64,000 bases of DNA from Flavobacteriaceae bacterium. Its GTDB lineage: Bacteria > Bacteroidota > Bacteroidia > Flavobacteriales > Flavobacteriaceae. The stretch spans positions 43,906 to 107,905 of the forward strand of contig PALG01000017.1 of NCBI GenBank assembly GCA_002707025.1, written 5' to 3'. Below the pieces are notes generated by a model, which made no database searches, was not told the DNA's origin, and worked only from the letters and a program-made list of their open reading frames with translations. Both the position numbers and the translations under genes were made by a program. Below, one piece after another: positions 1 to 64,000 of the stretch (positions within the stretch are counted from its first letter, which is position 1; the number at the start of each line of letters is the position of its first letter).

Positions 1-1050
1 AAAGAACTTTTCCGGGTAACGAAACGGGTCACCAAAAACCTAAACAAAGTAATCGATAGAAATTACTATCCGGTTATTGAAGCCCAAAACTCCAATTTCC
101 GCCACCGTCCAGTGGGCTTAGGTGTACAGGGCTTGGCCGATACGTTCATTATGTTGCGGATGCCTTTTACCAGTGACGAAGCCAAGCAGCTCAATCAGGA
201 TATTTTTGAAACCCTTTATTTTGCCGCTGTTTCGGCATCCATGGAAGAGGCCAAAAAAGACGGACCTTATGAAACCTATAATGGTTCCCCGATTTCTGAA
301 GGCTTGTTTCAGCACAATTTATGGAATATTCAGGATGATGAATTAAGTGGCCGTTGGGATTGGGCTAAGTTGCGCAAGGATGTAAAAAAGCATGGGGTGC
401 GTAACTCCTTGTTGGTCGCTCCAATGCCTACTGCGTCTACCTCACAGATATTAGGGAACAATGAAGCGTTTGAACCCTATACCTCTAATATTTATACCCG
501 TAGGGTTCTTTCGGGAGAGTTTATTGTGGTGAACAAGCATTTGTTGGAAGACTTGGTAAGTTTAGACCTGTGGAACGAAGATTTGAAGCAGGAAATTATG
601 CGTGCCAATGGTTCCATTCAGCATATCGAGGAAATTCCGCAGGACTTAAAGGAATTGTACAAAACGGTTTGGGAATTGAGTATGAAAGACATTATCGATA
701 TGGCCCGTCATAGAGGCTATTTTATCGATCAGTCCCAATCCTTGAACTTATTTATGGAAAATGCCAATTATGCCAAACTTACCTCTATGCACTTTTATGG
801 CTGGAAAAGTGGCCTAAAAACAGGAATGTACTATTTACGAACCAAGAGTGCCGTAGACGCTATTAAGTTTACCCTAAACAACGATAAAAAGCAAGAAACT
901 GTGGAAGCAGAAGCGGTGAAGGAAACCAAAGTAGAGGCTGTTTCGGCCGTTTCCGAAAAGCCCCTTACGGCAAAAGAACTTAAAGAGCTGTTGGCGCAAT
1001 CGAAAGAAGCAGCCGATAATGATGAAGATTGCTTAATGTGTGGTTCTTAG
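1..1050 (+). CDS. nrdA: ribonucleoside-diphosphate reductase class Ia alpha subunit, C-terminal part (5' end outside window)
   Basis: Frame 1 is open from base 1 ([10 protein letters not shown]...) into listed ORF 112..1050. Conserved RNR large-subunit block [37 protein letters not shown]-terminal redox tail DEDCLMCGS. Confidence 0.9.
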
Positions 1051-1065
1051 GTGATATTTTGAGAT

Positions 1066-1097
1066 AAAAAAAGGAGGGCCATGGCCCTCCTTTTTTT
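1066..1097. terminator. bidirectional intrinsic terminator between convergent nrdA and PiT genes
   Basis: Perfect palindrome AAAAAAAGGAGGGCCATGGCCCTCCTTTTTTT: GC-rich stem flanked by an A-run and a T-run. It overlaps the PiT stop codon. Confidence 0.8.
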
Positions 1098-3351
1098 ATG
1101 AGAGAACATCATCTTTCTTTGATTTCGAATATTCAAGATAATATTGTTCCAGTAGGGTGAGGACAGAATCGATAATATCTTTACACTCTAGAAGGATGCT
1201 AAAATAAAGTGTGGTATTTCTTGCACTGGATTTAGGATCTTTAGTACGGGCAATTTGCTTTTCAATTTCTTCGGAAATAAAATCGGTGAGATTTTGTTTT
1301 TCATCTATTATATTGGGAAGGTTCTCCAAGTTACCATCGTCAAACTGGTCTTTTACTTTTTTAAACAAGGAAAGCATTTTATCTTCAATGTCCTTTAAAT
1401 CCCTAATTTGATTGAAACGAAGCCCTTTATGGCCATTCTTTACGTGCTTGTAGCTCGAGTTGCTAATAAAGGTTAAGGATTGAACAATATCCTCTAACGA
1501 ATCTTGTACCATTAAATAAAACCGGCTTGCTCCTTTCGACTCGGTTTCAAGATTTTTGATGTAATAAAACACATGGTTTTTTAACTCATCGAGTTCGTCC
1601 TCCATGTTCTCACCATATTTTCTGGTTTTCTTAAGGGCTTTTAAGTCCTGTTTCGCAAGATTGTCAAAGGTACTGGAAAGCAACTTACTTCCACGCTTCA
1701 TGACAGTGGAAACATTGGTGGAGCTCTCTTCAATGACCCCTCGAACCGAAGAGCTTTCTGCTTTTTTGAATTGCAATTCCTCTTTAAATTCTTTGCTTTT
1801 CTTTTGCCCTTTCAAATAGTTTCTAATAATTGCAAATAACGCAAATGCCAATAGGGCTATAAGGGCAATAAATTCAAATTTATAGATTACTAAAGCTAGG
1901 ACAGCTGCTGCAAGAAAAGCAGTAATTGCTGTCATGAACCACCCAAGGATAACATTAATTACCCCAGCAACTCGATATACGGCACTGTCGCTACCCCAGG
2001 CTCTATCAGCTAAAGAAGTACCCATGGCGACCATAAAAGTGACATAGGTAGTTGAAAGTGGTAGTTTCATTCCTGTGGCTAAAGAGATTAATACACTGGC
2101 AACGACTAAATTTACGGAAGCACGTACCATATCAAACGCAGGAGCATCAGCTTCAAGAATTTTATTTTTGGTAGTTTTGGCAAATCGTTCATCAATCTTT
2201 TCAGAAACTGCATTAGGAATTACGTAGGCGATACCGCGATTGAGGAAAATGACTCCTCTCACCAGGTTTTGGGAAAGCCAATTAGGTTGAAAACGTTCTT
2301 TCACTTCATCTTGACGGGAAAGGTCTACAGAGGTTTTTACCACTCGTTTGGCTTTTTCACTTAACCATAATGTAAGCACCATTATTATTCCTGCAAATAG
2401 CAATAGATAGTATTGTGTGGGTACTTTTTCGGCTAAACTATCCATGGGGAAAAGGGTGGCCTCTACACCAGAAGCAGTCCAATCTTGGTAAGATTGGTAT
2501 GCGGCCATAGGAACCCCAATGAAGTTCACCAAGTCGTTTCCTGCAAAGGCCATAGCCAATGCAAAAGTACCTAGTATGATAATGATCTTGTAGATATTAA
2601 CTTTCAGAAATTGAACCAATAAAAAGGAGAGTAGGGTCCAGATAAGGGCATTAAGGCCAAGGAACTCCCATAAATTTTGATTTGCCCAAGTACTTAATTC
2701 TGAAAACACATTTGCTCCCTTCAGTCCTTTAATGATAATGAAGTAGGCTATCGATGTGGTGGCCAAACCACCAAAAATAGCTGAAATCCAAGCGGCTTTT
2801 CGTTCAAACTTGAATGTTAGTAATAGCCTTGAAATGTATTGGACAATAGCGCCGACTGAAAAAGCAATTACTACGGAAAGTAAAATACCTTGGATAATTT
2901 CGAAAGCCTTATCGGTATTAATATACTTTCCTAAATCCAAGAAAGTATCATTGTTTCCAGAAATTTTGATTAAAGACATACATACCGCTGCACCCAATAA
3001 TTCAAAGACGATGGAAACGGTTGTAGAAGTAGGCAGTCCTAGACTATTAAAGAAGTCTAAAAGAATTATATCGGTAATCATGACCGCCATAAAAATGATC
3101 ATGATTTCATTAAAATAGAATTCGCTGGGAACGAAGATACCCTTTCGGGCCACCTCCATCATACCACTGGAAGTGAGGGCTCCAAAGGCAATTCCAATAC
3201 TTGCAACAATCATGATGGTTTTAAAACTGACTGCTTTGGAACCTATGGCTGAATTTAAGAAGTTTACAGCATCGTTGCTAACCCCAACTACTAAATCAGC
3301 TATTGCTAAAACCGCTAATGCGATGAGCATTAATAGGTAAATGTTTTCCAT
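1096..3351 (-). CDS. inorganic phosphate transporter, PiT family, with hydrophilic helical C-terminal domain
   Basis: 751-aa ORF. Polytopic N-terminal ~540 aa with duplicated PiT-like blocks GVSNDAVNFLNSAIGS and AGNDLVNFIGVPMAAY. C-terminal ~200 aa is charged and helical (PhoU-like appearance). Confidence 0.85.
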   Translation of the reverse strand: MENIYLLMLIALAVLAIADLVVGVSNDAVNFLNSAIGSKAVSFKTIMIVASIGIAFGALTSSGMMEVARKGIFVPSEFYFNEIMIIFMAVMITDIILLDFFNSLGLPTSTTVSIVFELLGAAVCMSLIKISGNNDTFLDLGKYINTDKAFEIIQGILLSVVIAFSVGAIVQYISRLLLTFKFERKAAWISAIFGGLATTSIAYFIIIKGLKGANVFSELSTWANQNLWEFLGLNALIWTLLSFLLVQFLKVNIYKIIIILGTFALAMAFAGNDLVNFIGVPMAAYQSYQDWTASGVEATLFPMDSLAEKVPTQYYLLLFAGIIMVLTLWLSEKAKRVVKTSVDLSRQDEVKERFQPNWLSQNLVRGVIFLNRGIAYVIPNAVSEKIDERFAKTTKNKILEADAPAFDMVRASVNLVVASVLISLATGMKLPLSTTYVTFMVAMGTSLADRAWGSDSAVYRVAGVINVILGWFMTAITAFLAAAVLALVIYKFEFIALIALLAFALFAIIRNYLKGQKKSKEFKEELQFKKAESSSVRGVIEESSTNVSTVMKRGSKLLSSTFDNLAKQDLKALKKTRKYGENMEDELDELKNHVFYYIKNLETESKGASRFYLMVQDSLEDIVQSLTFISNSSYKHVKNGHKGLRFNQIRDLKDIEDKMLSLFKKVKDQFDDGNLENLPNIIDEKQNLTDFISEEIEKQIARTKDPKSSARNTTLYFSILLECKDIIDSVLTLLEQYYLEYSKSKKDDVLS

Positions 3352-3548
3352 TATTTGAGAGATAATCTAAAAGGCAAATTTGAAATTTATTTTTGAAGGA
3401 AGTGTTACTAAATTGTTATGAGTTTTATAGTCCCTTTTAAATATTAAGAGCTTGCATTTTGTTTAAGCACCTATAAATGCTTGTTATTGGTTTATCGTAT
3501 GTTAAATTAAATATTGTAAATAACTATAAAACAAGTGTTTATACTTTT

Positions 3549-3592
3549 AATGTTAATTTAATGTTATGTGAATGTAATTTGAATGTAAATTT
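3549..3592 (+). repeat. four 11-bp-phased AATGTWA repeats in divergent promoter region
   Basis: AATGTTA at 3549 and 3560, AATGTAA at 3571 and 3582, spaced exactly 11 bp, ending just upstream of a TATATTTG box. Confidence 0.8.
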
Positions 3593-3597
3593 TTATT

Positions 3598-3605
3598 TAT
3601 ATTTG
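3598..3605 (+). promoter_or_regulatory. Bacteroidota-type -7 box (TAnnTTTG) for the 3637 gene
   Basis: TATATTTG lies 32 nt upstream of the ATG at 3637. Confidence 0.5.
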
Positions 3606-3636
3606 TAAAGTAATTATTAACTAAAACTGCACTGTT

Positions 3637-3996
3637 ATGAAGAGATTAATTGTTTTAACACTTGTTTGCTTTGTAGGATTAACTGCTTATTCACAGCAAA
3701 AGCAAAATCCAAAATATCAAGTTAAAGGAGATTTAGTGCAAGCCACATTGTTTCACGATAATGGTTTGGTAGCCCAGACTGGGTTCTATACCAAAGACGG
3801 TAAACTGCAAGGAGAATGGAATAGTTTTGATGTAGATGGAAATAAAACTGCCACAGCTTATTACAATGAAGGTAATAAAGTGGGAACTTGGACTTTCTAC
3901 AATGGAAATGAAATGAAGAAAGTTGATTATTCCGATTCAAGAATAGCACAAATTAAAACTTGGAAAGTAACGGATACCCGTGTGGTAAGTTACTAA
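3637..3996 (+). CDS. small secreted MORN-variant repeat (YwqK-like) protein
   Basis: 119 aa with signal peptide MKRLIVLTLVCFVGLTAYSQ. Repeats of the type DGKLQGEWNSFDVDGNK and EGNKVGTWTFYNGNE. Confidence 0.7.
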   Translation: MKRLIVLTLVCFVGLTAYSQQKQNPKYQVKGDLVQATLFHDNGLVAQTGFYTKDGKLQGEWNSFDVDGNKTATAYYNEGNKVGTWTFYNGNEMKKVDYSDSRIAQIKTWKVTDTRVVSY

Positions 3997-4020
3997 TTCG
4001 AGATCGTGTTTAATTTAATA

Positions 4021-4052
4021 AAAAAGAGCTCCACATTGGAGCTCTTTTTTTT
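4021..4052. terminator. bidirectional intrinsic terminator
   Basis: AAAAAGAGCTCCA-CAT-TGGAGCTCTTTTTTTT between convergent genes ending at 3996 and 4083. Confidence 0.8.
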
Positions 4053-4082
4053 GCTAATTCAAGAAAATTTATTTCTGAATAA

Positions 4083-6302
4083 TTATAGTCCGTTGGTCCA
4101 ACCGGCAGCCCATGAAGGCGTTCCAGCTCCATTTCCAGCACCTGCTGTAGGTCCTTCGGTTACAAAGTCTTGGTTAGCACCGGTATAATCGGTAATCATC
4201 CATCCAGCAGCTGGGTTGTCAAACTGCATTGGGTTGATAGAAAGCAGATCGGCTTCAATTCGTACAGCCGCTTCAGCATCGCTAGCACTTACTTTAACTC
4301 CAAGATCTACACTGTCTGTATAGAAATCGGTAATGGTAAATACACCACCACCTTCTTTGAAGTAAAGCGCTCCTTCGGTAACTGGCCCTACTACAGAAAT
4401 ATTGCTTAAAGTAGTGGTAGTTACAGGAGTGGCATTTCCATCATCACCGTTGTTAGATCCTTCGATACCCGCTTTTGCACCGTTTTTGATGTACCAGTAA
4501 GAACCTGTTCCTGTCCAACCATCGGCAAAGTCGATAGAATCGTCACCACTTCCGATAGATACTAAATAGTTTCCAGAAACAGAACCTCCAAAGAATTCAA
4601 TTCCGTCGTCACCACCATTTAGGGATTGAACGTACTCTACAGTGGTACCAGCACCTACTCCAAATAAAGAAAGACCATTAAATTCCTTATCGTTTGAGAA
4701 CGTAGCTCCCGTATATTCTAATCTTAAGTAAGTAATAGAACCAGAGTTGTCATTAGTATTGGTTCCTCCATACTGAAGGTCGGCAACTTCTGAAGTTACA
4801 TTTACCCCTTTGTTGGTAGGAGCATCACCACATACTACCAATCCACCCCAATCACCAGGAGCAGGGGAAGCCGCAGCAGAAGTCATAATTACTGGATTAT
4901 TTTCTTCTCCGTTGATGAAGATTTTACCACCACGCTCTACAGCGATGTAAGCAGCAGTTCCACCGGTTGCTTTAATGGTAGTTCCCGCTGGGATGGTTAG
5001 AGAACCTCCAGAACGTACTACAAAAGCACTGGTTAATTGGTATTCTACGTCGGCGCTTAAAGTAACAACACCGGTTACTTCACCTGCTAGGTTTTCCGTA
5101 CTGGAAGCACCACTGTTGTCAAGACCAATAGTCCATCCAGCAGCCCAATCTGGAGAAGCAGCACCGTTTCCAGCACCTTGGTTTACCCCTTCTGTGTAGA
5201 AAGATTGATTAGCACCGGTATAATCGGTAACCATAAATCCGGCAGGAGTATTTGCAAACTGAATATTGTTAATCACTAGATCACCGTTTTCAATTCTAAC
5301 ACCAGCTTCATTATCGGTTTCACTTACTTTAACTCCTAAATCTACGTTACTAGCATAAAAGTTGGTGATGTTGAAGTTTCCACCACCTTCTTTGTAGTAG
5401 AGGGCACCTTCAGTAACAGGGCCTACTACGGTAATATTTTGAAGGGTTGTAGTGGTTACAGGAGTTGCATTTCCGTTGTCTCCATTGTTAGAACCTTCAA
5501 TACCTGCTTTAGCACCTCCAGAGATGTACCAGTTAGAACCACTTCCAGTCCAACCATCGGCAAAGTCGATAGAGTCATCCCCACTTCCAATAGAAACTAG
5601 GTTGTTTCCAGAGACAGAACCTCCAAAGAATTCGATTCCGTCGTCACCTCCGTTGAAAGACTGTACATACTCGAAAGTAGTACCAGCACCCACACCGAAT
5701 AAGGAAACCCCGTTAAACTCTTTATCGTTGGAGAAAGTAGCTCCGGTATATTCTACTCTTAAGTATTTTACAGAACCAGAGTTGTCGTTTGTGTTAGTAC
5801 CTCCATATTGAAGGTCGGCTACTTCTGAAGTTACATTTACCCCTTTGTTGGTAGGAGCATCCCCACAAATAACCAATCCACCCCAATCTCCAGGAGCAGG
5901 ATTTGCAGCGCTAGAGGTCATTACCACAGGAGCATTTGCCGTTCCGTTGATAAAAATTTGAGCACCTCTTTCTACTGCGATGTAAGCAGCCGTTCCACCG
6001 GTAGCCTTAATTACGGTTCCTGCAGGAATGGTTAAGGTTGCACCTGCTTTTACTACGTAAGAACCTGTAAGTTCGTATTCTACGGTAGCATCAAGTACGG
6101 TAGCTTCAGTTACTTCACCGTTCAATAGGTTAGCAACACAAGGTTCGCAAGCAGAACCTCCACAGTCTACACCGGTTTCATCACCATTTTGAATTCCGTC
6201 GTCACAAGTGGCAACGGTAGTGTTGTCATCGTCGCTCTTACAAGAAACGAAGAATGCCACCGTGGTAAGGGTTAACATTAATGTAAATAGGACTTTTTTC
6301 AT
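4083..6302 (-). CDS. surface lipoprotein of unknown function made of two ~340-aa tandem repeats (beta-helix-like, Gly/Thr/Asn-rich)
   Basis: 739 aa. Lipoprotein signal MKKVLFTLMLTLTTVAFFVSC. Cys-rich module CDDGIQNGDETGVDCGGSACEPC. Residues 60-404 and 405-739 are near-identical. It lies directly downstream of a TonB-dependent receptor. Confidence 0.85.
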   Translation of the reverse strand: MKKVLFTLMLTLTTVAFFVSCKSDDDNTTVATCDDGIQNGDETGVDCGGSACEPCVANLLNGEVTEATVLDATVEYELTGSYVVKAGATLTIPAGTVIKATGGTAAYIAVERGAQIFINGTANAPVVMTSSAANPAPGDWGGLVICGDAPTNKGVNVTSEVADLQYGGTNTNDNSGSVKYLRVEYTGATFSNDKEFNGVSLFGVGAGTTFEYVQSFNGGDDGIEFFGGSVSGNNLVSIGSGDDSIDFADGWTGSGSNWYISGGAKAGIEGSNNGDNGNATPVTTTTLQNITVVGPVTEGALYYKEGGGNFNITNFYASNVDLGVKVSETDNEAGVRIENGDLVINNIQFANTPAGFMVTDYTGANQSFYTEGVNQGAGNGAASPDWAAGWTIGLDNSGASSTENLAGEVTGVVTLSADVEYQLTSAFVVRSGGSLTIPAGTTIKATGGTAAYIAVERGGKIFINGEENNPVIMTSAAASPAPGDWGGLVVCGDAPTNKGVNVTSEVADLQYGGTNTNDNSGSITYLRLEYTGATFSNDKEFNGLSLFGVGAGTTVEYVQSLNGGDDGIEFFGGSVSGNYLVSIGSGDDSIDFADGWTGTGSYWYIKNGAKAGIEGSNNGDDGNATPVTTTTLSNISVVGPVTEGALYFKEGGGVFTITDFYTDSVDLGVKVSASDAEAAVRIEADLLSINPMQFDNPAAGWMITDYTGANQDFVTEGPTAGAGNGAGTPSWAAGWTNGL
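4086..6125 (-). repeat. tandem intragenic duplication, period 1035 bp (copy 1 5091..6125, copy 2 4086..5090)
   Basis: A 41-nt identical run ACTTCTGAAGTTACATTTACCCCTTTGTTGGTAGGAGCATC occurs at 4786..4826 and 5821..5861. The protein copies align colinearly with most positions identical. Confidence 0.9.
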
Positions 6303-6347
6303 TGTTTTAGAATTTAATTTTACGATTAGATTATTGTTTATTAAGAA

Positions 6348-9179
6348 TTAAAATTTATAGGCAAATGATAATTTGATGTTGTATCCTTTTTTGAAAGAAA
6401 GTACATCAACATCTTCTTCTTGTACTCGGTCTCTAATAGGATTGATATCTCCATCTACAGCTTCTTGGAATCTGCTAATAGTTGGGTTTAATAGGTTGTT
6501 GGCCGTTAATCCCATCGAGATATTTTCAGTTAATTGCGCTTTAGCGATAAAGTCTAGGGTTGGAATTCCTTTTTCAATGATATTTCCTTTTCCAAAGCTT
6601 CCTAAAGCAAATATTCTATCTGAAAAATAATTTCCAGCAATAGTTAATTGAAGGTTTTTAAATTCTGAAAAATCAGTGTAGTAGGTTACATCTGCATTCG
6701 CAACAAGGTCTGAAGCTCCAGAGATACCTGTAGTAGAATAGGTAGGGTCGAAGCTTAATCCAGATTCTTCCAACACTTTTTCTCCATCCAATTCTTGATC
6801 GGTAATCATATAAGCCGCATTAAACCCAGCGCTTAAAGTGTTTTTTAAGGTGGTTTCTTCAGTATCTACTTTCTTTTCAAAAAGATTTTTTCTTAGATCC
6901 AGCTCAGCTCCAAAAGCGGTCGCTTGGTCTCCTGTATTGGCCCAACTAATATCATTAGCGGCAGACTGAACCGTAATTTGGTTGATAGGATTTTGGATTA
7001 ATTTTCCGAAAACACCTAAAGCAAGAATTTCATCGTTCTTTGGGAAAAGTTCCCACTTAATATCTGCATTGTAATTAGTTGAAGCTTCCAAGAATGGATT
7101 TCCGAAGTAATCCTGGTTTACCTCTTGGTAAAGGAAAGGAGCTCTTTCTTTGTACTGAGGTAGGGTGTAGGTTTTACTAGCGGCAAACTTGAAGTTTTGC
7201 TTTTCGGTAGGAGAATATTTAAGGGATAATGAGGGAAGTACCTCAAAAGTATCCAATTCGCTTTCCCCTACGGCAATAATCGTATTATAATCTAGGGTTT
7301 GATTGATTTGTTCTCCGCGAACACCTGCCAGCATGCTAAATTTTGGCGAAAAGGCATATTCAAAGTTCAAAAACCCAGCATTGATGGATTGATCCCCTCC
7401 ATAGGTTTGTGGATCTAGGGCATTGGGTAAATCTACTCCCCCTCGGAAGGTTTGTATCACAAACAGTCCTGCATCCAAGTTTTGTTGGTTAAAATAAGCA
7501 TCGACATTGTATGGATCTACTTGTGGTTGGTTCACTCCATTCCCGAAGGCAATACGGAAGTTAAACTGGGTGGCTTCAAAATCAACATTTTTGAATCTGC
7601 CACTATACCCTAAAGTTAGTTTTCCGTTGTAATCTTCATCTTCATTTTTATTGAATTTGAAAGATAGGGCAAAGTTGCCGGCCAATTCTTCTTCTTCCAA
7701 AGTAGAAAAGAACCTGTGGTTACTCGAGGCTGCAGAAACCAGCGCAAAGGATTTTGGCCCTTCTGGATCGTTTTGGTCTTCAGGAACCAAAGTTACCTGT
7801 CTTCTGTTTGGTTCGGTGCTCGCCAAGTAGTTGTAAGAACCACCCCAATCGATTTCAAATTGCTCTCCAAGTTCGTGTTCACCTAATAATTGGTGGGTAA
7901 ATAATTGGGTTCTTTTAAAAACGGCTCTTTGAATAAATCCACCTCCTTGAGCTCCATCGTCAAAGACATCAATAACTCCGTAGAATTCTTTCTGCTCTTC
8001 ACTCGTGGTATTTAAATAAAAACCGTTGTATTGAATTTTTTGATCTCCAATTTTTATACCCGCATTTCCCATTAAGGTTGTATTGGTGTTGTAACTGTAG
8101 TTGAAGTAGTCGAAATCACTTCTAGGCACAGAACTTACTTGAACGCCACCACGGGATACCCCTTCTTGGTATTGGTGTTGATTGCTGTAAGACCCTACTC
8201 CAAAAAGGCTTACTTTGGTATCGTCCCCAATTCGGAAAGACTCCCCTCCTTTAAGGGTAAGCCCAGAGTTGATCGGTAAAACGGTTCTTTGTCGGTCCCA
8301 GCTAGTACTAAAATTATAATTGTTTAACGGATAGGCAGGGTAGTTGATGTCATAAAAGCCACTTCGGTTAGGGCCATCGGTGAGGTAGAAATCATCTACT
8401 CCAATGGCTTCGGTATTGACGCCGGATTCCATTCCAATTTCCATAAAACCAGTTCCTTGGTAATCCCTAGAAGTAATGTCGATATTGGCGCCACCAAAAT
8501 CTCCATAGTTCTGTGGGTTGTAGGTCTTGTCAATTCCAATATTTTCAACAATATCGGTAGAGAAAATTCCCAAATCAATGTTCTTATTTGAAGGATTGTC
8601 TGAAGGTAACGGCAAACCGTTAAGTGTGGTTACGTTATATCGATCTCCCAATCCACGTACAAATACGTTACTGCTTCCTTCTTGTTTGGAAATTCCCGTA
8701 ACCTTTGTAACTGCAGTAGCTACATCCCCTACACCTTTTCGGGAAAGTTCGTCAGCTCCAATAGAAACTTTTTGGGTAATGGATTTCTTTTGTTCCAATA
8801 AAAGGGCTACTTCACTTTCTCTTCGGGTAGTGGTTTTAATCACTACTTCTTCCAAAGCAGCAGCACTGGCTCCCATGGGGACGTTTACGGTAGTAACTTT
8901 GTTGGCTTCTACCGTTACATTGTCTATTTCAACGGTTTCGTAACCTACAAAACTAAAAACTACGGTATAGGTGCCCACAGCCATATTCTCTAGGGCGTAC
9001 AATCCATCAATATCTGATGTTGTCCCCTTAGAAGTTCCTTTAATGATTACATTTGCAAATGCAAGCGGTTCGTCGTTAAAGTCTTTGTCGGTTAATTGAC
9101 CTACGATAGAACCGGTTTCTTGTGCGTATGAATAAGCACTCACGATACCTATTAATACAAAAGTTAAAATTTTTCTCAT
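6348..9179 (-). CDS. TonB-dependent receptor with N-terminal CarboxypepD_reg-like domain
   Basis: Start chosen at MRKILTFVLIGIVSAYSYAQ (signal peptide). CarboxypepD_reg-like GSIVGQLTDKD...ANVIIKGTSKGTTSDIDGLYAL, then a plug-like region, a long beta-barrel and C-terminal ...SFAYKF. Confidence 0.85.
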   Translation of the reverse strand: MRKILTFVLIGIVSAYSYAQETGSIVGQLTDKDFNDEPLAFANVIIKGTSKGTTSDIDGLYALENMAVGTYTVVFSFVGYETVEIDNVTVEANKVTTVNVPMGASAAALEEVVIKTTTRRESEVALLLEQKKSITQKVSIGADELSRKGVGDVATAVTKVTGISKQEGSSNVFVRGLGDRYNVTTLNGLPLPSDNPSNKNIDLGIFSTDIVENIGIDKTYNPQNYGDFGGANIDITSRDYQGTGFMEIGMESGVNTEAIGVDDFYLTDGPNRSGFYDINYPAYPLNNYNFSTSWDRQRTVLPINSGLTLKGGESFRIGDDTKVSLFGVGSYSNQHQYQEGVSRGGVQVSSVPRSDFDYFNYSYNTNTTLMGNAGIKIGDQKIQYNGFYLNTTSEEQKEFYGVIDVFDDGAQGGGFIQRAVFKRTQLFTHQLLGEHELGEQFEIDWGGSYNYLASTEPNRRQVTLVPEDQNDPEGPKSFALVSAASSNHRFFSTLEEEELAGNFALSFKFNKNEDEDYNGKLTLGYSGRFKNVDFEATQFNFRIAFGNGVNQPQVDPYNVDAYFNQQNLDAGLFVIQTFRGGVDLPNALDPQTYGGDQSINAGFLNFEYAFSPKFSMLAGVRGEQINQTLDYNTIIAVGESELDTFEVLPSLSLKYSPTEKQNFKFAASKTYTLPQYKERAPFLYQEVNQDYFGNPFLEASTNYNADIKWELFPKNDEILALGVFGKLIQNPINQITVQSAANDISWANTGDQATAFGAELDLRKNLFEKKVDTEETTLKNTLSAGFNAAYMITDQELDGEKVLEESGLSFDPTYSTTGISGASDLVANADVTYYTDFSEFKNLQLTIAGNYFSDRIFALGSFGKGNIIEKGIPTLDFIAKAQLTENISMGLTANNLLNPTISRFQEAVDGDINPIRDRVQEEDVDVLSFKKGYNIKLSFAYKF

Positions 9180-9351
9180 TTTTTCTATTAAAATCACGCT
9201 GCAAAGATGCGGGTACAATGTAAAGATGTTGTTAAGCCCGAATTATGATTAAGTGAAGTCAACGTTACATTAATGTTAAGGGGTCTTTTTCAAATTTTTC
9301 TTTTCAAAGTTTTTGAAAATAGTATCTTGTAGGCTTATAAATTTGTTGTGT

Positions 9352-10683
9352 ATGATGCAATGGGAACAATTGTTATCCCTTAAAAGACAAGGTGATACCC
9401 TAAAAAGATTACGTAGTGAACAAGATGAAATTCGACTCGGCTTTGAAGTGGATTACGACCGGGTCATTTTTTCATCCGCTTTTCGAAGCCTTCAAGATAA
9501 AACTCAGGTAATCCCTCTTTCCAAAACCTCGTTTGTTCATACCCGTCTAACCCATAGTTTGGAAGTATCTGTCGTTGGGCGTTCTTTGGGTAGAGCTGTT
9601 GGGAAAGCCATTCTGGAAAAGCATCCCTTTTTGAAAAAAGTACATGGGCATCAAACGAATGATTTTGGGGCTATTGTGGCTGCTGCAGCACTAGCTCACG
9701 ATATTGGGAACCCTCCCTTTGGACACAGTGGGGAAAAAGCGATTGGGGATTATTTTTTGAATGGGAAAGGCCAACGCTTTCAGTCGCATCTTACCGAAAA
9801 GGAGAATCAAGATTTGGTGGACTTTGAAGGCAATGCCAATGGATTCAAAATTATGACCGAAACCAAAAATGGGGTAGAGGGCGGACTTCGATTGTCTTAT
9901 GCAACTTTGGGGGCTTTTATGAAATACCCAAAGGAGTCTCTCCCCAAAAAACCCACAAAGGACATTGTAGACAAAAAGTATGGGGTTTTTCAAAATGATT
10001 TTGCTTTCTTTTCGGAAGTAGCCGATGATCTTGGGCTATTGCCAAGACCCAGTGGAGGGTTTGCGAGACATCCGTTGGCGTATTTAGTAGAAGCTGCCGA
10101 TGATATTTGTTATACCCTAATCGATTTTGAAGACGGCATTAATTTAGGACTTATTGAAGAGGAACGGGCATTGGAATATTTGATCAACCTTGTCAAGGAT
10201 TCCCTTCAAAAAGACAAGTACAACCAGCTTAGTCAGGCATCAGACCGATTGGCTTATTTACGCTCTTTGGCTATTGGAACTTTGATAAATGAAGCCGTTT
10301 CCCTTTTTGTAGAACACGAAGAAGCAATTTTACAAGGTACTTTTTCGGCAGCCCTGTTGGACCATAGTAGGTATAAAGCGCAAATCAATGATATCATTAA
10401 AATTAGTGTAGAAAAAGTATATCAAAGTCAAGAAGTGGTCGAAAAGGAAATAGCCGGCTATAAAGTACTTTCCACTTTATTGGATGTGTATACTCAAGCT
10501 TATGAACGTGCTCAAATGGGCCGTGCGCGTCACTACGATAAATTGATTTTAAAAAATACGGGGATCTCTATTTCTGAGGAAGCTTCGGAATATGATTACC
10601 TATTGGAGATTTGCAATTACATTTCCCGTTTAACCGATGGAAATGCCATGTTGCAATATCAAAAAATAAAAGGGGCTATCTAA
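9352..10683 (+). CDS. dgt: dGTP triphosphohydrolase (HD-domain dNTPase)
   Basis: HD-domain motifs TRLTHSLEV and LAHDIGNPPFGHSGE. Start taken at the ATG at 9352 rather than the upstream TTG of the ORF track. Confidence 0.85.
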   Translation: MMQWEQLLSLKRQGDTLKRLRSEQDEIRLGFEVDYDRVIFSSAFRSLQDKTQVIPLSKTSFVHTRLTHSLEVSVVGRSLGRAVGKAILEKHPFLKKVHGHQTNDFGAIVAAAALAHDIGNPPFGHSGEKAIGDYFLNGKGQRFQSHLTEKENQDLVDFEGNANGFKIMTETKNGVEGGLRLSYATLGAFMKYPKESLPKKPTKDIVDKKYGVFQNDFAFFSEVADDLGLLPRPSGGFARHPLAYLVEAADDICYTLIDFEDGINLGLIEEERALEYLINLVKDSLQKDKYNQLSQASDRLAYLRSLAIGTLINEAVSLFVEHEEAILQGTFSAALLDHSRYKAQINDIIKISVEKVYQSQEVVEKEIAGYKVLSTLLDVYTQAYERAQMGRARHYDKLILKNTGISISEEASEYDYLLEICNYISRLTDGNAMLQYQKIKGAI

Positions 10684-12452
10684 AGCAACTTTTCTAGTTG
10701 CTTTTTAATTTGTTTTGCGGAAATACCTGCAATTTCCTGTAGTTCTTCCACTGTTCCGTGAGCAGGAAATTCGTCTGGAATCCCGATAATCTTTATAAGG
10801 TTGGGATATTCGTTTTCTGAAGCAAATTCTGCTATGGCACTACCAAAGCCTCCTTTGGCAACTCCGTCTTCAACTGTGACAATGATAGGGTATTGTTTGA
10901 AAATTTTATGTAATAGCGTTTCATCCAAAGGTTTTACAAAACGCATGGCATAATGACCAATGGCTAACGTGCCTTCCATAGTTTTCATTGCTTCCGAAAC
11001 ATTCTGTGCAATAGTACCTATAGAAAGCACAGCGATTTTTTTTCCTTCGGAAAGAATTTCTCCTTTGCCCAATCCAATTTCAGAAAAAGGGAGTTCCCAA
11101 TCTAGAATTTGTCCACGCCCTCTGGGATAACGAATCGCCAAGGGTTGTGTTAACCCTAATTGGGCGGTGTAGAGTAAGTTTCGGAGCTCTACGACATCTT
11201 TTGGCGCGCAAATGGTAAGGTTCGGAATGCAACGTAAATAAGCCAAATCGAAAATCCCATGATGGGTGGCACCGTCTTCTCCTACAATTCCGGCTCGATC
11301 CAAACAAAAAATAACAGGAAGATTTTGTAAACAAACATCATGGATAATTTGATCGTAAGCCCGTTGCAAAAAAGTAGAGTAAATAGTACAGTAAACTATT
11401 TTTCCTTGCGTAGCTAGCCCTGCCGCAAAGGTAACGGCGTGCTGTTCGGCAATACCTACATCAAATGCTCTGTCGGGAAAGCGTTCCATCATAAATTTAA
11501 GAGAGCTTCCCGTAGGCATGGCAGGGGTGATACCTATGATGTTTTTATTTTTTTCTGCCAGTTCTACAAGGGTTTTTCCAAACACATCTTGAAACTTTGG
11601 TGGAAGTTGTTGGTTCAATTTTGGAAATAAGTCTCCCGTAGTCGCATCAAACTTTCCTGGGGCGTGATAGGTCACTTGGTTCTCTTCGGCTTGCTTTAGG
11701 CCTTTTCCTTTGGTGGTGACTACATGCAGCAGTTTTGGACCTGAGATATTTTTTAATCGGTTTAATTCAGAAATTAATTGAGTTACATCATGACCGTCGA
11801 TAGGTCCCGAATATTTGAAATGAAGTGCTTCAAAAAGATTTTCAGAATCGGGAATGTTTTCCAAGGTGGTTTTAGAAAGATATTCTTTTAAAGCCCCCAC
11901 GCTGGGATCGATACCAATAGCATTGTCATTTAAAATGACCAACAAATTGGTGTTGGTAACTCCTGCATGGTTTAAAGCTTCGAAAGCCATACCGCTGGCA
12001 ATCGAGGCATCCCCAACCACTGCGATGTGTTGCCTTTGCAAGTTGCCGTCCAATTGTGCAGAAATTGCCATTCCCAAAGCAGCCGAAATAGCAGTGCTGC
12101 TATGGCCCACACCGAAAGGATCGTATGGACTTTCATCACGTTTCGGAAATCCGCTAAGGCCTTTTAGTTGTCTGTTGGTGTGAAATATGTCCCTTCTTCC
12201 CGTAAGGATTTTATGTCCATACGCTTGATGCCCTACATCCCAAACCAATAAATCTTCGGGAGTATTGTACACATAATGAAGCGCAATGGTTAACTCCACT
12301 ACTCCTAGGCTGGCTCCTAGATGTCCTGCTTTGGCAGCAACAATATTGATGATAAATTCCCGTAATTCTTGAGCCAATAACGGTAGGGAAGCTTCGTTTA
12401 ATTCTCGAAGTTCTTTCGGGCTATGGATATGTTCTAACAGTTTTTTTGGCAC
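10680..12452 (-). CDS. dxs: 1-deoxy-D-xylulose-5-phosphate synthase
   Basis: 590 aa. N-terminus ...HSPKELRELNEASLPLLAQELREFII, GHLGASLG, ThDP motif VVGDASIASGMAFEALN...LNDN. Confidence 0.92.
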   Translation of the reverse strand: MPKKLLEHIHSPKELRELNEASLPLLAQELREFIINIVAAKAGHLGASLGVVELTIALHYVYNTPEDLLVWDVGHQAYGHKILTGRRDIFHTNRQLKGLSGFPKRDESPYDPFGVGHSSTAISAALGMAISAQLDGNLQRQHIAVVGDASIASGMAFEALNHAGVTNTNLLVILNDNAIGIDPSVGALKEYLSKTTLENIPDSENLFEALHFKYSGPIDGHDVTQLISELNRLKNISGPKLLHVVTTKGKGLKQAEENQVTYHAPGKFDATTGDLFPKLNQQLPPKFQDVFGKTLVELAEKNKNIIGITPAMPTGSSLKFMMERFPDRAFDVGIAEQHAVTFAAGLATQGKIVYCTIYSTFLQRAYDQIIHDVCLQNLPVIFCLDRAGIVGEDGATHHGIFDLAYLRCIPNLTICAPKDVVELRNLLYTAQLGLTQPLAIRYPRGRGQILDWELPFSEIGLGKGEILSEGKKIAVLSIGTIAQNVSEAMKTMEGTLAIGHYAMRFVKPLDETLLHKIFKQYPIIVTVEDGVAKGGFGSAIAEFASENEYPNLIKIIGIPDEFPAHGTVEELQEIAGISAKQIKKQLEKLL

Positions 12453-12522
12453 TTCACAAAGATACGGTTATTCTCTTCTTTTTGAAGTTCATTCTCCTTC
12501 TAATTCGTACTTTAGCAAAACT

Positions 12523-12972
12523 ATGATACAGCCGTTTGACGATGCTTATTTTATGAAAAAAGCTTTGCAGGAAGCTCACATTGCTTTTGAAAAAGGAGAG
12601 ATTCCTGTAGGGGCGGTCATTGTGGTAGATAATCAAATTATTGCGAGGGCTCATAATTTAACCGAAACGCTTCATGATGTGACCGCTCATGCCGAAATGC
12701 AAGCTATTACGGCAGCTGCTAACCATTTAGGAGGAAAATATTTACGGGGATGTACTATGTATGTAACCTTAGAACCTTGTGCCATGTGTGGAGGCGCCTT
12801 GTATTGGAGTCAGTTGTCAAAAGTGGTTTATGGAGCCAAAGATGAAAAGAGAGGGTATCGCTCGCAAAAAGTAGTCTTGCACCCTAAAACCAAAGTAGTC
12901 GGTGGGGTAATGGAAGCAGAAGCAGGAAATCTTCTGAAGCGTTTTTTCATCGAAAAAAGAAACCTGAACTAA
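12523..12972 (+). CDS. tadA: tRNA-specific adenosine deaminase
   Basis: 149 aa with CMP/dCMP deaminase zinc motifs HAEMQAI and PCAMCGGAL. Confidence 0.88.
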   Translation: MIQPFDDAYFMKKALQEAHIAFEKGEIPVGAVIVVDNQIIARAHNLTETLHDVTAHAEMQAITAAANHLGGKYLRGCTMYVTLEPCAMCGGALYWSQLSKVVYGAKDEKRGYRSQKVVLHPKTKVVGGVMEAEAGNLLKRFFIEKRNLN

Positions 12973-12997
12973 AAAACCCTCCAGTAGTGGAGGGTTT
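12971..12997. terminator. intrinsic terminator shared by convergent tadA and csp
   Basis: AAAAAA-CCCTCCA-GTAG-TGGAGGG-TTT. Confidence 0.75.
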
Positions 12998-13023
12998 CGT
13001 AAATCAAAAATGCGTTAGATATA

Positions 13024-13221
13024 TTATTCGTAGATCACACGTATTTTAGTGGCAATCATACCTTTTTTCCCTTCAGTCTCTTCATATTCTACTTTGTCAC
13101 CTTCGTTAATGGCTTCACCATTTAGGCCAGTGACATGTACAAAGATGTCTTTTCCGGTTGCATCGTTGGTGATAAAACCGTAACCTTTTGATTCGTTGAA
13201 AAACTTAACTGTTCCTTCCAT
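13024..13221 (-). CDS. cold-shock protein (CspA family)
   Basis: 65 aa with GTVKFFNESKGYGFI (RNP1-like) and DIFVHV (RNP2-like). Confidence 0.92.
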   Translation of the reverse strand: MEGTVKFFNESKGYGFITNDATGKDIFVHVTGLNGEAINEGDKVEYEETEGKKGMIATKIRVIYE

Positions 13222-13251
13222 TGTAATAAAAAAAATAAATTAATAATGAAT

Positions 13252-13259
13252 CAAAGGTA
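13252..13259 (-). promoter_or_regulatory. -7 box TACCTTTG for csp
   Basis: The plus strand reads CAAAGGTA, 30 nt upstream of the csp ATG (13221). Confidence 0.45.
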
Positions 13260-13316
13260 CGCTATTTATGATGCGAAACGTTACGGAAGTGTAAAATTTT
13301 TTTTAGAAAATGAATT

Positions 13317-13562
13317 TTAAAGGTCTTTAGTATCAGTATAATCCCTCATTTTTTCGATGTTTTCTTTATTCAGCATATAATCTTTTACATCCCTGTTTTT
13401 CCATCGGTGATAAATAAATAAGGGCATTAATACAAAAAATAATGTAGAAATGGATAAACCAATAATGAGGTTTCCAGTTTCAGGATCCTCGGTTTTGAGA
13501 TAATGGCCAATCCCTAAACCAACAATGATAGCTATGAGTAATATCGTTAAAAAATACTTCAT
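13317..13562 (-). CDS. small two-TM membrane protein, unknown function
   Basis: 81 aa with two hydrophobic helices. Its start directly abuts the stop of the ClC gene (13563). Confidence 0.6.
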   Translation of the reverse strand: MKYFLTILLIAIIVGLGIGHYLKTEDPETGNLIIGLSISTLFFVLMPLFIYHRWKNRDVKDYMLNKENIEKMRDYTDTKDL

Positions 13563-15353
13563 TTATTTTCCTGAAAAATCAATTAGTTTTCTTCTGTAGG
13601 CAGTTAATAGTTTGGATTTTGAAACGAAACCAAAGTACGCATTTTTTGAAACAACAGGGAGGTTCCAGGCCCCAGTGTCCTGAAACTTTTTCATTACATC
13701 GGTCATTCGATCTTTATCCAAGTCGATAATAGCAGGTGGATTTTGCATAAGGTCTTCTGCGGTCATCTCTTTGTAAAGAGACTGGTCAAACATGACAGGA
13801 CGTAAGTCATCCAATAAAATAATCCCTTTCAAACTCTCTGTTTCAGGATCGACCACAGGAAAAATATTCCGATTGGATTTTACCACTGCTTGATGCACAA
13901 TATCCCCTAAATTCATGGTAGATTTTACCGAAATAAAATTTTGTTCAATCACGGTATTTATATCCATGAGTGTCAATACGGCATGGTCTTTATTATGGGT
14001 AATCAGTTCTCCTTTGCGTCCTAGTTCCATCGTGTATACCGAATGGGGTGTGAAATATTTCGTGATACTGAAGGAAATAGTTGCAGTAATCATTAACGGG
14101 ATGAACAATTCGTATCCCCCCGTTACTTCAGCAATTAAGAATATAGCCGTAAGCGGGGCGTGTAAAACCCCCGCCATTAAACCAGTCATTCCTACCAAGG
14201 TGAAATTACTTTCGGAAATAGAAAAGCTTCCGAAGCCCAACTGATTGAAAAATTTAGCTACAGTGTACCCCATGATGCTCCCCATAAAAAGGGTAGGGGA
14301 AAAAATACCTCCAACGCCACCTGCCCCAAAAGTTATGGAACTAGCAATAACCTTAAAGAGTACCAGCCCCACTAATAAGGCAATCATGACCCAAGTATTT
14401 TCAATATCTAAATTAAAAAAATTGTTTTCCAGAGCTTTTCCAGGGTTTCCCTGCACCAAACTGTTGATCACGTCAAAACCTTCTCCATAAAGTGGTGGAA
14501 TGAAATAAACCAGTAATCCAATGGCTAAGCCGCCTATTAATAGTCTGCTAATGGAAGAGGGAATTTTATTGAATAATGTTTGAATGTATTCGTACATGTT
14601 GGTAAAATACACCGATACAAACCCTGCGATGACTCCTAGAATAATGTAAAAAGGAATATCCTTCAGAACAAATTTATCTTCAATACTGAAGGGTAAAATT
14701 AAATCGTCTCCCAAAAAAAAGTACGAAGTGATAATAGCAGAAACGGAAGCCAATAATAAGGGAACCATGGAAGCTATGGTAAGATCCAAACTAAATACCT
14801 CAATCGCAAAAATGATGGCTGCAATGGGTGCTTTAAAAATGGCCGACATGGCTCCTGCTGCGGCACAACCAATAAGTAAGGTTCTTGAGGTTTGGTTAAG
14901 GTGGAAAAGCCTTGCCATATTCGAACTTATGGCAGCGCCTGTGGCCACGGTGGGTCCTTCCAAACCTACCGAACCTCCAAAACCAACAGTGATGGGAGCG
15001 GTTAAAAGCGAACCAAACATCTGGTATTGTTTTAAAATCCCTTTTCGCTTGGATATTGCGTATAGCGTGGAAGGAATTCCATGGCTTACCTTCTTTCTTA
15101 GAACATATTTAATGATGAGAAATACCAAGCTTAAACCTATAATGGGAAAAACAAAGTAAAAAGCTTGATGGTACTCTTGTATAAATTTTCCTTCTAGTAA
15201 ATGTTGGAAGAAATGGGTAAGGTTTTTTAGTGTTACAGCTCCTAAGCCAGAAAGTATTCCAGCAAGAATACTAAGGATAAAAATAAATTGCCTGTGGCTT
15301 ATGTGTTTGGCCCGCCAGATAAGTATTTTGGTAAGTACTTTTTTAAATTTCAT
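13563..15353 (-). CDS. ClC-family chloride channel with C-terminal CBS pair
   Basis: ClC motifs GGSVGLEGP and GGIFSPTLFMG. The C-terminal ~140 aa looks CBS-like. Start chosen at MKFKKVLTK (15353). Confidence 0.85.
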   Translation of the reverse strand: MKFKKVLTKILIWRAKHISHRQFIFILSILAGILSGLGAVTLKNLTHFFQHLLEGKFIQEYHQAFYFVFPIIGLSLVFLIIKYVLRKKVSHGIPSTLYAISKRKGILKQYQMFGSLLTAPITVGFGGSVGLEGPTVATGAAISSNMARLFHLNQTSRTLLIGCAAAGAMSAIFKAPIAAIIFAIEVFSLDLTIASMVPLLLASVSAIITSYFFLGDDLILPFSIEDKFVLKDIPFYIILGVIAGFVSVYFTNMYEYIQTLFNKIPSSISRLLIGGLAIGLLVYFIPPLYGEGFDVINSLVQGNPGKALENNFFNLDIENTWVMIALLVGLVLFKVIASSITFGAGGVGGIFSPTLFMGSIMGYTVAKFFNQLGFGSFSISESNFTLVGMTGLMAGVLHAPLTAIFLIAEVTGGYELFIPLMITATISFSITKYFTPHSVYTMELGRKGELITHNKDHAVLTLMDINTVIEQNFISVKSTMNLGDIVHQAVVKSNRNIFPVVDPETESLKGIILLDDLRPVMFDQSLYKEMTAEDLMQNPPAIIDLDKDRMTDVMKKFQDTGAWNLPVVSKNAYFGFVSKSKLLTAYRRKLIDFSGK

Positions 15354-15357
15354 AGCA

Positions 15358-17124
15358 CTAAATAATAAGCCGTACGCCACCAAGGTCCTCTACGCTATAT
15401 TCAAACTTGTCGCTAGGAGAACCAATAAACATAAAGTTAACAGGAATATTCCATTTTTGGGAAAGCTGTTGAATTAACTCTGGCGAGAAACGCCCTTCCT
15501 CTACTACCAGCTCAATTTTTATTTCTGGGTATTCACGGTCCAAAAAATCAATTTCTTTTGAAAGATTTACGGGCATTTTTTCGTTCTCATCAAGCACATG
15601 AACGATTTTTATCTTTCGGGTATGTTCATTTTTCTTTATATATAGCATCACCTTGTTGAGGGTGGCAATATTATCCCCTTTGGTAAAAAAAACAAACTCC
15701 TGTTCGTTAATTTTATTAATATAGGAAAGTGTTTTCTTGTCAATCTTGGAAACACTTTTTCTTATCGGATCAAAGATGTAATGAATAAACCGAAGTGATA
15801 GTCGCAGCACTAGCGTTCTATTTAACATGAAAATGATAAAAATGATAAAAGGAATAAAGTAATCTAGAAAAACTATAAAATTACTAGGTGCTCCTTCTTT
15901 TGGCTCCATAGAAATATTTCCATAGATAGCTGTTATTACTGCAACAATAGCTACGATTACCGAAATCCATTTGGCTTTTTCTGGTCTAGGAAGGGCTGCC
16001 CGTTTTACTTTCAATAAAATATTTCCAATTCCAAATAAGGCCATGACCGATAGAAAAGAAATGGTATAGACACCTGCTAAAATCGCAACTTCTCCATGGG
16101 TAATCAATAACACAGAAACCGATAATATAAAAAACATGAGTATGATTCGATAGGAACTGCCACGGTTATTCTTTTTCAGAAAAAATTGAGGCATGATTCG
16201 ATCTAGAGTCATTCGTTCCAATAATCCTGTAACTCCTACAAAACTAGTTAATACCGCCCCGCTTAAAACCAAAAAAGCATCAATGGAAATTAGGGTCGCA
16301 ATCCAATTTCCGCCTACTTGAGAAGCCATTTCTACTAGTAGTGTATTTTGATATTCGTCGCTTTGTAACACTGGAAGGGCAAATAAGGCTAAAGCAAAAA
16401 CCGCCATTAGGGGATTGATGATACTTACAATAGCCCACATATTTCTTAGTGTTTTTGGAAAAACCCCACGTTTTTGTTCCTCGACAAAATTAGCCGAACT
16501 TTCAAAACCTGAGACCCCTAACATAGAGGCTGAAAACCCAAAAAATATTGCTGTAATGATGCCTCCTTCCCTAGAAGGTAAACTCCAATTTTCAAATAGT
16601 GTCCCAATTCCATTTTGAAAGAGGTAATATCCAATAAAACCAGTTAATACCAACAATGAGGTTAGGTGGAAAAGAAAGATTCCAATCGCTACTTTAGCGG
16701 ATTCGGTGATACCACCAATGGTAAGTAGGGCAAATAATGCCAAAAGTCCAATGGTTGTTATGATAATAGGTAAGGAAGGAATAAGGTGATGTATGTAATG
16801 AATGGCTTCATTGGCTGAAATTACTGCGGTAGCCATATAAGAAAGAATCGTTAGGGTTGCCGCAAAAGAGGCCATAAATTTGCTGGTGGTATTCAGTAAA
16901 GCATTATAGGCACCTCCATTAAGAGGTAAGGCTCCTACTACTTCCCCATAAATTCTACGGAAAAGAAACAGTACAAACGAAACAATAAGTAAGGTTATCC
17001 ATGCATATTGTCCTGCAAATGCAATGGCAAGAGCTGAAACATATAATACCGATGAGCTAATGTCATTGCCGCAAATGGCGGTAGATTCTAACTCATTGAG
17101 TTTTTTTTGAATTTTAGTTTTCAC
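15358..17124 (-). CDS. APC-superfamily permease with ~130-aa cytosolic C-terminal domain
   Basis: 588 aa with ~12 TM segments, then a hydrophilic domain ([22 protein letters not shown]...[11 protein letters not shown]). Confidence 0.75.
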
Positions 17125-18871
17125 TAAGGTTTAGTTTCAAATTCAATTCATCAAGCTGTCCTTGATCAATTGGAGCAGGGGCATCAATCATTACATCGCG
17201 TCCTGCGTTATTTTTTGGGAAAGCAATAAAGTCCCTAATGGTTTCTTGTCCCCCCAAAATAGCCACCAATCGGTCTAAGCCAAAAGCAATTCCGCCGTGA
17301 GGGGGTGCCCCATACTGAAATGCATCCATTAAAAATCCAAATTGTGCTTTCGCTTCTTCTGGGGTAAACCCTAAATAGTCGAACATTTTCGATTGAATTT
17401 CCTTATCGTGAATACGAATGGAACCTCCTCCAATTTCGTTTCCGTTTAGCACCAAGTCGTAAGCATTTGCCTTTACCGCCCCAGGGTCGGTTTTTAATAA
17501 TTCCATTTGTCCAGGTTTTGGCGATGTAAATGGGTGGTGCATGGCGTGATAGCGATTGGTTTCTTCATCCCATTCCAAAAGCGGGAAGTCCACGACCCAA
17601 AGTGGCGCAAATTCATTGGCTTTTCGTAAGCCTAATCGTTCGGCCAATTCCATACGTAGTGCACTAAGTTGTGCTCTCACCTTATTTTTTTCACCGGAAA
17701 GGATGCAAATTAAATCTCCTGCTTGTGCTCCAGTAACTTCGGCCCATTTTGCCAAATCGTCCTGATCGTAAAATTTGTCTACGGAAGATTTGTAAGTTCC
17801 ATCTTCATTGCAACGGCTGTACACCATTCCCATGGCTCCAATTTGCGGGCGTTTCACCCAATCAATCAATTTGTCAATTTCCTTCCGGGTGAAACTATTT
17901 CCGCCAGGAACAGCGATCCCAACGACTAATTCAGCCGAGTTGAACACATTAAATTCTTTGTGTTGCGCTACTTCATTCAATTCGCCAAATTCCATTCCAA
18001 AGCGGATATCGGGCTTGTCGTTTCCATAGCGTTTCATCGCCTCGTCATAGGTCATTCTAGGAAATTCAGCAACATCAACTCCGTTTATTTCTTTCAGTAG
18101 ATGACGGGTCAAACCTTCAAAGGTATTAAGAATGTCTTCCTGTTCCACAAAGGCCATTTCACAGTCAATTTGGGTAAACTCGGGCTGTCTGTCGGCTCGT
18201 AAATCTTCGTCACGGAAGCATTTTACGATTTGAAAATATTTATCCATTCCACCTACCATAAGCAACTGCTTAAAAGTTTGTGGTGACTGCGGAAGGGCAT
18301 AAAATTGGCCTTCATTCATACGGGAAGGGACCACAAAATCACGGGCGCCTTCAGGAGTGGATTTTATGAGATATGGGGTTTCCACTTCTACAAATTCCTT
18401 AGCAGAAAGATAGTTACGAACGGCCATGGTTACCTTATGGCGAAACACCAAATTGTTGCGAACCGGTTTCCTTCGAATATCCAAATAACGGTATTTCATT
18501 CGAAGGTCTTCCCCGCCATCGGTATCATCTTCAATGGTGAAGGGAGGGGTAAGGGAAGCGTTCAGTAAATTCAATTCTGAAACTAAAATTTCGATATCCC
18601 CGGTAGGCATGTTGGGGTTTTTGGATTCCCTTTCTATTACTTTTCCAGTCACCTGAATCACGAACTCACGTCCCAGCTTGGAAGCCATTTCCATAACGGT
18701 CTTGTCGGTTCTTTCCTCATCGAAAATTAATTGGGTGATTCCGTAACGATCGCGAAGATCTACCCAGATCATAAATCCTTTATCACGAATTTTTTGAACC
18801 CATCCCGAAAGGGTGACGGTATTTCCAATGTGTTCGGCCCTTAGTTGTCCGTTAGTGTGCGTTCTGTACAT
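17114..18871 (-). CDS. aspS: aspartate--tRNA ligase
   Basis: 585 aa. Class IIb motifs [27 protein letters not shown] and GGIAFGLDR. Confidence 0.93.
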
Positions 18872-18890
18872 TTCTGAAAAAGTTAGGCTG

Positions 18891-18898
18891 CAAAGTTA
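18891..18898 (-). promoter_or_regulatory. -7 box TAACTTTG for aspS
   Basis: The plus strand reads CAAAGTTA, 20 nt upstream of the aspS ATG (18871). Confidence 0.5.
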
Positions 18899-18920
18899 AG
18901 AAGAACAAGAAGATTGAAAT

Positions 18921-18952
18921 AACAAACCCCGACAAATTTGTCGGGGTTTGTT
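18921..18952 (-). terminator. intrinsic terminator after the RND efflux operon
   Basis: AACAAACCCCGACA-AATT-TGTCGGGGTTTGTT, 20 nt beyond the stop at 18972. Confidence 0.75.
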
Positions 18953-18971
18953 GCCTGAGGTTCAAAAAGTA

Positions 18972-21900
18972 TTAGGCTTCCGAAGGAGTTTCATCCAATT
19001 CATTGATTACCTTTCTTGTTTTTCTTCGCCACCACATCTTAAACTTCGTAATCAAGAAAAATGCGATGGGGACAAAAACCAGCGTTAGGAAGGTGGCGAC
19101 AAATAGCCCATAAATTACCGTCCAGGCCAGTGGCCCCCAGAAAATCACGTTATCTCCACCCATATAAATGTTGGGGTTGAAGTCTTTGAAGAGGGTAAAA
19201 AAGTTGATATTTAAACCAATTGCCAATGGAATCAATCCTAGGATGGTCGTAATGGCCGTTAGCAAAACAGGTCTTAAACGGGCTTTTCCAGCCCTTACAA
19301 TAGCCTCGAACAAATCGTCTACTTCCAGATATTGGTCTTCATCCATATCCAGCTGTACCTTTTTACGATCTATGAGCAATTGTGCATAATCCAGCAGTAC
19401 CACTCCGTTATTTACCACCACTCCTGCAAGGGAGATGATCCCTACCATGGTCATCATGATGACAAAGGCGTTTCCAGAAATAACAATGCCTCCAAAAACT
19501 CCAATTAAACTTAAGAAAATGGCCGACATGATGATGGCTGGTTTTGAAACAGAATTGAACTGAAAAATCAGAATAAAGAAAATGAGTCCCAATCCTGTGA
19601 AAAATGCTCCCATTAAGAAGGCCATTTGCTTGTTCTGTTCTTCAATTTGGCCTGTATAATCAATTTTGATATCATTGGGTAAGCCTTCAAAGCTTCGCAT
19701 TTCATTCTGGATTTGTCCTACCACGGCACCTGCATCAGTATACCCAGGGGCGAGAGCCGAATAGACCGTAACCACTCGCTTCGTGTCTTTATGTTTGATA
19801 GCACTAAACCCCGAAGAGTTTTCATAATCGGCTACGGCCGAAACGGGGATTTCCTTAATTTGGCCCGAAGCCATATCCCTAAAAGTGATTTTTTGATTGA
19901 ATAAAGCACTTTTGTCATATCGGTTTTCTTCATTGAAACGAACGTATATATCAAAATCATCTCCGTCTTCCTTGTAAATCCCTGCTTTGGAACCAAAAAT
20001 GGAATTACGAAGCTGTTGCCCCACTTGAGAAGCACTAATTCCTAGTTCCCCTGCTTTTTCGCGATCTACGACCACGCGGGTAATAGGTTTATTTTTGTTA
20101 ACGTCAATTTTTAATTCATCAATACCTCCAATATTTTTGCTATTGATGTATTCTCGCATTTGTTCGGCCGTATTGATGAGTTCGTCATAATCGCTACCCT
20201 CCAGCTCAATATTAATAGGAGCTCCAGCAGGAGGCCCTGCGGCATCCTTTTCTACAGAAATAAGAACGCCGGGGTAAATACCTACCAAAGCCTTTTGGAC
20301 TTTTTGGCGCAACAACTCACTGTCTTCGCCTCTTCGGTATTTAAATTCACGCATGGATGCTGTAATCTTGGCTTTATGGGGCATTTCGGCAGCAGAACCA
20401 CCATCGGTTTGTGGGTTTCCAGCTCCTTCCCCTACTTGGGATACCGCACTTTCAACCATGTAATTATAACCGCCTTCCATGTATTGCTCTTGATTCAGTA
20501 CATCGTATACGCGTTTTTCTATCTCCTTAGTAATGGTATTGGTTTTTTCAATAGCAGTCCCTTCGGGGTATTCGATATAGACAATAATCTGGTTCGGGAT
20601 ATTATCTGGAAAGAATTCCACTTTGGTTCGTTGTGTGCTTAGGGAGATTCCAAATGAAACAAAAGCGATGATCAATAGTACGAAGGTTCCGATACTAAAC
20701 GCATAGGGTCTCCAACCCGAAAGGGCCCAACGCAATTGATTTTCATAAAAACGTTCGAGCCGTACCAAGGTTTTTGTCTGGAAATTATTGGCCCATTTCC
20801 GAAGAAACAATCGGTAGGCCCACAGCATGATTGCTGTAAACACCATTAATGTACCCAGCGCTCTATATTCTCCTGCGACCAAGAACACCACCAATCCTAA
20901 AAAGGCCATGATGCTAGTGAGCATGATGATCTTTTTTAAAGGCATGTCTTTATCCTCAATGGTCATAAACTGAGAGACCAATACCGAGTTAAAGAAAATT
21001 GCGACAAAGAGGGAAGACCCAAGTACAATCGATAGGGTTTGTGGTAAAATCATCATGAATTCTCCCATAATCCCAGGCCATAAACCTAAAGGGATAAAAG
21101 CAGCTACGGTCGTGGCTGTGGAAATGATAATAGGAAAGGCAATTTCGCCAATTCCTTTTTTAGCAGCTTCAATACGGCTCATGCCTTCTTCGTCCATTAA
21201 ACGATACACGTTCTCCACGACCACAATTCCGTTATCAACCAGCATCCCAAGTCCCATGATCAACCCAAAGAGTACCATGGTGTTTAAGGTAATCCCAAAC
21301 ATGTTTAAAATCATTAAGGACATGAACATGGACATCGGGATAGCAAAGCCCACGAAAATAGCGTTCTTAAAGCCTAGGAAGAACATTAAAACAGTCACTA
21401 CAAGAATAACCCCAAAGATGATGTTATTCACCAGGTCGTCTACCTGCCCAATCGTTACCGAAGATTGGTCGTTGGCAATAGTAACTTCCAGGTCGGGTGG
21501 AAACACATTTTCCCGGGCATCCTTTACAATGAGCTGAATTTCCTCTGCAGCGGCCACCATGTTCTTTCCAGCTCTTTTCTTTACATCTAGCATGACCACG
21601 GGCTCCCCAAACTCTCTCGCAAAAGTGGTTTTGTCTTCTTCCTGAAAGGAAACCGAAGCGACATCCTTCAAATAAATGGGGTTGTTGTTTTCAGACTTTA
21701 CTACGAAGTTCTCCAGTTCGGAAGGATCATCAATTTCTCCTAAAACACGAATGGTTCTACGTTGGCCGCTGGCTTTCATATTTCCAGCAGACATGGTCAC
21801 GTTTCCACTGCTAATGGAATTGATGATATCGCTGAAAGTAACTTTGGAAGCCATCATTTTATAGATGTCTACCGCCACTTCCACTTCTTTTTCCTGAGCG

Positions 21901-22478
21901 CCGCGAATAGCCACTTCCTTAATTTCCAAAAGATCTTCAATTTCATCCTGAAGGTATTCCCCATATTCCTTTAATTTTTCAATAGGGTAGTCTCCTGAAA
22001 TATTGATGTTTAGGATGGGAATCTCTTCTGAAAGGCTTAGCTCGAACACATCGGGTTCTACCTTGGCTCCATTAAATGTGGGCCAGTCCTCACCGGCGGT
22101 CTTCGATTCAACCTCGTCTTTCACTTTTAGTTTGGCTTCTTCAACAGTGATGTTTTCGTCAAACTCTACAATAACCATGGCGTAATCCTCGGAAGACGTT
22201 GAGGTAATTTCAACTACATTACTTACGGTTTTTAGTTCATCTTCCAAGGGATCGGTGATGAGTTTCTCAATATCCTCTGCTGTGTTTCCAGGATAAATAG
22301 TACTTATGTAAATCTTGGTTTCGTTTACCTCTGGGAAATTTTCCCGAGGCATGTCAAAAAAAGCACTTACCCCAAGGTAAAAGAATACCAAGATGAGCAC
22401 ATATATAGTGGTTTTATTGTTGATGGCCCAAGAGGAGAGTCCAAACTCTTTCTCGACTTTCTTTTGTCTTTCGGTCAT
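18972..22478 (-). CDS. RND efflux transporter permease (AcrB/CzcA-type)
   Basis: 1168 aa in the typical 12-TM, two-large-loop layout, following MFP and TolC genes. Confidence 0.88.
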   Translation of the reverse strand: MTERQKKVEKEFGLSSWAINNKTTIYVLILVFFYLGVSAFFDMPRENFPEVNETKIYISTIYPGNTAEDIEKLITDPLEDELKTVSNVVEITSTSSEDYAMVIVEFDENITVEEAKLKVKDEVESKTAGEDWPTFNGAKVEPDVFELSLSEEIPILNINISGDYPIEKLKEYGEYLQDEIEDLLEIKEVAIRGAQEKEVEVAVDIYKMMASKVTFSDIINSISSGNVTMSAGNMKASGQRRTIRVLGEIDDPSELENFVVKSENNNPIYLKDVASVSFQEEDKTTFAREFGEPVVMLDVKKRAGKNMVAAAEEIQLIVKDARENVFPPDLEVTIANDQSSVTIGQVDDLVNNIIFGVILVVTVLMFFLGFKNAIFVGFAIPMSMFMSLMILNMFGITLNTMVLFGLIMGLGMLVDNGIVVVENVYRLMDEEGMSRIEAAKKGIGEIAFPIIISTATTVAAFIPLGLWPGIMGEFMMILPQTLSIVLGSSLFVAIFFNSVLVSQFMTIEDKDMPLKKIIMLTSIMAFLGLVVFLVAGEYRALGTLMVFTAIMLWAYRLFLRKWANNFQTKTLVRLERFYENQLRWALSGWRPYAFSIGTFVLLIIAFVSFGISLSTQRTKVEFFPDNIPNQIIVYIEYPEGTAIEKTNTITKEIEKRVYDVLNQEQYMEGGYNYMVESAVSQVGEGAGNPQTDGGSAAEMPHKAKITASMREFKYRRGEDSELLRQKVQKALVGIYPGVLISVEKDAAGPPAGAPINIELEGSDYDELINTAEQMREYINSKNIGGIDELKIDVNKNKPITRVVVDREKAGELGISASQVGQQLRNSIFGSKAGIYKEDGDDFDIYVRFNEENRYDKSALFNQKITFRDMASGQIKEIPVSAVADYENSSGFSAIKHKDTKRVVTVYSALAPGYTDAGAVVGQIQNEMRSFEGLPNDIKIDYTGQIEEQNKQMAFLMGAFFTGLGLIFFILIFQFNSVSKPAIIMSAIFLSLIGVFGGIVISGNAFVIMMTMVGIISLAGVVVNNGVVLLDYAQLLIDRKKVQLDMDEDQYLEVDDLFEAIVRAGKARLRPVLLTAITTILGLIPLAIGLNINFFTLFKDFNPNIYMGGDNVIFWGPLAWTVIYGLFVATFLTLVFVPIAFFLITKFKMWWRRKTRKVINELDETPSEA

Positions 22479-22490
22479 TTTTTAGGCTTT

Positions 22491-23684
22491 TTAGTTGTTG
22501 TTGGTGGTTGCTTCTTCCTCGTATTGAATCACTTTAACTGGCTGACTGTCCTTGACACTTCGGGCACCCTCCTTGATGATTTCCATTCCTTCTTCGATAC
22601 CTGAAAGTACTTCAATTACATCTCCTTGGGTTTTTCCGGTAGTGATGATCACTTTCTTGGCAGTTCCTTCATTTTCCGAGTTTTTTTCTTCTACCGCATA
22701 GACGTATTGCTCCCCTTCCGCATTTTCAGAAATGATGCTCTGTGGAATTAAAATAGCTTTTTCACTGGTATAATCATTTATCTGAAGCTTTGCAGTTAAG
22801 TTAGGTTTTACGGTATGCTCCTTATTGGGAATGCCAATTTCTACTTTAAAAGTTCGATTGGCAGGGTTGATGTAATCCCCAGCTTGGCGTACTTCCGTAT
22901 CGATGGTCTTGCCTAATACAGGAAAGGTTGCTTTTACCTTTTTCCCTTTGGTGACATCTTTTACATAACGTTCGGGAACTTCTGTCTCAATGTACATATT
23001 GTCCAAATTTACCAAGCGCATAAGGGGTGTTTGCCCTGCAGCGACCACGCTTCCTTGTTCGGTAATCACATCGTCTATCGTGCCTGAAAACGGGGCTTTT
23101 ACTATTGTTTTCGCCACTTGTTGTTTCAGCTGGTCTACTGCTTTGGATTGAGCTTCATAATTCGACTTGGCCTGTAAATATTGAATTTCACTCCCAATTT
23201 TTTGATCCCACAAACGCTTCTGGCGCTCGTAGGTGGTCTTAGCCAAATCGGCTTGTACTTCCAATTGGGCCAACTGCTGACTCAAACCTCCATCATCAAT
23301 CTTTGCCAAGGTTTGCCCTTTACTCACTTTTTGTCCTTCCGTAACGTAAACCTGTGTTAGGATACCATTGTATTCTGGGGTAATAACGAGAAGGTTCTTT
23401 GTGGTGACATTTCCTTGAATTTCAAAAAAGTGATTGAATTCCTCCTGTTTTGCCGTAATGGTCGTAATCAACGGGACATTTCTTACGGTATCCAGTTTTG
23501 CAATGGCATCGTCTATTTGGCGCAATTCTTCGTGGATATTGGTTTGTTGGGTGACAATTTCGGCCCTTTTTGCCCTTAAGGCTTCTAGATCGCCCGATTC
23601 AATTATAGATTGGGTTGATTTTTGATCCCCGCCGCAAGCGGTTAAAAATAGTGGGATGCTAAGTAAGGTGAATATTTTTTTCAT
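22491..23684 (-). CDS. RND efflux periplasmic adaptor (HlyD/MFP family) lipoprotein
   Basis: 397 aa. Lipobox LFLTACGG, coiled-coil region, beta-barrel region. Confidence 0.85.
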   Translation of the reverse strand: MKKIFTLLSIPLFLTACGGDQKSTQSIIESGDLEALRAKRAEIVTQQTNIHEELRQIDDAIAKLDTVRNVPLITTITAKQEEFNHFFEIQGNVTTKNLLVITPEYNGILTQVYVTEGQKVSKGQTLAKIDDGGLSQQLAQLEVQADLAKTTYERQKRLWDQKIGSEIQYLQAKSNYEAQSKAVDQLKQQVAKTIVKAPFSGTIDDVITEQGSVVAAGQTPLMRLVNLDNMYIETEVPERYVKDVTKGKKVKATFPVLGKTIDTEVRQAGDYINPANRTFKVEIGIPNKEHTVKPNLTAKLQINDYTSEKAILIPQSIISENAEGEQYVYAVEEKNSENEGTAKKVIITTGKTQGDVIEVLSGIEEGMEIIKEGARSVKDSQPVKVIQYEEEATTNNN

Positions 23685-23711
23685 GATTATATGGTTCTGG
23701 TTGATGATTTT

Positions 23712-25061
23712 CTAGTTGTTGATTTCAGGTGAATTTAACAGGGTTTCCAAAGTTGCTTTGGCGTTGATTACGTCCAGCATGGATTGAAAATATTGTTGTT
23801 GTGCGCTATACAATTGGGTCTGCGCTTGACGTAAATCGAAACTTGTCGAGATTCCTTCAGTGAATTTCACTTGATTTTTGTTTTCAATACGTTGGGCTAA
23901 CGCAAGGTTCTTTTTGGCGTTTTCATATTTATCGATGGTAAATTGATAATTACTCTTTGCATTATCGTATTCCAATTTGATATTTTGAACCGTTTCTTCA
24001 AATTGAGTTTTGGCTTGGTCCAAAGCAATTTTAGCTTGTTGAGTTCTAGCGCTTCGCATACCACTACTAAAAATAGGGATGTTCATTTGAAGTCCGAGAA
24101 TAGAGGATTGAAACCAGCGTTGATCGCTGTCCAAAAAGGTAAAGTCGTTACTATTGGCTTGCGTTCCATAATTTACAAAGGCCGAAAGTGAAGGCAAGGC
24201 CTTACTTTTTTCCAGCTTCATTTCCAATTTTCTTTGTTCAATCAAATTATTCGCTATTCTATAATCAATGTTTTCCTCCAAGCTTAAATCTTCATTCAAA
24301 AAGGTTAACTGAATATTTTGCTGTGTTAAAGCATCCAAATCTTCGGTTAAGGTTACAGGTGTATTGATGTCAAGTCCTAGCGCGACATTAAACATTTGAC
24401 GAGCAATTAAAAGCGATCGCTCTGCGTTGCTAAGATTGGTATTGATATCCAAAAGAGTAATCTCTAGTTGCTCCACACTTTCCTCTTCTGTAAGTCCGTT
24501 TTCAAAAATCTTTCGGGTTTCATAGAGGTTTTCTTCTAGATTTTTTTGGTTTTTCTGAAAGATGGCCACCAATTCTTCTGCCAATAAAACACTGCCATAC
24601 GAATTGATAACCCCTTTTCTTACTTCAAGGAGTGTTTTTTCGGTAGCATTTTCAGAATAATCCAGAAAAACCTTTGCAGCCTGAAGCCCCACCAAATAAC
24701 TTCCGTCAAAAATAAGTTGGTTAAGGGTGGCCACTGCATTAGCGTTTTGTTTGGTTCCGAAGGTCACCGGTACAAAAGAACCTGGTTCGCCTCCAGCTAT
24801 TTCCCCCGGAATTAGGGTAACAGGTTGCTTTAAGTTGTTGTTATAGGAAACATTGGCGCTAATTTGTGGTAATCCAGAGGCGGTCGTCTCCCACTTTTGT
24901 TTAATGGCTTTGGCAATATCCCTTCTGGCATTCAAGGCAGTGTAATTACTATCCAAAGCAAAAGTCACTGCTTCTTCCAACGAAAAGGAGTAGCTCCTTT
25001 CTTGTGCAAAGGAAACTGCCGAAATTAAAAGCAGTAGGATAATGATTGGTTTTTTAGTCAT
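23712..25061 (-). CDS. TolC-family outer membrane efflux protein
   Basis: Start chosen at MTKKPIIILLLLISAVSFAQ. Two TolC-like repeats. Overlaps the TetR stop by 8 nt. Confidence 0.85.
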   Translation of the reverse strand: MTKKPIIILLLLISAVSFAQERSYSFSLEEAVTFALDSNYTALNARRDIAKAIKQKWETTASGLPQISANVSYNNNLKQPVTLIPGEIAGGEPGSFVPVTFGTKQNANAVATLNQLIFDGSYLVGLQAAKVFLDYSENATEKTLLEVRKGVINSYGSVLLAEELVAIFQKNQKNLEENLYETRKIFENGLTEEESVEQLEITLLDINTNLSNAERSLLIARQMFNVALGLDINTPVTLTEDLDALTQQNIQLTFLNEDLSLEENIDYRIANNLIEQRKLEMKLEKSKALPSLSAFVNYGTQANSNDFTFLDSDQRWFQSSILGLQMNIPIFSSGMRSARTQQAKIALDQAKTQFEETVQNIKLEYDNAKSNYQFTIDKYENAKKNLALAQRIENKNQVKFTEGISTSFDLRQAQTQLYSAQQQYFQSMLDVINAKATLETLLNSPEINN

Positions 25062-25662
25062 GAGTTTGTGTATTGATGAATTGATTGAGAATTTCTTTTC
25101 CTTTATCGGTAACAATCCCCCGAAGGTGGTATTCCAGGTAATCTTCCATGATCATGGATTTTGGAAACTGTTGCGGTGGGAAAATGGTTTCATTATTAAT
25201 TTCACTAAGTGCCAGAAAGTAAATTCTGGAAATAAAATGGATGTTGATATTCTTTCTGTAGAACCCTTGTGAAACCCCTCTTTGCAAGTTATTTACAGTG
25301 CATTCGTTCATGTTTTCGAATTTCATTTCCTGAACCATTTTATAGATTTCAGGGTAATATTTCTGAAGTTGGTACTGTGGGGAGGCCTTTTCGTTTTTCA
25401 ACTGAAGCATTGCGAATTTTTTTACTTCATAGAGCTCCTCAATAGGGTTCTTTTCCTGGGCAATGATATGATCTATCCCGCAAGTGATGGTATGAAATAC
25501 AGAAAGTACCGTTTCCTTTACCAATTGGGTTTTATTTTTAAAGTGGGAGTAAATGGTTTTTTTGGAAATGCCCATCTCTTGTGCGATATCGTCCATGGTC
25601 ACACTTTTAAAACCAAGGTTGATAAACATTTCGGCCGATTTTTGGATAATTTTTTCTTTCAT
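25054..25662 (-). CDS. TetR/AcrR-family transcriptional regulator
   Basis: Start chosen at MKEKIIQKSAEMF. HTH VTMDDIAQEMGISKKTIYSHF. First gene of the efflux operon. A TACATTTG box lies at 25672..25679 (minus). Confidence 0.85.
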   Translation of the reverse strand: MKEKIIQKSAEMFINLGFKSVTMDDIAQEMGISKKTIYSHFKNKTQLVKETVLSVFHTITCGIDHIIAQEKNPIEELYEVKKFAMLQLKNEKASPQYQLQKYYPEIYKMVQEMKFENMNECTVNNLQRGVSQGFYRKNINIHFISRIYFLALSEINNETIFPPQQFPKSMIMEDYLEYHLRGIVTDKGKEILNQFINTQTHD

Positions 25663-25802
25663 AAGGAGGTGCAAATGTAGCCTAGGAAACTTTAAAAACA
25701 AAAAAAGTTTCCAAAGTTTTAAAATTATTTAACATTGGCGATATTTTAGGTTGCCGTAAGGTTATTTAAATAGCAAGATGTATTTTAGTGGCAAAATTTG
25801 TT

Positions 25803-26777
25803 ATGAAAGCGCTTTCCCAATACAAAGGGTTCCTTGAGGACTACTTAAAAACTGCTGTAGTGGTAAAAGAACCGAAGCATTTATACGAACCCATTGAATA
25901 CATACTTTCTTTGGGAGGCAAACGCTTACGCCCTGTACTTACTTTAATGTCTTGCGACTATTTTGGGGGTGAGTACCGAAAGGCCATTCATGCTTCCTTG
26001 GCGGTAGAATTGTTCCATAATTTTTCTTTAATCCACGATGACATTATGGATGAGGCGCCCCTGCGAAGAGGCAAAGAAACGGTGCATCAAAAATGGGATA
26101 TCAATACCGGAATCCTTTCGGGCGACGCCATGCTTATTTTGGCCTATCAATTTTTTGAACAGTACGAACCCGCACTTTTTCAGGAATTGGCAAAATTGTT
26201 CAGTAAAACAGCGATGGAAGTTTGTGAAGGACAACAATACGATGTAGATTTTGAAACCCGAAACGATGTTTCGGTTCCCGAGTATTTAAAAATGATCGAA
26301 TATAAAACAGCGGTTTTGGTGGCTGCAGCCCTACAGATGGGAGCGATTGTAGCGGGTGCTTCGGAAGGTTGTAAAGCGGGGGTCTATGAATTTGGAAGGA
26401 ATTTAGGGATTGCTTTTCAACTTCAGGATGATTATTTGGATGCCTTCGGAAATCCGGAAACCTTCGGGAAACAATTGGGGGGCGATATCCTGGCGAATAA
26501 AAAAACGTATCTGTATTTACTGGCCAAGCAAAAGGGTACTCCCTCTGAAGTCGCCAAACTAGAAAATTGGTTTCAGTTTAAAGAAGGCAATTCCGAAGAA
26601 AAAGTGATACAAGTAAAAAGTATTTTCGAGAAAACCGGTGCAGCTTCCGCTACTCAAGAAGCCATAGAAAAATACACCAATGAAGCCTTTCAGGTATTAA
26701 CTACTTTACAGATTTCAGAAGACAAAAAAGATAAGTTACGTGAATTCGGACTTTGGTTGATGCGACGTACGGTTTAG
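25803..26777 (+). CDS. polyprenyl diphosphate synthase (trans-IPPS, FPP/GGPP-type)
   Basis: Asp-rich motifs LIHDDIMDE and FQLQDDYLD. The ATG at 25803 is preferred over the upstream GTG. Confidence 0.85.
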   Translation: MKALSQYKGFLEDYLKTAVVVKEPKHLYEPIEYILSLGGKRLRPVLTLMSCDYFGGEYRKAIHASLAVELFHNFSLIHDDIMDEAPLRRGKETVHQKWDINTGILSGDAMLILAYQFFEQYEPALFQELAKLFSKTAMEVCEGQQYDVDFETRNDVSVPEYLKMIEYKTAVLVAAALQMGAIVAGASEGCKAGVYEFGRNLGIAFQLQDDYLDAFGNPETFGKQLGGDILANKKTYLYLLAKQKGTPSEVAKLENWFQFKEGNSEEKVIQVKSIFEKTGAASATQEAIEKYTNEAFQVLTTLQISEDKKDKLREFGLWLMRRTV

Positions 26778-27310
26778 AAATAGATTCGTACAAAGGGCAT
26801 CCAGGCATTATTGTAGATGCTTTTGTCTTTGTCGTATAAAACGTCATAGCGAATACCAAAGGTAAAGTTGTCTGCGTGATATCCAGCACCAAAAAACAAG
26901 GCGGGGTACCAATAATTTTGATCGGGATAATTTAAAAAATCCCAGTCCCTGTTCACGCTTAATTCTTCAAACTCTGCCGATAGTTGTATTTCGCGTATGG
27001 GATTGAAAAGTGAAATAAGGCTTCCGCCGTAAACCCAAGATTCATAAATATCACGTTCGCTAGCATAACTTCCTGTAAGGGCGACCCCCAAAGCAAATTG
27101 ATCGTTAAATTCATAAATCGCACTAGGGGATAGGGAGGCTCCAAAAAACCTATTGCCAAACGAAAGTCCGAATCCGCCGCCATAACGAACATGACTCCAA
27201 AAGGAAGAACGGTTTTCGTAAATGTCATTTTCTTCCTGTGAATGGAGTGAATGCCATGAAGTTGTTATAAGACTTATAAATAAGAAGATGAATAGGCTTT
27301 TTTTAATCAT
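26774..27310 (-). CDS. small outer-membrane beta-barrel protein, unknown function
   Basis: 178 aa with a signal peptide, alternating aromatic/Gly beta-strand pattern and C-terminal ...VRIYF. Confidence 0.6.
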   Translation of the reverse strand: MIKKSLFIFLFISLITTSWHSLHSQEENDIYENRSSFWSHVRYGGGFGLSFGNRFFGASLSPSAIYEFNDQFALGVALTGSYASERDIYESWVYGGSLISLFNPIREIQLSAEFEELSVNRDWDFLNYPDQNYWYPALFFGAGYHADNFTFGIRYDVLYDKDKSIYNNAWMPFVRIYF

Positions 27311-27374
27311 AAATGCAAAAGTTTAAAATCATCATAAATATATTGATTAGCTATCGTTTTTTTCCTAATTGTTG

Positions 27375-27382
27375 TATTTTTG
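27375..27382 (+). promoter_or_regulatory. -7 box TATTTTTG for sucAB
   Basis: TAnnTTTG match 35 nt upstream of the ATG at 27417. Confidence 0.5.
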
Positions 27383-27416
27383 TCTTAAGTATTCAAAAAA
27401 AATAGCCAGAATCCTT

Positions 27417-30161
27417 ATGGATCGATATTCATTCCTCAATGCGGTGCATCCTTCTTACATCGCTGAACTCTATGACAAATACCTTCAATATCCAGATTCA
27501 GTAGAGCCTAGTTGGCGTGCTTTTTTTCAAGGTTTTGATTTTGGAATTGAAAATGGTTCCTTAGAAGCTTTAGGAATTGATGGGGTTAACGGAATCCCAG
27601 AAAACATGCTGAAGGAGTTCCAAGTTATCAAATTAATTGATGGATATCGCAATCGAGGACACCTTTTTACCAAAACCAATCCGGTAAGGGAGCGTAGAAA
27701 ATACAGTCCGAAGTTGGATCTAGAAAACTTTGGTCTTTCGGAAGAGGACTTAGAAACCGAATTTGAAGCAGGCTCTGTCTTAGGAATTGGTAAAGCTTCC
27801 CTAAAGGAAATCGTTCGTCATCTCGACACGATTTATTGCGATTCCATTGGAATTGAATACATGTATATACGTAATCCTGAAGAAATTCAATGGATTCAAA
27901 ACTGGCTTAATGTAAATGATAATCACCCAAAGTTTTCAGAAGAAGAAAAAAAACACATCCTTAAAAAACTGAATGAAGCGCTTTCCTTCGAAACTTTCTT
28001 GCATTCTAAATATGTAGGGCAGAAACGTTTCTCTATTGAAGGAGTAGATGCGGTGATTCCTGGATTGGATACCTTAATTCAAAAAGGTTCAGAGAAAGGA
28101 ATTGAACAGTTTGTGGTAGGGATGGCACACCGAGGGCGTTTAAATGTTTTGGCCAATATCTTCGGAAAATCCCCTGAAGCTATTTTTAGTGAGTTTGATA
28201 GTAAAGAATACGACGAAGAAGAGTTGTTTGATGGTGATGTAAAATACCATATGGGTTGGACCAGTTTCCGGGAAACCGACAAAGGAAAGAAGGTGCGTAT
28301 GGATTTAGCTCCCAACCCCTCTCACTTAGAGACCGTAAACGCTGTAGTAGAAGGAATTTCCAGGGCAAAAGTGGACAACAAGTTACAAGGGGATGCTAAA
28401 AAAATACTTCCTATCCTTATTCATGGTGATGCTGCAATTGCTGGACAGGGGGTGGTATATGAAGTAGTGCAAATGGCACAATTGGAAGGTTATAAAACTG
28501 GAGGGACTATTCACGTAGTGGCTAATAACCAAGTGGGTTTTACAACCAATTATCTTGATGCTCGATCTTCCACCTATTGTACCGATGTGGGTAAGGTAAC
28601 CCTTTCCCCTGTATTGCATGTAAATGCAGATGATGTAGAAGCAGTTTGCCATGCCTTTGCTTTTGCATTAGACTTTAGGATGCAATTTGGAAGGGATGTC
28701 TTTATAGATGTGTTGGGCTATAGAAAATATGGGCACAACGAGGGCGATGAGCCTCGATTTACACAACCCAAGTTGTACAAGGCTATATCAAAACATGAGA
28801 ACCCTAGGGATATCTACGCTGGCCGATTAAAAAAAGAGGGAATTATCGATGATAATTACGTGGCCCAGTTGGAAAAGCAATATAAGTCTGAATTGGAAGA
28901 AGATTTGGAGGAATCTAGAAAGAAAGATAAAACAGTGATTACTGAAATCTTGGCCGATGACTGGAAGGATTATAAAATGGGAGATTTACAAGCCATTTTA
29001 ACCCCCGTGGATACCACCTTCGATCTTGAAAAGCTTGATGCCTTAGCAAAGGGAATAACAGAACTTCCGAAGGATAAAAAATTCATTCGAAAAATACAGC
29101 GAATCATTGAAGACCGCCATAAACGTTATTTTGAAACCAACCAATTGGATTGGGCCATGGGAGAACTCTTAGCCTATGCCACGTTAATGGAAGAAGGATT
29201 TAATGTTCGTATGACAGGACAGGATGTGGAACGAGGAACTTTTTCACACCGTCACGCCATCATAAAAACGGAAGATGATGCCGAAGAAATCAATCTTCAT
29301 AATACCATGGGAGTTGATGGAAAAATGGATATTTACAATTCCTTGCTTTCAGAATATGGAGTGGTAGGTTTTGATTATGGGTATGCCATGGCAGCCCCAA
29401 AAACCCTCACGATATGGGAGGCACAGTTTGGGGATTTTTCCAACGGAGCCCAAATTATGATGGACCAATATATTTCGGCAGCCGAATCGAAATGGAAAGT
29501 GCAAAACGGGTTGGTCATGTTATTACCACATGGTTATGAAGGACAAGGTTCAGAGCATTCCAGTGCCCGTATGGAACGGTACCTTCAATTGTGTTCAAGG
29601 CATAATATGATCATGGCCGATGTGACAACGCCTTCAAATTTTTATCATTTGTTAAGGAGGCACATGAAATGGAATTTCAGAAAACCTCTAGTGGTATTTA
29701 CCCCTAAAAGCTTGCTGCGACACCCTAAGGTCATTTCAACCAAAGAAGAATTGGCCAATGGCAGCTTCCAAGAGGTGATAGATGATACTTCCGTAGACAA
29801 GAAAAAAGTAAAATCCCTTGTGTTCTGTACCGGGAAATTTTATTATGATTTGTTGGAACGAAGGGAAGAAAATGGACGGGAGGATGTAGCCTTAGTGCGA
29901 ATAGAACAATTATTTCCATTGCCAATAGACACCCTTGGTAAAATAATCGATAGTTACCCTAATGCATCCGACTATGTTTGGGCTCAGGAAGAACCCAGAA
30001 ATATGGGAGCCTGGGGCTATATGTTAATGAATTTCAATCTCGAGAAGCTTCGTGTGGCTTCCCGAAACGTGTACAGTTCTCCAGCTGCTGGAAGTAGTGC
30101 ACGTTCCAAAGCACGACATAAAATAGTAATAGACAGTGTTTTTGAAACACCTAATTCCTAA
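27417..30161 (+). CDS. sucA: 2-oxoglutarate dehydrogenase E1 component
   Basis: Start at MDRYSFLNAVHPSYIAELYDKY. Motifs MAHRGRLNVLAN, GDAAIAGQGVVYE, RKYGHNEGDEP. Confidence 0.93.
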   Translation: MDRYSFLNAVHPSYIAELYDKYLQYPDSVEPSWRAFFQGFDFGIENGSLEALGIDGVNGIPENMLKEFQVIKLIDGYRNRGHLFTKTNPVRERRKYSPKLDLENFGLSEEDLETEFEAGSVLGIGKASLKEIVRHLDTIYCDSIGIEYMYIRNPEEIQWIQNWLNVNDNHPKFSEEEKKHILKKLNEALSFETFLHSKYVGQKRFSIEGVDAVIPGLDTLIQKGSEKGIEQFVVGMAHRGRLNVLANIFGKSPEAIFSEFDSKEYDEEELFDGDVKYHMGWTSFRETDKGKKVRMDLAPNPSHLETVNAVVEGISRAKVDNKLQGDAKKILPILIHGDAAIAGQGVVYEVVQMAQLEGYKTGGTIHVVANNQVGFTTNYLDARSSTYCTDVGKVTLSPVLHVNADDVEAVCHAFAFALDFRMQFGRDVFIDVLGYRKYGHNEGDEPRFTQPKLYKAISKHENPRDIYAGRLKKEGIIDDNYVAQLEKQYKSELEEDLEESRKKDKTVITEILADDWKDYKMGDLQAILTPVDTTFDLEKLDALAKGITELPKDKKFIRKIQRIIEDRHKRYFETNQLDWAMGELLAYATLMEEGFNVRMTGQDVERGTFSHRHAIIKTEDDAEEINLHNTMGVDGKMDIYNSLLSEYGVVGFDYGYAMAAPKTLTIWEAQFGDFSNGAQIMMDQYISAAESKWKVQNGLVMLLPHGYEGQGSEHSSARMERYLQLCSRHNMIMADVTTPSNFYHLLRRHMKWNFRKPLVVFTPKSLLRHPKVISTKEELANGSFQEVIDDTSVDKKKVKSLVFCTGKFYYDLLERREENGREDVALVRIEQLFPLPIDTLGKIIDSYPNASDYVWAQEEPRNMGAWGYMLMNFNLEKLRVASRNVYSSPAAGSSARSKARHKIVIDSVFETPNS

Positions 30162-30179
30162 CAGGAAAATTATAGTAAT

Positions 30180-31445
30180 ATGCTAGAAATGAAAGTCCCT
30201 TCACCGGGAGAATCCATTACAGAAGTAGAAATAGCCCAATGGCTAGTAGCCGATGGTGACTATGTAGAAAAAGATCAAGCCATTGCTGAGGTTGATAGCG
30301 ATAAAGCAACGCTGGAATTGCCTGCTGAAGCGAGCGGAATTATCACTTTAAAAGCGGAAGAAGGAGATGCTGTGGCAGTAGGGGAAGTAGTTTGCTTAAT
30401 CGATACCGAAGCTGAAAAACCAGAAGGTAAAGGAAATGATACCACCGAAACCTATGAAAATGCAGGGGATGAAACTGGTAAAGGAAATGCAGCTCCAGAT
30501 CTAGATAAGCAAAAAGCAGAAACGGCCAATACCAATGAAAAAGTAGCATCTGCTACACAAAAAACGTATGCTAGTGGTACACCTTCACCTGCCGCCAAAA
30601 AGATTTTGGATGAAAAGGGAATGGATTCAAAAGATGTGAAAGGAACAGGTCGTGACGGAAGAATTACTAAAGAAGATGCAGTAAGTGCGACCCCTTCTAT
30701 GGGAACCCCTGGAGCGGGAAGTAGAGGCTCCGAAAGAAAAAAGCTATCCATGCTTCGTAGAAAAGTAGCCGAACGCTTGGTTTCCGCAAAAAATGAAACG
30801 GCCATGTTGACCACTTTCAATGAAGTGGATATGTCCTCTATTTTTGAATTAAGAAAGGAATACAAAGAATCTTTTAAGGAAAAACATGGGGTAAGTTTAG
30901 GGTTTATGTCCTTCTTTACATTAGCAGTGGTAAGGGCCCTAGAGCTTTATCCCGATGTAAATTCCATGATCGACGGGGATTATAAAATTACCTACGATTA
31001 TAAAGATATTTCCATTGCGGTTTCGGGTCCTAAAGGATTAATGGTTCCGGTAATTAGAAATGCTGAAAACCTTACTTTTCGAGGAGTAGAAGCGGAAGTG
31101 AAACGTTTGGCATTAAGAGCAAGGGACGGACAAATTACTGTGGATGAGATGACGGGAGGAACTTTTACCATTTCCAACGGAGGGGTATTTGGAAGTATGT
31201 TGTCCACGCCTATTATCAATCCGCCACAATCTGGTATTTTAGGGATGCACAACATTGTAGAGCGACCCATTGCCAAAGATGGTGCAATTGCTATTGCTCC
31301 TATTATGTACGTGGCTTTAAGTTACGATCACCGTATAATTGATGGTAAGGAATCTGTAGGGTTTTTAGTCGCTGTAAAGGAAGCTTTGGAAAATCCAGAA
31401 GAATTATTAATGGATGATAACATTAAACATGCCTTAGAGCTCTAG
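30180..31445 (+). CDS. sucB: dihydrolipoyllysine-residue succinyltransferase (E2 of 2-oxoglutarate dehydrogenase)
   Basis: Lipoyl domain [13 protein letters not shown], Ala/Pro/Lys linker, catalytic SYDHRIIDG. Confidence 0.92.
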
Positions 31446-31474
31446 TTCTTGTGCAGTTGTTTTGGTACTAAAAA

Positions 31475-31500
31475 AGCCCGGATATTTTCCGGGCTTTTTT
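31475..31500 (+). terminator. intrinsic terminator after sucB
   Basis: AGCCCGGA-TATTT-TCCGGGCT followed by a T-run. Confidence 0.8.
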
Positions 31501-31525
31501 ATTTGGTTAATTAGAAAACTAGTAA

Positions 31526-31657
31526 TTATGAAACAAAATAATTGACAACATTGAGTAGGATAATTAATACGATGATTAATGATATGGCAATGAAGGCTAA
31601 CCTCTTATGGCCTTCTTTTTTGATCTTGGTATCTATTTCCACCGTTTCTTTTTCCAT
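31526..31657 (-). CDS. possible 43-aa single-TM micro-protein (below ORF-track cutoff)
   Basis: Hand translation gives MEKETVEIDTKIKKEGHKRLAFIAISLIIVLIILLNVVNYFVS*: a charged N-terminus plus one hydrophobic helix. It lies downstream of the HK-RR pair. No clear promoter was seen. Confidence 0.25.
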   Translation of the reverse strand: MEKETVEIDTKIKKEGHKRLAFIAISLIIVLIILLNVVNYFVS

Positions 31658-31714
31658 ACAGTAAAAGTCTACATTTAGTGGATAAAATGAAATACGTAAT
31701 AACACGTATTTTAC

Positions 31715-32347
31715 TTAATGGAGTTCATGTTGGTGCTCTTTGGCCCAAATAAGGAGACTGTTGGTTTTATGCTCCAGTTCCAATTTGTTGATAATATTGC
31801 TACGGTGTTTTTCGACCGTTCTGTGGGAAATAAATAATAAGGAAGCAATCTCTTTATTGGTCTTGTCCTTCGCAATTAGCTTAAGTATTTTCTTTTCGGA
31901 AGGGGTCAACTCTTTTAACGAATTACTTTCCGAATGGTTGATGGAGAGTAGTTCGGTTATCTTCGGACTAAAAAAAGGGGTGCCTTCCGATACTGTTTGA
32001 ATACAGTTCTCAATTTCCTCCAAGGCAAATTCTTTCAGGATATATCCAAAAACCTTTAATTCTTGAGCTTTGTAGTACAAATCCTTTTCTCGGTGGAAAG
32101 TAATTAAAACAATTTTGGTTTTAAGATTATTTGTATGGCATTTTCGTGCAATTTCAATCCCCGACATAAAAGGCATTTGTATATCTAAAATAGCAATCTC
32201 GGGCTCAAGTTTGGCAATAAGATTATAGGCTTCCCTGCCATTAGTGCCACTTCCTATAAGGTTGTATCCTTTTTCAGTAAGGAAATCTTCTAAGCCCTTT
32301 AATAGGAGTGGGTGGTCATCTGCGATAATTATGGAGTCTGTTTTCAT
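31715..32347 (-). CDS. response regulator, NarL/LuxR family (REC + LuxR HTH)
   Basis: 210 aa with REC (IIIADDHPLL...ILDIQMP) and LuxR HTH (LTPSEKKILKLIAKDKTNKEIASLLFISHRTVEKHRSNI). Overlaps the HK stop by 4 nt. Confidence 0.88.
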   Translation of the reverse strand: MKTDSIIIADDHPLLLKGLEDFLTEKGYNLIGSGTNGREAYNLIAKLEPEIAILDIQMPFMSGIEIARKCHTNNLKTKIVLITFHREKDLYYKAQELKVFGYILKEFALEEIENCIQTVSEGTPFFSPKITELLSINHSESNSLKELTPSEKKILKLIAKDKTNKEIASLLFISHRTVEKHRSNIINKLELEHKTNSLLIWAKEHQHELH

Positions 32348-34344
32348 AGCGTAGGAAATCTAAATTCTAAGGTTGTACCTTGGCCTTTTTTAGAGGTAAT
32401 CTTCATCTGTCCGTTAAGAAACTTGGTGCGCTCTAATAAGGTTTTTAATCCCAAGCTCTTAAGGTTTTGATATTTTTCCGTAAAATCGAATCCAATTCCA
32501 TTATCCTTAATTTCCAGAATAATGAACCCGAGTTCTTTTTTGAGCGTTACTTTACTGGCCTCGGCCTTGGCGTGTTTTAAAACGTTATTGAGGGATTCTT
32601 GCACAATTCGATATAGGTTGACCTCTTGTTTTTTATCGAAAATATGGTCAATATTTTCTATTTCTGAAGAAATAAAAAGGGTGGTGTTTTCATCAATTTG
32701 TGTAAGGGTCATTTCTATGGCTTTGGTAATGCCCAGTTCCTGAAGTTGAAAAGGATGAAGGTCCCGGGAAACCCCCCGAACTTCTTCAATAGCTTCTTCC
32801 ACCATTTTAATGGTATCTGGATCTTCATTACGGATAAGTTTGTTCTTAATTAACAATAATTGTTGCCCAATGCCATCGTGTAAGTCTTTTGAAATACGTT
32901 TGCGTTCTTCTTCCTGGGAAATCAATAACTCTTGGCTGTATTTTTCCTGCAGCAATTTTTTATTCTTTAATTGCAATCTATTTCGGTATAACAAAATCAA
33001 TCCAAAGAAGAGGATTAGAGCGAGGCTAATAAATATGAGTCGTTTTCTGGCAGCATCATTGTCTTTTTCCAGCAATTCGATATTGGAGTTTTTGGCAATT
33101 ATCTCATGCTCTTTTTTCTCTGTTTCATAAAGGGTTTGGTAATAGGCGAGCGAGTTGGCGGTCGTGTTATTGTATATCGAATCCTTCAAAGTTTCATAGG
33201 CAATCTTTAGTTCTAGGGATTTCTTGTAATTTCCCTTGGCAAGATAAATTTCTGAAAGTAACTTTTTAGCTTCAATAATATCTTCGTCATATTTCAGTGA
33301 TTTGGCGGCTTCCAACTTCTTTTCAGAAAACTCCAAAGCCTTTTCAATAGCTCCTTTCGCTAAGTTGTATTTGGCAACTATTTCTGAATAATGACTCAAA
33401 TAAATCAAATCTGTAATGGTTGGGTCGTGAATACTTTCAGCTTCCTTATAATATTTTTCAGCTTCTTTTAAATCTTCATTTTGAATGTAGTATTCAATAA
33501 GTTTGTTATAGATATAAAACCGATCCAGGAGGTTGTTTCCTTCTGAAGTATGATCTAAATCTTTTATTGTATGGTATGCCTTTAAAAGGTACTCCAGTTG
33601 TTGGTGGGGTTTTCCTAATTTTTTAAAATCCAGCGACTGGTTGTAATACATTACTGGGAGATGGTGCGTTAAACCAAGTTCCTTTATTTTTTGAATGTTC
33701 TTTTGTCGTTCTGCTCCCGCTTTTTCATAAAATCCATTTAAGCTATACATGTTGGTAATTCCCTGTTGGGCAAACACCATGTACTCATAATCTTCTAGCG
33801 CTTCAAAATAGGCTAAAGCTTTATGGAAATTTTCCCCAGCAGGAACAAACTCCCCTAAATTGGAATAGGCTTGCCCATTAAATAAATAGGCGTCTGCCTT
33901 GTAAATGGAATCTTTCTGGGTATACACTTCAATAGCTTTTTCATAATCTTTGGTAGCCTCTTCTAAGTCCAGTCTGTAATTTGCCCCACCTCTTTTTAAG
34001 TACAGGCTTCCTAGAAGGAAAGAATCGCTAATGCGATATTTTCTGGCGAGAAGCTCATCGATTTTTCTCACTACGGTCTTTGGTTGATTGGTAATAGAGG
34101 TGAGGGTGTAGCTCACCCCTATCATTTTTTTTGCGGCCGCTTCCACACTGTCCAGTTCCTTGGCAAACTCTATATAGGCAAAGCTATTTTTGATAAAGGT
34201 TTGTGGGTCTTCTTTCCCTTCTAAAGAAATGATAGAATCCAAAGCCGTTAATTTCATTTGAGGATCGGTGCTCGTCTGCGCTAATTTTTTGTAATAAGAT
34301 ACATCCTGTGAAAAGACAGTCTTCACAGAAATCAAGAAAAACAA
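32344..34344 (-). CDS. TPR-repeat sensor histidine kinase (HisKA_3 / HATPase_c)
   Basis: 666 aa. A ~400-aa TPR-like region, then TM LIFISLALILFFGLILLY, H-box ISKDLHDGIGQQL and ATPase G-boxes DNGIGF and GQGTTLEF. The only in-frame start is TTG (34344), so the N-terminus is uncertain. Confidence 0.82.
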   Translation of the reverse strand: MFFLISVKTVFSQDVSYYKKLAQTSTDPQMKLTALDSIISLEGKEDPQTFIKNSFAYIEFAKELDSVEAAAKKMIGVSYTLTSITNQPKTVVRKIDELLARKYRISDSFLLGSLYLKRGGANYRLDLEEATKDYEKAIEVYTQKDSIYKADAYLFNGQAYSNLGEFVPAGENFHKALAYFEALEDYEYMVFAQQGITNMYSLNGFYEKAGAERQKNIQKIKELGLTHHLPVMYYNQSLDFKKLGKPHQQLEYLLKAYHTIKDLDHTSEGNNLLDRFYIYNKLIEYYIQNEDLKEAEKYYKEAESIHDPTITDLIYLSHYSEIVAKYNLAKGAIEKALEFSEKKLEAAKSLKYDEDIIEAKKLLSEIYLAKGNYKKSLELKIAYETLKDSIYNNTTANSLAYYQTLYETEKKEHEIIAKNSNIELLEKDNDAARKRLIFISLALILFFGLILLYRNRLQLKNKKLLQEKYSQELLISQEEERKRISKDLHDGIGQQLLLIKNKLIRNEDPDTIKMVEEAIEEVRGVSRDLHPFQLQELGITKAIEMTLTQIDENTTLFISSEIENIDHIFDKKQEVNLYRIVQESLNNVLKHAKAEASKVTLKKELGFIILEIKDNGIGFDFTEKYQNLKSLGLKTLLERTKFLNGQMKITSKKGQGTTLEFRFPTL

Positions 34345-34427
34345 GAGACTAACAACTCCCTGTAGTAATTTCGTTTTCAGTAGTGTATGGTTTGTTTCGA
34401 ATAGGTAAAATTACTAAAAAAGCTTGT

Positions 34428-34868
34428 TTACTTTTTAAAATAAGCACAATTTCGGCCATAATCTATCACCGTACGAAGTTTTTTCAGTAAATCGGCACCA
34501 AGAATACCATGTACCGAATTTTCACCTGCCTGGTTCAAAGCATTGTTCACATGTTCCATGTTGAAAAGTACAAAGTCTACTTTTTGAAGGGTCAACAAGT
34601 TCATCCTTAAAGAATTATTCTTAGAGATCATGGTTTCCATGTTGGTAGCTCCCGCGCCTGCAGCTTTTATTTCCGTTTCTTCGGAAAGCAAATTGAAGGT
34701 GGAAACATCCTGAAACCCAATGCAACTGGTAGAAGCACCCGTATCAAGGATAAAGCTTCCTTTGTTGTCATTGATATAAAGTGTTACTTGATAATGGCCT
34801 GTTTGTAGTTTGGAAAGCGGAACTCTCACAAAACCTTTGTTTTCTAGGAAATTTCTTAAAGATGTCAA
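34428..34868 (-). CDS. retropepsin-like (clan AA) aspartic protease, single domain
   Basis: 146 aa with active-site-like FILDTGASTS and flap/dimer motif GILGADLL. Confidence 0.7.
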   Translation of the reverse strand: MTSLRNFLENKGFVRVPLSKLQTGHYQVTLYINDNKGSFILDTGASTSCIGFQDVSTFNLLSEETEIKAAGAGATNMETMISKNNSLRMNLLTLQKVDFVLFNMEHVNNALNQAGENSVHGILGADLLKKLRTVIDYGRNCAYFKK

Positions 34869-34914
34869 TACTTTTTTTGGTAAATATAGCTAACAAAATG
34901 CTAGTTTTGTGATC

Positions 34915-35679
34915 ATGCTTACAGATACTCACACACACTTGTACAGTGAAGCGTTCGATGACGATCGGGACAAGATGATGCAAACAGCTATAAAAGAGGG
35001 TGTTGGACGTTTTTTTATCCCAGCGATAGACGCTTCATACACTCAAGCTATGTACGACTTGGAAAAAAATTATCCCAATCGGGTATTTCTAATGATGGGG
35101 CTTCACCCTACCCATGTAAAAGAGAACTACGAGGAAGAGTTGGCGCATGTAGAAGCACAATTCGAAAAGCGTTCTTTCTATGCTGTGGGTGAAATTGGAA
35201 TCGATTTATACTGGGACACTTCAACTTTAGCCATCCAAAAAATGGCATTCAAACGTCAAATTCAGTTGGCAAAGAAACACCAGTTGCCTATTGTAATTCA
35301 TTGCAGGGATGCCTTCGATGAGGTTTTTGAAGTTCTTGAAACTGAAAAAGATGATCGTCTTTTCGGTATTTTTCACTGTTTTACCGGAACCTTCGAACAG
35401 GCGCAAAAAGCACTTTCCTATAATATGAAGTTGGGAATTGGTGGAGTCGTCACTTTTAAGAATGGTAAAATAGACCGCTTTTTAAACAAAATCGATATCC
35501 AGCATATTGTCTTGGAAACCGATGCTCCTTATTTGGCTCCTACACCTCATAGAGGGAAACGAAACGAAAGTTCTTACCTAAAACTTATCTGTGAAAAAGT
35601 AGCGACGGTATATGGTATTTCCGAAGAAAAAGTAGCACAGATCACTACATCGAATTCAAAAGAAGTATTTAAAGTATGA
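34915..35679 (+). CDS. TatD-family metal-dependent hydrolase
   Basis: MLTDTHTHLY (HxH), GEIGIDLYW, IHCRDA, ETDAPYL. The ATG at 34915 is preferred over the GTG at 34909. Confidence 0.88.
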   Translation: MLTDTHTHLYSEAFDDDRDKMMQTAIKEGVGRFFIPAIDASYTQAMYDLEKNYPNRVFLMMGLHPTHVKENYEEELAHVEAQFEKRSFYAVGEIGIDLYWDTSTLAIQKMAFKRQIQLAKKHQLPIVIHCRDAFDEVFEVLETEKDDRLFGIFHCFTGTFEQAQKALSYNMKLGIGGVVTFKNGKIDRFLNKIDIQHIVLETDAPYLAPTPHRGKRNESSYLKLICEKVATVYGISEEKVAQITTSNSKEVFKV

Positions 35680-36707
35680 ATCATGAGCACCCACATATAC
35701 TGCTAATCTATACCGGAGGAACCATTGGGATGATTAAGGATTTTAAAACGGGAGCATTGAAAAGCTTCAATTTTGACGATCTATTAAAGCACATTCCCGA
35801 AATTAACTTGTTGGATTGCGAAATTGACACCAAAAGTTTTGAGTACCCTATCGATAGCTCCAATATGAAACCCGAATATTGGATCGACTTAGCGCATATT
35901 ATAGAAACGCACTACGAAGATTACGATGGGTTTGTGGTGCTTCATGGAAGTGATACGATGTCGTATACGGCCTCGGCCCTAAGTTTTATGTTGGAAGATT
36001 TAACCAAGCCCGTCATCTTTACGGGGTCGCAATTGCCTATTGGCGACTTGAGAACCGATGCCAAAGAAAACCTGATTACTTCCATACAAATTGCAGCTAC
36101 CCAAGAAAGAGGTGCGCCAAAAGTACAAGAAGTTGGACTCTATTTTGAATATAAATTGTACCGTGCCAATCGAACTACAAAAATAAATGCAGAGCATTTT
36201 GAAGCATTTGCTTCTTTAAATTATCCTGCCCTAGCAGAGAGTGGGGTGCATTTAGTGTTTAATGAAACCGCTCTTTTAAGACCCAGGGCTTCCATGAAGG
36301 TACAAGTGCATAAAAAAATGGAGACGCAAATTTTGCTGATTAAGATGTTTCCGGGACTGCACGAAACCATGCTAAAGCACTTGTTGTCCTTTAAAGGGTT
36401 AAAGGGAGTGATATTGGAAACCTTCGGAAGTGGAAATGTGACCAACGAGTCATGGTTTATTGAAATGATTTCTGAAATTATCTCCAGGGGAATCCCTGTG
36501 GTGAATGTTACCCAATGCTCCGGAGGTAGTGTAGCGATGGGGCTTTATGAAACAAGTGTAGACCTGAAGCGTATCGGGGTGATTTCTGGAAAAGACATTA
36601 CCACCGAAGCTGCCTTGGCAAAAATGATGTACTTATTAGGTAGGGAATATGCGCAAGAAGATTTTAAAAATTATTTTGAAATCCCTTTGCGAGGCGAAAT
36701 AAGCTAA
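35676..36707 (+). CDS. ansA: L-asparaginase, type I
   Basis: ILLIYTGGTIGM threonine signature and VVLHGSDTMSYTASALS. 4-nt overlap (ATGA) with the TatD gene. Confidence 0.88.
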   Translation: MNHEHPHILLIYTGGTIGMIKDFKTGALKSFNFDDLLKHIPEINLLDCEIDTKSFEYPIDSSNMKPEYWIDLAHIIETHYEDYDGFVVLHGSDTMSYTASALSFMLEDLTKPVIFTGSQLPIGDLRTDAKENLITSIQIAATQERGAPKVQEVGLYFEYKLYRANRTTKINAEHFEAFASLNYPALAESGVHLVFNETALLRPRASMKVQVHKKMETQILLIKMFPGLHETMLKHLLSFKGLKGVILETFGSGNVTNESWFIEMISEIISRGIPVVNVTQCSGGSVAMGLYETSVDLKRIGVISGKDITTEAALAKMMYLLGREYAQEDFKNYFEIPLRGEIS

Positions 36708-36779
36708 ATTTATCTTTTAAATATTTTACTAGAATATATTTTTTTTGTTATTTGCTCTCCCGTTTGAAAAAATGGAAAA

Positions 36780-36867
36780 AGAGAGGTGGCCGAGTGGTCG
36801 AAGGCGCACGCCTGGAAAGTGTGTATACGCCAAAAGCGTATCGAGGGTTCGAATCCCTTCCTCTCTG
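36780..36867 (+). tRNA. tRNA-Ser (anticodon GGA), class II with long variable arm
   Basis: Hand fold. Acceptor AGAGAGG/CCTCTCT, then TG-GCCGAGTGGTCGAAGGC D-arm. Anticodon stem CACGC/GTGTG with loop CTGGAAA. Variable arm TATACGCCAAAAGCGTATC. T-arm GAGGG-TTCGAAT-CCCTT. Discriminator G. CCA is not encoded. Confidence 0.88.
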
Positions 36868-37079
36868 CAAAAATGGCTTGAGTTTATAAATTGTCGAAAC
36901 AATAAGTTTTCAATTTGGTTAAGGTTCCTTAATCGTAATTGCATTAATATCTGATAATTAATTTATAAACCAAGATACAAAAGCCTACTGCGCAAATTAT
37001 TTGTTGCAGATTAACTAAATATTTTTATATCTTTAAACCTTAAACTAATAACTAAAAACAAATCTTTAAGTCGATAGCA

Positions 37080-37883
37080 ATGAAAAAATTATTTTCTATT
37101 CTAGCAATTGCCACCATGGTTTTTGTAGGTACAAGTAATGCAAAGGCAACCAATGCCCAAACAATGCCCACTAGTTTGCAAACGTTAACAACTGCGGCAA
37201 CCGTTACTCTAGTTCAAGATGAAGAAGCTTCATCAGAAGGTGAGTCTAAAGGATTCCACCAAGAATTAAAACAACGTTTTATTGAAGGGGGTCCTGGATT
37301 TATGGGGATTGTACTTCTATGTTTAATTCTTGGATTAGCGATTGCTATCGAAAGAATTATCTTCCTAAACCTATCTACAACCAATACCACAAAGTTGGCC
37401 AGTAATGTAGAAGAAGCCCTTAATAGTGGCGGCATTGAAGCTGCAAAAGAAGTTTGTAGAAACACCAAAGGTCCTGTTGCCTCTATCTACTATCAAGGTC
37501 TTGACCGTGCCGATGAGAGCATTGATGCTGCTGAAAAAGCAGTTGTAGCTTATGGAGGGGTACAAATGGGACAGCTTGAGAAAAATGTTTCTTGGATTTC
37601 ATTGTTTATCGCACTAGCACCTATGCTTGGGTTCATGGGTACTGTAATTGGTATGATTGAAGCATTCGATAAAATTCAGGCGGCTGGTGATATGAACCCA
37701 TCCTTAGTAGCTGGAGGTATTAAAGTAGCACTTTTAACAACCGTATTTGGTTTGATCGTAGCTATCATCCTTCAAATTTTCTACAACTACATCGTAGCAA
37801 AAATTGACAGCATTGTAAACAACATGGAAGATGCTTCTATCACTTTAATCGATATGTTGGTAGACTACAAAAACAAAAAGTAA
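37080..37883 (+). CDS. exbB: MotA/TolQ/ExbB proton-channel family protein
   Basis: 267 aa with a signal-like N-terminus, three TM segments and the conserved ...LGFMGTVIGMIEAF... block. Confidence 0.85.
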   Translation: MKKLFSILAIATMVFVGTSNAKATNAQTMPTSLQTLTTAATVTLVQDEEASSEGESKGFHQELKQRFIEGGPGFMGIVLLCLILGLAIAIERIIFLNLSTTNTTKLASNVEEALNSGGIEAAKEVCRNTKGPVASIYYQGLDRADESIDAAEKAVVAYGGVQMGQLEKNVSWISLFIALAPMLGFMGTVIGMIEAFDKIQAAGDMNPSLVAGGIKVALLTTVFGLIVAIILQIFYNYIVAKIDSIVNNMEDASITLIDMLVDYKNKK

Positions 37884-37903
37884 TTTAAAAAGAATTCATC
37901 ATA

Positions 37904-38338
37904 ATGGGTTTACATAAAATTTTAAAAATCGTAGCATTAATCCTAGGGGTGGTGGGAATCGTATTTTGGTTTCTTATCCTCTCCAAAGGAGATGATGCGA
38001 TCGAGGCAACAGGAGAAGGGGTAGACCCCATGCTATACATAGCTTACATCACCTTAGGTATTGTACTCTTGTTTGTTTTGATATTTGTTCTGAAGGGAAT
38101 CTTCTCTGGAGATTTAAAGAAAACTTTAATGTCTGTAGGTGCCTTTTTGGTAGTTGTTGTTATTGGATATGTGATGTCTTCTGGAAGCATCGAAGGATTG
38201 CCATTAGTGGATGGAGCTCCGGTAACTGAAAGCACATCCAAATGGGTAGGCGCAGGATTAAACACCTTTTACATCTTAGCGTTATTGGCTATTTTGGCAA
38301 TGATTTTCAGCGGATTCAAAAAAATAACTTCAAAATAA
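37904..38338 (+). CDS. four-TM membrane protein of unknown function within the ExbB/ExbD cluster
   Basis: 144 aa, hydrophobic, tightly spaced between exbB and exbD. Confidence 0.65.
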   Translation: MGLHKILKIVALILGVVGIVFWFLILSKGDDAIEATGEGVDPMLYIAYITLGIVLLFVLIFVLKGIFSGDLKKTLMSVGAFLVVVVIGYVMSSGSIEGLPLVDGAPVTESTSKWVGAGLNTFYILALLAILAMIFSGFKKITSK

Positions 38339-38339
38339 T

Positions 38340-38963
38340 ATGGCAAGAAGAGCAACACCCGAAGTTAATGCAGGATCTATGGCAGACATAGCCTTCCTTT
38401 TGCTCATATTTTTCTTGGTTACCACAACCATTGAGAAAGATAAGGGTATTGCAAGGCAGTTGCCGCCAGATATTGAAATACAGGATCCACCAATTATCAA
38501 GCAAAAGAACCTTTTCTTGGTTACCGTTAACAAAAACGATCAATTATTGGTGGAAGACGAACTAATGGAACTAGACGACTTGCGTCAAGCTGCTATCGAC
38601 TTCCTAGATAATGGAGGGGCTCCTTCCGGTTCTCCCGAGTATTGTAACTATTGTAAAGGAAAACGTTCGCCAGAGTCCTCAGACAATCCTAAGAAAGCCG
38701 TTATTTCAGTTCAAAATGACCGACTCACCTCTTATAAAATGTATATCGCTGTGCAAAATGAATTGGTTGCCGCATATAACTTTTTAAGAGATCGTGAATC
38801 TCAAAGGTTGTATGGATGGAAATATACAGAAATGAAACAGGCTATTAACGAAGGAGATATTGAAGGGTCAAGAGCAGATGCTGTGCAAGAGCGACTTGAG
38901 GAAGTTCAAGAATTATATCCATTGAAACTTTCTGAAGCAGAACCCAAAAAATCTGGTTCTTAA
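38340..38963 (+). CDS. exbD: ExbD/TolR-family protein with extended C-terminus
   Basis: N-terminus EVNAGSMADIAFLLLIFFLVTT is typical of ExbD. 207 aa. Confidence 0.82.
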   Translation: MARRATPEVNAGSMADIAFLLLIFFLVTTTIEKDKGIARQLPPDIEIQDPPIIKQKNLFLVTVNKNDQLLVEDELMELDDLRQAAIDFLDNGGAPSGSPEYCNYCKGKRSPESSDNPKKAVISVQNDRLTSYKMYIAVQNELVAAYNFLRDRESQRLYGWKYTEMKQAINEGDIEGSRADAVQERLEEVQELYPLKLSEAEPKKSGS

Positions 38964-38975
38964 AAAAAACGAAAC

Positions 38976-39449
38976 ATGTCAAAATTTAAAAAGAAAAAAA
39001 GTGGAGATTTGCCGGCAATTTCAACTGCCTCGCTTCCAGATATTGTTTTCATGCTTCTCTTCTTCTTTATGGTGGTAACCGTACTTAGGGATAGTAACCT
39101 TATGGTACAACAAAAATTACCGAAAGGAGATCAAGTAGAGAAACTTAAAAAAGACCGTTCTATTTTTATTTATGCAGGTAAGCCTGGATCGGGTTATGAA
39201 AAATACGGAACCGAAGCTAAAATTCAAATTGGCGATAAATTTACCGACGTTTCCAATATTAAATTCGCCCTAGAGGAACTTCGCCGTAAACTACGTCCAG
39301 AACTACAGGACAAGGTAATGGTAGCCCTTAAGGTCGATGAAGACACTAATACAGGTTTGGTAACCGATGTAAAACAGGAACTGCGAGATTTAAATCTATT
39401 AAAGATAATTTATATCACAACTCCTGGAAATCAACTAGACCAGAAATAG
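38976..39449 (+). CDS. exbD: ExbD/TolR-family protein
   Basis: ISTASLPDIVFMLLFFFMVVT TM segment. 157 aa. Confidence 0.82.
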   Translation: MSKFKKKKSGDLPAISTASLPDIVFMLLFFFMVVTVLRDSNLMVQQKLPKGDQVEKLKKDRSIFIYAGKPGSGYEKYGTEAKIQIGDKFTDVSNIKFALEELRRKLRPELQDKVMVALKVDEDTNTGLVTDVKQELRDLNLLKIIYITTPGNQLDQK

Positions 39450-39473
39450 AAATTATATTTTCACCACTAAAAA

Positions 39474-39502
39474 CGCCTTGAAGATCTCAAGGCGTTTTTT
39501 TT
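39474..39502 (+). terminator. intrinsic terminator after the ExbBD cluster
   Basis: CGCCTTGA-AGATC-TCAAGGCG followed by T8. Confidence 0.8.
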
Positions 39503-39523
39503 GTAATTGATTATCTTTATACT

Positions 39524-40225
39524 ATGCTTAAAAGATGTTTCATCCTTCTGTTACTAAGTTTTATAGGAGCTTCCGCATTTGGGCAAGATTCTCTAGCGGT
39601 TAAAGTATCCGATCCAAACTATAGGGAGGATCAGTTTTATGTTGGAGTCACTTATAATCTTATCACGAGAGTCCCTAGTAATATAAATTTAAAAGGTCTT
39701 TCAGGTGGGGTTAATTTCGGCTTCATAAGGGATATGCCCTTAAATAAGCAGCGCAACGTTGCTATAGGGCTTGGCCTGGGCTTGTCTTTTGATCGTTATG
39801 GAGAGACCCTTTTTATTGGTGAATCCCAAAATGAACAAACCCTATTTAGTTCTTTGGATGAAACAATTGAATATGATGTTAATAGATTCAGTACGGCTAC
39901 TGTTGAGATTCCTATCGAATTCCGTTGGAGAACCTCTACTGAAAGCGAGTATAAGTTTTGGAGAATCTATACAGGGGCTAGATTGGGTTATGTGTATTGG
40001 TACCAGTCCTTTTTTTCACAACCAAACAATGAAGTTTCGCAAACCGATATTCCCGAGTTTCAGCAATTACAATTGGCAGCTACACTTTCGGTAGGTTACA
40101 GTACGTTTAACTTTTATGCCAATTATTCGGTCACCCCTTTTTTTACAAATGCAGTTATAGGAGACACACAGGAAGAGATTGCTTTTGCCCCACTAAAGAT
40201 TGGGATCATTTTCTACATTTTATAG
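39524..40225 (+). CDS. outer-membrane beta-barrel protein (PorT/OmpA-like barrel family)
   Basis: 233 aa with signal peptide ...ASAFGQ, a beta-strand pattern and an aromatic-rich C-terminus ...KIGIIFYIL. Confidence 0.65.
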   Translation: MLKRCFILLLLSFIGASAFGQDSLAVKVSDPNYREDQFYVGVTYNLITRVPSNINLKGLSGGVNFGFIRDMPLNKQRNVAIGLGLGLSFDRYGETLFIGESQNEQTLFSSLDETIEYDVNRFSTATVEIPIEFRWRTSTESEYKFWRIYTGARLGYVYWYQSFFSQPNNEVSQTDIPEFQQLQLAATLSVGYSTFNFYANYSVTPFFTNAVIGDTQEEIAFAPLKIGIIFYIL

Positions 40226-40825
40226 CCAAGAATTAAGCACGAGTAGCTGTGGTATTACCCCAAAAAAGAACCCCAAAATAAGTTCTAATTGGGTATGTGA
40301 CTTTGTGTAAAGTCGAGAAGAAGCTACCCATCCATTGGCAAAAAGGAATAAGGCTATCCAAAGTAACATGTTTACTTGGAAATGCACACTAAGAGCAATC
40401 ACAAACAGCGTAAGTCCTGCAATGCCCATTTGGTGAAGGCTTATTTTTATTTTAAAAAAGACCATTAAAAGAGCAGAAAGGGTAGAGAAAAGTATTCCTA
40501 CAAAGAAAAAGTACAATTCTGGGCTTATATAAGGATCGAATACTAACTTGGTAATGGCCAAAATTAATAAACTTTGAAGCATTAAGGGAATCTTTCTTTC
40601 CCAAACCTGTTCTAACTTGATACTATTTACCATTCTAAGGTTTTTTAGGAGGAAATAGGTAACAATTGGAATAAATAGGCTAAGTATGGCAATGGCAATT
40701 ACCTTGGCTTTAATTATTTCTATGTCAAAATACCGAGGAGTGATAATAAAATAAATAAGTGTCCCTAAAAGGGGCATTAGAAGCGGGTGCCAAATATATG
40801 CGCCAATTTTCAGGAAATATTTCAT
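40220..40825 (-). CDS. polytopic membrane protein, possibly PAP2-like phosphatase
   Basis: 201 aa with ~6 TM segments. Weak PAP2-like motifs ISLHQMG and SRLYTKSHTQLE. Its start abuts the rpoN stop. Confidence 0.55.
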   Translation of the reverse strand: MKYFLKIGAYIWHPLLMPLLGTLIYFIITPRYFDIEIIKAKVIAIAILSLFIPIVTYFLLKNLRMVNSIKLEQVWERKIPLMLQSLLILAITKLVFDPYISPELYFFFVGILFSTLSALLMVFFKIKISLHQMGIAGLTLFVIALSVHFQVNMLLWIALFLFANGWVASSRLYTKSHTQLELILGFFFGVIPQLLVLNSWL

Positions 40826-42283
40826 TTAGATTTCTTTTCGAAGTCTTGCAACAGGTAAATCTAATTGCTCCCTGTATTTAGCAACCGTTCTTCGGGCAAT
40901 AGGATACCCCTTTTCCTTTAAAATCTTGGCCAATTTATCATCGGTAAGGGGTTTTCTCTTATCCTCTTCGGAAATAGTAATTTCCAGAATCTTCTTGATT
41001 TCTTTAGTTGAAACATCTTCCCCTTGATCATTTTTCATCGATTCACTGAAGAAATCCTTAATCAGTTTGGTCCCATAGGGGGTATCTACATATTTACTGT
41101 TGGCCACTCGGGAAACGGTCGAAACATCCATGTCAATTTTATCGGCAATATCCTTTAAAATCATGGGTTTTAGCTTTCTTTCGTCCCCGGTCATGAAATA
41201 CTCCTCTTGATGGTGCATGATAGCGTTCATCGTGACAAAAAGCGTTTGCTGACGTTGTTTTATAGCATCAATAAACCATTTAGCAGCATCTAGTTTTTGT
41301 TTAATGAACATTACGGCATCTTTCTGGGATTTCGATTTTTCTTTCGATTCTTTATAGCCCTTCAGCATGTTGCTATATTCCCTGGAAACATGGAGTTCTG
41401 GTGCGTTTCTTCCGTTAAGGGTAAGTTCCAGCTCACCATCCACAATTTTGATGGCAAAATCGGGTACAATATGCTCTACAATTCGAGTATTTCCAGAATA
41501 GGTGCCTCCTGGCTTCGGATTTAATCCTTCAATTTCATGGATCGCATCCCGAAGCTGATCTTCCGTAATATCAAACTTCGATAAGAGTTTTTTGTAGTGT
41601 TTTTTGGAAAATGCATCAAAAGCCTCTTCAATAATGTTGGTCGCCAGCACAACAGAAGGGGTTTCTTCCTTTCTTTTTAACTGAATGGCCAGACATTCCT
41701 GAAGACTTCGGGCTCCTACTCCTGCAGGGTCCAGGTCCTGCACAATGGCTAATACTTTTTCTACTTTTTCTTCTGAAGTATAAATATTTTGGGTAAAAGC
41801 AAGGTCGTCTACAATATCCTGAATCTCACGACGTATATACCCGCTTTCATCGACACTACCCACTAGAAATTGTGCGATTTCAAAGGCTTCTTCATCTAGT
41901 CGAAAGGTATTTAGTTGCTGCTGTAAAAATTGATTGAAAGACGTCCCGGAAGCATACGGTGTTTGCTTATCATCATCGTCGGCACTGTAATTATTGGAAG
42001 ATAATTTATAACTGGGAATTTCATCATCGCTTAAATAATCATCCACATCAATTTCAGATTCAATGTGTTCATTATCGTCGTAATCATCATACTCGTCATT
42101 TCCAAAGTCATCCTCAGGCAAATCTTCGTTGTCCTTGCCCCCTTCCAAAGCTGGGTTTTCTTCCAGCTCTTGCGAAATACGTTGTTCAAAAGCCTGAGTA
42201 GGCAACTGTATCAACTTCATCAGCTGGATTTGCTGAGGGGAAAGCTTTTGTGATAACTTAAAATTTAATTGTTGTTTGAGCAT
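40826..42283 (-). CDS. rpoN: RNA polymerase sigma-54 factor
   Basis: N-terminus MLKQQLNFKLSQKLSPQQIQLMKLIQLPT, an acidic linker, and a C-terminal RpoN box ...ARRTVAKYRE. Confidence 0.92.
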   Translation of the reverse strand: MLKQQLNFKLSQKLSPQQIQLMKLIQLPTQAFEQRISQELEENPALEGGKDNEDLPEDDFGNDEYDDYDDNEHIESEIDVDDYLSDDEIPSYKLSSNNYSADDDDKQTPYASGTSFNQFLQQQLNTFRLDEEAFEIAQFLVGSVDESGYIRREIQDIVDDLAFTQNIYTSEEKVEKVLAIVQDLDPAGVGARSLQECLAIQLKRKEETPSVVLATNIIEEAFDAFSKKHYKKLLSKFDITEDQLRDAIHEIEGLNPKPGGTYSGNTRIVEHIVPDFAIKIVDGELELTLNGRNAPELHVSREYSNMLKGYKESKEKSKSQKDAVMFIKQKLDAAKWFIDAIKQRQQTLFVTMNAIMHHQEEYFMTGDERKLKPMILKDIADKIDMDVSTVSRVANSKYVDTPYGTKLIKDFFSESMKNDQGEDVSTKEIKKILEITISEEDKRKPLTDDKLAKILKEKGYPIARRTVAKYREQLDLPVARLRKEI

Positions 42284-42311
42284 GAATTCATTCTGTCTTT
42301 AACATAAAAAT

Positions 42312-42348
42312 AAAAAAAATCCAGCAACGTATGTACGGTATGCTGGAT
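42312..42348 (-). terminator. intrinsic terminator after asnS
   Basis: ATCCAGCA...TGCTGGAT stem. On the minus strand it is followed by T8 (plus-strand A-run 42312..42319). Confidence 0.7.
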
Positions 42349-42374
42349 TTAAAATATAATTAACTAATGTTTGC

Positions 42375-43817
42375 TTAAAATTCGGCATTTCCAGGGGTTC
42401 TTGGATAAGGAATGACATCCCGTATGTTGCCCATGCCTGTTACAAATTGTACCAATCGTTCAAAACCTAAGCCAAATCCGCTGTGTACACAGGTGCCAAA
42501 TTTGCGTAAATCCAAATACCAATATAGTTCTTCTTCAGGGATATCCATGGCTTCCATTTTCTGTTTGAGCACCTCGTAACGTTCTTCCCGCTGTGATCCG
42601 CCCACGATTTCCCCAATTCCTGGGAATAAAACATCCATCGCCCGAACGGTTTTCTCATCTTCGTTAAGGCGCATGTAGAAGGCTTTGATCTTGGCAGGAT
42701 AATCAAAAAGAATAACAGGGCACTTAAAATGCTTTTCCACAAGAAAGCGCTCATGCTCACTCTGCAAGTCGGCTCCCCATTCTTCAATAAGGTACTTAAA
42801 CTTTTTCTTTTGATTGGGTTTGCTTCTTTTCAAAATTTCGATGGCTTCGGTGTAACTTACCCGTACAAAATTGTTTTCCAGCACAAAGCGAAGTTTTTCA
42901 CGAAGCGTCATTTCACTTCGTTCATTTTGGGGTTTGGATTTCTCTTCTTCCAAAAGACGCTTCTCCAAAAATTCCAGATCATCCTCGCAGTGTTCCAAAG
43001 CATATTGAATGACGTACTTGATAAAATCTTCCGCAAGGTCCATATTGTCATCCAAATCGTAAAAAGCCACCTCTGGTTCAATCATCCAGAATTCGGCCAA
43101 GTGACGGGAAGTATTCGAGTTTTCTGCACGAAACGTAGGCCCAAAGGTATATACCTTTCCAAGCCCCATGGCATAAGTTTCGGCTTCCAATTGTCCGCTT
43201 ACAGTAAGGTTGGTTTCTTTTTCGAAGAAATCTTCTTTATAATTCACCGATCCATCTTCGTTAAGGGGTGGGTTTTTGGGATCCAAAGCTGAAACACGAA
43301 ACATTTCCCCAGCACCTTCGGCATCGCTTCCCGTAATGATAGGGGTGTGCATGTAGTAAAATCCGTTTTTCTGAAAATATTCATGGATCGCAAAAGCCAA
43401 TTTCGAACGAAGACGCATCACTGCCCCAAAGGTATTGGTGCGCACACGTAAATGGGCTTGCTCCCGAAGTTTTTCTAAACTGTGCCTTTTGGGCTGAAGA
43501 ATGGTTAGTTTTACATCGTCGGGATGGGCTTCCCCCAAAACTTCCAGTTTTGATACTTGTACCTCTACATCTTGCCCTTGTCCCTGACTTTCCACTAAAG
43601 TGCCTTCCACTTTAAGGGCAGCTCCAATGGTTACTTTTTTAAGAACTTCTTCTTCAAAATTTTCAAAATCCACCACACATTGAAGGTTTTTGATGGTAGA
43701 ACCGTCGTTTAAAGCAATAAAACGGTTACTTCTGAAAGAGCGTACCCAACCCATAATGGTAACGGGGTGCAGGGAAGGTTCGGCATGTATTAGTTCTTTG
43801 ATCACTTTTGTCTGCAT
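42375..43817 (-). CDS. asnS: asparagine--tRNA ligase
   Basis: 480 aa. Class IIb motifs [21 protein letters not shown] and GFGLGFERL, with C-terminal ...PGNAEF. Confidence 0.92.
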
Positions 43818-43883
43818 AAATCCTATGTTTGAAGGCGTAAAGATACTTTTTTTTGAAAGTTTTTCGAATTAAGAAAAGGTTGT

Positions 43884-46286
43884 TTATTCTTCTTCGTTGT
43901 TTACCTCCTCTTCCGAATTGGGTAAAATTTGCATGGAAGGTTTTCTGAAGGTTTCTTTATTGGCAATTTCCCTCTCCAAAGAAAGCAGTAAAGAAGGCAA
44001 TAACAACAAGTTGGCCAGCATGGCAAAGAGTAGGGTTGCCGAAACCAATGCCCCTAAGGCTACGGTACCTCCAAAACTGGAGATGGTAAATACCGAAAAC
44101 CCAAAGAACAACACGATGGAGGTATAAAACATGCTCACTCCTGTTTCTCGTAATGCTGCGTACACCGATTTCTTTATTTTCCAGTTATTGGCAATGAGTT
44201 CTTGTCGGTATTTGGCCAAAAAGTGAATGGTATCGTCCACCGAAATTCCGAAGGCAATACTAAACACCAAAATCGTGGAAGGTTTTATGGGTACGCCCAA
44301 AAAGCCCATGAGTCCGGCAGTTATAAGTAACGGAAGGAGGTTGGGGATTAAGGACACCAAAATCATTTTTACACTACGGAACATCCATGCCATAAAAAGG
44401 GCAATAAGTAAAATGGCAAGGGACAAGGAAATCATTAAGTTGTTCACTAAATATTTTGTCCCTTTTTCAAAAACGAACGCTTTTCCTGTTAAGGATACTG
44501 TATATCGGTCTTCTGGGAAGATTTTTAGAATTTCTGCCCGTAAGTCTTCCTCCACCCGGTCAAATCGTTCGGTTTGCGTATCCTTCATAAAAGTAGTGAT
44601 ACGTGCAAACTGCCCGGTTGAATCTACATAACTAGCCAAGAGATTCGTGTCTTTTGAGCTACTTTTGGCATAGGACAAAATAAAAGTTCTTTCCTGGCTA
44701 TTGGGGAGTTGGTAGTATTCTGGATTATTATTGTAATAGGCTTGCTTGGAATATTTCACTAGCTCTACGACAGACAAGGGTTTGGAAAACTCTGGAATTT
44801 CCTGAATATAATTCTGTAAGGCTTCCATCCGCTTCAAAGTAGCGAGTTTCATCACCCCTTTTTGACGTTTGGTATCGATCAATATTTCCAAAGGCATGAT
44901 GCCTTCATATTCTTTTTCAAAAAATCGAATGTCTTTGTAAAATTCTTTGTCCTTCGGCATGTCTTCAATAAGACTCCCAGAAAGTTTAATGTTGTAAATC
45001 CCAATAATACTGGTACATAGCAATATTATGGTCATCACATAAATGGCGATACGGTGTTCCTTGACCATTCGCTCCATCCAATTTACAAATCTACTGATCC
45101 ATTGTTTGTTCAAGTGTTTTAAATGCTTGTATTTTGGCACTGCCATGTAACTGTAAACAATGGGAATGATAAAGAGGCTTAACAGGAAAATGGTCAAAAT
45201 ATTAATGGAAGCTACAATACCGAATTCCTTTAAAAGCTTGCTGTTGGTTAAAATAAATGTTGCAAAACCCGATGCCGTTGTAACATTGGTCATTAGGGTA
45301 GCATTCCCCACTTTGGTGATGACCCGTTGTAGTGATTTTGCCTGATTGCCATGCAACTTGATTTCCTGCTGGTATTTATTGATAAGGAAAATACAGTTGG
45401 GAATCCCAATAACAATAATCAAGGGCGGGATAAGTGCCGTAAGCACCGTGATTTCATAATGTAATAGTCCCAGGACCCCAAAAGACCACATGACCCCGAT
45501 AATAACCGTAATCATGGAAATAAATGTGGCGCGAAAAGACCGGAAAAAGAAAAAGAAAATAAGGGAGGTAACCAATAGGGCCGCTCCAATAAACAACCCG
45601 ATTTCGTCGATGATGTTTTGGGAATTTAAAGTACGTATGTACGGCATTCCGGAGGCGTGTACCTGTATTCCGGTATCCTTTTCGAACTCTTGTACCAACG
45701 GGATCAAATCTTCCACGATAAAATCCTTTCTTTCGGAAGTGTTGACAATCTCCTTTTTAAGATAAATAGCCGTTCTCACCGATTCTTTGTTAGGGCTGTA
45801 TACTAATCCTTCGTAAAAAGGTAGTTTGTGGAAAAGCTCGTACTTGTAACGATCTAAAAGTTGCTGGGTAAGGGTAGAATCCTTAATGAAGGGCGCTAAT
45901 TGAAAAGCAGCGGTATCTTCCCTTTTTTCCAGTTTTTTAAGATCCCCTACGGAAAGGGAAAGGTCTACCTCGTCGTAGGTGGTGATTTTTTTGGAAAGCT
46001 GGGTCCATGCAGCAAAAGTTGCTGGTTGAAACAAGGAACTGTCCTTAACCCCAATAATAATCAAGTTTCCTTCTTCACCAAAAGTGTTAAGGAATTGTTG
46101 GTATTCCTCATTGTAAGGGTGGTCGTCCGGTAACAAATTGGCTTCCGTATAGGTGAAGCGCATGTGTTTCCATTGCAGGGCAAGAAAGACCGTAGCAGCC
46201 AGAATGGATAGTATGATTAGGGCTCTATTCCGAAGAATAAACCTAGCTACCGCACTCCAAAAACCAATGCTAAAAAGTTTGTCCAA
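43884..46286 (-). CDS. MMPL/RND-superfamily transporter (12 TM, two extracytoplasmic loops)
   Basis: 800 aa with duplicated 6-TM bundles. The only plausible start is TTG at 46286 (an in-frame stop lies 4 codons upstream). Confidence 0.8.
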   Translation of the reverse strand: MDKLFSIGFWSAVARFILRNRALIILSILAATVFLALQWKHMRFTYTEANLLPDDHPYNEEYQQFLNTFGEEGNLIIIGVKDSSLFQPATFAAWTQLSKKITTYDEVDLSLSVGDLKKLEKREDTAAFQLAPFIKDSTLTQQLLDRYKYELFHKLPFYEGLVYSPNKESVRTAIYLKKEIVNTSERKDFIVEDLIPLVQEFEKDTGIQVHASGMPYIRTLNSQNIIDEIGLFIGAALLVTSLIFFFFFRSFRATFISMITVIIGVMWSFGVLGLLHYEITVLTALIPPLIIVIGIPNCIFLINKYQQEIKLHGNQAKSLQRVITKVGNATLMTNVTTASGFATFILTNSKLLKEFGIVASINILTIFLLSLFIIPIVYSYMAVPKYKHLKHLNKQWISRFVNWMERMVKEHRIAIYVMTIILLCTSIIGIYNIKLSGSLIEDMPKDKEFYKDIRFFEKEYEGIMPLEILIDTKRQKGVMKLATLKRMEALQNYIQEIPEFSKPLSVVELVKYSKQAYYNNNPEYYQLPNSQERTFILSYAKSSSKDTNLLASYVDSTGQFARITTFMKDTQTERFDRVEEDLRAEILKIFPEDRYTVSLTGKAFVFEKGTKYLVNNLMISLSLAILLIALFMAWMFRSVKMILVSLIPNLLPLLITAGLMGFLGVPIKPSTILVFSIAFGISVDDTIHFLAKYRQELIANNWKIKKSVYAALRETGVSMFYTSIVLFFGFSVFTISSFGGTVALGALVSATLLFAMLANLLLLPSLLLSLEREIANKETFRKPSMQILPNSEEEVNNEEE

Positions 46287-46307
46287 AAGCCTTCCTTAAA
46301 ATTGGCG

Positions 46308-46315
46308 CAAAGTTA
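46308..46315 (-). promoter_or_regulatory. -7 box TAACTTTG for the MMPL gene
   Basis: The plus strand reads CAAAGTTA, 22 nt upstream of the TTG start. Confidence 0.5.
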
Positions 46316-46396
46316 GTAAATTACCTAGGATAGGAACGATAAGATTAGATTATAATTTTAGGGAGACGATAAAAAACACAGGGTAAATAAGCATAA

Positions 46397-49024
46397 TTAA
46401 AAACTAAAATTAGCATTTAAGAGAAGGTAACCTTGTAAGATTTTTGTGATACTTTGATTAATAATACTTTGTTGCGTATTGTTTTCTACCAAATTATTGT
46501 TGTTTAGATTTAATATGTTAAATCCTTTTATACCATATTCCCAATTTGAAGATTCTTTTTTGTAAAAAATGGAAGGATTTAAGTAAAAAATATTGGAATT
46601 TATATTTTCTGTTTCAAATATTGAATATTTAGATTCTACATTCCAGATAATATTTTTTGAAATAATCCCGTCCAAATTAAGATAAGGCTGCCTTTGTGTT
46701 AATCTTGATTTTAAAGTATTAAAATTAAATGTTGAATAGGTATACCTATGTCCTAGAGAAATATGTATTGGGGAATTTTTAAAATTTGAACTAACTTCAG
46801 AAAAACCACCTATTGTATTTTTTTTAAATTCAAAAGGGTTGTTGTCTTCAAAATATTGGTTTTTTACGAAATCTATATTAATGCTATTAGTAAAAGTAAG
46901 AGGTAATGATTTGAAACGTTTTTCGAAAAAAAATAGATTTGAAAAAAAATCATTATCATTAATTAATTGGTATTGTGTAACTGTTACATTGGGAGAGTTA
47001 AATATATTATTACCTATATCTTTCCGTCTTTTTCTAAATGTAGAATTAAATACAAATGAAAAATTTGTACTTTTTATGATGTGATGTTGATAATTAATTT
47101 GATGAGATGGAAATATGTTATCGAAATTTAAATTATTGTTTACACTTAAATTTCTATAATTTCTAACTACTGGATTTATTATTAAATTATAAATAGTATT
47201 CGTTTCATTATCATAGCTATAACTTAAAATGCCATAGTTGTTTTCGCTAATTTTTAATTTTAAAGAAGTGTTAATGTCAAAAAATAATAATTCACTTCCT
47301 ACATTATTAAAATTTTGTAAATTAAAATTATAACCCAAGCCTACACTATATTTAATATTAGGATTTAAATTAAAACTTATTGTAGAGCTAACTCTTGATT
47401 GATAGGAACTTAGTGTTAAATTATTATTTTGAAATAAATTATTTATTGTTTCTATTTTGCTATGGTTGTAACTTAAATTAACTGAATTTGATAAATAAAA
47501 ATTAGAAAACTCTTTGTCATATTTTATGTTTAAACCTGCTCTTTTATTGTTGTTTTTAACCTCTTGATTAATTATTGAACTAACAGTGTTTAATATTGGT
47601 CTATTTGCATCAATTAATAAATTTTCATTATTATTAATTAAATTGAAGTAGCTTTCTAGATTTAAAAGAGCATTTTTGTTTTTCTTAGTAAAAGTTAATT
47701 TAGTTTTAGTAATAAAATTTTCTGGAATAATATTTTGATTTATAATAGTAGTGTCTACGGCTTGATTAGTAATGAAATTTTTATTTCTAGAATGGTCAAA
47801 ATTAAAATGCTGCTCTAGTTTAAAAATAGAGTTTTCTCCATTTTTATAAACTCCTTTTAGTTGTCCTAACACAAACCAATTTTCTTCATTAAAAATATTT
47901 TCTTCAATAAAGCTAAAATTATTGTTACTAGCACTTAGAGTTTGTAAATTTTGTTTGATTCTGTTTTGTGAGGTATTGTTTAATATTGTGTAAAAATCGA
48001 ATTTGGTCTTGTTATTTAGTTTGTACACAGAACTTAATGTAGCAAAATTAGTAAGTCTAGTTTTTGCACGATCTTTTGATGTTAAAAAACTAGGGGCATC
48101 ACTATTATCAATAAATTTTACGGTATTAGTAGTGTTTTCGCCTATTGGGTTATTATTTGTTAATTCATTATAATCTTGTAAAGTAATGGGCACATTACCC
48201 GTATTATTAAAATTTGAGATTAGGGATGATTTTATTTGTTTGCTGAAATTAAATATTTTGGGTTTGAATTCATACTTATTTACAATCCCTACACCAGCAT
48301 CTAGATTTCCTGTAAACCTGTTTTTGAAACTCTCATTTACTAAAATATTTAAGGCAGTTAATCCAGTTTTGTCATTTAAGCCAATATATTCAAAGTCTTT
48401 ATAGTTTTTAATAACTTCAATATTTCCTGCCATTTCAGCCGGTAAGTTGTCTGTAGCTAATTGATGTTGGTTTTTATAAAGATTCTCACCATCTACCAAT
48501 AATTTATCTATTTGCTTACCTTGAAAGGTTATTTTACCATTTTCATTAATACCTATATCAGGTAAGCTTAGTAAAACATCCTTTAAATTTCTTTCGGTAC
48601 CATTTATAAACTTTTCGGTTTTGTAAACTGTAGTATCACCTTTTTTTATAATTTTTGCTTCAGCTTTTACGATAACCTCTTTAAGTTCATTTATGTCATT
48701 GGTAATTGTAATTTTTCCAAAGTGATAATCTTTTTGGTCTATCTTAAATTCTTGAATGTAGCTTTTATAACCTAAATGAGTAATTTTAATTTTATAAACC
48801 CCTTTATTTGCGTTTAAAATAAAAAATCCTTCATTGTTACTTAGAGTATAATTTTTTGTAGCATTATTTTTTAATAAGATAATATTTGCACCTTGAATAG
48901 GTTGGCCTATTTCGTTAAAAACGTTCCCAGTAATCTCTATTTGTGCATTAATACAATTAAATTGTAATATAAGCAGTACTATAAAAAGTAATTTAAAATT
49001 ATAAATATTATTTTCCTTTTCCAT
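46397..49024 (-). CDS. Asn-rich outer-membrane beta-barrel protein with CarboxypepD_reg-like N-terminus (TonB-dependent-receptor-like)
   Basis: 875 aa. Signal peptide ...QFNCINAQ, CarboxypepD_reg-like ITGNVFNEIGQPIQGANIILLKNN...GVYKIKITHLGY, a plug-like segment and C-terminal ...NANFSF. The DNA is very AT-rich. Its start overlaps the GLPGLI gene by 17 nt. Confidence 0.8.
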   Translation of the reverse strand: MEKENNIYNFKLLFIVLLILQFNCINAQIEITGNVFNEIGQPIQGANIILLKNNATKNYTLSNNEGFFILNANKGVYKIKITHLGYKSYIQEFKIDQKDYHFGKITITNDINELKEVIVKAEAKIIKKGDTTVYKTEKFINGTERNLKDVLLSLPDIGINENGKITFQGKQIDKLLVDGENLYKNQHQLATDNLPAEMAGNIEVIKNYKDFEYIGLNDKTGLTALNILVNESFKNRFTGNLDAGVGIVNKYEFKPKIFNFSKQIKSSLISNFNNTGNVPITLQDYNELTNNNPIGENTTNTVKFIDNSDAPSFLTSKDRAKTRLTNFATLSSVYKLNNKTKFDFYTILNNTSQNRIKQNLQTLSASNNNFSFIEENIFNEENWFVLGQLKGVYKNGENSIFKLEQHFNFDHSRNKNFITNQAVDTTIINQNIIPENFITKTKLTFTKKNKNALLNLESYFNLINNNENLLIDANRPILNTVSSIINQEVKNNNKRAGLNIKYDKEFSNFYLSNSVNLSYNHSKIETINNLFQNNNLTLSSYQSRVSSTISFNLNPNIKYSVGLGYNFNLQNFNNVGSELLFFDINTSLKLKISENNYGILSYSYDNETNTIYNLIINPVVRNYRNLSVNNNLNFDNIFPSHQINYQHHIIKSTNFSFVFNSTFRKRRKDIGNNIFNSPNVTVTQYQLINDNDFFSNLFFFEKRFKSLPLTFTNSINIDFVKNQYFEDNNPFEFKKNTIGGFSEVSSNFKNSPIHISLGHRYTYSTFNFNTLKSRLTQRQPYLNLDGIISKNIIWNVESKYSIFETENINSNIFYLNPSIFYKKESSNWEYGIKGFNILNLNNNNLVENNTQQSIINQSITKILQGYLLLNANFSF

Positions 49025-49697
49025 AAATTACTTGATACTGAGAAAAAGTAAGAGGAGCAATGGAAGGTTCTGGTTCTACAATAGATGTATTTTTTTCTGG
49101 GAAAAAGTTTAGTTTTTCAAAACGTATAGTACTAAGGTTACCAATATTAACTTCCAAAATTAAGCCTGGTAGCCCTGTGTATGCATGAGGTCCATTATTT
49201 ATTGGAATATCCTCTGTGTACCACACAGTAATTTTTCCTTTGAATCCAAAACTAGGATTTTCTGTAGTTGCTTTTTTGCATTGATAGCCAGCTATTTCTT
49301 TTACTTCTTCATTTATCAAAGTCCATTTTAAAATTGGGATAGAGTCTTTTATGGCAATAGTTTTATTATTTACAGTTTGCTCTATTCTTACTTTTTTAGA
49401 AGTGAAATTTAGAAAATAAAAAGAATTAGAAGGCATGTAGGTTTTGGCATTTACATCATGAACCTTCCCAAATTCATCTACAATTAGGGTGTCTTTAGCC
49501 GTTACCCCTCCACCCATAATTTGGCGTTGTAAAGAAAGATTATTACTATAAATGTATGAATAAGTAATAGGATTTAATGCTTCTTTCTCTAAAGTTCGGC
49601 CTTGAGTAGTTTTTTTAAAATAAATGTTATAAATACCTGTTAAGGTTTGCCCATAACAGGTATTTATAGTTAACAATAAAAGAATTATATACTTCAT
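49008..49697 (-). CDS. GLPGLI-family protein (Porph_ging-type), unknown function
   Basis: Start chosen at MKYIILLLLTINTCYGQ (signal peptide). Family signature YTGLPGLILEV. Confidence 0.8.
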   Translation of the reverse strand: MKYIILLLLTINTCYGQTLTGIYNIYFKKTTQGRTLEKEALNPITYSYIYSNNLSLQRQIMGGGVTAKDTLIVDEFGKVHDVNAKTYMPSNSFYFLNFTSKKVRIEQTVNNKTIAIKDSIPILKWTLINEEVKEIAGYQCKKATTENPSFGFKGKITVWYTEDIPINNGPHAYTGLPGLILEVNIGNLSTIRFEKLNFFPEKNTSIVEPEPSIAPLTFSQYQVIYGKGK

Positions 49698-49699
49698 TA

Positions 49700-49906
49700 T
49701 TATAAACAGTATTGAGAACAAACTACATCATATACTTCTACACATTGTATTTGCCCCATTATCTCACTACATTCTGTATGAGAATACACTCTAACACAAT
49801 TCCAAAAACAATCTTCATTTAAGGGTTGAAGGTTAGTTTTTTCAGAAGGTATTGTAAATGAAAAACTTAAAAGTGCAATAACTTATAGTGCAATGTATTT
49901 CTTCAT
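49700..49906 (-). pseudogene. unannotated 68-codon ORF for a Cys-rich secreted peptide, interrupted by an in-frame TAA at codon 8
   Basis: Hand translation gives MKKYIAL*VIALLSFSFTIPSEKTNLQPLNEDCFWNCVRVYSHTECSEIMGQIQCVEVYDVVCSQYCL**. The stop (49883..49885) splits a signal peptide. The terminal TAATAATG overlaps the GLPGLI start. Confidence 0.5.
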
Positions 49907-49925
49907 AATTTTTAAGGTTTGCGCC

Positions 49926-49934
49926 CAAAAAATA
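49926..49934 (-). promoter_or_regulatory. near-consensus -7 box (TATTTTTTG, one extra spacer nt) for the island operon
   Basis: The plus strand reads CAAAAAATA, 20 nt upstream of the ATG at 49906. Confidence 0.35.
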
Positions 49935-49954
49935 CATTCGGGCAGGTTAGTAAA

Positions 49955-50019
49955 AATTACAAGACTTAAAAACTACAAGGTGGCAACAAGGCAATTACAA
50001 GGCTACAAGAAATTACAAG
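49955..50019. repeat. array of six (A/C)ACAAG / TACAAG direct repeats
   Basis: AATTACAAG at 49955, 49993 and 50011. CTACAAG at 49973 and 50003. CAACAAG at 49984. One inverted copy CCTTGTAA lies at 50079..50086. Confidence 0.8.
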
Positions 50020-50163
50020 TTTAAAAAAAACCAACGTTGGCTAGGATATCCAGTTTGCCAAAGAACAGCTCACAATTGCCTTGTAAATCAATTGCTTTTG
50101 TGTTTTTGACTTATGAAAGATAAAAAAAAAAAAAGGATACGAAGCAAGTTTTAAATGTTAAAC

Positions 50164-50198
50164 AGGAAAAACCCTGTCATTTAAAAAGGGTTTTTCCT
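50164..50198 (-). terminator. intrinsic terminator after the 50197..51465 gene
   Basis: AGGAAAAACCCT-(11 nt)-AGGGTTTTTCCT, a 12-bp perfect stem overlapping the stop codon. Confidence 0.75.
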
Positions 50199-51465
50199 AT
50201 AATTTTAAATTGAAAGTAAACTTCACCGAGACATTATCTTCAAATTTATCCAAGTTGTAGAAGCCGTAACGATAGGCGAAGCTTAAACCGAAACCAAAGA
50301 GGAGCTTGTTGATTTCAAAACCCGATTCAGAATAGATATTTTCCAGGGTATTGAAAGGCAGTCCTAAGTGTTTTTCCCGTTGTTCCATGGCTCCCAAGGC
50401 ATGACGGGTAATCAAGACCAATTCGGGCTGAAATTTTTCTGAAAAATTAAATCTTCTTAAAGTGTGTTTGGCTCTGAAGGTAAGTAGTTTGCTTGAGAAA
50501 AATTCCCCGAAATACATGGTTTCAAAACTTTGTGTTCCGGCTACCGAAAAGCGTTGCAGGATTTCATCTTTGGTAGGGTTGTTAGGATAAGCATGGTACA
50601 AGTGGGTTAAGGGAACGTCCCCAAAAGCCATCGCTCCTTCCAGGACCAGATGGGAAGACGATAAATCGGTTCGCTTTACAAAATAATCCAACTTTAGTCC
50701 GGCTTTTGTGTAGTTAAAGTCACTGCCTGCAATATCTTTAAAGCCTTGATTAATTTGTGCGCTAATCTTCGGAAAGCCATCGTAGAACTCCTCAATGCCT
50801 TCTTCCGTGGTTAATGATAATGTTTTTGGAGAGTATCGAACTGCTAGGGCAACTTCGGCTAATTTGTAGTTTTCATAAGTAATTCCGTTGTCCAAGTACT
50901 GATAGTTTTCAATCTGTTCAATTCTGCTATGGGACAAACGTATTTCAGAAACTACTTTTTTATGAGGCTCCAGTTGTAAAGCACTTTTCCAGGTGCGATA
51001 GCTATAAAACTGGGTAATGTTGAGCAGTCGTGGTTCAAAAATGGAGTAGGTTCTGTTTTTGGTTAAATATTCGAAACTTCCCATTTCTCGGATATCTTTG
51101 GTGTAGTACAGATTGATCCAAGCATTGTTTTTTTTGTTCAAACGGTAATTTCCCCCGAGACTATATTTAAAGGCATCATCCTTAAAACCATAGGCCGTGT
51201 AGCCTCCAATTTTAAAATTTTCAAAAAGCCGTTCGTTGGTAATCCCTCCAAATCCTAAACGAAAAGATTCATAGTTGTTGTATTTAATAAAATAGCGAAG
51301 ATCAACATCAAAAAACCAGATAGGGTAATATCCGGTTACAAAAGGGCTTAATTTTTTATAGGCTTTTTTGTTTTCTACGGTATCCTTGGAAATTTCCGGC
51401 AATTGAGCAGTGACAGCCAACCCTTGAAAAAGCAGGATAATAAGCGCTATTTTTTTGATTGGCAT
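50197..51465 (-). CDS. outer-membrane beta-barrel protein, unknown function
   Basis: 422 aa with signal peptide ...GLAVTAQ and an alternating beta-strand pattern rich in Tyr/Gly/Phe. It lies downstream of frr. Confidence 0.65.
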   Translation of the reverse strand: MPIKKIALIILLFQGLAVTAQLPEISKDTVENKKAYKKLSPFVTGYYPIWFFDVDLRYFIKYNNYESFRLGFGGITNERLFENFKIGGYTAYGFKDDAFKYSLGGNYRLNKKNNAWINLYYTKDIREMGSFEYLTKNRTYSIFEPRLLNITQFYSYRTWKSALQLEPHKKVVSEIRLSHSRIEQIENYQYLDNGITYENYKLAEVALAVRYSPKTLSLTTEEGIEEFYDGFPKISAQINQGFKDIAGSDFNYTKAGLKLDYFVKRTDLSSSHLVLEGAMAFGDVPLTHLYHAYPNNPTKDEILQRFSVAGTQSFETMYFGEFFSSKLLTFRAKHTLRRFNFSEKFQPELVLITRHALGAMEQREKHLGLPFNTLENIYSESGFEINKLLFGFGLSFAYRYGFYNLDKFEDNVSVKFTFNLKL

Positions 51466-51554
51466 TCGAATGGGTTTGTTTGAAATGTAAAGCTATAAAG
51501 AAAGCGGCAGAATTGCCGCTTTATTATATAATGTTTAACCAAAATGGACAGAAA

Positions 51555-52109
51555 TTATACTTTCATAATTTCTTCTTCTTTTTTGGCAAAAATTTTATCG
51601 ATTTTGGAAATGTGCTCGTCTGTCATTTCCTGAATGTCGATTTCCAAATTTTTCTTCATGTCATCAGAAACATCTAGTTCCTTTATGTCATTATTGGCTG
51701 CTTTTCGATCGTTTCTTACGCCAATTTTAGCTTCTTCGGCTTCGGCTTTGGCTTGTTTTGCCAATTCCTTTCTGCGTTCTTCGGTCAACGGAGGAACATT
51801 GATGATCACACTTTCGCCGTTGTTCATAGGGTTGAAACCTAAGTTGGCTACCATAATCCCTTTTTCAATTTCGGGGATCATTGCCTTTTCCCAGGGTTGA
51901 ATGCTTATCGTCATTCCATCGGGAGTATTTACATTGGCTACTTGGTTTAGTGGAGTAGGGGTGCCGTAATAATCGACCATTACTCCAGAAAGCATAGAAG
52001 GTGAGGCTTTTCCAGCTCTAATGTTGATGAGTTTTTTTTCAAGATGCTTAAGGGCATTGTTCATTGCCTCTTTTGTTCCTTCTAATATTATTTGAATTTC
52101 TTCTTCCAT
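51555..52109 (-). CDS. frr: ribosome recycling factor
   Basis: 184 aa with ...IRAGKASPSMLSGVMVDYYG...LTEERRKELAKQAK.... Confidence 0.93.
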   Translation of the reverse strand: MEEEIQIILEGTKEAMNNALKHLEKKLINIRAGKASPSMLSGVMVDYYGTPTPLNQVANVNTPDGMTISIQPWEKAMIPEIEKGIMVANLGFNPMNNGESVIINVPPLTEERRKELAKQAKAEAEEAKIGVRNDRKAANNDIKELDVSDDMKKNLEIDIQEMTDEHISKIDKIFAKKEEEIMKV

Positions 52110-52148
52110 ATGTTCTTTAACAAATTTATAGACAAAAATTAGACCAAC

Positions 52149-52856
52149 TTATAAATTCACTTTAGTTCCCACGTTTTCTCCCGAAACTACTTTTAACAAG
52201 TTGCCTTTTGTGTTCATGTCAAACACGATAATGGGAAGCTCGTTTTCCTGACTCAGTGTGAAGGCCGTGGTATCCATTACTTTAAGTCCTTTTTTAAGGA
52301 CATCTTCAAATGTAATAAAATCAAATTTAGTGGCGGATGCGTCTTTTTCAGGATCGCTGGTATAAATACCATCTACACGTGTTCCCTTTAAAATGACATC
52401 GGCTTCAATTTCTACAGCACGTAATACAGCAGCAGAATCGGTAGTAAAGTAAGGATTTCCTGTTCCGCCGCTAAAAATAACCACCCTTCCTTTTTCCAGA
52501 TGCCTTATGGCTCTTCTGCGTATAAAAGGTTCGGCAACTTCATTCATTTTAATAGCGCTTTGCAAGCGAGTGTCAACCCCTTCATTTTCCAAGGCACTTT
52601 GTAGGGCTAGTCCGTTTATTACGGTAGCGAGCATTCCCATATGGTCTCCTTGCACACGATCCATGCCACCACTTACACCCGAAACGCCCCTAAAAATATT
52701 TCCTCCTCCAATAACAATGGCAACCTGTACATTGTTTTTAACGATGGCCTTGATTTCTTCAGCATACTCTTTAAGTCTTTTGGGGTCTATCCCATAATTT
52801 TGAGTTCCCATAAGGGCTTCTCCGGAAAGTTTCAGTAAAATTCGTTTGTATTGCAT
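52149..52856 (-). CDS. pyrH: UMP kinase
   Basis: 235 aa with [13 protein letters not shown] and [10 protein letters not shown]. Confidence 0.93.
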
Positions 52857-52911
52857 AGTGGCGTTTTCTAACGCAAAAATAAATAAAAATTTGGATGCTT
52901 GGGCTAAAAAT

Positions 52912-52948
52912 AAAGACCGCTTTGGGCGAATTGCCTAAAGCGGTCTTT
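52912..52948 (-). terminator. intrinsic terminator after tsf
   Basis: AAAGACCGCTTT-(13 nt)-AAAGCGGTCTTT. Confidence 0.75.
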
Positions 52949-52971
52949 TAAAAAGTTGTATCTAGAATTTC

Positions 52972-53934
52972 TTAAGCTAAGGAAACTCTTTCAAAACCAA
53001 CTACTGAAACATCTCCTTGGTCGGCAACGTATTCGGCAACCGATTTCTTTTCGTCCATGATAAAGTTTTGATCCAACAAACACTTCTCTTGGTCAAGGGT
53101 GGTGTTGTCTGCGATAAAACGCTCTAGTTTTCCAGGAACGATTTTATCCCAGATTTGTTCTGGTTTTCCTTCAGCTTTCAATTCTTCTTTAATATCGGCC
53201 TCAGCTTTTGCAATTACCTCGTCGGTTAACTGTGCTCTTGAAATATAGCTAGGAACATTTTTAAGAGGTTTTCCTAAACGCTTCAATTCTTCGTTATCCT
53301 TTTCAATAGCTGCGATGCGGGCTTCTGTTTCTGAAGCTACAAATGCAGGATCAAAATCTTTGTAAGAAAGCGTCGTAGCTCCCATGGAAGCAACTTGCAT
53401 GGATAGATTTTTAGCGACTTCAGCAGCTCCGTCAAATGACTTGGAAAGGCCTACTAAAGCACCAATTTTATTTCCGTGGATGTAAGAACCGATAAAAGGA
53501 GCCTCTAAGGTTTTGAAGGCACCAATTTCTATTTTCTCACCAATTACCCCTGTTTGCTCTGTCAATTTTTCCTGAACACTGATTCCGTTGAAATCTGCAG
53601 CCAAGAATTCCTCCATTGAGTTGCTATTCAAAGCGATTTCAGCAAAATCGTGTGCTAATTTTACAAAGTCGTCATTTTTAGCAACGAAGTCCGTTTCACA
53701 ATTTAAGGAAACGATCACCCCTTTATTGGCAGCGTCGTTTACTTTTGCGATAACAGCACCTTCGCTAGAATCACGATCGGCTCTTTTTTCAGCAATTTTC
53801 TGACCTTTTTTACGAAGGATTTCAATGGCTTTGTCAAAATCACCTTCGGCTTCCACCAAAGCTTTTTTACAATCCATCATTCCGGCTCCGGTTTTTTGTC
53901 TTAATTCGTTTACCTGTGCAGCGGTTATTTTCAT
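52972..53934 (-). CDS. tsf: translation elongation factor Ts
   Basis: N-terminal UBA-like ITAAQVNELRQKTGAGMMDCKKALVEAEGDFDKAIEILRKKG. Confidence 0.93.
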   Translation of the reverse strand: MKITAAQVNELRQKTGAGMMDCKKALVEAEGDFDKAIEILRKKGQKIAEKRADRDSSEGAVIAKVNDAANKGVIVSLNCETDFVAKNDDFVKLAHDFAEIALNSNSMEEFLAADFNGISVQEKLTEQTGVIGEKIEIGAFKTLEAPFIGSYIHGNKIGALVGLSKSFDGAAEVAKNLSMQVASMGATTLSYKDFDPAFVASETEARIAAIEKDNEELKRLGKPLKNVPSYISRAQLTDEVIAKAEADIKEELKAEGKPEQIWDKIVPGKLERFIADNTTLDQEKCLLDQNFIMDEKKSVAEYVADQGDVSVVGFERVSLA

Positions 53935-54014
53935 GATATGTATGTTTTTAAAATCAATCCAAACTAGAAGTATTTCCTAACAAGAATCGATTTTTACTAT
54001 TATGATTTTGTTAT

Positions 54015-54803
54015 TTATTCTTCTTCTGAACTTGCTTTTGCAGTTACCGCAGTAGCTCTTTTTCGTACCGACTTTTTCTCTTTTGGTTCTTTGTTGTCAT
54101 CTCCTTTACCTGCTTTTCTTTCAGCAAGACCATCGATAATAGCGTTACTAACGCTGGTCATGATTTTGTCGATAGACTTAGAAGCATCATCGTTTGAAGG
54201 AATGACATAATCAATAGGACGAGGGTCGCTATTGGTATCAACCATGGCAAAAATTGGAATGTTCAATTTTTGAGCTTCTTTTACAGCAATATGCTCACGG
54301 GTAGTATCTACAATAAACAAAGCTCCTGGAAGGCGGCTCATGTCATTAATAGATCCTAAGTTTTTTTCCAATTTCGCACGAAGACGATCCACAGCCAAAC
54401 GCTCTTTTTTGGAAAGGGTAGCGAAGGTACCATCTTGCTTCATTCTGTCGATAGAAGCCATTTTCTTCACAGCTTTACGAATGGTTACAAAGTTGGTAAG
54501 CATTCCGCCAGGCCATCTTTCAGTGATGTAAGGCATGTTGGCATTTTTTGCTTTCTCTGCAACAATGTCTTTCGCTTGCTTTTTAGTGGCTACGAAAAGG
54601 ATTTTTCTTCCACTCGCTGCAATTTTTTTCAAGGCTTCATTCGCCTCTTCTAGTTTTGCAGAAGTTTTGTAAAGATTGATAATGTGGATTCCGTTACGCT
54701 CCATGTAGATGTAGGGCGCCATGTTAGGATTCCATTTACGGGTTAGGTGACCAAAGTGTACACCTGCGTCAAGTAGTTCCTTGACTTCTTTGTTGTTTGC
54801 CAT
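54015..54803 (-). CDS. rpsB: 30S ribosomal protein S2
   Basis: LLDAGVHFGHLTRKWNPNMAPYIY, with a Lys/Glu-rich C-terminal tail. Confidence 0.93.
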   Translation of the reverse strand: MANNKEVKELLDAGVHFGHLTRKWNPNMAPYIYMERNGIHIINLYKTSAKLEEANEALKKIAASGRKILFVATKKQAKDIVAEKAKNANMPYITERWPGGMLTNFVTIRKAVKKMASIDRMKQDGTFATLSKKERLAVDRLRAKLEKNLGSINDMSRLPGALFIVDTTREHIAVKEAQKLNIPIFAMVDTNSDPRPIDYVIPSNDDASKSIDKIMTSVSNAIIDGLAERKAGKGDDNKEPKEKKSVRKRATAVTAKASSEEE

Positions 54804-54930
54804 TTTGTTTTAGTTTACGTTCTGTTTAGATAGCAACCTTTCCTTCAAATATGAATTGTTTGGTTTAGATGCTAAACTAACTCCGCCGGCAGCGGATAAC
54901 AGCTTGTTTAATAAAAATATGAACTTATAT

Positions 54931-54970
54931 AACACGATTGGATATCCCGTATGAGATACCCAATCGTGTT
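54931..54970 (-). terminator. intrinsic terminator after rpsI
   Basis: AACACGATTGGATATC...GATACCCAATCGTGTT: 11 bp perfect plus 4 more bp after one mismatch. Confidence 0.7.
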
Positions 54971-54977
54971 GAAAATA

Positions 54978-55364
54978 TTAACGTTTAGAGAACTGGAATT
55001 TCTTACGGGCTTTCTTCTGTCCAAATTTCTTACGCTCTACCATTCTTGGGTCTCTGGTAAGTAATCCTTCTGGCTTTAAAACGCCCCTGTTTTCTTCATT
55101 CAATTCGCACATGGCTCTAGAGATTGCCAAGCGAACTGCTTCAGCCTGTCCAGTAATACCTCCACCATATACATTCACTTTAATGTCAAATGTATTTTCG
55201 TTATTGGTCAACATTAAAGGCTGCTGTACCTTATAACGTAGGGTGGCGGTTGTAAAATAATTATCAAATTCGCGGTTGTTAACCGTGATGTTCCCTTTTC
55301 CTTCAGCAACATATACACGAGCAACAGCGGTTTTTCTTCTTCCTATTTTGTGAATTGTGTCCAT
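54978..55364 (-). CDS. rpsI: 30S ribosomal protein S9
   Basis: 128 aa with [20 protein letters not shown] and C-terminal ...[12 protein letters not shown]. Confidence 0.93.
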
Positions 55365-55819
55365 TACTTGTTGTCGTTAAGTTTAATAACTTTAGGTTTT
55401 TGAGCTTCTTGTCCGTGCTCTTCTCCAGCGTATACTTTTAGGTTTCTGAAAAGTTCCGCTCCTAGTTTGTTCTTCGGAAGCATTCCTTTTACCGCCTTTT
55501 CGATTACACGAGCAGGATCTTTTTCGTACAGTTCTTTTGCAGTAAGAGAACGTTGCCCTCCAGGATACCCCGTGTGACGGATGTATTCTTTCGAATCCCA
55601 TTTTTTACCGGTTAGAACAATTTTTGAAGCATTGGTTACCACAACGTTGTCGCCACAATCCACATGGGGTGTGAAATTAGGTTTGTGTTTTCCGCGAAGT
55701 AATTTAGCAACTTCGCTCGCAAGACGACCCAATGCTAAGCCGTCCGCATCTACCAATACCCATTCTTTAGTAACGGTATTTTTGTTGGCAGATACTGTTT
55801 TGTAACTTAATGTGTCCAT
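55364..55819 (-). CDS. rplM: 50S ribosomal protein L13
   Basis: 151 aa with [21 protein letters not shown] and HTGYPGG. 1-nt overlap with rpsI. Confidence 0.93.
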
Positions 55820-55871
55820 CAGTTTTTTGTCAAATAGTTAATAATCATTGAAATCCTCGTAAAGAGGGGTG

Positions 55872-55879
55872 CAAATGTA
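55872..55879 (-). promoter_or_regulatory. -7 box TACATTTG for rplM-rpsI
   Basis: The plus strand reads CAAATGTA, ~50 nt upstream of the rplM ATG. Confidence 0.5.
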
Positions 55880-56034
55880 ATGCTATTTATTTGAATAACA
55901 AACATGCATATTTTTATTTTTAGGGAAAAACGATTCCAAATGTTAAAAAAATCTTAAATACATAAATGTTCTGTCACATAAGCCCTTACCTTGAAGTCTA
56001 TTAATGCATCAATCAAAAACCACAACGACCAACC

Positions 56035-58674
56035 ATGACCTTCCGTCGATTTGCTTTGGCAACCCTTCTTTTTTATTCAGGATTTTTGTTTTCTCAAGAT
56101 GAAAAGCCAGACTCCACTACTAAAACCTACGAAAAAAGAGTGTATACTGCTGCTTCCATAGTAGGGACAGGAAGTATAACAATTGATGGGAAAATTGACG
56201 AAGGGGCATGGAACGTGGTGGAGTGGACGACCAATTATACCGAGTTTGAACCCGACGTGGGTACCCCGCCCACCGAGCAGACCAAAATGAAAATTGCTTA
56301 CGATGAAAAAAACCTCTACATCGCTTTTCGTTGTTACGAAGCAGATCCTTCCAAAATTGTGAATAGAATGGGCCGAAGGGATTCTTTTGCAGGCGATTGG
56401 GTAGAGGTCAATATTGATAGCTATAATGATGACCGAACGGGTTTTTCATTCACGGTAAGTGCTTCGGGGGTAAAAGGAGATGAGTTTATTTCTAATAATG
56501 GAGATAATTGGGACACTAGCTGGAATCCTATTTGGTATGTAGACACCCAAATTGATGCCGAAGGCTGGACCGCTGAAGTTCGAATTCCATTTAGCCAGTT
56601 ACGTTTCGGAAATAATGAAGAACAAGTTTGGGGGTTACAGTCTACCCGTAGGTATTTCAAAAATGAAGAACGATCTACTTGGCAGCCGTTACCCGCTAAT
56701 CCTCCTGGCTGGGTTAGTGAATTTGGGGAGTTGCGCGGACTTTTCGGTTTAAAACCCCAAAAACAGTTGGAAATTCAACCGTATACCGTCGCGCAGTTGG
56801 ATACGTATGAAAAAGAAGAAGGAAACCCTTATCGAGATGGAAGTGATACTCGTTTAACAGGAGGTCTGGATGCCAAGATAGGAGTGACCAACGATCTTAC
56901 TGTAGACCTTACTATCAATCCCGATTTTGGTCAGGTAGATGCCGACCCCGGTGCCATTGCCCTCGATGGTTTTGAAATATTTTTTGAAGAGCGGAGACCG
57001 TTTTTTGTAGAAAATAAAAGTGTATTCGATTATAATTTTGCGGGAAACCAGGATAATCTTTTCTTTTCTAGAAGAATTGGGAGAACTCCGCAGGGAAGTG
57101 ATTTTGGACCCGCCACAGCTTTTGTGGATCAACCCAATAATACCACAATTTTAGGAGCTGCCAAATTAAGCGGAAAAACCAAAGACGGTTGGACACTGGG
57201 TGTTTTGGAAAGTGTTACGGCTGAAGCTTACGCCGATGTGATCAATGAGGATGGGGAAGAATCGGAAGTGCTGGTTGAGCCCTTGACCAATTATTTTGTA
57301 AGTCGCGTACAAAAGGACTTCAACAACCGAAATAGCTACGTAGGAGGTATTTTTACAAGTACCACCCGAAATATGGCAGAAAACCTTCAGTTTTTACACA
57401 GCCACGCCTATTCTGGCGGATTGGATTTTAAACACAATTGGAAAGACCGAAAATATTATGTGGAAGGTAGTTCGGTGTTTAGTCATGTAAGGGGTTCTGC
57501 GGAAGCTATCACTGCAACTCAAAACTCCTTGACGCATTTATTTCAAAGAGTAGATGCCGACCATGTAGCGGTAGATCCTAATAAAACCTCCCTTACAGGC
57601 TCTGGGGGTAGGTTTGAAATAGGAAAAAGTGGTGGGGATTGGCGCTATAATCTTGGGGGGAATTGGCGTTCTCCTGAGTTGGAGTTGAACGATATCGGAT
57701 TTCTTAGACAAGCCGATGAAATAAGGCAATATGCCAATATTAGAAGATTGTGGAACAAACCCAGCAGTTGGTTCCGACAAGCCAATTTAGGACTCAATCA
57801 GTTTAGTTCGTACGATTTTGAAGGAAATTATAACCGAATAGAGTATGAGCTAAATGGTTATGTAAATTGGAAAAATAATTGGTGGACCGAAGGAGGGGTC
57901 GCCCATAAGCCTCGAATTTTCACCAATACGGTTTTGCGTGGAGGTCCAAGATGGCGATGGAGTGAGGAAAATTATTTTTATTTGTTTTCGGGAACCGATA
58001 GCCGCAAAAAGTTTTATATGCATGTAGGCCATGTTAACTCTTGGGCCAAGCAAGATAATTTTGCCCTTCAAAGATATGTGCTACGTTTGTATTACCAACC
58101 CTTAAATACGCTAAACCTTTCCTTGATAACTGAGTTCGAGGAGAGTCCCAACAAGACCCAGTATGTTACAGAAGCTACCTTCAGGGGAACGCCTCGCTAC
58201 ATTTTGGGCGAAATAGACAATAGCTCCTTAAGTACCACTTTGCGGGTAAATTATAGCATCAATCCTAATTTATCGATTCAGTATTATGGACAGCCCTTTA
58301 TTTTTAATGCGGAATATTCCAATTTTAATTATGTAGACAATCCTATCGCTGAAGATTTGAATGAACGGGTGAATTGGTATACGGCCAATCAAATCTCCTC
58401 TGAGGAGGGGGTTTATTCTATAGATGAAAACCAAGACGGTATCACCGATTATTCTTTTAGTGACCCCAATTTTTCTTATGTGCAATTCCGATCTAATCTT
58501 GTGGTTCGATGGGAGTACATCCCAGGTTCCGAAATCTTTTTGGTATGGTCGCAGGGAGTTACCGGAGTGGGAGACCCTACCAACGATTTTAAAACTATTA
58601 TTGACAATCAATTGTTCCGTCAAAAACCACAAAACACTTTCCTAATTAAAGCCACTTACCGATTTGTCTTATGA
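56035..58674 (+). CDS. CBM9-like / DUF5916-family outer-membrane-associated protein
   Basis: 879 aa with a signal peptide and an N-terminal CBM9-like ITIDGKIDEGAWN...NLYIAFRCYE. The INPDFGQVDADPGAIALDGFEIFFEERRPFF block is recalled as typical of DUF5916. The C-terminal half is beta-rich and ends ...ATYRFVL. Confidence 0.7.
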   Translation: MTFRRFALATLLFYSGFLFSQDEKPDSTTKTYEKRVYTAASIVGTGSITIDGKIDEGAWNVVEWTTNYTEFEPDVGTPPTEQTKMKIAYDEKNLYIAFRCYEADPSKIVNRMGRRDSFAGDWVEVNIDSYNDDRTGFSFTVSASGVKGDEFISNNGDNWDTSWNPIWYVDTQIDAEGWTAEVRIPFSQLRFGNNEEQVWGLQSTRRYFKNEERSTWQPLPANPPGWVSEFGELRGLFGLKPQKQLEIQPYTVAQLDTYEKEEGNPYRDGSDTRLTGGLDAKIGVTNDLTVDLTINPDFGQVDADPGAIALDGFEIFFEERRPFFVENKSVFDYNFAGNQDNLFFSRRIGRTPQGSDFGPATAFVDQPNNTTILGAAKLSGKTKDGWTLGVLESVTAEAYADVINEDGEESEVLVEPLTNYFVSRVQKDFNNRNSYVGGIFTSTTRNMAENLQFLHSHAYSGGLDFKHNWKDRKYYVEGSSVFSHVRGSAEAITATQNSLTHLFQRVDADHVAVDPNKTSLTGSGGRFEIGKSGGDWRYNLGGNWRSPELELNDIGFLRQADEIRQYANIRRLWNKPSSWFRQANLGLNQFSSYDFEGNYNRIEYELNGYVNWKNNWWTEGGVAHKPRIFTNTVLRGGPRWRWSEENYFYLFSGTDSRKKFYMHVGHVNSWAKQDNFALQRYVLRLYYQPLNTLNLSLITEFEESPNKTQYVTEATFRGTPRYILGEIDNSSLSTTLRVNYSINPNLSIQYYGQPFIFNAEYSNFNYVDNPIAEDLNERVNWYTANQISSEEGVYSIDENQDGITDYSFSDPNFSYVQFRSNLVVRWEYIPGSEIFLVWSQGVTGVGDPTNDFKTIIDNQLFRQKPQNTFLIKATYRFVL

Positions 58675-58739
58675 TCAGGCTTTTATGTTAATATATTCCA
58701 AAAAGTGATAAAAGTCACTTTTATTTTTTCTGAAAATGA

Positions 58740-58747
58740 TATCTTTG
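58740..58747 (+). promoter_or_regulatory. -7 box TATCTTTG
   Basis: Consensus TAnnTTTG in the intergenic region, ~90 nt upstream of a strong terminator. Confidence 0.4.
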
Positions 58748-58753
58748 CCCCAT

Positions 58754-58865
58754 TCACCGAAGAAATTTGAATTTAATCTAACGCTATAAAAGTATTATGG
58801 AATTAATCTAATTTAATTTCATAATTGTAAGGTTGGCGCTTCCGCAAGGGAGCGCCTTTTTTTTT
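58754..58865 (+). ncRNA. candidate ~110-nt small RNA or terminated 5' leader (hypothetical)
   Basis: Bounded by the -7 box at 58740..58747 and the terminator at 58835..58865. No ORF longer than a few codons lies inside. Confidence 0.3.
58835..58865 (+). terminator. intrinsic terminator (9-bp stem, GCAA tetraloop, T9)
   Basis: GGCGCTTCC-GCAA-GGGAGCGCC followed by TTTTTTTTT. Confidence 0.8.
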
Positions 58866-58976
58866 GTTTCATCGACTTATTCTTCATGTCAACGAATTTA
58901 TCCAACTTTTTGGTCAAATACCAAAGCTAAGAAATCACTTGGTATTTAATTTGTAGTGAGAAAGAAAAAGAAAATT

Positions 58977-59786
58977 ATGAAGCAATTATCCACGTTACTT
59001 ATTCTTATGGTATGTGGTTTTAATGTTTTGGCTCAAGTGGGAATCGGTACTACCAGTCCCGAGGCAGCCATCGACATTACCGATACCGATAAAGGTATTC
59101 TCATTCCAAGAATAGCACTTACCTCTTCCACAGACGCTACTAGTGTGACCAATCCAAGAGGGGGAGTACTTGTGGAGGGAACCATGATCTGGAACACCGG
59201 CACCGGAGGTCTTAGTCCTGCAGGTTATTACTATTGGGAAGGCAGTAGATGGAACTTGGTACTATCCAACAATCAAAAACAAGTACATTTTGGAAGTTTT
59301 GTCGCGTCAGGTTCCGGAACACTCACTATAACAGGCATTGGGTACACCCCTTCTGCAATCGAGTTTGTTGCGATGAACCGGGTTCAAGATATAAACAGTG
59401 GAGCCTACGCCTCTCCCAGTACAAATTCAAACGATATCCGGATGGCAAGAGGAGTTACTATGGGATATGCGACCAATTATGGTGGATCCATTGTGCAACA
59501 AGCTATAGCCGAAGGTTCTAGCGGCTCCAGTTTAAATAACATAGGAACTTATGCTTCTAACTCGCATTGTATTGCAGCATTTTTTGTAAATAATAATGGC
59601 GAACCCATTCATGATAATGGAACCGCAACAGGTGGTGCCGACACCCAAGGAGGCTTGGTAAGAGCCTCCCTGCAGTCTTTCGATAGCGACGGATTTACCT
59701 TAAACTTTGATCGGTTCTTGGCGCCAACTGCAGGAAGTCCAGATCGTACCAACCAAATTGTTATTATTTACAAAGCCTATCGATAG
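58977..59786 (+). CDS. secreted protein of unknown function with tail-fibre-like N-terminal motif
   Basis: Start at MKQLSTLLILMVCGFNVLAQ. Then VGIGTTSPEAAIDITDTDKGILIPRIALTS, followed by a Gly/Ser/Thr/Asn-rich ~170-aa domain. Confidence 0.7.
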   Translation: MKQLSTLLILMVCGFNVLAQVGIGTTSPEAAIDITDTDKGILIPRIALTSSTDATSVTNPRGGVLVEGTMIWNTGTGGLSPAGYYYWEGSRWNLVLSNNQKQVHFGSFVASGSGTLTITGIGYTPSAIEFVAMNRVQDINSGAYASPSTNSNDIRMARGVTMGYATNYGGSIVQQAIAEGSSGSSLNNIGTYASNSHCIAAFFVNNNGEPIHDNGTATGGADTQGGLVRASLQSFDSDGFTLNFDRFLAPTAGSPDRTNQIVIIYKAYR

Positions 59787-60018
59787 CCTTATCAATTTCA
59801 ATTGTATATGGGTTGTTGAGGTTTTTTTTATGCTATGGTACTGTCTAAGGCGTTCTAAGATTTTATCTTTTGGATTGCGGATAGTTTTCCCATTCCTTTT
59901 AGTGCGGATCAGCTAAATTTCTTTTATCTGTTTTTTTGAAAAGAAAATAACAGTATGATAAACTTTGCTTAAAGAGCCGCCTTCAAAATTTCTGCAATTT
60001 TAGCCTTAATTTATCTTC

Positions 60019-61554
60019 ATGCAACTTAGAAATTTTGGGCTTTCCATCTTCATGATAACTGCTTTGGTGGCTTCTTGTAAAAGGAATTCCGAAACAAATC
60101 AGCAACCCGAATCCATTTCCGCCGAGAATGGAGAAAAATTGGCCCGTCTCTATTGTGCTTCCTGTCATCAGTTTCCAGAACCTGAAATGCTTCCTAAAAA
60201 AATATGGTCCCAAACTATTTTGCCGCGTATGGGTTATATGTATGGGATTTACAATTCTGAGACAGAACGTCAAAACCTTTTTGAAAATAATCAAGGAGGT
60301 GCTATCGTAAAAGCATCTGGGTTGTTTCCTGATGCGCCAACCCTTGATAGTATCACTTGGGCAAATATTCAAAAATACTACCTTACAAAGGCCCCGGATA
60401 GCATTTTTCAGCATTCACCCTTAAAGATCATAGGGGAGAGCACACTTTTTAAAACTTTAATACCAGACCAGAAGGTGAATGTGCCTAGTACGACCCTGGC
60501 TAAATTTACTTCAGAAGGGACTATTTACATTGGCGATGCCTTTACAAAAAGCTTTTCTGAATTTTCCAAAGACTTAGGTTTGTTGAAAACTGGAAATGTT
60601 CCGGAAGGAGCAGTTTGGACAACTACTTCCAAAGATACGCTTTGGCTTACCGTCATGGGAAGTTTTTCTCCCACCGATGCACCCTTGGGAGTCATTGCCA
60701 AGAGTACTGGTAATGGGACTTTTTCAGTTCCTATCAAAAATCTACAACGACCGGTTCATACTAGTTTGGGCGATGTAGATCAGGATGGCGATGAGGATAT
60801 CCTGGTTTGTGAGTTCGGAAAGTGGACGGGAGCATTATCCCTTCACGTGAACCAAGGAGAGGATACTTATGTGAAAAAGGTATTGCATGCCAAGCCAGGT
60901 GCTATCAAAGCTTATTTTAGGGATATGAATGCAGACGGGCTCATGGATATTATCGCTCTTTTTGCACAGGCCGATGAAGGAATCGATATTTTTTACAACC
61001 TTGGAAACACCAATTTTAGAAGAGAGCGGGTGCTCGAATTCCCTCCTAGTATGGGAGGTAGTTTTTTTAATGTTCAGGATTATAATCACGACGGGCATTT
61101 GGACATTTTATTCACGGCGGGGGACAATGCAGATTACTACCCCATTTTAAAGCCTTGGCACGGGGTTTACCTATATACCAACAACGGAAGTAATGTTTTT
61201 AAGAAGACTCGGTTTCTACCTTTAAATGGAGCCTACAATGCTGTTATGGAAGATTTCGATTTGGATGGAGATCAAGACATTGCTGCCATTTCCTTTTTCC
61301 CAGATTGGGCCCAAAACCCTAAAGAAGCGTTCGTGTTTTTTGAAAATATAGGAACGACCTATCAAGCGTATACTTTTAAGGAAGTGAATTGGGGAAGATG
61401 GGTGGTGATGGATGCGATGGACTACGATCGAGACGGTGATACAGACTTGGTTTTAGGATCTTTAGCTTTTGAAGCTCTTCCAAAATTAGGTTTTGAAAAA
61501 GTATGGATGGAAAAAGGCATCCCGTTCGTGGTTTTGGAAAACCAAAGCCGTTAA
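60019..61554 (+). CDS. lipoprotein with N-terminal CxxCH (c-type haem-binding) motif and FG-GAP/VCBS-type repeats
   Basis: Lipobox ITALVASC. CASCH at LARLYCASCHQFPEP. Five Ca-binding-like DxDxDG repeats (DVDQDGDEDILV, DMNADGLMDIIA, DYNHDGHLDILF, DFDLDGDQDIAA, DYDRDGDTDLVL). Confidence 0.75.
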   Translation: MQLRNFGLSIFMITALVASCKRNSETNQQPESISAENGEKLARLYCASCHQFPEPEMLPKKIWSQTILPRMGYMYGIYNSETERQNLFENNQGGAIVKASGLFPDAPTLDSITWANIQKYYLTKAPDSIFQHSPLKIIGESTLFKTLIPDQKVNVPSTTLAKFTSEGTIYIGDAFTKSFSEFSKDLGLLKTGNVPEGAVWTTTSKDTLWLTVMGSFSPTDAPLGVIAKSTGNGTFSVPIKNLQRPVHTSLGDVDQDGDEDILVCEFGKWTGALSLHVNQGEDTYVKKVLHAKPGAIKAYFRDMNADGLMDIIALFAQADEGIDIFYNLGNTNFRRERVLEFPPSMGGSFFNVQDYNHDGHLDILFTAGDNADYYPILKPWHGVYLYTNNGSNVFKKTRFLPLNGAYNAVMEDFDLDGDQDIAAISFFPDWAQNPKEAFVFFENIGTTYQAYTFKEVNWGRWVVMDAMDYDRDGDTDLVLGSLAFEALPKLGFEKVWMEKGIPFVVLENQSR

Positions 61555-61852
61555 TAGCCTATTTTTAGTGATTCTAAATAGTTTTATTTCTGAAAATTGA
61601 TGATATTTTGATAACAAAAGAAAATTTTAAATACTTGATAATTAAATAGTTAAAATGTAATAGTTTGGATTTTTCTTTGTTATGTTTCCCAAACTTCAAA
61701 TGAATGTTACCTGCTTAATATTCAGTTTCCGTAAAGTTAATATTTCAACTTACTTCATAAGGTTTTCGTAAAAATATAGAAAGTTAGCCCTAACATTTTG
61801 CAATTAGTTTTACGATGCATTCAAAAACATTTAAAACTAAAAATCAACAACA

Positions 61853-63703
61853 ATGAAAAAGCTTTTACTTTCTTTAGGAGTCACGTTGCTTACCATGGCT
61901 TCTTTTTCACAAAACGAGTTCCCATCTCGTATGGCAGTAGATCCTAATTGGGATGCTGTTGAGGTGGTTGTACCACCTTCTCCTTTTCAGTACCAAGTTA
62001 TTTTTGTAGGAGGTGACGATGTGGTTCAAACCGGTGTAAACGAATCGGTTCCTGCAAAACAATGGCATGACTTTATTGGATTTACTCCTATAACAGCCGA
62101 AGATTGTGTAGACGATCCTAATGCGATTGGTTGGGTTTCCGTGAACCATGAAATGATCCTAGCCGATGATAAAATTGGAGATGGTGGTGGAATGACCGCT
62201 TTTCTTTTGGGAAGAAATCCTTCAGATGATACCTTGTATGTAATTCCTCAAGACCTTACCGATGGTCGCTCGGGCGAATTCTTCAATGTAGACTTTTCTT
62301 CCGTAGGGGAAACAGGAATGAATTGCGGCGGAATTACTTCTAATGTAGACGGTCGAATTTGGTCTGCAGAAGAATGGTTCCAAGGAAGTAATGAAGCCAT
62401 GTACGATAGTGGAAATGGAATTCGTGACACGACCGCTTATACCATTAAGTATACTGAATTCGATATGGCAAACTTCCAAACCATTCCTAAATACCAAAAC
62501 TTTAACTGGATGGTGGAAATCGACCCTAGAGCTGCAAAAGCCAAAAGAAAACAATATAACTGGGGGCGTCAACCTTTTGAAGGTGGAGCGGTTGCCAATG
62601 ATAATAAAACAGTTTATTTAGGAGCGGATGCTACTCCTGGCTTCTTTACCAAATTTGTGGCCGATGTAGAAGGGGACTTTACAGAAGGAACTTTATATGT
62701 CTATAAACACGATGCTGCTGGAGAGCCTTGGGTAGAAATCGATTCAGATGACTTCTCGAAAATGCTCACTTTTAGTGAAGAAGCCGTAACTGCTGGGGCG
62801 ACCATGTTTAACCGTTTAGAATGGGTGACGCTCGATAAAACCACTGGAAAAGTGTACATGACCGAAACAGGAAGGGATAATCCTTCTGGAAGCTGGTCTG
62901 ACGAATTAGCCGATGGTGCTGTTTTTGCGCCTCACCACGTTCAAAGAGCCATGGATCAAGGAGCTACAGGTCCCGATGACCCTGCTTACTGGGATTATTA
63001 CGGGCGTGTACTGGAATTTGACCCTGCTACGGGCGATGTGAACATTTTTGTAGAAGGAGGACCGTATTTTGCTACGAGCCCAACCTTGGCAAATTATCCT
63101 GCTAAACATCTTTCCAACCCCGATGGATTAAATATGTTGTACGTAAACGTAGCGGGAGAGGATAAAAGATATATGTTGATCTGTGAAGATTTAAACGGAA
63201 CTTCTTTCGGAAGAACTCCTGCGGAATATCCAGATGATCGTATGTGCGAATTGTACTTACTGGATATGGATGTGGCTTCTCCTGAAATTGATGATCTTAT
63301 CCGTTTAACACAAACCCCAAAAGGAGCTGAAATTACAGGGGCTTGTCCAACCGCCGATGGAAAGTCTATTTTGGTAAACTCACAACACCCAGATACTTCC
63401 AATCCATTTCCCTACAACAACTCCTTAACTTTTGCCATTACAGGTTTTGATGATTCAGGGGCCATCGACACTTTAGGGAATCCAGATTTTGAAGCCACCG
63501 ATAAAGGATTTCAAGTATATCCAAACCCTGCAGAAAGAATTGTGTATTTCAATAAAGTAGTGGATGTGGCATTGTATGACATCACCGGAAAAAGAATCGC
63601 GGTATATAGAAATACCGATTTCATCGATATCCTAAGCTTATCTACCGGAGCCTATATTTTAAAGACTTCAGAAGGGGAAACCAGAAAACTTATTGTAGAG
63701 TAA
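61853..63703 (+). CDS. PhoX/DUF839-like beta-propeller protein with T9SS C-terminal sorting domain
   Basis: Signal peptide ...MASFSQ. GMNCGGITS...WSAEEW and NPDGLNM blocks resemble PhoX-type phosphatases. The C-terminal ~75 aa (FQVYPNPAERIVYF...GAYILKTSEGETRKLIVE) match the T9SS type A CTD pattern. Confidence 0.7.
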   Translation: MKKLLLSLGVTLLTMASFSQNEFPSRMAVDPNWDAVEVVVPPSPFQYQVIFVGGDDVVQTGVNESVPAKQWHDFIGFTPITAEDCVDDPNAIGWVSVNHEMILADDKIGDGGGMTAFLLGRNPSDDTLYVIPQDLTDGRSGEFFNVDFSSVGETGMNCGGITSNVDGRIWSAEEWFQGSNEAMYDSGNGIRDTTAYTIKYTEFDMANFQTIPKYQNFNWMVEIDPRAAKAKRKQYNWGRQPFEGGAVANDNKTVYLGADATPGFFTKFVADVEGDFTEGTLYVYKHDAAGEPWVEIDSDDFSKMLTFSEEAVTAGATMFNRLEWVTLDKTTGKVYMTETGRDNPSGSWSDELADGAVFAPHHVQRAMDQGATGPDDPAYWDYYGRVLEFDPATGDVNIFVEGGPYFATSPTLANYPAKHLSNPDGLNMLYVNVAGEDKRYMLICEDLNGTSFGRTPAEYPDDRMCELYLLDMDVASPEIDDLIRLTQTPKGAEITGACPTADGKSILVNSQHPDTSNPFPYNNSLTFAITGFDDSGAIDTLGNPDFEATDKGFQVYPNPAERIVYFNKVVDVALYDITGKRIAVYRNTDFIDILSLSTGAYILKTSEGETRKLIVE

Positions 63704-63729
63704 GTAAATTATAGATTAGTTAAGTAAGT

Positions 63730-63758
63730 AACCGTCCCCTATTTTTTGGGGGATGGTT
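63730..63758 (+). terminator. intrinsic terminator after the PhoX-like gene
   Basis: AACCGTCCCC-(9 nt, T-rich)-GGGGATGGTT, then TCTTTG. Confidence 0.55.
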
Positions 63759-63781
63759 TCTTTGTAAAAAAAGTTACCATT

Positions 63782-64000
63782 ATGAGAACTCTTTCTACCG
63801 ATTCCCTATTGCTATTATCCAGTCTGTTTTTTAGTGTATTGATCATGACTTCCAGTGCTCCCAAAGGGTACTATAAAACTTCTAAATTTAGAGCCCATAC
63901 AGAGATCAATCGCCAGTTTAAACAAGACTTAAATACATTTTCCGCAGAAATGATCGCTTTTCAGAAGGCACTCGATTTGGAAAAACCAAATACCTCAATA
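63782..64000 (+). CDS. 5' part of an ORF running off the window (signal-anchor-like N-terminus), function not assignable
   Basis: The ATG at 63782 is open to the window end: MRTLSTDSLLLLSSLFFSVLIMTSSAPKGYYKTSKF.... Confidence 0.45.
   Translation, partial: MRTLSTDSLLLLSSLFFSVLIMTSSAPKGYYKTSKFRAHTEINRQFKQDLNTFSAEMIAFQKALDLEKPNTSI

What the first reader, a model, noticed from the sequence alone, without database searches (positions are those of the whole stretch)
49700..49906. Unannotated Cys-rich secreted-peptide ORF with a single in-frame TAA inside its signal peptide
The ORF track misses this ORF. On the minus strand, ATG at 49906 through TAA TAA at 49702..49697 reads MKKYIAL*VIALLSFSFTIPSEKTNLQPLNEDCFWNCVRVYSHTECSEIMGQIQCVEVYDVVCSQYCL. 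The TAA at 49883..49885 separates the MKK n-region from the hydrophobic h-region of an otherwise canonical signal peptide. The predicted mature part carries six Cys in a symmetric C-x3-C-x8-C-x8-C-x7-C-x3-C pattern, with twin CX3C ends as in disulfide-stapled helical hairpins. After the TAA, 60 sense codons stay open in DNA of roughly 25% G+C. Assuming A=T=0.375, stops should occur about once per 11 codons, so a 60-codon open run has a chance of roughly 0.4% per frame. The ORF is also start/stop-coupled to the GLPGLI gene. It could be a freshly inactivated gene, a sequencing or assembly error in an intact gene, or a recoding or variation site.
Basis: seen in the sequence. Interest (0 to 1): 0.65.

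Follow-up and report, generated by a model that had tools for sequence, protein, structure and literature searches.

The report
Naturally knocked-out small secreted hairpin-peptide gene
The interrupted reading frame is a real small gene for an exported, disulfide-stapled beta-hairpin peptide that heads a conserved but unstudied three-gene outer-membrane cassette in marine flavobacteria, and in this strain lineage one genuine base change (TTA to TAA) has switched it off.

Summary
On the minus strand, ATG 49906 to TAA 49702 reads MKKYIAL*VIALL…SQYCL, with TAA at 49885-49883. Its length alone proves nothing, because shuffled island DNA gives about 3 open runs of this size.

Comparison settles it:
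- **Real mutation.** The same TAA occurs in two independent metagenome assemblies. Five other contigs of a sister haplotype carry TTA (Leu) and an intact 68-aa gene. This is a real lineage-wide nonsense mutation, not an assembly error. Recoding is unlikely, since TAA is the main stop codon here.
- **Gene family.** The peptide belongs to an unnamed family with no Pfam or NCBIfam match. Members have a Sec signal, a polar linker and a 35-40-aa hairpin.
- **Fold.** AlphaFold2 predicts a beta-hairpin (pLDDT about 90), not a helical one. Cysteines are gained and lost in pairs (C1/C6, C3/C4; C2/C5 invariant), implying a nested disulfide ladder.
- **Cassette.** The gene always sits just upstream of a GLPGLI gene and an 855-888-aa outer-membrane protein. 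That protein models as a TonB-dependent transporter.
- **Repeated loss.** Five of about 19 such cassettes have a broken peptide gene, always upstream of the hairpin. GLPGLI is intact in all five and the transporter in four.

Function is inferred only: a peptide partner or ligand of the GLPGLI-transporter pair.

The parts
49700..49906 (-). Interrupted 68-codon small gene (MKKYIAL*VIALLSFSFTIPSEKTNLQPLNEDCFWNCVRVYSHTECSEIMGQIQCVEVYDVVCSQYCL, plus its stop)
   Evidence: Read directly. An intact 68-aa allele, P0001, occurs in L001 and L051-L054. A 45%-identical homologue, P0003, also sits next to a GLPGLI gene.
49883..49885 (-). Premature TAA (codon 8). The sister haplotype has TTA (Leu), so the change is a single T-to-A substitution.
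   Evidence: Alignment. The same TAA is in L049 and L050. TTA is in five haplotype-B contigs.
49850..49906 (-). Signal-peptide coding part (about codons 1-19): MKK n-region, hydrophobic YIAL(L)VIALLSFSF, and a likely cleavage after SFS or SFT
   Evidence: Inferred from the sequence and from family members with clear AxA sites such as AVA|NN. SignalP was not available.
49703..49810 (-). Hairpin domain (codons 33-68) with six Cys. Predicted as a two-stranded beta-hairpin with three nested disulfides.
   Evidence: AF2 on P0001 gives strands 33-49 and 52-67 with pLDDT about 90. Cys gain and loss is pairwise.
49008..49697 (-). GLPGLI family gene (229 aa, Sec signal, intact). Its ATG overlaps the peptide gene's second TAA.
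   Evidence: TIGR01200 3e-32; PF09697 and PF22252.
46397..49024 (-). 875-aa outer-membrane protein: N-terminal CarboxypepD_reg domain, a weak Plug match, a large beta-barrel and a C-terminal Phe. TonB-dependent-transporter-like and intact. The candidate TonB box ELKEVIVKA (about residues 113-121) was noted by eye only.
   Evidence: Pfam. AF2 pLDDT 88. Foldseek top hits are OprC, Cir, PhuR, FhuE and HasR, with probability 1.0 and E about 1e-15. Distant relatives carry PF14905. N-terminal sequence.
49957..50019 (-). Five direct CTTGTAR repeats (plus one CTTGTTG) 50-115 nt upstream of the peptide ATG. Possibly a promoter or operator array.
   Evidence: Five of the window's 23 matches fall within 63 bp. 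Conserved in haplotype B but absent upstream of homologues elsewhere.
46300..50150 (.). Low-GC island (20-31% G+C in a 38.7% genome) that holds exactly the three-gene cassette
   Evidence: Composition profiles.

Best explanation
Shown:
- The ORF is a natural null allele of a real gene.
- The ancestral gene encodes a 68-aa precursor with a Sec signal peptide, a short acidic linker and a 36-residue C-terminal domain.
- One T-to-A change turned Leu-8 (TTA) into TAA in the hydrophobic core of the signal peptide. This allele is present throughout one marine strain lineage (haplotype A).
- A sister lineage (haplotype B) keeps the gene intact.
- The gene is the first of a conserved, co-oriented cassette: peptide, then GLPGLI (1-3 copies), then an 855-888-aa TonB-dependent-transporter-like outer-membrane protein. 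The cassette occurs across Flavobacteriales.

Inferred from modelling and covariation:
- The C-terminal domain folds as a long amphipathic beta-hairpin.
- The hairpin is stapled by nested disulfides C33-C67, C37-C63 and C46-C55.

Inferred, about 35% confidence:
- The exported hairpin is the dedicated partner of the GLPGLI-transporter pair, either as a ligand that is bound and taken up or as a small modulatory subunit.
- The TAA allele is then a 'non-producer that keeps the receptor'. Ribosomes stop at codon 8. No in-frame ATG, GTG or TTG follows until 29 codons before the end. No exported peptide can therefore be made, and any translational coupling into GLPGLI through the TAATAATG overlap is lost.
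For: Real mutation:
- The 210-nt stretch, TAA included, is identical in L049 and L050 (ERZ17093976, ERZ17082316). L050 differs from the window at 65 positions in 8.6 kb.
- TTA with an intact ORF is in L001 and L051-L054.

Coding constraint:
- Haplotype A versus B shows about 5 synonymous and 4 non-synonymous changes, dN/dS 0.18. My hand binomial estimate is p about 0.02.
- All six Cys are kept.

Family:
- An exhaustive search of 1.84 billion proteins found P0003 (70 aa, 45% identity), also directly upstream of a GLPGLI gene.
- A profile search found 30 small proteins with the same architecture.
- A profile built without the close relatives still ranks this ORF first of 1316 six-frame segments, E = 0.013.

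Synteny:
- A small signal-peptide ORF with bracketing Cys lies immediately upstream of GLPGLI in L002-L008, L011, L013, L036, L044-L046, L048, L055 and L058-L062. Where the contig extends far enough, the large outer-membrane gene usually follows (not in L011).

Fold and disulfides:
- AF2 gives strands 33-49 and 52-67 with pLDDT about 90.
- C1 and C6 are present together (window, haplotype B, L055). C3 and C4 are present together (window, haplotype B, P0003). C2 and C5 are invariant.

Partner proteins:
- GLPGLI.
- TonB-dependent-transporter fold.

Preferential loss:
- The peptide gene is disrupted in 5 of about 19 distinct cassettes: the window, L008, L058, L062 and L002. GLPGLI is intact in all five and the 11-fold longer transporter gene in four.

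Relaxed constraint in the TAA lineage:
- N36 and R39 are derived, where haplotype B and P0003 both have Ser.
Against: - No expression, protein or interaction data exist for any family member.
- Co-folding with GLPGLI or the transporter could not be run.
- A Sec signal delivers the peptide only to the periplasm. How it would reach the cell surface to act as a transporter ligand is unexplained.
- dN/dS and the polarised changes rest on single-digit counts.
- The link to the 2-Cys majority of the family is weak by sequence alone (E = 0.013). It depends on intermediates and on synteny.
- The TAA was verified in only three assemblies, although haplotype-A proteins occur on dozens of contigs.
- Downstream re-initiation at a non-canonical codon (ATT at 49879-49877) cannot be excluded.
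Confidence: 0.85

Rival explanations
1. Sequencing or assembly error: the real genome has TTA and the gene is intact.
For: It is a single-base difference from an intact allele.
Against: The same TAA, and 210/210 identical bases, are found in two independent assemblies from other samples. One has clearly different flanking sequence. The site is not a homopolymer.
Confidence: 0.02
2. Recoding or read-through: TAA is decoded as a sense codon, or bypassed, so the full precursor is still made.
For: The 60 codons after the stop are still open. The TAA allele appears to be the commoner haplotype. The island carrying it is nearly identical across diverged backgrounds.
Against: TAA terminates 25 of 37 long ORFs in the window, including this gene, GLPGLI, the transporter gene and frr. 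No suppressor tRNA is present in the window. The homologous codon is ordinary TTA in the sister haplotype. Other lineages carry unrelated lesions (-1, +1, ATG to ATA, TAG), which no single recoding mechanism explains.
Confidence: 0.03
3. Chance open frame: not a gene at all.
For: Open runs of at least 60 codons arise about 3 times by chance in this island. There is no Pfam, NCBIfam, PADLOC or Rfam match.
Against: Homologues at 45% identity and a 30-member profile family exist, all with a signal peptide and a conserved Cys pair, and all directly upstream of GLPGLI genes in many genera. The hairpin is confidently predicted. Synonymous changes exceed expectation between haplotypes.
Confidence: 0.01
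4. The peptide is a Sec-dependent bacteriocin-like toxin. GLPGLI acts as immunity and the outer-membrane protein as exporter. The TAA allele is a 'toxin lost, immunity kept' state.
For: The peptide diverges fast. GLPGLI occurs in tandem arrays (3 copies in L007, 2 in L045). The peptide gene is repeatedly lost while its neighbours are kept. The cassette sits in a low-GC island, which suggests horizontal transfer.
Against: The mature peptides are acidic (net -3 to -8), unlike the cationic membrane-active hairpin peptides I recall. There is no double-glycine leader, C39 peptidase or ABC exporter nearby. The large protein has an importer (TonB-dependent) fold with an N-terminal SusC-type domain. 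There is no defence-system match.
Confidence: 0.12
5. The peptide is a periplasmic negative regulator (inhibitory plug or adaptor) of the GLPGLI-transporter pair. Its repeated loss is then adaptive de-repression.
For: A Sec signal alone targets the periplasm. The peptide gene is lost far more often per nucleotide than the transporter gene. The TAA-bearing island is almost identical across diverged strains, which fits a recent sweep.
Against: There is no direct evidence. It is indistinguishable from the ligand model with present data.
Confidence: 0.15

Closest known systems
Small secreted carrier proteins encoded next to their TonB-dependent receptor (HasA-HasR in Serratia; HmuY-HmuR in Porphyromonas gingivalis)
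   Same: A small exported protein gene is co-oriented with the gene for a TonB-dependent outer-membrane transporter. HasR is among the structural matches of the 875-aa protein. 'Producer lost, receptor kept' is a pattern I recall for such public-good systems.
   Different: There is no sequence or fold similarity to HasA or HmuY. The peptide is only about 36-50 residues when mature and has no obvious haem or metal ligands. A third partner (GLPGLI) is always present. No dedicated route across the outer membrane is evident. The comparison rests on gene order plus my own knowledge, not on a test.
Disulfide-stapled beta-hairpin peptides (tachyplesin, protegrin, arenicin, thanatin)
   Same: A two-stranded antiparallel hairpin held by cross-strand disulfides.
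   Different: Those peptides are 17-25 residues, strongly cationic and eukaryotic host-defence molecules (my own knowledge). This one is bacterial, Sec-exported, about 36 residues in the hairpin, acidic, and carries one to three nested disulfides.
   Same: Symmetric CX3C motifs at both ends, with a nested disulfide topology.
   Different: The predicted secondary structure is all beta with high confidence. The outer CX3C pair is dispensable: P0003 and most family members lack it. Those families are eukaryotic mitochondrial proteins.
Bacteroidetocins and class II bacteriocins
   Same: Small ribosomal peptides of Bacteroidota with a disulfide.
   Different: As I recall, those use a double-glycine leader with a peptidase-ABC exporter and are cationic. 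Here there is a Sec signal, an acidic peptide, no such exporter, and a constant GLPGLI plus transporter context.
GLPGLI family (TIGR01200 / PF09697) and the N-terminal domain of PNGase F-II (PF22252; PDB 4R4X, 7ZGN)
   Same: The neighbouring gene is a clear member.
   Different: No function is known for this domain. Only four papers in the library mention GLPGLI, and the one I opened only lists such proteins in a PhoP regulon table.

Membership tests
Unnamed family of small secreted hairpin proteins encoded upstream of GLPGLI genes (P0001, P0003, P0005-P0032) | N-terminal Sec-type signal peptide (MKK, then a hydrophobic core) | tested here: met
   MKKYIAL(L)VIALLSFSF aligns with the family's signal peptides. 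In this allele it is cut by the TAA. SignalP was not run.
Unnamed family of small secreted hairpin proteins encoded upstream of GLPGLI genes (P0001, P0003, P0005-P0032) | C-terminal domain of about 35-40 aa with an invariant Cys pair next to aromatic residues (W-x-C ... Y-x(0-2)-C) | tested here: met
   C37 and C63 are invariant in every alignment, and W35 and Y59 are nearly invariant. A profile built without the close relatives gives E = 0.013 and the top rank.
Unnamed family of small secreted hairpin proteins encoded upstream of GLPGLI genes (P0001, P0003, P0005-P0032) | Position immediately upstream of, and co-oriented with, a GLPGLI gene, followed by a CarboxypepD_reg outer-membrane barrel gene | tested here: met
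   Window. Relatives.
Twin CX3C / CHCH helical hairpin | Two antiparallel alpha-helices, each carrying one CX3C (or CX9C) motif | tested here: not met
   AF2 predicts strands 33-49 and 52-67 and no helix, with pLDDT about 90.
Programmed stop-codon recoding or reassignment | The in-frame stop is conserved among homologues, or the codon is used as sense across the genome | tested here: not met
   The sister haplotype and the intact homologues have a sense codon here. TAA is the main terminator of long ORFs.
Class II bacteriocin / bacteroidetocin | Double-glycine leader with a C39-peptidase ABC exporter nearby; cationic mature peptide | tested here: not met
   There is a Sec-type leader, a net charge of -5 and no ABC or C39 gene in the cassette.
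GLPGLI family (neighbouring gene) | Score above the TIGR01200 cut-off, with the GLPGLI motif | tested here: met
   112.3 bits against a cut-off of 50. The motif TGLPGLILEV is present.
TonB-dependent transporter (875-aa neighbour) | N-terminal plug inside a 22-stranded barrel | tested here: inconclusive
   The fold matches many solved TonB-dependent transporters (probability 1.0, E about 1e-15), but TM-scores are only 0.3-0.5. The Pfam Plug match is below threshold (E = 0.01). Strands were not counted.
TonB-dependent transporter (875-aa neighbour) | Functional TonB box and energy dependence | not testable with these tools
   The candidate ELKEVIVKA lies in a low-confidence linker. This rests on resemblance only.
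Hemophore-type carrier plus receptor systems | The secreted protein binds a nutrient and docks on its transporter | not testable with these tools
   Only gene adjacency is shown. No co-folding or binding data are available.

The most novel reading that the evidence does not exclude
The peptide-GLPGLI-transporter cassette may be an undescribed peptide-based uptake or signalling system of Flavobacteriales. In this reading a self-made, disulfide-laddered hairpin is recognised by its own TonB-dependent transporter. Wild populations would then be polymorphic for producers and for receptor-only 'non-producers'. The TAA allele would be such a non-producer, one that recently spread with its island across diverged strains. 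Lesions fall only upstream of the hairpin in five independent lineages. That could further mean the hairpin-coding part stays under selection even when export is abolished.
Probability: 0.25. Interest if true: 0.7.

Novelty: new variant of a known kind. Interest (0 to 1): 0.45.

Why it matters
- **The stop codon itself is ordinary.** It is a point nonsense mutation and does not call for a new genetic mechanism.
- **It exposes an overlooked gene family.** Gene callers often miss these small genes. Intact copies went uncalled in L051-L054.
- **It gives GLPGLI proteins a fixed context.** This large Bacteroidota family has no known function. Here it sits between a tiny exported hairpin peptide and a TonB-dependent-type transporter.
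- **It offers natural experiments.** Intact and null alleles occur in closely related uncultured marine populations, and cultured Formosa and Flavobacterium carry intact cassettes. That provides natural knock-outs and tractable hosts for asking what GLPGLI proteins and these transporters do.
- **The disulfides are directly testable.** The pairwise gain and loss of cysteines predicts the disulfide map.

Tried and rejected
- **JGI metagenome scans.** A scan with the close-relative alignment and one with a degenerate DNA pattern for HTECSEIMGQIQC both found nothing.
- **First word-indexed protein search.** It found only one hit. The exhaustive search added one true relative (P0003) and two low-complexity false leads, P0002 and P0004.
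- **Foldseek of the peptide model against PDB.** No hit was better than E about 1. The long hairpins of pore-forming toxins appear, but only as generic geometry.
- **PDB sequence searches.** GLPGLI gave only weak hits to PNGase F-II and 7ZGN. The 875-aa protein gave only a SusC N-terminal domain at E = 0.056.
- **Family libraries.** The peptide has no Pfam or NCBIfam match. PADLOC has no match for the peptide or its two neighbours. Rfam has nothing significant for the locus.
- **Promoter and terminator scan.** The sigma-70 scan was no better than shuffles and does not apply to Bacteroidota.
- **Literature.** GLPGLI appears in 4 papers, none of which appears to address its function. PF09697 and TIGR01200 return none. 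PF14905 returns one unrelated paper. A search for the PNGase F-II 'bowl' domain was uninformative.
- **Phase variation.** Rejected. There is no repeat at the TAA, and the L008 lesion is loss of a single, non-repeated G.
- **Mutational hot spot in the signal peptide.** The script crashed after 5 of 9 genes. In those five, one-step nonsense targets split about 50:50 between the upstream part and the hairpin. Mutational bias therefore does not explain why all lesions lie upstream.
- **CTTGTAR repeats as a family-wide operator.** Rejected. They are absent upstream of homologues in other genera.

Full report

Yes. On the minus strand, ATG 49906-49904 opens MKKYIAL. Codon 8 is TAA (49885-49883). Sixty sense codons follow (VIALLSFSFTIPSEKTNLQPLNEDCFWNCVRVYSHTECSEIMGQIQCVEVYDVVCSQYCL). 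The frame then ends in TAA TAA (49702-49697), and the last A of the second TAA starts the next gene's ATG. That next gene is a clear GLPGLI family member (TIGR01200, 112 bits against a cut-off of 50; PF09697 and PF22252).

Two details need correcting:
- The genome is 38.7% G+C. Only a 3.9-kb island (about 46300-50150, 20-31% G+C) is AT-rich. It holds exactly three co-oriented genes: the small ORF, GLPGLI, and an 875-aa outer-membrane protein.
- The open frame is not significant on its length. Shuffled island sequence yields 3.05 +/- 1.6 stop-free runs of at least 60 codons, and the island has five such runs outside its genes.

**2. Is the TAA an error, a recoding site or a mutation?**

The 875-aa protein's exact sequence is on many public contigs. 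Two independent metagenome assemblies, L049 and L050, carry the small ORF with 210 of 210 identical bases, TAA included. L050 differs from the window at 65 positions in 8.6 kb, so it is a different strain.

A second haplotype (L001, L051-L054; five contigs from different samples) has TTA (Leu) at that codon and an uninterrupted 68-aa gene, P0001.

TAA ends 25 of 37 long ORFs in the window, including this gene, GLPGLI, the 875-aa gene and frr. No suppressor tRNA lies in the window.

The TAA is therefore a genuine single-base nonsense mutation carried by a whole lineage. It is not an assembly artefact, and recoding is unlikely. It is also not a hypervariable site. There is no repeat at the position, and the SNP is one of ten differences that separate the two haplotypes over 207 nt.

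**3. Is it a gene?**

Three lines of evidence say yes.

*Constraint between haplotypes.* The ORF shows about 5 synonymous and 4 non-synonymous changes (dN/dS 0.18), against 0.15 for GLPGLI and 0.40 for the large protein. Synonymous sites are only about 19% of sites. By my hand calculation, five or more synonymous changes out of nine has a binomial probability of about 0.02. All six Cys are kept.

*Homologues.* An exhaustive HMMER search of 1.84 billion representative proteins found P0003. It is 70 aa and 45% identical, with the sequence …EEFWSCVSVWLRTECDFQGINCYDVYQVVCSNYQL. It also lies directly upstream of a GLPGLI gene.

*A wider family.* I looked upstream of the closest GLPGLI orthologues in Bizionia, Formosa, Flavobacterium and a Flavobacteriaceae MAG. 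Each has a small ORF with a signal peptide, a polar linker and a C-terminal W-x-C…(about 25 aa)…C-T-W-Y domain.
- A profile of these plus the window peptide recovered 30 such proteins. All are 'hypothetical' or unnamed and none has a Pfam domain.
- A profile built without the two close relatives still ranks the window ORF first of 1316 six-frame segments (E = 0.013).

**4. The cassette**

The same order recurs wherever the contig is long enough. A small signal-peptide ORF comes first, then GLPGLI in one to three copies, then an 855-888-aa protein with an N-terminal CarboxypepD_reg domain.

It is seen in these loci:
- L003-L008
- L013
- L036 (Cruoricaptor)
- L044-L046 (Chryseobacterium and a MAG)
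- L055
- L058-L062

In the more distant loci the peptides are no longer clearly alignable. They keep the architecture: a signal, a linker and a Cys-bracketed strand-turn-strand domain. Bacteroidales GLPGLI loci (Prevotella, Segatella) showed no such ORF.

The 875-aa protein has these features:
- Its far relatives carry PF14905 or are named TonB-dependent receptors.
- It models with pLDDT 88.
- Its best structural matches are all TonB-dependent transporters: OprC, Cir, PhuR, FhuE, FoxA and HasR, with probability 1.0 and E about 1e-15.
- A stretch ELKEVIVKA lies in the flexible linker after the N-terminal domain. By eye it resembles the TonB box of SusC-type proteins.

**5. The peptide's structure**

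AlphaFold2 was run on the intact allele with the family alignment. It predicts a single long beta-hairpin, with strands 33-49 and 52-67 and pLDDT about 90. The signal and linker are disordered.

Cysteines come and go in pairs across the family:

| Member | C1 | C2 | C3 | C4 | C5 | C6 |
|---|---|---|---|---|---|---|
| Window and haplotype B | yes | yes | yes | yes | yes | yes |
| P0003 | no | yes | yes | yes | yes | no |
| L055 peptide | yes | yes | no | no | yes | yes |
| Most other members | no | yes | no | no | yes | no |

This is what a nested ladder predicts: C1-C6, C2-C5 and C3-C4, numbered C33-C67, C37-C63 and C46-C55.

One face of the hairpin is Val-rich, and the other carries the disulfides and charged residues. 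Mature peptides are acidic, with net charge -3 to -8. Foldseek finds no specific structural relative.

**6. Consequence of the TAA**

These points follow from the sequence. Termination at codon 8 removes the hydrophobic core of the signal peptide. The next in-frame ATG, GTG or TTG is a GTG only 29 codons from the end, so no exported hairpin can be made. The stop/start overlap with GLPGLI (TAATAATG) can no longer couple translation.

That overlap is specific to this species. Other loci have 30-100 nt spacers.

In the TAA lineage, two residues of the otherwise conserved FWSCVSV motif have changed (N36, R39). Haplotype B and P0003 agree on Ser at both. This is a weak sign of relaxed constraint.

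**7. A pattern beyond this window**

Of about 19 distinct cassettes examined, five have a disrupted peptide gene:

| Locus | Lesion |
|---|---|
| Window lineage | TAA at codon 8 |
| L008 | loss of one G in the signal peptide |
| L058 | an extra T in a T-run in the signal peptide |
| L062 | ATG to ATA, plus an in-frame TAG in the signal peptide |
| L002 | no start codon and two stops in the linker; its transporter gene is also broken |

GLPGLI is intact in all five. The 11-fold longer transporter gene is intact in four. Per nucleotide, the peptide gene is therefore lost far more readily than its partners. It follows that the partners remain useful without a self-made peptide.

All eight lesions lie upstream of the hairpin domain, and the hairpin ORF is intact in every cassette. 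The script for this check crashed after five of nine genes. In those five, the upstream part holds about 56% of codons and about 50% of one-step nonsense targets. The bias is therefore suggestive, with roughly 0.55^5 to 0.55^8 expected by chance. The numbers are small.

**8. What it most likely does**

*Shown:*
- a real small gene;
- a real null allele;
- a conserved three-gene cassette.

*Predicted by modelling and covariation:*
- an exported, disulfide-laddered beta-hairpin;
- an importer-type fold for the large partner.

*Inferred:* the hairpin works with GLPGLI and the transporter.

I favour a dedicated ligand or small partner of the transporter pair, at about 35%. The gene order parallels carrier-plus-receptor operons such as HasA-HasR and HmuY-HmuR. 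'Producer lost, receptor kept' is typical of shared secreted goods.

The main gap in this model is the export route. A Sec signal reaches only the periplasm, and no route across the outer membrane is evident.

Two other readings remain open:
- **Periplasmic negative regulator (about 15%).** Its loss would be adaptive de-repression.
- **Bacteriocin with immunity (about 12%).** The acidic charge, the Sec leader, the absence of an exporter and the importer fold all count against this.

**9. Comparison with what is known**

The peptide has no match in Pfam or NCBIfam, and PADLOC and Rfam show nothing for the cassette. The literature library mentions GLPGLI in only four papers. The one I opened only lists such proteins in a PhoP regulon table, and none appears to address function.

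The stop codon is an ordinary pseudogenising mutation. What is new is the gene family and its fixed place in a peptide-GLPGLI-transporter cassette.

**10. Verdict**

- Observation: confirmed.
'Freshly inactivated gene' is right. Assembly error and a hypervariable site are rejected, and recoding is unlikely. The helical-hairpin analogy and the chance estimate are wrong.
- Interest: moderate (0.45). The lesion is mundane, but it flags an undescribed, testable envelope module with natural knock-outs.

Noticed in passing
window 46313-50337 (compare L050): Between the window and strain L050, a tract of about 4.0 kb covering the low-GC cassette has a single mismatch. The immediate flanks carry 20 mismatches in 1.7 kb and at least 39 in the roughly 2.9 kb on the other side. 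The cassette, TAA allele included, seems to have spread recently across diverged backgrounds by recombination or a gene-specific sweep.
   Followed up: partly
window 49957-50019 (minus strand): Five CTTGTAR direct repeats plus a CTTGTTG variant lie within 63 bp, 50-115 nt upstream of the peptide ATG. The whole 64-kb window has only 23 matches. The repeats are conserved in haplotype B but absent upstream of homologous genes in other genera. They may be an operator or promoter array.
   Followed up: partly
L008 5740-5760; L058 2000-2040; L062 515-545; L002 5700-5830: The peptide gene is independently disrupted in four other lineages by a frameshift, a lost start codon or in-frame stops. Every lesion lies upstream of the hairpin-coding part, which stays open in every cassette seen.
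   Followed up: partly
window 50197-51465 (minus strand); L002-L008 and L059: A DUF5686-type outer-membrane protein gene lies next to the cassette here (422 aa, directly upstream). In Bizionia, Formosa and Flavobacterium it is about 830 aa, one gene away and on the opposite strand, with the cassette between pdhB and etfB. The recurrent neighbourhood is of unknown meaning.
   Followed up: no
window 50122-50134 (minus strand): A run of 13 T lies in the intergenic region upstream of the peptide gene. It is one base shorter in haplotype B (columns 67-79). This could be a length-variable tract or an assembly uncertainty.
   Followed up: no
window 50165-50197 (minus strand): An 11-bp inverted repeat, GGAAAAACCCT…AGGGTTTTTCC, lies right after the DUF5686 gene stop. 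It looks like that gene's terminator, so the peptide gene probably has its own promoter. The simple terminator scan did not list it.
   Followed up: no
window 49008-49697 (protein cluster): A near-identical GLPGLI protein (P0046, on 59 contigs) is deposited as 'MAG: hypothetical protein [Alteromonas sp.]'. The locus content (GLPGLI, SusC-type N-terminal domain, DUF5686) is typical of Bacteroidota, so that MAG bin is probably mislabelled or contaminated.
   Followed up: no
L051-L054 (haplotype B), about 2744-2998: The intact 68-aa gene was not called by the gene finders on four of five haplotype-B contigs. Small genes of this family are systematically under-annotated.
   Followed up: no
L007 4844-10097; L045 5566-9674: GLPGLI genes occur as tandem arrays inside the cassette: three copies in Formosa sp. 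L2A11, with the peptide gene between the first and second, and two in Chryseobacterium piscicola.
   Followed up: no
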